The position numbers and the translations under genes were made by a program. A DNA stretch of 64,000 nucleotides from Eledone cirrhosa (Eukaryota), in the NCBI GenBank assembly GCA_964016885.1, contig OZ024751.1:53444001-53508000 (forward strand), given 5' to 3'. Every line of letters starts with the position of its first letter. The stretch's first letter is position 1. Shown here piece after piece: positions 1 through 64,000 of the stretch. The notes beneath the pieces are model-generated. The model ran no database searches. It was not told the origin of the DNA and saw only the letters and a list, made by a program, of their open reading frames with translations.

Positions 1-25248: not shown

Positions 25249-28200
25249 TATATACATATATACATATACACATATATATATATATATACATATACACATA
25301 CATATATATATATATATATACATATACACATACATATATATATATACATATACACATACATATATATACATATACACATACATATATATATATACACATA
25401 CATATATATATATACATATACACACATATATATATACATATACACATACATATATATATATATACATATACATATATATACATATACACATACATATATA
25501 TACATATACATATATATATATATATACACATACATATATATACATATACACATACATATATATATATATACATATACACATACATATACACATACATATA
25601 TATATATATACATATACACATACATATATATATATACATATACACATACATATATATATATATATACATATACACATACATATATATATATATACATATA
25701 CACATACATATATATATATATACATATACACATACATATATATATATATATATACACATACATATATATATATATATACATATACACATACACATATATA
25801 TACATATATATACATATACACATATATATATACATATACACATATATATATACATATACACATATATATATACATATACATATATATATACATATACATA
25901 TATATATACATATACACATATATATATACATATACACATACATATATATATACACACATATATATATATATACACATACATATATATATATATATACACA
26001 TACATATATATATATATACACATACATATATATATATATACATATACATATATATATATACATATACATATACATATACATACATATACAAATACATATA
26101 TATATACATATACACATACTTATATATATATACATACACATACATATATATATATACATATACACATATATATATACATATACACATATATATATACATG
26201 TACACATATATATATACATATACACATACATATATATATATATATACACATACATATATATATATATATACACATACATATATATATACACATATATATA
26301 TATATATATATACACATATATATATATACACATACATATATATATATACACATACACATATATATATATACATATACACATATATATATATATACACATA
26401 TATATATATATACACATATATATATATATACACATATATATATATACATATACACATATATATATATATACATATATACATATACACATATATATATATA
26501 TACATATACACATATATATATATACATATACACATATATATATATACATATACACATACATATATATACATATACATATATATGTATATACATATACATA
26601 TATATGTATATACATATACACATACATATATATATATATACACATATATACATATACATATATATGTATATACATATACACATACATATATACACATATA
26701 TACATATACATATATATGTATATACATATACACATACATATATATATATACACATATATACATATACATATACACACACATATATACATATACACACACA
26801 TATATACATATACACACACATAATACATATACATATACACATACATATATATATATATACACATATACATATATACATATACATATATATATACATATAC
26901 ACATACATATATATATATATACACATATATACATATACACATACATATATATATACACATATATATATACACATACATATATATATACACATATATATAT
27001 ATACATATATAAATATAAACATATATATATACATACACATAAATATAAACATATATATATACATACACATAAATATAAACATATATATATACATACACAT
27101 AAATATAAACATATATATACATACACATAAATATAAACATATATATACATACACATATATATATATACACATATATATACATACACACATATATATACAC
27201 ATACATATATATATATACATATACACATACATATATATATATATATACACATACATATATATATATATATCACATACATATATATATACACATACATATA
27301 TATATATATATATACACATACACACATATACACATACACATATACACATATATATACACATACATAAATATATATATACATATACACATACATATATATA
27401 CATATACACATATATATACACATACATATATATATATATATACATATACACACATATATATATATATACACACATATATATATACATATACATATATATA
27501 TATACATATACATATATATATATATACATATACACATATATATATACATATACACATACATATATACATATACACATACATATATACATATACACATACA
27601 TATATACATATACACATACATATATATATATACACATACATATATATATACACATACATATATATATATACACATACATATATATATATACACATACATA
27701 TATATATATATACATATACACATACATATATATATATACATATACACATACATATATATATATACATATACATATACACATACATATATATATACATATA
27801 CATATATATATACACATACATATATATATACATATACACATACATATATATATACATATACACATACATATATATATATATACACATACATATATATATA
27901 CATATACACATACATATATATATACATATACACATAGATATATATATATATACACATACATATATATATATATATACACATACATATATATATATATACA
28001 CATACATATATATATATATACATATACATATACATATATATATACATATACACATACATATATATACATATACACATACATATATATATATATACATATA
28101 CATATATATATATATACATATACATATATATATATACATATACATATATATATATATACATATACATATATATATATACATATACACATACATATATATA

Positions 28201-28612
28201 TACATATACACATACATATATATATATACATATACACATACATATATATATATATACATATACACATAACACATACACATATACACATATATATACACAT
28301 ACATAAATATATATATACATATACACATACAATATATATACATATACACATATATATACACTACATATATATATATATATACATATACACACATATATAT
28401 ATATATACACACATATATATATACATATACATATATATATACATATACATATATATATACATATACACATATATATATACATATACACATACATATATAC
28501 ATATACACATACATATATACATATACACATACATATATACATATACACATACATATATATATATACACATACATATATATATATACACATACATATATAT
28601 ATATACACATAC

Positions 28613-28812
28613 NNNNNNNNNNNNNNNNNNNNNNNNNNNNNNNNNNNNNNNNNNNNNNNNNNNNNNNNNNNNNNNNNNNNNNNNNNNNNNNNNNNNNNNN
28701 NNNNNNNNNNNNNNNNNNNNNNNNNNNNNNNNNNNNNNNNNNNNNNNNNNNNNNNNNNNNNNNNNNNNNNNNNNNNNNNNNNNNNNNNNNNNNNNNNNNN
28801 NNNNNNNNNNNN
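28613..28812. other. Assembly gap (200 N)
   Basis: Run of N. Confidence 1.
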
Positions 28813-28902
<90 letters not shown>

Positions 28903-28931
28903 GTATATATATATATGTATATATATATATC

Positions 28932-28978
<47 letters not shown>

Positions 28979-29173
28979 GTATATATGTATATATATATAT
29001 ATGTATATATATATGTATATATATATGTATATATATGTATATATATATGTATATATATATATGTATATATATATGTATATATATGTATATATATATATAT
29101 GTATATGTATATATGTATATATATATGTATATACATATATATGTATATATATATATGTATATATATATATGTG

Positions 29174-29206
<33 letters not shown>

Positions 29207-29219
29207 GTATATATATATG

Positions 29220-29292
<73 letters not shown>

Positions 29293-29295
29293 GTG

Positions 29296-29342
<47 letters not shown>

Positions 29343-29345
29343 GTG

Positions 29346-29396
<51 letters not shown>

Positions 29397-29399
29397 GTG

Positions 29400-29446
<47 letters not shown>

Positions 29447-29455
29447 GTGTATATG

Positions 29456-29488
<33 letters not shown>

Positions 29489-29491
29489 GTG

Positions 29492-29525
<34 letters not shown>

Positions 29526-29549
29526 TATATGTATATATATATATATGTG

Positions 29550-29596
<47 letters not shown>

Positions 29597-29645
29597 ATAT
29601 ATATATATGTATATATATATGTATATATATATGAATATATATATG

Positions 29646-29709
<64 letters not shown>

Positions 29710-29777
29710 TGTATATTTATATATATATAGGTATATATGTATATATATGTATATATGTATATATATATATATATGTA

Positions 29778-29878
<101 letters not shown>

Positions 29879-29879
29879 G

Positions 29880-29926
<47 letters not shown>

Positions 29927-29939
29927 GTATATATATATG

Positions 29940-29972
<33 letters not shown>

Positions 29973-29993
29973 GTAAATATATATATATATATC

Positions 29994-30469
<476 letters not shown>

Positions 30470-30709
30470 ATATGTGTATATATATATATGTATATAGATA
30501 TGTATATATATATGTATATATATATATGTGTATATATATATATGTATATATATATATATGTATATATATATGTATATATATATATGTATATATATATATG
30601 TATATATATATATGTATATATATAACTTTGAATAACTTTGAAATGTTTTGGCCAGTATTGGCCCAGGCCATGTCTAACTTAATAGCACCACCTGGCGAAG
30701 TCTTTCAAT

Positions 30710-33700
30710 TCAGGATTTGGGCACCATGGCCCATTCGAGAAGAGAATTACTGTTTGCGGAGACATATCCGGGTGTGGGTGGTTTGTCCGGGATTACTTGG
30801 AGGAATTTGTCCAAAGACTTCTTGAATTTTGTGTGGTCAGTTTCTGTTTTGACGTGTCCTGGTGTGATGTTGAAGAGAGCAGGGCCGATTGAGGTGAAAT
30901 AATTGTGCCGTATTGTTGTTATGAGTTGCGATTTAGATTTTTGAATGGGACGGATAGCACGGGGCCCAAGCCTTGGGTGTATCTTGAAGGCGATGCCAAC
31001 ATCATTTGGGCAGTGATGATGGAACATTTTCCACATCATGCAGATAATATAACGCTCACGGCGACGTTGGAGTGAGTAAAGTTTCAGGTTTTCCAATCGA
31101 CCCCAGTAGTCAAGGTCTGACATGCCATCTATCTTTTTCGTGATTGCCCTTTGAGGAGCTTCAAGTTTCATGATACTTTGTTTCGTGTGGGGAGACCACA
31201 GTGGACAACAGTATTCAAGGTGTGGTCGGGCGAAAGTAGAGAAGAGAAGGATAATGGTGCGGGAATCTCTCGACTGGAAGGTTCTGAGGATCCAGGAACA
31301 CATTCTGCGGGCCATGTCAACTTTGCTGCTTATATGCGTGGTCCAGCTTATGTTGCTGTCCACGGTTACTCCCAAGTCTCTGATGTTGTTAGATGCCACG
31401 AGAGTTTCCCCGGAGGGAAGGGAGTACGGGAGTTTCAGAGCATCCTCTTTTCCAAAGTGGATCAGTTCGAATTTGTCTTCGTTCAGTAACATGTTGTTCT
31501 TTTCTGCCCATTGGGTAACAGCCAGTAGGTCTGACTGAAGGCTTATCCGGTCATCCACGCCATTGATGACCTTTTGGAGCTTGGAATCATCAGCGAAAAT
31601 TTTAATGTTGCTGTGTTTGATGATGTCAGTGATGTCATTAATATAGATGATGAAGAGAAGTGGGCCCAACACAGTGCCTTGTGGGACTCCACTACTGACT
31701 TTGGCTGGGCTTGATTTGACTCCCTCAACTACAACATGTTGGGTTCTGTTTGACAGGAAGCTCTTGATCCACTGCAGCAGCTTTCCAGTGACACCAATAT
31801 TGGACAGCTTTCTCAGTAGAATGTTATGATCAACCCTGTCAAAGGCCTTGCTGAAATCAAGGTAGATAACATCAGTGTTGGAACCCTCTCCCAAGGCTCT
31901 CAAAATGTCATCAAAGTGATGCAGTAGTTGCGTCAGGCAATCCCTTCCATTACGGAATCCATGCTGGTTGGAGTTCAGCATATTGTTACTCTCAAGGAAG
32001 TGGGTCATTCGCGATCTCACCACTCGCTCAAATACCTTAATGATATGAGAGGTGAGTGAGATTGGACGGTAATTCACGGCAAGGGATTTGTTTCCCTTTT
32101 TGAAAACTGGGACAACAGACTGGGATAGAAGGTTTTCTGGCACATATCCAGCATCCAGTGAGTTCCGCCACAGATTGGCAAGAGGAGAAGCAAGTTGGTG
32201 TTGACACGCCTTCAAGACACAAGCAGGGAACCTATCGGGACCTACTGCTGAATTATGCTTGATTTCCTTTATTGCCGCCAAGACATCAGGGGCGCCAAAC
32301 GTTATGTCCGATAAGGTGTAATGGGGAGTAACATCGCCGATACAGCCCAGATCGGCCATATCAGGATTGCTGAAAACAGAGCAGTATTGTTTCTGCAGTA
32401 TCTCACCCATGGTTTTAGCATTGTCTTGAAGAGTGCCATTTTCATCAATTAGAGGGCCAACAGTAGAGCCAGTGATTTTGTGTTTTTTTGCAAATGAAAA
32501 GAACACTTTGGGATTGAGTTTGATCTTCTCAATGGCCCAGGCCTCTTCAGCTCTTCTCTGATTGTTGATGAGGGACATTATGTTGTTTTGGAGGTTATGT
32601 TTTTTAATCTCTAGTGATGAAATGGCAGTCAAGTTGATGTGTTGCTGCTGACAGTATTTCAGATTGTTGATTTTTTTGTTCGTTCTCTTAATTTTTCTGA
32701 TGAGCGTTTTTCTATTTCTAGGGATTCTGCTCTTAGATTTGTTTATAGTTCTTAATGGGGTGTGTTTAGCACATATGTTTGTAACAGTGTCCACAAATGT
32801 CTGCCAGGACTTTTTGATGTTAGTGGGTGTATGAGTGTGCGTGAAGGACCAGTCGACATGTGCAAGATCATGACTGATCGCTTCCCAGTTTGCATTGTGG
32901 AAATCCATAGCGTCAAACGGATGGACAGGAGAAATGACATTGGGTTTGTATATTGGACGGTGGAATCTCAGATCACAGAGAACCATGTCATGATCAGAGA
33001 GTAGAGTTTTCTCCACTGCAATATTGTGGATATTGTCAGTGTGATTGCTGAAAATTAAGTCTAGGACGTTTTTGTGGCACCTCGTTGGTTCGAGCACTAG
33101 TTGGGATAGGAAGAAATCATCCATGAAGTCAAGAAGCGATTCCACAGCTTCCCTGTCAGAGGTTGAGGCAGAAGAACCTGGTGGCAGGGTGTTTGTGGAC
33201 CAGTCAACTCCGGGGAGGTTGAAGTCCCCCATCATTAAGATGTTGTCAGGGTGACACTCTTGGATGAAACACTTTATGCTGTTGAGGCATTCCTTGAAGC
33301 ATGGTACAGGCGTTTGGGGTGGCCTATAGAGCCCAACTACTAATAGGTTGTTGGTTTGACTGAATACAGTGACTGCCTCACAGTATCCATTAGTGAATAT
33401 GTTCATAGCCTCTGTTGAGAAAGAATTATGGACATAAATGGCAGTTCCGCCCTTTCTTCTGCCAGCGCGATCAGCACGGATGGCTTTGAAATTTTTCACT
33501 TTCACCTCGGCTTCCAAGTGGAGGTTACTGAGATGGGTTTCAGTGAGGACGAAGAAAGGGATGTGGTTTGGATGGACATCAATCCAGTCCTCCAGGAATT
33601 TGATCTTCCATTTTTGAGTATTGGTGGAAGGGCTGATGCCTTGGGCGTTAAGCAAAAATGTAGAGGCGAGAGTGGATGGTTTTAATTGTTTTGGTGTGTT

Positions 33701-33847
33701 GTTAATTTGTTTGTTTGTTAATGGCAGCAATGGGAGTTTGTGCAGTGGGGTGATAGTGGAGGGTGGTGCTGGGTGATAGCTCGAATGTTTTTTTCCAGTT
33801 CTTTTGCCAGATTCATTATGGCTAAAAAAGAGGAAGAAGTTTCCTGT
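30710..33847 (-). CDS. CR1 ORF2: APE endonuclease plus reverse transcriptase. The frame is open from 33847; there is no AUG before 33406
   Basis: Motifs LLNAQG, LTETH, YRPP, GDFN, SDH, NYRPISL, QHGFR, DFSKAFD, GVPQG, FADD and the CR1-type C-terminus [10 protein letters not shown]. The track's start at 33730 is TTG. Confidence 0.93.
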
Positions 33848-34878
33848 TTAGAAGACTGTTGGTGACTGTGGTAGTGGTTATTTTTATGTAGGTTATGGTT
33901 TTTGTTTTTGCTTTTATTTTTAATTTTATTTTCATTTATCCGACGGGTCCCCGGGAGATGGGTAAAGGGACAATCCCGGTCTAAACACAATCTGTCTCGC
34001 AGGGAAAAACGGCAGATTTGTGGATTCCTTGTTTGAGTTATTGGTGGTTGTGTTGGTGTTAAATTAGAGTATGTATTATGGTGGTGGCTGTTTGTGGGGA
34101 TAGATCGTTTTGTCCTAGGTAAATGGGTGAATTTGCAGCCACTATCCGTACATATTCTATAGCGTAGAGAGTAGCGGCAAATGATGGGGTTTCGAGTGGG
34201 TGGGTATATGGGTGTGGGTGTTGTGAGAGGTGTAGATGATGGTTTGGGTAGGATTTGACGACCTTTGTGGACTGTGGGAGGGAGAGTTCTTGTTCTGGTA
34301 TTAGAAGGTAAATTCCTTGACATAGCAGTAGACAAAAATGTTGTAGTAGTAGTAGTAGTAGTAGGCAGAGATGTTGGCAGTGGTGATGATTGGACTGCTG
34401 GGCCAGAGAAAGGATGTGGCGTTTCATGCTGTGAGACAGAGGCTACTGGGGGGTCAATAGTTTCATTTAGTAGATCGGCCATTGTTGATGAATCAAGGAG
34501 TGGTTCACACTGTTGTTGTTGCTGTTGTTGATGTTGTTGTTGTAGCTGTTGTTGATGTTGTTGTTGTAGCTGTTGTTGTTGTTGCTGTTGTAGCTGCTGT
34601 TGTTGTTGTTGCTGCTGCTGGACAGCATTCGAAGAGAAAACACACCGTAGTTTATCCAAATGTTTATTGATTAATTTAAAAGCAATTTCGATTTGCTTTA
34701 ATTTATTTTGAATCTGTTGTTCAGATCGAGTTTTCAAAAATTGAACTGTACGTTTAGCAATGTCGTTCAGAGATGAAGCATCTATATTTTCTGTTTGGGA
34801 AAGGCAATGCCATGTGTTTATTAGAATGTCGATTTCATTATCAGACCAGTTCTGTTTGGATTTTTGCTGGTTAGCCAT
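33718..34878 (-). CDS. CR1 ORF1, 386 aa: Myb/SANT-like N-terminus, polyQ, and two CCCH zinc fingers
   Basis: ATG start; NWSDNEIDILINTW...RSEQQIQNKL; CAA/CAG polyQ tract; two C-x8-C-x4-C-x3-H motifs. Confidence 0.85.
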   Translation of the reverse strand: MANQQKSKQNWSDNEIDILINTWHCLSQTENIDASSLNDIAKRTVQFLKTRSEQQIQNKLKQIEIAFKLINKHLDKLRCVFSSNAVQQQQQQQQQLQQQQQQQLQQQHQQQLQQQHQQQQQQQCEPLLDSSTMADLLNETIDPPVASVSQHETPHPFSGPAVQSSPLPTSLPTTTTTTTTFLSTAMSRNLPSNTRTRTLPPTVHKGRQILPKPSSTPLTTPTPIYPPTRNPIICRYSLRYRICTDSGCKFTHLPRTKRSIPTNSHHHNTYSNLTPTQPPITQTRNPQICRFSLRDRLCLDRDCPFTHLPGTRRINENKIKNKSKNKNHNLHKNNHYHSHQQSSKQETSSSFLAIMNLAKELEKNIRAITQHHPPLSPHCTNSHCCH

Positions 34879-35163
34879 TCTAGTTTTGAGTGTGTGTGTG
34901 TTTTAGTTAAGTATTTCAATATATATATATTTTTTTTTTTTTAAATTTATTTTTGATTTATTTTTGTTTTTTGTTTTTTGTTTTTCTTGTGTGTGAGTGA
35001 GAAGCGTATATATATAAATATGAGTATATATATATATATATATGTATATTCTGGTTATTTGAAATTAATTAAGTTAATGAAAAGACGAAAGTATATAATA
35101 ATAATTTGTAGTTAAAGGAAAATGTACTCACAAGTTCGTGTGTGTGTGTTTTAGTTAAGTATT

Positions 35164-36325
<1,162 letters not shown>

Positions 36326-36542
36326 TTTCTCTTTTATTCTCTTTTACCTGTTTCAGCCATCCGGCTGAGGCCATGCTGGGGCACCGCCCTTGTTGCTACA
36401 CATTTTATCTCCAGCCTGTATAGGTTGGCCACTGGTGTAGGAGGGAGTTTGTTGCTGCTGCCCTTAGGTTTCCCTCGTGTCTTGCTGTGGGCTCATCCGG
36501 GATCCTGGATAACAAGGTGTCGAGATGTTTCTTAAAGACATC
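36326..36542 (-). mobile_element. 3' fragment of CR1 family B
   Basis: Reverse complement of ~38068-38279. Confidence 0.9.
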
Positions 36543-36647
36543 TTAAATATGTATATATATGTATATATAAATATATATATATAAATATGTATATATAAAT
36601 ATATCTATATATATATATGTATATATATATATGTATATATATATATG

Positions 36648-36702
<55 letters not shown>

Positions 36703-36885
36703 GTATATATATGTATATATATATGTATATATATATAAATATAATAAATATGTATATATATATAAATATAATTATTTTCACTTTTATTTTTATTTACTTT
36801 TTATTCTTATCCTCTATCGTCTATTATTACCTTTCATTCTTCAATATCTTGGATTTGTTATTGCTTGTATGGTATGTAATTTAAC

Positions 36886-36943
36886 CTTTATGCTCTGATG
36901 AGTCCCACTTATAGTGTGGATGAAACAATGTTAGCAAGTAAAG
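36886..36943 (+). ncRNA. Minimal type I hammerhead ribozyme (Penelope-terminus-like)
   Basis: CUUUA-UGCU | CUGAUGA | GUCCCAC-UUAUA-GUGUGGAU | GAAA | CA-A-UG | UU^ | AGCA-AG-UAAAG. Predicted cleavage between 36932 and 36933 (GUU triplet). Confidence 0.7.
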
Positions 36944-37137
36944 ATATGCATATGCTATAAGCGTTCTTTGTTATTTATTTATTATATTACGGCTCTGTCC
37001 TCAGACATTGAGCTAACCTCATACTGCCTGCTGGATAAGTGGAGTGTTATACACCCCTGATCCTTTCCCTAGCATACTATATATATAAATATGTATATAT
37101 ATATATATGTATATATATATAAATATGTATATATATG

Positions 37138-37172
<35 letters not shown>

Positions 37173-37229
37173 GTATATATATATAAATATGTATATATAT
37201 GTATATATATATATATATATACATATTTT

Positions 37230-38280
37230 TTGGTGGCTCTCTCGGACATGCCCTCTGTGGTGCATGCAACAACATCCCTCACTAGCTATGCTGATGACAC
37301 TAAGGTAGCACAGGCATTCAAAAACCCGGCTGACGCTGCCCTCTTACAGCAGGATCTGGATGCCATATACAGATGGGCGGAAGAAAACAACATGCAGTTT
37401 AATGCTGGCAAATTCCAAGCCCTACAGTACAAACCTGCAAACACAAACACAAATATAGCGGAACACAGCTACACAGGACCAGGAGGGACCGATATCCCAG
37501 TGTCAAAATCGATACGAGACCTGGGCATAGACATGAGCGATGATGCATCTTTTTCTTCACACATCATGAAGGTGGCGACAGCATGTAGACGATTCGCTGG
37601 CTGGATCTTGAGGACTTTCCTTACAAGAGATCGAGACACCATGTTGACACTGTGGAGGACTTTTGTCCTAAGCCGCCTGGACTACTGCTCCCAGCTGTGG
37701 TCACCCCATAGTGTCAAACTAACCACAGAGCTTGAGGCAATCCAGCGAAGCTACACCAAGAGGATTGCCAAGATGAGGGAGACAAGCTACTGGGAGAGGC
37801 TGAAGGAACTGAACCTCTACTCCTTGGAGCGAAGACGGGAGAGATACGCAGTGATCTACATGTGGAAAATCCTGGAGGGACTAGCACCAAACTTTGGCAT
37901 TGGGAGCTGGACCAACCGTCGAACAGGACGTCACTGTGTGGTGCCAAAGGTCCCGTCTTCCACATCTAGAATAAGGAGCAGGTATTGCAATAGCCTGGGA
38001 TTCAAGGGCCCTCAACTCTTCAACAGGCTGCCGAGGCATCTGCGAGACTTGCCTGACGTGGAGGTGGATGTCTTTAAGAAACATCTCGACACCTTGTTAT
38101 CCAGGATCCCGGATGAGCCCACAGCAAGACACGAGGAAAACCTAAGGGCAGCAGCAACAAACTCCCTCCTACACCAGTGGCCAACCTATACAGGCTGGAG
38201 ATAAAATGTGTAGCAACAAGGGCGGTGCCCCAGCATGGCCTCAGCCGGATGGCTGAAACAGGTAAAAGAGTAAAAGAGTA
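37230..38280 (+). mobile_element. CR1-clade LINE family B, 5'-truncated (RT C-terminal part plus 3' UTR)
   Basis: YADDTK, RDLGI, LDYCSQLWSP and LYSLERRRERY in ORF 37107-38204; tail GTAAAAGA repeated. Confidence 0.92.
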
Positions 38281-41084
<2,804 letters not shown>

Positions 41085-41168
41085 AAATTGAATAGAATGA
41101 AACGAAATTTCATTTCTCACTCTTAGTACGGCACTTACTTAAATGTAAAAAATGTAAAAGTGTGCCTG

Positions 41169-41237
<69 letters not shown>

Positions 41238-41670
41238 GCTACTGTACGTCTGTATACATATATGTATGTACGTATACATACATACTTACATTTAAGTAAG
41301 TGCAGTACTAAGTGTGAGAAATGAAATTTCGTTTCATTCTATTCCATTTATCGTTTTCGGTGCGCTTGGCCGACTGAACTCACTCGATATGCAAATTAGG
41401 CTGCTCAGCCGTTAATTTTCATAAGGAAAGTATATACTTTCGAACGTTCAACCTTATGGCAGAAAGGTATACGGTGCTGACGATAGCTAACAAGCTTGAA
41501 ACTAGTACATCGTTCCTGTGTCAGTGTTGAACCAAAAGGTGACGTGGCTGCCTGAACACTGTACGGCTTAATTCAGGCTGTCCGTTTGTTTACAAACGAA
41601 CAAAGCGAACATTATAATAAATGTTCGGTTAACTGATACGTGCATATATATATGTGTGCCTGTATGTATA
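41085..41670 (+). mobile_element. Diverged retrozyme-like unit (slightly more than one monomer) preceded by a 64-bp inverted fragment
   Basis: Colinear with the 422-bp unit at 47.8-49.4 kb. 41085-41148 is an imperfect inverted copy of 41286-41349, and GTGTGCCTGTATGTATA occurs at both ~41160 and ~41654. Confidence 0.8.
41471..41513 (+). ncRNA. Type I hammerhead ribozyme (diverged retrozyme copy)
   Basis: ACGGUG CUGACGA UAGCU-AACA-AGCUU GAAA CUAG UA^ CAUCGU; predicted cleavage 41507/41508. Confidence 0.85.
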
Positions 41671-42236
41671 TATATATGTATATATATATGTATATATATA
41701 TGTATATGTATATATATATATGTATATGTATATATATATATGTATATGTATATATTTATATGTATATATATATGTATATATATATGTATATGTATATATA
41801 TATGTATATATATATGTATATATATAATATATATATATATATATGTATATATATATGTATATATATATGTATATATATATGTATATATATATATATGTAT
41901 ATATATATATGTATATGTATATATATATCTATATATATGTATTTATGTATATATATGTATATATGTAAATATATTGTAATATATATATATATACTATATG
42001 TATATATATATGTATATTTATATGTATATGTATATGTATATATATGTATATATATATATATATGTATATATATGTATATATATATGTATATGTATATGTA
42101 TATATATATATATATGTGTGTATATGTATATTTATATGTATATGTATATATATATGTATATATATGTATATGTATATATATGTGTGTATGTATATATGTA
42201 TATATATATATATGTATATATATATATGTGCGTATG

Positions 42237-42272
<36 letters not shown>

Positions 42273-42310
42273 TGTGTGTATGTATATATATATATATGTA
42301 TATATATATG

Positions 42311-42347
<37 letters not shown>

Positions 42348-42348
<1 letters not shown>

Positions 42349-43041
42349 TCGTTTCTGAATTTGTTTAGCAAGATTCTTTATCTGAAATCGTGTGTTGAAA
42401 CCGATATTGTTATACTTTGGGAGGGTCATGTTGCCAATAAGAAACACACGCACCAGTTGCTTTCACTTCAATTTATTATATATTTATAAATTTACAAATT
42501 TATAAATTTCTGGTTGGTTGGTTGGTTCCACAACCAGATAGTTGTTTATATATAGTCATAGTCCTTTCGTCACACACTCTGTGACCTCTTCAGTGACTGG
42601 GGATTCTTTTCTTTGTCTCCGTGCCTCTCCTTTGTTCTGTCCTACGCCATTTTGTTTCTGTGTGTGTGTTGTGTGCTCAGTTTGCGCATGTGCCACATCC
42701 GGGTGTCTGTGTGTGTTTATGTTCATTTATCTATTTGTTTATTTATTTATTTATTTACATGTTATTGGTTGGTTGTTTGTTCTATGTGTGAGTGTTTTTT
42801 CATTTTGTCCTTAATTGTAAGTTGTGATGTTGCTGTTCCACTCATATTTTCTATTTAGTTTTGGTTGTAATTCTTTTATGTTTATTGCCTCTGTAATTTG
42901 TCTAAACATTGCATCTTTTCTGTGTGTAGATTCTAGTTTTATTTCTATGTTCTCTAATTTACCCTTGTGTTCTATCTTAGCATGTTGGTAGAGTACAGAT
43001 GATTCTTTATTATCTTGAAGGTCTCGCCAGTGTTCATTTAT
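42348..43041 (-). mobile_element. Penelope-like element 3' end: GIY-YIG endonuclease C-terminal fragment (42811-43041) plus pLTR with hammerhead
   Basis: Manual translation INEHWRDLQDNKESSVLYQHAKIEH...FRQITEAINIKELQPKLNRKYEWN resembles PLE GIY-YIG C-termini (EH..S...H, R...EA..I....P.LN). A hammerhead and AATAAA follow. Confidence 0.75.
42554..42598 (-). ncRNA. Minimal type I hammerhead ribozyme in a Penelope pLTR
   Basis: AGUCA CUGAAGA G GUCACA-GAGUG-UGUGAC GAAA G-GA-C UA^ UGACU; predicted cleavage 42559/42558. Confidence 0.8.
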
Positions 43042-44056
43042 AAGGTAGAAAGATGGGTATATTTTTAAAAGAAGTGTATATATATATATATGTGCCTTTG
43101 AGAAAAAGATTCTAAATTGATAAAGAATTGAATATTAGCTGTATACTTTGTGAAATGTTTTTCTACCTTATTTCAAAGGTTATTATACATTCTATAATAC
43201 TTGTTACTCATTCTACATCGCTCCTATTTATCACTTCCCTTTCTTCTCTTCTTCTTTTACTGTCTAACCCCTAATCTGTACCTTTCCTCACTCTTGCCTA
43301 AGATAGAATCAATTATTACATAATACAATACATTCTTACTCTATATCACCTTGTAAAAATCCTTCGTAAACATATACATTTTTTTGACGTTAGATTATTC
43401 ATCCTCAATTCATTATTCTTTTCTCCCTTTCATCTAACTCATTCATGCTCATCTCACAATATTTCCTTACTTAAATAACCTGTTGTTCCTTTTAATAAAA
43501 CATATCAACATTTTCTTAACATCGCACATATTATTAAACCCTTAAATATTATTCTCAATACATATTAACATTTCCTTTTTCAACGCACATATTATCAGAC
43601 CCCTCAATATACAAACCTTAACTTTACATTATTTTTCTCTTCGTTAATTTTCAAATTCTTTTAATTTATACATTATCTTCCAACGGTTTTCAACCTCTCT
43701 ATGTAAAACAATACATCTTTCTCAGTTATAAAAGATATCTCTCTCTCTCTATCACCCATCTCTCCTCCTATCTCATCCTTCCTCATTATACTCCTCCCTC
43801 TCCACTTTTTACTCTCATCTCCTCCTCTTTTTCATCTTTTCCCCTTCCCTCTAAATAAAATATTTTTCCCAATATCACACATCAATCTAAAACTACTTCT
43901 CATATGTTGATTTAAAACTGAACTATCCACAAGTGTTTTTTAACCTTCATATCATGTCTTCCTGTTTTATCTGATAAAAACACAAATATTATTGCATGAT
44001 GATATTTGTTTTTGAAATGCGCATAATAAAATACATGGAACTCTTTTAACCATCTT

Positions 44057-46012
<1,956 letters not shown>

Positions 46013-46984
46013 TATAGTGGACAGCTTCCGTTACCTGGGTGACAAAATCAGCAGTGGGGGAGGGTGCTCTGAAAGTACAGTAGCTAGAGTCAGAACTGGA
46101 TAGAAAAAGTTCAGAGAGCTTATACCACTATTAGCCGCTAAAGGGTTCTCCCTAAAAATGAAAGGCAGGCTGTATGATGCCTGCATACGAACCGCAATGT
46201 TGCATGGCAGTTAGACCTGGGCATTGTGTGCAGAGGATATACGCAGACTAGAGAGGAACGAAGCTTGCATGCTTCGCTGGATGTGTAATAGTAATATACG
46301 TGAACGGCAAAGCATAAACGAACTAAGGAAAAAATTAGAAATAAGAGGGATCAGATGTTGTTTACTCGAGAGAAGGCTACGTTGGTATGGTCACGTGATG
46401 CGCATGAAAGATGATAGCTGTATAACAAAGTGCAGGGCAATAAAGATAGACGGTAGCCACGGAGTAGGCAGACCCAGAAAAACCTGGGACGAGCTGATAA
46501 ATTCCGACTTCACACACTTACACCTCTCCAAGACAATGTCACTGGACCGAGACCTTTGGCGGTACTCAGTAATAGAGAAGACCCGCCTTACCTAAATACA
46601 AAGTAAAACCTACTACAGACAGTAGGCATCTCTAAAAAAATACACCACCCCCACCCCATCCACACCGCCCCTTTCAATGTAAAGTTATGTTGGTGCCACA
46701 ACATCCAGGCCGAAACAAATGAGATCGTGTAGGTGTCACGACAAAAAAACACACAGTCCACGCTGTAATGTGGCCGTGTAGGCAACACGGTAAAAACCTC
46801 CCAGCCCCACACTGTAAATGTGGTTGGTGTTAGGAAGGGCATCCAGCTGTAGAAAACCCGCCAGACAGTCCTATGCGAGCAAGACAATCACTCTTGCCTC
46901 AAGTGGGAAAACCCCCGTCCAAACCCATGCAAGCGTGGAACAAGGATGTTAAACGTTGATGATGATGATGATGATGATGATGAT
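46013..46984 (+). mobile_element. RTE LINE 3' fragment (C-terminal ORF with in-frame stops, 3' UTR, (GAT)n tail)
   Basis: [26 protein letters not shown]; near-identical to 56117-57086. Confidence 0.93.
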
Positions 46985-47225
46985 TTATATATATATATAT
47001 ATGTATATATATATAATATAAGTATGTACACGTACATACATATATGTATACCGACGTACAGTAGTATGTATATATATATATACATACATGCACACATATA
47101 TATATGCACGTATGGATTCACCGAACATTTATTATAATGCTCGGTGTGTTTGTAAACAAACATCCCGTATTAAGCCGTAGTGTCTAGCAACCACCGTTGC
47201 TCGTTTGTTCAACACTGACAAAGGA

Positions 47226-47268
47226 ACGCTGTACTAGTTTCAAGCTTGTTAGCTATCGTCAGCAACGT
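47226..47268 (-). ncRNA. Type I hammerhead ribozyme
   Basis: ACGUUG CUGACGA UAGCU-AACA-AGCUU GAAA CUAG UA^ CAGCGU. Confidence 0.85.
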
Positions 47269-47643
47269 ATACCTTCTTGCCAGATTGTTGAACGTATATA
47301 CTTACCTTATGCATATTAACGGCTGAGTAGCCCAATTTGCATATCGAGTGGGTTAATCGGCCGGGTGCACCGAAAACGATAAACGGAAAAAATGAAACGA
47401 TATTTCATTTCCCACTCTTAGTACGGCTGTTACTTAAATATAAGTATGTACACGTACATATATGTATACCGACGTACAGTAGTATGTATATATATATATA
47501 CATACATGCACACATATATATATGCACGTATGGATTCAACGAACATTTATTATAATGCTCGGTGTGTTTGTAAACAAACATCCCGTATTAAGCCGTAGTG
47601 TCTAGCAACCACCGTTGCTCGTTTGTTCAACACTGACAAAGGA

Positions 47644-47686
47644 ACGCTGTACTAGTTTCAAGCTTGTTAGCTATCGACAGCAACGT
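47644..47686 (-). ncRNA. Hammerhead with core mutation CUGUCGA (likely inactive)
   Basis: A at 47677 on the + strand changes A6 to U in the CUGANGA box. Confidence 0.75.
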
Positions 47687-47803
47687 ATACCTTCTTGCCA
47701 GATTGTTGAACGTATATACTTACCTTATGCATATTAACGGCCGTTAATATGCATAATATGCATAAGGTAAGTATATACGTTCAACAATCTGGCAAGAAGG
47801 TAT

Positions 47804-47846
47804 ACGTTGCTGACGATAGCTAACAAGCTTGAAACTAGTACAGCGT
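47804..47846 (+). ncRNA. Type I hammerhead ribozyme
   Basis: Same motif; predicted cleavage 47840/47841. Confidence 0.87.
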
Positions 47847-48225
47847 TCCTTTTTCAGTGTTGAACAAACGAGCAACGGTGGTTGCTAGACACTACGGCTT
47901 AATACGGGATGTTTGTTTACAAACACACCGAGCATTATAATAAATGTTCGGTGAATCCATACGTGCATATATATATGTGTGCATGTATGTATATATATAT
48001 ATACATACTACTGTACGTCGGTATACATATATGTATGTACGTGTACATACTTATATTTAAGTAACAGCCGTACTAAGAGTGGGAAATGAAATATCGTTTC
48101 ATTTTTTCCGTTTATCGTTTTCGGTGCACCCGGCCGATTAACCCACTCGATATGCAAATTGGGCTACTCAGCCGTTAATATGCATAAGGTAAGTATATAC
48201 GTTCAACAATCTGGCAAGAAGGTAT

Positions 48226-48268
48226 ACGTTGCTGACGATAGCTAACAAGCTTGAAACTAGTACAGCGT
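48226..48268 (+). ncRNA. Type I hammerhead ribozyme
   Basis: Same motif; predicted cleavage 48262/48263. Confidence 0.87.
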
Positions 48269-48647
48269 TCCTTTGTCAGTGTTGAACAAACGAGCAACGG
48301 TGGTTGCTAGACACTACGGCTTAATACGGGATGTTTGTTTACAAACACACCGAGCATTATAATAAATGTTCGGTGAATCCATACGTGCATATATATATGT
48401 GTGCATGTATGTATATATATATATACATACTACTGTACGTCGGTATACATATATCTATGTACGTGTACATACTTATATTTAAGTAACAGCCGTACTAAGA
48501 GTGGGAAATGAAATATCGTTTCATTTTTTCCGTTTATCGTTTTCGGTGCACCCGGCCGATTAACCCACTCGATATGCAAATTGGGCTACTCAGCCGTTAA
48601 TATGCATAAGGTAAGTATATACGTTCAACAATCTGGCAAGAAGGTAT

Positions 48648-48690
48648 ACGTTGCTGACGATAGCTAACAAGCTTGAAACTAGTACAGCGT
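48648..48690 (+). ncRNA. Type I hammerhead ribozyme
   Basis: Same motif; predicted cleavage 48684/48685. Confidence 0.87.
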
Positions 48691-49069
48691 TCCTTTGTCA
48701 TTGTTGAACAAACGAGCAACGGTGGTTGCTAGGCACTACGGCTTAATACGGGATGTTTGTTTACAAACACACCGAGCATTATAATAAATGTTCGGTGAAT
48801 CCATACGTGCATATATATATGTGTGCATGTATGTATATATATATATACATACTACTGTACGTCGGTATACATATATGTATGTACGTGTACATACTTATAT
48901 TTAAGTAACAGCCGTACTAAGAGTGGGAAATAAAATATCGTTTCATTTTTTCCGTTTATCGTTTTCGGTGCACCCGGCCGATTAACCCACTCGATATGCA
49001 AATTGGGCTACTCAGCCGTTAATATGCATAAGGTAAGTATATACGTTCAACAATCTGGCAAGAAGGTAT

Positions 49070-49112
49070 ACGTTGCTGACGATAGCTAACAAGCTTGAAA
49101 CTAGTACAGCGT
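49070..49112 (+). ncRNA. Type I hammerhead ribozyme
   Basis: Same motif; predicted cleavage 49106/49107. Confidence 0.87.
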
Positions 49113-49376
49113 TCCTTTGTCAGTGTTGAACAAACGAGCAACGGTGGTTGCTAGACACTACGGCTTAATACGGGATGTTTGTTTACAAACACACCGAGCA
49201 TTATAATAAATGTTCGGTGAATCCATACGTGCATATATATATGTGTGCATGTATGTATATATATATATACATACTACTGTACGTCGGTATACATATATGT
49301 ATGTACGTGTACATACTTATATTTAAGTAACAGCCGTACTAAGAGTGGGAAATGAAATATCGTTTCATTTTTTCCG

Positions 49377-49411
<35 letters not shown>

Positions 49412-49452
49412 GTATATATATATGTATATATATATGTATATATATATATATG

Positions 49453-49499
<47 letters not shown>

Positions 49500-49504
49500 G
49501 TATT

Positions 49505-49536
<32 letters not shown>

Positions 49537-49558
49537 TGTATTTATATATATACATATG

Positions 49559-49605
<47 letters not shown>

Positions 49606-49660
49606 CGAGAGAGAGAGAGAGAATTCACAGGAATCAAAGTTATGTTCAAACCATTTATTA

Positions 49661-49705
49661 GCTTACAATTGTTTCATCCAAACCGAGGCTTGGAGTCTTC
49701 GGAGC
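49661..49705 (-). ncRNA. Minimal hammerhead variant (core CCGAAGA) followed by AATAAA
   Basis: GCU CCGAAGA C-UCCAAGC-CUCG-GUUUGGA-U GAAA CAAUUG UA^ AGC-U-AAUAAA; helix III is the perfect palindrome ACAAUUGU. Confidence 0.65.
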
Positions 49706-49965
49706 ATTTTTCAATGTTTGTATACATACATGACCTCCTTTCCAACGCAAGAGACTTACAGATACATATGTATATATTGATGCACAGTGGGGTGACATAT
49801 ATTATATTATGTCTGAATGGCAATTTAAATTCAAAAATTAAAATCATATTAAAACAGAATCAAAGCAAAATTAAAATTAAAATACAACATTGGCAGTTAA
49901 CGTAGATAATGCAAGAGGATAGTTTGTTAGTCAGTTGTAGTAGTTATTGTATGCATTAGTTACAC

Positions 49966-50313
49966 GTGGGGCATGCACGTGTATCTTATTTATATATGGT
50001 TATTGTGCGGCAGGGTGTTATATGCAATACAAGCTCTTTAAGTGGGTAATCAAGAGTATTGTAGAGGTTGTAGTGGTAATGTATTTTTTGTGTATGATAA
50101 AGAAGCTTGTGTGTAGAGAAATAGTATAAATGAGAAGTTTGCTTCTCATTTATACTATTTCTCTACACACAAGCTTCTTTATCATACACAAAAAATACAT
50201 TACCACTACAACCTCCATAATACTCTTGATTACCCACTTAAAGTGCTTGTATTGCATATAACACCCTGCCGCACAATAATCATATATAAATAAGACACAC
50301 GTGCATGCCCCAC
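49966..50313. repeat. Long fold-back inverted repeat with 172-bp arms and a 4-nt loop
   Basis: 49966-50137 versus 50142-50313, with about 5 mismatches. Confidence 0.95.
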
Positions 50314-50524
50314 CTTGCAAGCAGGGAAAAGCAGACCCAAAATGATGATGATGATTGGATGAATGAATGTATGTATATGTGTGTGTGTGTATGTATGTAT
50401 TTATATATGTATGTATGTATATAATTTATATATGTATGTATATGTATATATATATGTATGTATGAATATATTTATACATGTATGTATATATAAACACTTC
50501 CAATCTCTCTCCCTTCTCTATTTG

Positions 50525-51375
50525 ATTGATATTTAGCTGCTATTTCTAGCATTTTCTATAGCAGAAGAGGCACTGACTTGTGGATAATTTGGTTGCTAAT
50601 TCTAGCATTATACAAGATAACAAACAGGTCATGTGGTTTAAGAGTGTTCGCTACTACATCAAGCGTAAGGTAGTCATTTTGTTTGGGCGGCTGATGCACC
50701 TTTCAACACGATAGTACTGGCTGCTAGATTGAACGGTCTATCCACTGGCTATCACGTTGAACGGTAGTACTGACTGGGTAGTTGAACGTTTCGTGAACTG
50801 GATGAGAGGCTGGCTGGGTGGTTGGTGAATGACCAGCTGGCTAGTTAGCCGGTTATTAAAATGATTATCAAGGGGAACTAACTCATTGAAAATTATTTTT
50901 ATGAGTTATTTCCCATTGCTTATAAATTTCTTTTATTATTTTTGCTCCCCCTCCCCCCCCATTTTATTTTTTCAATGACTTTCTTAATATAGCATGTTTT
51001 TAATTGAAATTTTGGACAGATACGTATTTAAATAGATTACGATTCTTGAGTTGATATTGGAATATAAATTTATGGGGAATTTTAACAATCAGTATATATG
51101 TTTACTCGTAGATTTGGCTGCTCTTTCTAACATTTTCTGACACAACCGTTATAACTTGAAGGAAATTTCGTTCTTATTTAAAATGTCACCAGGAAACGTT
51201 ATTTGACTGCTGTTTCTAGCATTTTACATGACACCGGATTTGTAATTTGAGGAAAGTTTTAGCTGCTATTTCTAGCAAGTTCTACAGCTGTGGGAGGTTC
51301 AGCTGCAATGTTTAGCATTTTCTCATCAAGAGTTGATGATTTGGGGGGAATTTTGCTGCAATTTCTAACGTTTTA
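50525..51375 (+). repeat. Dispersed repeat with a recurrent ATTT(A/G)GCTGCTATTTCTAGCA motif
   Basis: Motif variants near 50531, 50588, 51112, 51201, 51258 and 51350. Confidence 0.6.
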
Positions 51376-51450
51376 TGTGCTGAAAAGGACCCATCCCACC
51401 CTTGCAAGCAAGGAAAAACAGACGTAAAATGATGATGATGTTTGTATGTA

Positions 51451-51492
<42 letters not shown>

Positions 51493-51699
51493 GAAAAATT
51501 GAACAGGGACAGAACAGAGAGGCAGTACAATAAATGTTTATTAAATTCACGCTCAGGAGAGTGGTGGGTAGGTGGATATACACACACACAAGGTGTCCCA
51601 AAGAAATGTATACACACTTTTATTACCTGTAGATGCAATATTTATTAGAATGTACTTTCCGAAAATTAAAATGATCTTCCTCCACTTCTTCCTGAACTG

Positions 51700-52135
51700 A
51701 TTTCAGGATAGAAACAGATGAAGAATTAGAACTCAATAGGCCTGACCTTGCGGGTTTTAACAAGGAAAAAAGATCTTCTTTGATTATAGATGTAACTTGC
51801 TCCTTTGACACAAGAGTGTATAAAGAGAAGGAGAAACATTAACCAGTACGAGGATCTAAAGTGGGAACTGAAAAGGATTTGGGACTGTCATGAGATCAAA
51901 GTCATTGTCATAGGAGTAGGAGGTACTATCTCAAAGAGTTTCCAAGGCTGGCTAAAAAACATTAACCCAGCCCTTTTTTGGAACACTTCAGAAGGCATGC
52001 CTACTGGGAACAGCAAGGACCCTCCGATACACCCTGAATAACTGAGGTAGCAGGTAGCAGCTTGATGTTCATTTTCCAGTTAATTAACATCAATGACTGA
52101 GATATAAATTAATATGATAATGATCATAATAATTT
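51700..52135 (+). mobile_element. Degenerate 3' end of an RLE-type LINE (R4/Dong/NeSL-like)
   Basis: NRPDL..FNKEK.S.LIIDVTC.FD, YEDLKWELKRIW, VIGVGG and LQKACLLGTAR across frames, followed by an AAT-rich tail. Confidence 0.7.
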
Positions 52136-52225
52136 GTCATTATTATTATTAGTACTTATTATTATTATTATTAGTACTTATTATTATTATTATTAGTACT
52201 TATTATTAGTACTTATTATTATTAG

Positions 52226-53415
52226 TAAAGGGCGGTGGATTGGCAGTATCAGTAGAGGGTCGGACACCATGCTTTCCAGCATAATTACGTCCCTTTATGA
52301 TCTGAGTTCAAATCCTGCCGAGGTTAACTTTGCCTTTCATCCTTACGGGGTCGATAAAATAAAGTACCAGTAATGTACTGGGTTATTGTTGGCCTTGTGC
52401 CAAAAGTAGAAACAATTATTACTATTAGTACTATTAGTATTATTATTATTATCATTATTAGGAAGGTGGATTGGCAGTATCGGTAGAGAGTCAGATGCTA
52501 TGCTTTGCAGCATAGAGTTACGGCCCTTTATGATCTGAGTTCAAATCCCGCCGAGGTTAACTTTGCCTTTCATCCTTACGGGGTCGATAAAATAAAGTAC
52601 CAGTAATGTACTGGGTTATTGCTGGCCTTGTGCCAAAAGTAGAAACAATTATTACTATTAGTACTATTAGTATTATTATTATTATCATTTTGTTTTTTAT
52701 TATCATTTTGTTTTTTACACGCAGAAATGCCCATTTGTACCGTCCTGCATTGTCCTGCACTGTCCTTAATGTCTACTTTATGTAAACCCTTGAGGTTAAT
52801 AAAGAAATCATTATTAGGAAGGTGGATTGGCAGTATCGGTAGAGAGTCAGATGCTATGCTTTGCAGCATAGAGTTACGGCCCTTTATAATCTGAGTTCAT
52901 ATCCCGCTGAGGTTAACTTTGCCTTTCATCCTTATGAGGTCGATAAAGTAAAGTACCAGTAATGCACTGGGGTCGATTTAATCGACTTTCCCCGCCCCCA
53001 AAATTGCTGGCCTATATAAGAAACCATTGGCAGTATCGGTAAGGGTCGGACGCCATGCTTTGAAGCATAGAGTTACCTCCCTTTATGATCTGAGTTCAAA
53101 TCCCGCCGAGGTTAACTTTGCCTTTCATCCTTACGGGGGTCGATAAAATAAAGTACCAGTAATGCACTGGGTAATTGCTGGCCTTGTGCCAAAAGTAGAA
53201 ACAATTATTATTATTATCATTATTAGGAAGGTGGATTGGCAGTATCAGTAGAGAGTCAGACACCATGCTTTGCAGCAAGGAGTTACGGCCCTTTATAGTC
53301 TGAGTTCAAATCTCGCCGAGGTTAACTTTGCCTTTCATGCTTACGGGGTCGATAAAATAAAGTACCAGTAATACACTGGGATAATTGCTGGCCTTGTGCC
53401 AAAAGTAGAAACAAT
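52226..53415 (+). mobile_element. Five tandem copies of a tRNA-derived SINE separated by (ATT)n tails
   Basis: Repeated TGGCAGTATCGGTAG (A-box-like) and GAGTTCAAATCC (B-box), then AACTTTGCCTTTCATCCTTACGGGGTCGATAAAATAAAGTACCAG...GGCCTTGTGCCAAAAGTAGAAAC. Confidence 0.85.
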
Positions 53416-53790
53416 TATTAATACTATATTAGTAGTAGCAGCAGTAGCAGTAGTAGTAGCAGTAGTATTTCAGTAGTATTTCATTTGATCTTATTTACAT
53501 CATCGTTATCATTTGTTCATTGTCCAATCTTCTATTTCCATTGTCCTACTTTACATTATTTTCATCTTGTTTTCTTCTGGTATCTGAAATATTTGGGGAA
53601 AATAACAACAACAACACCAATAACTGCAAGGACAAAAACAAAGAAGAAGAAATAACCAAAATAAATGGGAGGGGGACATTTTCTTCTTATTCAATAAAGA
53701 AGGTGGAGAAAGTGATTGGCATGTTGACTGCAATATGTACAATGATATACAAGCACTTGTATATATACACACACACATACAGACACACAC

Positions 53791-53825
<35 letters not shown>

Positions 53826-53870
53826 CATATTTATATATACACACACATATATATATACATATTTATATAT

Positions 53871-53921
<51 letters not shown>

Positions 53922-53942
53922 CACATATAAACATATATATAT

Positions 53943-54007
<65 letters not shown>

Positions 54008-54034
54008 CACATATATGTACATATGTATATATAA

Positions 54035-54088
<54 letters not shown>

Positions 54089-54409
54089 CAATAGAAGTGT
54101 GTTTACAGTTGGAAATGCAACTATATAACAATAGGTATTCAAATCAAACGTTTTCTGACTTAGAAAATCACCAGCAACAAAAATTATTCTTTTCTATCAT
54201 AACAACATCATGTCTTTTCATTTATAATGCTTTCTAATCTAAGTCCAAGGCCTGCAATTAACAGGAAGGGGCAAGCTGTTTATATCAACCCAGTATTTGA
54301 CTGGTACTTTAATTTATTAAGCACAGAAGGATGAAAAGCAAAGTTGACCTCGTCAGGATTTGATATCCAAATGCCTTGAGAAGCATCAAATGCTGCAAGT
54401 CATTTTTTC

Positions 54410-54800
54410 TAACACTCCAACAACTGGTCCTTTTCTTCCGATATCATTTCGGAAGAAGGATCAGGATGGAGAGAGAGGTGCTCCACCCCAGCCAGTTTTA
54501 TGAAAGGTGGGTGAAAGTGGCGAGAATGGCCCGTGTGAATGGGCCTTCTCTCTATATCAGCCTGTAGGTGAAAAAGATGGAAGAACAAGGGAGCTCCCTC
54601 TCTCTGTGCTCCTGAGGAGAAGGGTTGCACACATTTTCGGGGATGTGTGCGACCCCCCCCAAAACGCCTCCTCCCTATTGAGGACTTTATTGTTAATTTT
54701 ATATTTGTTATTTGTTTTTTTTACTCGTTCTTTTGTGTAAACTACCCCCTTTGTATTTGTCCCCTTCTTTTGCGTCCTCGTGGCAATAAATAGAAACAAC
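54410..54800 (+). mobile_element. Possible Tx1/L1-like LINE 3' end
   Basis: C-terminal peptide FFRYHFGRRIRMEREVL...FYERW, then a T-rich UTR and AATAAA near 54785. Resemblance only. Confidence 0.45.
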
Positions 54801-54980
54801 GCTAATGATTCTGCCAATCAATCCTACCCCATCTTCATTTGTCTTTTCAATTATAAACATCAAACATTTCTAGTAGGGAAAACAGAAGCTAAATGATGAC
54901 TATGATGTACATAGCTACATTCTAACTCTTCATTCAAACTTAAGTTCACTTCACCACTTTTAAGAGTCAAACCTATATAT

Positions 54981-55265
54981 CATCATCATCATTTTACGTC
55001 TGCTTTTCCCTGCTTGCAAGGGTGGGATGGGAACTGATTCTGGCTTGATTTCTACAGCTGGATGCCCTTCCTAACACCAACCTCATTTACAGTGAGTGCT
55101 GGGTGCTTTTTTTCCGTGGCACCTATCATCTCATTTCTACAGCTGAGTAAATTGGAGCAATGTGAAATAAAGTGTCTTGCTCAAGGAAACAACACATCAC
55201 CCGAGAATTGAACTCACAACCTTTCGATTGCAAGGCCAATGCTCTAACCACTAAGCCATGTGCCT
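54981..55265 (-). mobile_element. tRNA-derived CORE-like SINE with RTE-type (GAT)n tail
   Basis: Reverse complement of the 61590-61930 and 62202-62584 elements. Confidence 0.85.
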
Positions 55266-55344
55266 GAGAGAGAGAGAGAGAAACTCACAATAGTCCCTTA
55301 TAACCAAATTAGTGCAAGGAAAATAAATTTCAGAGCCTTATAAC

Positions 55345-55474
55345 ACAGTATAGAGAGACGAACACAGATATATATATATATATATGCATTCAAATCACCC
55401 TGGTGGATTCTGTGCCTTGTGATTTGAACGCATATATATATATATATATATCTGTGTTCATCTCTCTTTACTGT
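55345..55474. repeat. Small imperfect palindrome (MITE-like)
   Basis: ACAGTATAGAGAGACGAACACAGATATA...TGCATTCAAATCAC pairs with GTGATTTGAACGCA...TATATCTGTGTTCATCTCTCTTTACTGT. Confidence 0.7.
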
Positions 55475-55495
55475 TTTTTATATATATATATATAT

Positions 55496-57086
55496 CCTTC
55501 GACAGAGTCCCCCGTTCCATTATCTGGTGGGCTCTTAGAAAACTAGGTGTTGATGAATGGCTTGTGAGAGCTATACAAGCCATGTATAAAGAAACAGTCA
55601 GCAAGGTTAGAATTAACAACGAATAGAGTTTAGCGTAAAAGTTGGTGTTCATCAGGGCTCCGTTCTTAGCCCCTACTATTTATTATTGCCCTTCAGGCTA
55701 TAACAGTGGAGTTCAAGACCGGCTGCCCATGGGAACTCCTATACGCAGATGATCTAACGCTCATAGCTGAATCAATGGCCGAACTAGAGAAGAAATTCCA
55801 AACATGGAAGCATGGCCTAGAATCAAAAGGCCTTAAAATTAACCTGTCTAAGACTAAAGTTCTAGTTTGTAGGAAGGAAAATAGGGCACCGGTCCCATCC
55901 GAGAAATGGCCATACTCAGTGTGTAGGAAAGGAGTAGGTAGAAACTCCATTTTATGTCCCAAATGCAAAGTATGGGTGCATAAAAGATGTAGTGGGATCA
56001 CAGGTAAGCTAACTAAGAACATAGATTTTACATGTGGCCGGTGCTCTGGTGCAATAAGTAGCAGCAAATGCCCACAGAATACTAGCTCTTTCAATTGCAC
56101 AGAGGGTTCTATAGAAATAGTGGACAGCTTCCGTTACCTGGGTGACAAAATCAGCAGTGGGGGAGGGTGCTCTGAAAGTACAGTAGCTAGAGTCAGAACT
56201 GGATGGAAAAAGTTCAGAGAGCTTATACCACTATTAGCCGCTAAAGGGTTCTCCCTAAAAATGAAAGGCAGGCTGTATGATGCCTGCATACGAACAGCAA
56301 TGTTGCATGGCAGTGAGACCCGGGCATTGTGCGCAGAGGATATACGCAGACTAGAGAGGAACGAAGCTTGAATGCTCCGCTGGATGTGTAATAGTAATAT
56401 ACGTGAACGTCAAAGCGTTAACGAACTAAGGGAAAAATTAGAAATAAGAGGGATCAAATGTTGTTTACTCGAGAGAAGGCTACGTTGGTATGGTCACGTG
56501 ATGCGCATGAAAGACGACAGCTGTATAAAAAAGTGCATGGCAATAAAAATAGATGGTAGCCACGGAGTAGGCAGACCCAGAAAAACCTGGGATGACTTGA
56601 TAAATTCCAACCTAACACACTTACACCTCTCCAAGACAATGTCACTGGACCGAGATCTTTGGCGCTACACAGTAATAGAGAAGACCCGCCTTAACTAAAT
56701 ACAAAGTAAAACCTACTACAGTCAGTAGGCACCTCTAACAAAATACACCCCCGTCCCACTACCCCCACCCCATCCACACCGCCCCTTTCAATGTAAAGTT
56801 ATGTTGGTACCACAACATACAGGCCGAAACAAATGAGGTCGTGTAGGTGTCATGACAAAAATAACACACAGTCCACGCTGTAATGTGGCCGTGTAGGTAA
56901 CACGGTAAAAACCTCCCAGTCTACATTGTAAATGTGGTTGGTGTTAGGAAGGGCATCCAGCCGTAGAAACCCCGCCAGACAGTCCTTTGCGAGCAAGACA
57001 ACCACTCTTGCCTCAAGTGGGAAAACTCCTGTCCAAACCCATGCAAGCATGGAAGATGGACGTTAAACGATGATGATGATGATGAT
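55496..57086 (+). mobile_element. RTE LINE, 5'-truncated with stops and frameshift; 3' UTR and (GAT)n tail
   Basis: LLYADDL, Cys-rich finger, FRYLG, RRLRWYGH; same family as 1-2057. Confidence 0.94.
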
Positions 57087-57819
57087 ATATATATATATAT
57101 ATATATATTCAACAAATATATATATATATATATATTTACAAACATGATATGGAATGTATCGAATTATAGATTTGAAGTGTTGAATATGAATTTCATAGAA
57201 GTGTAAGGGACTCAAACTTAGAAATAAATATAAAGTAGTGTCCAAAAAAATCTGGAGATGAATTGGAAATTTTAAATGATATGTCTATTCAAAGATCTTT
57301 TTTTATCTTTTCTCACTTATTCCTGAGAGGGTCATTGGGGCAGTGTCCTGAAACACTCCTTCTAGTGTATCCTGTCAGAAGTAACCGTCTCCAACTGATC
57401 CGGCTGGATCCCCAAGCTAGACCAGCCCAGGCTCATGGATGTTATCCAACCATCTTGCTCAGAGTGTGTGTGTGAACATATATATATATATATATATTTA
57501 CTGGAAAACAGTGAAAAGAAACACGGAGAACGATTACAAAATATGTTATTAGGTTTAGGTATGTGTAGAATGGAAAAAAGAGGTATCTGCAACATTTCAG
57601 ACCTTAGTCCTTCATCGTGAAGGAAACAAAAGTGGGAGAGAAGTTAGAATAGAGAAAAGGTTAGAGGGGAATAGAGAAGAGGTTAGAGGTGAATAAAATT
57701 AGGGTGTCATCTGTAGAGAGGTGAAATATATATATATATATACACACATATATATGACCCATTGTTAAGTTGGAGACTTAACAAATCAATTATTTTAACA
57801 ACATGGTTTATGTAACAGC

Positions 57820-57825
57820 TTTATT
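57820..57825 (-). promoter_or_regulatory. Candidate polyadenylation signal of the convertase gene
   Basis: AATAAA on the minus strand about 240 nt after the stop codon. Confidence 0.45.
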
Positions 57826-58066
57826 GCAAATTGCAAACTAAGAACAATAATGAAACAAAACAACAGACAATTTAAAAATAAAACAACATAATTTTAAGAT
57901 CAAAATAACTGTATGGAAGATACATAGCATGAGGTTTGTAAACCGATGTTTCTAACCTCTATTATACTATTTTTCTTTTATTCAGTTTTACTTTATAATT
58001 CTGTCCATCTTGTTCATTTTCCTGCGTCCTCTATATTCTGTTGGTATGTTTTCAGTGTGTTCGGTT

Positions 58067-58339
58067 TTAGTAGTCAAAATCCCAGTTGTTATCCAATTCC
58101 CATTTTTGCAGTTGTCTATTCTTTTCTCGCTGCCAGTTCCTCTCCTGTTCTTTCTGTTTCTCTCGTAGCTGTCTTAGTAAACTTTTAAATCGTACAGATT
58201 CAAATTTGTTCCTTATATTAGAGCTGTGTGTTGGAGCATATTCCTTGCTGCCTATTCCATTTAGTTCATCTAGCAATGAGTTCTGTTTGGCTGTTGACTG
58301 TTTGAAAAATGTGCCAGAAGTTGGTGAGATCAGTTCCTC
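58067..58339 (-). CDS. PCSK1: PC1/3-like prohormone convertase, terminal coding exon (charged C-terminal tail)
   Basis: TTTGTTTACATAG acceptor, phase 0 matching the previous exon; EELISPTSG...KWELDNNWDFDY*. Confidence 0.7.
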   Translation of the reverse strand, partial: EELISPTSGTFFKQSTAKQNSLLDELNGIGSKEYAPTHSSNIRNKFESVRFKSLLRQLREKQKEQERNWQREKNRQLQKWELDNNWDFDY

Positions 58340-58412
58340 CTATGTAAACAAACAAAAGTAGACACAAAATATAAATTACAATAATGATTTCTAAATTAGG
58401 CACAAGGCCACA

Positions 58413-58454
<42 letters not shown>

Positions 58455-58994
58455 TCATCATCATCATCATCGTTTAGCGTACATTTTCCACGCTAGCATG
58501 GGTCTATATATATATATATATACATATACATACATGCATATATATATATATATACAATTAGATACATATGTATGTATATATGTATGTGTATATATATATA
58601 TATATAAGCAAGTGCAGCACCATGAAAAATATACACTTCGGCGAGAGGAGATAGTAGAAGAATATATTAGCTTTAACATATGTTTCTGTGCCTTTTATAA
58701 CAGTCTACAGACTACAATATATATTGTTCAATCATATGCAATACTTAATTACTTTTCGCACGTCTTCAGAAATCATAGAGTTGGCTGTGATAGTGTTCTT
58801 TCTGCATGTTGTAGAATTCAGGAATGAATTAAGTTTTATGTTGGTGGATTTAAAAATAGTGTTTATGTTTAAGAATAAAATAAAATAAAATGAGAATAAA
58901 ACAAATGACAATAAAATAAAATACAATAAGCTAGAGTGAAGAGTATATATATATGTGCATGTATGCATGAGACAGAAAGAGAGAATATATTTAC

Positions 58995-59114
58995 CATATC
59001 TCTAGCATAGAAACGTTGTCCTCCAGATCTAAGGGCGTGGTCAGGTATTTCAGAAGTTCCATAAAACACAAGAGTTACATTTTTCACCAAACCAGATGAA
59101 TCTGGAAATGTCTT
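58995..59114 (-). CDS. PCSK1: PC1/3-like convertase exon (end of P domain)
   Basis: TTGCAG/GTAAAT boundaries, 120 nt; [40 protein letters not shown]. Confidence 0.85.
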
Positions 59115-59149
59115 CTGCAAGACAATAAATAAAACAAATGAAATAATCC

Positions 59150-59335
59150 AGTTAACAACTTTAGACCTATCTCTTGCCCTCCACCCCTTCTTTATGTGGA
59201 AAATTATGACAGGTGTCATTGCTGAGGCAATGTATGAAGAATACCTGGGAGAGACACTACCTGAAGAGCAGAAAGGATATAAGAAAAGAAGCAGGGGGAC
59301 TAAAGATCAAATGTTGATTGATAAGACGATCCTTA
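59150..59335 (+). mobile_element. Intronic RT fragment of an R4/Dong-like LINE
   Basis: [15 protein letters not shown]...[21 protein letters not shown]. Confidence 0.7.
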
Positions 59336-59641
59336 ACCCTACTCTATATATACTATTATATTTTCATGGTAAAGGCTTTATCTTACATAATTATCTCACA
59401 TAATATCGAATCTATGAGATTTTGAAAGTAATTATTTTGAGAACAATACCTTAACATCAGTTTGAGCAACCGGTTACAGCCAGTTTCAACAGAAAGAGGT
59501 AGAGAATTCTGGCCGTTTTGGTCGGTTTGAACACTAAAGGGTTAAAGATTGTAAAACCTATGCTCTAACTACTAAGCCATGCACCTTCACATGCTTTTAT
59601 ACAGTTAGGCTAAAATGTGAATTGAGGAGTGCAACACTTAC

Positions 59642-59775
59642 AGTATCTTTGACTATGATTTTCCATGTTCCAAGGGGATCCTCTCCCCACGTTTGTACTG
59701 ACGTTAATGGCCAGTTCACTAATCCTTCTGAAGATTTATCTTTTGGTCTCGGTTGGAACAATTTCGTCTCTGTCC
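59642..59775 (-). CDS. PCSK1: PC1/3-like convertase exon (P domain)
   Basis: TTTTAG/GTAAGT boundaries, 134 nt; GTETKLFQPRPKDKSSEGLVNWPLTSVQTWGEDPLGTWKIIVKDT. Confidence 0.9.
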
Positions 59776-59867
59776 CTAAAAGAAAAAAAAAAGGGATAAA
59801 GTAAAGGTTTTCTTTTTCTTTTTTTACCTTGATTTCTCTCATAGCCATCTCAAACCTACACTGGAAT

Positions 59868-60170
59868 CATGGAGTTGCTGCATGAGTCTACTACATGAAG
59901 TTGCTGCATGAGTCTACTACATGAAATTGCTACATGAGTTTACTACAGGATGCTACTACATGAAGTTACTACATATAGCTACTAGATGAAGTTACTACAT
60001 GAGTTTACTACATTTAATTGTTACATGTGTCTTCTATATGAATGTGCTACATGAGTTTACTACATGAGTTTACTACATGAGTTTACTACATTTAGTTGTT
60101 ACATGTGTCTACTATATGAATGTGCTACACAAATTTACTACATGATGCCACTAAATGAGTCTAACCACAT
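59868..60170. repeat. Degenerate ~13-14-bp minisatellite (TACTACATGAGTT-like)
   Basis: Directly visible. Confidence 0.8.
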
Positions 60171-60454
60171 GTTACTAGTATTGGAGCTGTGATCTCTTAA
60201 GTTGGAGAAGCTGTTTTAACTGGAGTGACTCCCTGATCTCACCATCTTTGGTATCCAATAATCTACAGATGGCTTGAGTATATTACTAGCTTGGTGGGGG
60301 GTCTACAATCTACATCTGACTGGGCCTACAACCATCTTTAGGGACCTACAATTTATATCTGACCTGGGCCCATTACCAGCCTAGAAAATACTACCCACAA
60401 TAAGTATAATATCAATGATTAATAAAATTAGTGAGAAACAGTCTGTCCACTCAC

Positions 60455-60612
60455 CACTTGGTGAAACAACCCAGATTTCCAAGTCCCCTCTCTGGCTGTG
60501 ATCAAGGTTCATAATCACCTGCAGATGTTCTAAATAAATCACTTTATTTGGGGTGTTTTCACATCCATCAGTTGAAACATAAATAGAGACTTCCTTACCA
60601 TCCTTCAGTCTC
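60455..60612 (-). CDS. PCSK1: PC1/3-like convertase exon (P domain with RGD motif)
   Basis: TTTCAG/GTGAGT boundaries, 158 nt; RLKDGKEVSIYVSTDGCENTPNKVIYLEHLQVIMNLDHSQRGDLEIWVVSPSG. Phases join both neighbouring exons. Confidence 0.9.
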
Positions 60613-60655
60613 CTGAAATATAAAAGAAATATATATTATATACATATTATATATA

Positions 60656-61567
60656 GGAGGGCTCTGTAGAAACAGTAGACAGCTTCTGCTACCTAGGTGA
60701 CTGAATTAGCAGCGGAGGTGGGTGTTCAGAAAGTACAATAACTAGGGTAAGAACGGGATGGAAGAAGTTTAGGGAACTACTACCACTGCTAGCTGCAAAA
60801 GGCTTCTCCCTCAGAATGAAAGGCAGACTGTATGATGCGTGTATCCGAACAGCAATGTTGCATGGTAGTGAGACCTGGGCACTGAAGGTGGAAGACTTAC
60901 GTAGATTAGAGAGAAACGAAGCCTGCATGCTCCGATGGATGTGTAACAGTAATATACGTGAACGACAAAGCATAAATGAATTGAGAGAGAGACTGAGCAT
61001 AAGAGGAATCAAATGCTGTGTGCAGGAGAGGCGGTTGCGCTGGTATGGACATGTGATGCGTATGAAGGATGACAGCTGCATAAAAAGGTGCAGAGCACTA
61101 GAAGTTGATGGAAACCGCGAAGTGGGGAGACCCAAGATGACCTGGGATGAGGTGATAAAAGCCGACCTTACCCAATTACACCTATCAAAGGCAATGACAC
61201 ACGACCATGACTTCTGGCGTCACACAGTAATACAGAGTACCCGACCTCCCATGGGTACAAGCTGAAGCATATAGACAATATGCCCCCACACCCCCCACCG
61301 CAAGGTGGTCGTGGAGGTGCCACGGCAAAAAAGCACCCAGCCCACACTGTAAAGTGGACGTGGAGGCGCCACGAAAAAGCACCCAGCACTCACTGTAAAT
61401 GAGGTTGGTGTTAGGAAGGGCATCCAGCTGTAGAAATCAAGCCAAATCAGTTCCTGTATGAGCAAGGCATGGTCAGCCGACCAGATACTGCCCACAACAG
61501 GACAACCCGTCTAACCCATGCTAGCGTGGAAGAACGGACGTAAAACGGTGATGATGATGATGATGAT
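60656..61567 (+). mobile_element. RTE LINE 3' fragment, second subfamily, intronic and antisense to the gene
   Basis: ORF 60816-61265 is homologous to the RTE C-terminus; (GAT)n tail. Confidence 0.92.
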
Positions 61568-61589
61568 AGATATGCATATACACATACAT

Positions 61590-61930
61590 GGAGGCACATG
61601 GCTTAGTGGTTAGAGCATTGGCCTTGCAATCGAAAGGTTGTGAGTTCAATTCTCAGACTGGGTGATGTGTTGTTTCCTTGAGCAAGACACTTTATTTCAC
61701 ATTGTTCTAGTTTACTCAGCTGTAGAAATGAGGTGATATGGACTGGGGTCCATATCATTCCACTGCAAAGTGGTCGTGGAGGTGCCATGGCAAAAAAGCA
61801 CCCAGCACTCACTGTAAATGAGGTTGGTGTTAGGAAGGGCATCCAGCTGTAGAAATCAAGCCAGAATCAGTTCCCGTCCCACCCTTGCAAGCAGGGAAAA
61901 AGCGGACGTAAAATGAAATGATGATGATGA
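61590..61930 (+). mobile_element. tRNA-derived CORE-like SINE with RTE-derived 3' half
   Basis: TGGCTTAGTGG A-box, GAGTTCAATTC B-box, CCTTGAGCAAGACACTT core-like segment, GAT tail. Confidence 0.85.
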
Positions 61931-62201
61931 CCAGCGGCCAGTGGTTAACAAAGGGTAAGGACACCCTTTGGTCATGAATGACCAAAGGGAATTGCAACTA
62001 GAAAGTTCCCCTCCGAGGCACAAGTCCAGGCAAAGTTGTTTGTGGAAGACCAGCAGTCAACCATACATACCAGTCTCCTCTCTTCACGTCACCGATGTTG
62101 TCCAAGGGAAAGGCAATGATCAATACAGCTTGGCACCAGTGACGTCGCAACTCATATATAGACTAAAAACAGTATATATATATATATATATATACACACA
62201 T

Positions 62202-62584
62202 GGAGGCACATGGCTTAGTGGTTAGAGCATTGGCCTTGCAATCGAAAGGTTGTGAGTTCAATTCTCAGACCGAGTGATGTGTTGTTTCCTTGAGCAAGAC
62301 ACTTTATTTCTCATTGCTCCAGTTTACTCAGCTGTAGAAATGAGATGATAGGACTGGGGTCCATATCATTTCACTGCAAAGTGGTCGTGGAGGTGCCATG
62401 GCAAAAAAGCACCCAGCCCACACTGTAAAGTGGACATGTAGACACCATGGAAAAAAAATCACCCAGCACTCACTGTAAATGAGGTTGGTGTTAGGAAGGG
62501 CATGCAGCTGTAGAAATCAAGCCAGAATCAGTTCTCATCCCACCCTTGCAAGCAGGGAAAAGCTGACATAAAAATGATGATGAT
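62202..62584 (+). mobile_element. Second copy of the same SINE
   Basis: Near-identical to 61590-61930, with an extra internal repeat. Confidence 0.85.
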
Positions 62585-63923
62585 TATATATACATATATT
62601 TATCAGCAGCACTGAACATCCATTTTCCTTGCTAGCAAGGGTTGGACAGGTTTTTACAGATGACATCAGTACTCAAGTGAAGCTACAGACCTCCCAGATG
62701 GGCTGGGAGCCTAAATCTCACTTACATATGGTGCTGCACTCTTTTGAGTACATTTTACCATGACACTAGCCCTATGGAGGTTGTCATGTCTTTGACACAA
62801 CTGGAGAGTCTGGCAAGCTTGCTATGGCTGAATGCCCTTCCTATCCCCAACCACTTTACAGGGTATACTGGATATGTTTGTTGTATATATCAGCAATATT
62901 ATAGAGGTTGTTGTGCCGTAGACAACTGAAGTGTCCTTTCAACCATTTTTGACAGGGTTTCTACAGTGGGAAGCCCTTCCTATTGCCAATCACACACACA
63001 CACACACACACACTTACATATATTTTGGTTTTGTTTTGTTTGATTCTTTGACAGAAATGTGGAAGTTTGATGAAAAATCAACAAGAAGAAAACATTAAAT
63101 AAATATAAAAAAATCAAAGAAAAAATGATAGATATAAAGAAAGAAAAAAGGAGTTAAGAAACAAAACTGAATCAGAAGAATTCAAAAGTGAAAGTGACAG
63201 TAGGCAAATAAATAAATAAATAAATAAAATGAAAATGTTAAAACTTGAGAAGTGTGTAAACATGTCTAACAATTAATGTTTATTAAAGCATGATTTATGT
63301 TTAAAGAGTTACTGCTGTAAATAGGTATTTAGAATTAAACTACTGACATGTTTTTAACTAGAGATACACCCACTACTCACGATTTGACTACATGTGAAGA
63401 ACGAGTTGTAGGGAAGTTGATGCATGGAGATTTGTAGCTTGGCTATAATATTATGTATTAGTGTGTATTATTTTGACAATGAGTGTTTGAATTGATTTAT
63501 CAACAGACTGGCCTACTTGTTAAGTTAACATGTAAGTGACTGAGCATTCCACAAACATGTGTATTCTTAGCATGATTCTCAGGGTGATTCAGCATGACAC
63601 AGTATGTGATGAGGCTAACCATTTTAAGAATTTACAGATACAGTCCATTTGATAATTTTCCTAATAATTTCCATCTACCAAATTTCTCTCAGTGGGGGTG
63701 GGTCAACCTGAGACTATGGTAAATGATATTTGTCCAAGATGTCATAGAGTGGAATTGAAACTATAGCACAGAAAAATTAGATACTCTAGTCAAAGACATT
63801 TGAGTCACATTTACATTAACCCTTAAGCATTTAAACCAGCCATATCTGGCTAGAATTCTCTCACCACTTTTGGAATGTGTCAACTGTCACAGATGGTCTT
63901 GAAGAAATACAAAGGATATTTAC

Positions 63924-64000
63924 TTGTTAGATTTGACACTAGGAGTTCTACAGATGTGCTGTTCTGGTACATTTTGCCATTTACCCGGTCTAGCTGCATT
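63924..64000 (-). CDS. PCSK1: PC1/3-like convertase exon (catalytic-to-P-domain linker), partial
   Basis: NAARPGKWQNVPEQHICRTPSVKSN(K); GTAAAT donor, phase 2 matching the next exon. Confidence 0.85.

What the first reader, a model, noticed from the sequence alone, without database searches (positions are those of the whole stretch)
41161..41670. Diverged retrozyme copy shows compensatory changes that preserve the RNA fold
Seen in sequence: the core CUGACGAUAGCUAACAAGCUUGAAACUAGUA is identical to the array while the flanks differ. Helix I changes from ACGUUG/CAGCGU to ACGGUG/CAUCGU (U.G swapped for G.U). CGAGCAUU/AAUGUUCG becomes CGAACAUU/AAUGUUCG, AGUGUU/GACACU becomes CAGUGUU/AACACUG, and the AGCAAC/GUUGCU hairpin is replaced by AGGUG/UGCCU. 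Inference: selection acts on RNA structure across two subfamilies, so this is unlikely to be ordinary satellite DNA.
Basis: partly seen in the sequence, partly recalled or inferred. Interest (0 to 1): 0.78.

Follow-up and report, generated by a model that had tools for sequence, protein, structure and literature searches.

The report
Ribozyme repeat with Penelope insertion footprint
This is a decaying copy of a repeat family, present thousands of times in this genome, that carries a hammerhead motif predicted to cut its own RNA; its variants keep their predicted RNA fold through paired changes, and its insertions end at the same kind of two fixed sites as Penelope-like transposons, which likely copy it into TA microsatellites.

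Summary
41160-41676 is a subfamily-B copy of a 420-470 bp repeat with a type I hammerhead motif (core 41477-41507); the array at 47015-49381 is subfamily A. The genome holds at least 14,088 such cores, sorted here into nine subfamilies. Between subfamilies, helices covary beyond chance and the catalytic core is unchanged. Individual copies, this one included, mutate at the background rate in pairs and core, so selection acts on the transposing lineage, not on this locus. New here: insertions sit in (TA)n and have scattered 5' ends, but their 3' ends fall at two fixed sites 55-75 nt apart. In 35 of 35 scored inverted insertions one arm ends at each site. An autonomous RT/GIY-YIG Penelope-like element in the same genome shows the same pattern (6 of 6). 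Verdict: a new animal non-LTR retrozyme family, likely mobilised by a Neptune/Nematis-type PLE. Expression, cleavage, circular RNA and the exact partner are untested.

The parts
41083..41148 (-). Inverted, 5'-truncated arm of the subfamily-B insertion; spans just the tail between the two fixed end sites and ends at site E2, fused to (TA)n
   Evidence: 66 nt, 95% complementary to 41286-41351; E2 end
41160..41676 (+). Forward arm, about 1.1 units of subfamily B1; starts in the TA-rich rod and ends in the internal TA run, so the expected E1 end is missing
   Evidence: 97.5% identical to the B1 majority over 319 nt
41172..41235 (+). Expanded internal (TA)n hairpin inside the unit; its length varies between copies
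41284..41293 (+). Site E1 sequence (small hairpin loop), an inferred first reverse-transcription start; internal in this copy
   Evidence: 3' ends of other insertions pile up here
41318..41351 (+). Tail hairpin and pyrimidine linker ending at site E2, an inferred second reverse-transcription start
41445..41533 (+). Type I hammerhead domain: extended helix I, helix I 41471-41476/41508-41513, CUGACGA 41477-41483, helix II 41484-41497 (U.U at its base, AACA loop), GAAA 41498-41501, palindromic helix III ACUAGU, predicted cut after GUA at 41507
   Evidence: cleavage is predicted, not assayed
41537..41553 (+). Hairpin H1, homologue of the array's AGCAAC/GUUGCU hairpin; private T>C at 41548 breaks one pair
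41561..41567 (+). 5' strand of the long-range helix GUACGGC/GCCGUAC, which covaries across subfamilies
41608..41628 (+). Hairpin H3 (CGAACAUU/AAUGUUCG)
47015..47741 (-). Subfamily A1 insertion, left arm (1.7 units), ending at site E1 in (TA)n
47754..49381 (+). Subfamily A1 insertion, right arm (3.9 units of 422 bp), ending at site E2 in (TA)n; all 6 units of both arms share one variant against the A1 majority

Best explanation
The stretch is a neutrally decaying insertion of a high-copy hammerhead repeat whose subfamilies keep one predicted RNA fold; the family is likely a non-autonomous retrozyme, predicted to self-cleave into unit RNAs that would circularise and be copied into (TA)n by a Penelope-like RT/GIY-YIG protein in trans. 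Shown in DNA: hammerhead topology, covariation between subfamilies, neutral decay of copies, (TA)n flanks, scattered 5' ends, two fixed 3' ends, and one arm at each end site in inverted insertions. Inferred: (1) tandem copies are transcribed and cut at each GUH; (2) unit RNAs are ligated to circles, by analogy with coral, mussel and axolotl; (3) a Neptune/Nematis-type PLE protein nicks both strands of a TA tract and starts reverse transcription at internal sites E1 and E2, about 215-245 and 275-305 nt downstream of the cut, one site per strand, by analogy with the anole PLE in vitro; (4) each cDNA runs round the template for a variable length, and the two 5' ends join, giving divergent arms. 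Only lineages that keep the fold keep transposing, which explains covariation between subfamilies and neutral decay within them.
For: Core counts 2,746 (control 0) plus 11,342 with a non-T base at position 10.1 (control 10). With the fold taken from one sequence alone: A1>B1 broken pairs 11 vs 17.6 expected (P=0.001); C>E 0 vs 2.8 (P=0.002); F>D two-sided changes 16 vs 7.1 (P=0.0003); core 0 of 16 changed in five of seven comparisons and only the cleavage-site base in two. Hammerhead stems: 6 of 15 pairs change on both sides, 95% of cells paired against 32-48% for slid partners. A subfamily E copy matches Rfam Hammerhead_HH9 at E=2e-6. About 100 of 116 BLAST-defined 3' ends fall at E1 or E2 (my hand count), while the 5' starts shown of 140 are scattered. 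35 of 35 scored inverted insertions pair E1 with E2. Autonomous PLEs with RT, C-terminal GIY-YIG and a CX4CxxC linker are present and show two fixed (TA)n-fused ends 62 nt apart, one per arm in 6 of 6. Arms cross the ribozyme cut site up to 31 times, and both arms share variants in four A1 insertions.
Against: No RNA evidence of any kind. The A/B/F hammerhead has U.U or C.A at the base of helix II, and this copy has no Rfam hammerhead hit at E<=10; in the Xenopus preprint 8 of 9 predicted retrozymes did not cleave in vitro. No PLE with this repeat as its pLTR was found in 50 GIY-YIG loci, so the partner is unnamed. Sequence likeness between the E2 context and one PLE end is weak, post hoc and absent for subfamilies F, C and E. 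Structure is not kept everywhere: 11 of 85 A1 pairs break in B1, 29 of 97 F pairs break in D, B2>B3 shows no deficit of broken pairs (P=0.14), and under the A1 fold paired sites change about as often as unpaired ones (24 of 170 vs 24 of 147). A1 has lost one hairpin by an 8-nt deletion. One A1 array has a variant in one arm only. This copy's forward arm does not end at E1 or E2.
Confidence: 0.75

Rival explanations
1. The repeat is the pseudo-LTR of an autonomous PLE that was not sampled; the copies are 5'-truncated insertions of that element rather than an independent parasite.
For: Same end footprint as PLEs; short inverted pLTR-only insertions of a real PLE exist in this genome (L232, L234, L241); only 50 loci of 10,595 GIY-YIG candidates were screened; Xenopus retrozymes are homologous to pLTRs.
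Against: Pure tandem runs of up to 31 units without an ORF; 5' junctions are mostly the inverted arm or varied flanks, with no recurring upstream sequence among the starts shown; 0 of 50 GIY-YIG loci carry it as UTR, three hold copies nearby (L171 and L174 beside TA tracts, L105 not inspected); the hammerhead is of the canonical long-helix-I type, not the minimal PLE type.
Confidence: 0.1
2. The repeat is copied by a PLE from linear read-through multimers, the ribozyme is weak or vestigial, and arrays grow by unequal crossing-over; no circle is needed.
For: The anole PLE uses uncleaved RNA and does not need its hammerhead in vitro; U.U at the base of helix II; one array alternates two unit variants (L225), which a higher-order duplication also explains.
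Against: The catalytic core is invariant across subfamilies that differ at about 40% of scored sites; helix I extends for 20-25 pairs and would hold the cut ends together; variants are shared across inverted arms.
Confidence: 0.1
3. A LINE (RTE, L1 or R4 type) mobilises it by ordinary target-primed reverse transcription with twin priming, or it is a DNA-level satellite or Helitron-like repeat.
For: RTE-like fragments are common in the window (family name recalled); twin priming also gives divergent arms (recalled).
Against: No poly(A) or 3' repeat of its own; both outer ends are at fixed internal sites rather than one fixed and one random; no conserved flanking element; a DNA-level process does not explain the invariant ribozyme core.
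Confidence: 0.04
4. This locus encodes a host-functional structured RNA under selection at the locus.
For: Stable predicted fold (z=-5.8) and an intact core.
Against: 8 private changes in 319 nt, 2 breaking pairs; its own inverted arm differs from it at 3 of 66 nt; copies decay neutrally as a class; it has one hammerhead only and lies in a 4-kb microsatellite.
Confidence: 0.02

Closest known systems
Animal non-LTR retrozymes (Cervera and de la Pena 2020, PMC7229834: coral, mussel, axolotl; newt satellite 2)
   Same: Tandem units in the few-hundred-bp range, GC under 50%, one canonical type I hammerhead per unit with 6-bp helix I and short palindromic helix III, no ORF, thousands of copies, highly self-paired predicted fold. 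A U.U mismatch at the base of helix II is described there for axolotl HHR_Amex2.
   Different: Units of 420-470 bp are at or above the 150-450 bp range given there. In the passages I saw, those elements are described with TSDs when present; inverted arms, two fixed ends and (TA)n targeting were not seen ('inverted' and 'microsatellite' occur 0 times in that main text). RNA, cleavage and circles were shown there and are untested here.
Xenopus and vertebrate retrozymes derived from PLE pLTRs (Li, Clavereau, Pollet 2026, bioRxiv 10.64898/2026.07.22.740005)
   Same: Proposes that animal retrozymes are non-autonomous PLE derivatives; PLEs co-occur with them here too.
   Different: Their evidence is co-occurrence and pLTR homology. 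Here no homologous pLTR was found, and the evidence is the insertion footprint.
EN+ Penelope-like elements, Neptune/Nematis type (Craig et al. 2021, 10.1101/2021.04.23.441226; Frangieh et al. 2024, PMC11167929)
   Same: Partial tandems, an inverted 5'-truncated copy, a tail on one end only, microsatellite or AT-rich targets, two internal reverse-transcription start sites downstream of a hammerhead.
   Different: No RT or endonuclease ORF; the tail is 55-75 nt rather than 30-40; the ends share a few T/A bases with the target, whereas the anole start site is not homologous to the cut DNA; the hammerhead is canonical rather than minimal.

Membership tests
Type I hammerhead ribozyme | CUGANGA, GAAA and NUH around three helices, helix I open | tested here: met
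   core unchanged across subfamilies
Type I hammerhead ribozyme | G10.1-C11.1 pair at the base of helix II | tested here: not met
   U.U in subfamilies A and B (this copy), C.A in F; G-C in C, D, E. U.U is known in axolotl HHR_Amex2, 22% cleavage as a monomer, so it lowers predicted activity without excluding membership
Type I hammerhead ribozyme | Rfam hammerhead model at gathering score | tested here: inconclusive
   no hit for the window or this copy at E<=10; a subfamily E copy scores 31.8 bits, E=2e-6, on Hammerhead_HH9, below the gathering score of 52
Type I hammerhead ribozyme | Self-cleavage | not testable with these tools
   needs in vitro transcription
Animal non-LTR retrozyme | Tandem units of a few hundred bp, one type I hammerhead each, GC under 50% | tested here: met
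   units 420-470 bp, longer where the TA run expands; GC 0.38 over the array; this copy itself is a monomer
Animal non-LTR retrozyme | No ORF and no LTR architecture | tested here: met
   no non-repetitive ORF of 140 aa or more over either insertion; units are contiguous, without a central region; PBS and PPT were not searched separately
Animal non-LTR retrozyme | Dispersed, high-copy, recently mobile | tested here: met
   matches on many chromosome-scale contigs
Animal non-LTR retrozyme | Expressed as linear and circular unit RNAs | not testable with these tools
   no RNA holder listed; the two guessed-RNA runs laid nothing; no evidence either way
Animal non-LTR retrozyme | Target-site duplication when present | tested here: inconclusive
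   flanks are (TA)n on both sides, so a TSD cannot be read
PLE-mobilised element | Tandem plus inverted 5'-truncated arrangement | tested here: met
PLE-mobilised element | Two fixed 3' ends with a tail on one end only | tested here: met
   35 of 35 scored inverted insertions; PLE control 6 of 6
PLE-mobilised element | Insertion in AT-rich or (TA)n targets | tested here: met
PLE-mobilised element | Homology to the pLTR of an autonomous partner | tested here: inconclusive
   none in 50 GIY-YIG loci; weak likeness of one end context only
Autonomous PLE | RT plus GIY-YIG ORF | tested here: not met
   no tblastn match of five PLE proteins in the window at E<=1e-4

The most novel reading that the evidence does not exclude
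Animal retrozyme circles are copied by a Neptune/Nematis-type PLE complex that primes both strands of a (TA)n target from two structure-defined internal sites on one circular RNA, strictly one site per strand. The paired-end rule is then a genomic read-out that names PLEs as the retrozyme transposase without sequence homology, and it offers a 420-nt natural substrate for explaining how PLE tandem, inverted and tail structures arise.
Probability: 0.55. Interest if true: 0.72.

Novelty: new member of a known kind. Interest (0 to 1): 0.5.

Why it matters
Which reverse transcriptase spreads animal retrozymes is open: the 2020 paper names LINEs or PLEs as candidates, and a 2026 preprint argues for PLEs from co-occurrence and pLTR homology. 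This family gives a different kind of evidence, the insertion footprint, with a PLE control in the same genome. It predicts exact reverse-transcription start sites on a short RNA, which can be tested in the existing in vitro PLE assay (PMC11167929). The element class itself is known.

Tried and rejected
Rfam at gathering score: no hammerhead in the window. Expression: no RNA holder listed; runs X1 and X2 (RNA is a guess) laid nothing, and X6 and X7 hold pieces of A- and B-like units; none of this is evidence on expression, and the second lay was not used. Partner search: the two or four unit queries against 30 plus 20 GIY-YIG loci found only nested copies. A pattern for other helix III loops (408 matches, control 28) returned mostly decayed copies of known subfamilies; 14 odd matches fetched had unrelated flanks and were left out (output partly cut). 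A first, loose end classifier gave 17 same-site pairs among 67 rows; on inspection each had one side that was not a TA-fused end (palindromic or internal hits), so a stricter classifier was written after seeing those data, and one duplicate false row of 36 was dropped. Fold z-scores (-7.8, -5.8) were not relied on, because the TA-rich rod is trivially self-complementary; it was excluded. The tail likeness to one PLE end is kept only as a hint. Earlier scan notes: one unrelated look-alike, none by words or place. The organism was not determined.

Full report
Observation. The window is G000:C11:53444001-53508000 of a 3.0-Gb genome; the organism was not determined. The 31-nt core occurs 7 times in the window, once at 41477-41507 and six times in an array at 47015-49381; shuffles give none. 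It reads as a type I hammerhead: helix I 5' strand, CUGACGA, helix II (AGCU/AGCU, AACA loop, U.U at the base), GAAA, palindromic helix III ACUAGU, GUA, helix I 3' strand. Helix I carries a true two-sided U.G to G.U change. The H3 change is one-sided. The H1 hairpin is the same hairpin with compensations. The fourth helix competes with the helix I extension, which wins in all nine consensuses. The insertion also has a 66-nt inverted arm at 41083-41148.

Family. The exact 29-nt core has 2,746 matches in the genome, control 0. The subfamily-B form of helix I plus core has 609 exact matches, and the best relatives of this copy are 96-97% identical, dispersed and often tandem. A relaxed pattern that excludes T at position 10.1 adds 11,342 matches, control 10. 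The two sets are disjoint, so there are at least 14,088 cores. From fetched loci I sorted 127 of 134 full units into subfamilies (7 unassigned) and built nine majority sequences, F from 11 partial copies. They align end to end and fold alike: an extended helix I rod carrying the ribozyme, closed by a multibranch loop with hairpins, a long-range helix and a TA-rich rod. A subfamily E copy matches Rfam Hammerhead_HH9 at E=2e-6, below gathering; this copy matches no hammerhead model.

Covariation. To limit circularity, pairs were taken from one sequence alone (probability at least 0.5, TA rod excluded), scored on a second through a sequence-only alignment, and compared with random placement of the same substitutions. 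A1>B1: 68 of 85 pairs unchanged, 3 one-sided, 3 two-sided, 11 broken against 17.6 expected (P=0.001). B1>A1: 3 broken of 73 against 5.8 (P=0.001). C>E: 0 broken of 103 (P=0.002). A2>F: 2 broken against 9.8. F>D: 16 two-sided changes against 7.1 (P=0.0003), though 29 of 97 pairs break or misalign. B2>B3: two two-sided changes (P=0.006) but no deficit of breaks (P=0.14). The 16 core positions are unchanged in five of seven comparisons; only the cleavage-site base changes in two. These comparisons share branches and are not all independent. On six real copies, 6 of 15 hammerhead pairs change on both sides and slid controls fall to 32-48% paired (one row lacks the 5' part).

Level of selection. 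In 62 B1 copies from the 30 loci (the best-scoring relatives, so biased to low divergence but not to the core), private mutations fall at 0.47 per paired site, 0.38 per unpaired site and 0.33 per core site. Of 90 in pairs, 27 keep pairing, against 26.2 expected at random. This copy has 8 differences in 319 nt, two of which break pairs, none in the core. Core-mutated copies are also seen genome-wide. So the fold is selected in the lineage that transposes, and inserted copies decay neutrally.

Insertion footprint. The 5' starts shown of 140 are scattered over the unit (output partly cut), but about 100 of 116 3' ends lie at two sites, E1 and E2, in all four reference subfamilies, nearly all fused to TA-type runs (my hand count). 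E1 and E2 lie about 215-245 and 275-305 nt after the ribozyme cut and are 55-75 nt apart. Many insertions have two divergent arms. With a strict classifier written after a looser one gave false rows, 35 distinct inverted insertions had both ends readable: 17 have E1 left and E2 right, 18 the reverse, none the same site twice (36 rows, one false duplicate dropped). The window's array is one of them. The copy in question has the E2 arm, but its other arm ends in the internal TA run; loss of the E1 end by slippage is inferred. All units and both arms share variants in the window array and three other A1 insertions; one array has a further variant on one arm only. One arm at C1:5.74 Mb has 31 units.

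Control and partner. A GIY-YIG search gave 10,595 candidates, 150 scored. Four long frames carry RT; three also score for GIY-YIG, and all four have a CX4CxxC linker near the C-terminus, which Craig et al. give for Neptune and Nematis PLEs. One family has a hammerhead-like motif in its pLTR and two fixed (TA)n-fused ends 62 nt apart; 6 of 6 scored inverted insertions have one arm at each (the query held the tail, so at least one long end was favoured). One inverted insertion of a second family does the same (L172). None of 50 GIY-YIG loci has the retrozyme as its pLTR. The E2 context resembles one PLE end weakly (P=0.001-0.054 for A and B, not for F, C, E; post hoc). The partner class is therefore inferred and the partner family unknown.

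Mechanism. Frangieh et al. (PMC11167929, main text read) show that an anole PLE cuts and extends both strands of AT-rich DNA and starts reverse transcription at two internal RNA sites, the tail being the sequence between them. Craig et al. (passages) describe the inverted truncated copy, the tail usually on one end, and (TA)n bias. The retrozyme footprint matches these points. Transcription, self-cleavage, circularisation and rolling-circle copying are inferred from Cervera and de la Pena 2020 (passages and Discussion; supplement unreadable) and were not tested: no RNA holder was listed.

Novelty. Animal non-LTR retrozymes are known, and PLEs were proposed as their partner (Cervera and de la Pena 2014, parts 1-2 of 4; Li et al. 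2026, parts 1-3 of 5). Five full-text searches listed no title or abstract start describing PLE-type paired ends, tails or (TA)n targeting for a retrozyme, and the retrozyme texts I read do not describe them; subscription papers and unread supplements are outside that claim. An Octopus vulgaris repeat annotation has 0 occurrences of ribozyme or retrozyme (passages), but I did not show that this genome is a cephalopod. Verdict: new member of a known kind, with new footprint evidence on an open question; interest 0.5.

Noticed in passing
window 36889-36940 (+): An unrelated type I hammerhead-like motif; a near-identical one lies in L168, so it belongs to another repeat family.
   Followed up: partly
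window about 22490-22570 (-): A hammerhead-like motif of a third family with a long helix II and a TATATA loop III, next to TA tracts; relatives in L035 and L046, and looser look-alikes in L013, L015, L025, L056, L063, L173. Possibly pLTRs or another retrozyme.
   Followed up: partly
window 49966-50313: A 172-nt inverted repeat, 97% complementary, with a 4-nt spacer; possibly another inverted retroelement junction.
   Followed up: no
window 46068-46592, 56171-56692, 60726-61244, 1-1399: Several fragments of one LINE-like RT family; RTE-like by recall.
   Followed up: no
window 52183-53435: Tandem copies of a 210-233 bp repeat that looks tRNA-derived and recurs in about 50 fetched loci; SINE by inference.
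   Followed up: no
L161 pLTR (G000:C1:145875756-145875960, -): The PLE family used as control has a hammerhead-like motif with a U3/A8 core variant, a palindromic ACCGGU helix III and a GUA site; a U3-A8 variant is described for Schistosoma PLEs.
   Followed up: partly
L163:1275-4562 (+): [quoted passage not shown]
   Followed up: partly
L225 (G000:C1:319892500-319898000): A B3 array whose five units alternate between two variants, one with changed helix II and helix III loop; fits a two-unit circular template or a higher-order duplication.
   Followed up: partly
L211-L223: Old dispersed hammerhead-like motifs, most with an ACAUGU helix III, in diverged flanks; perhaps relics of an older family.
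   Followed up: partly
L244-L257 (G000:C3:68.08-68.11 Mb): A roughly 900-bp tandem array whose unit joins a PLE pLTR end, a TA run and the end of another repeat.
   Followed up: no
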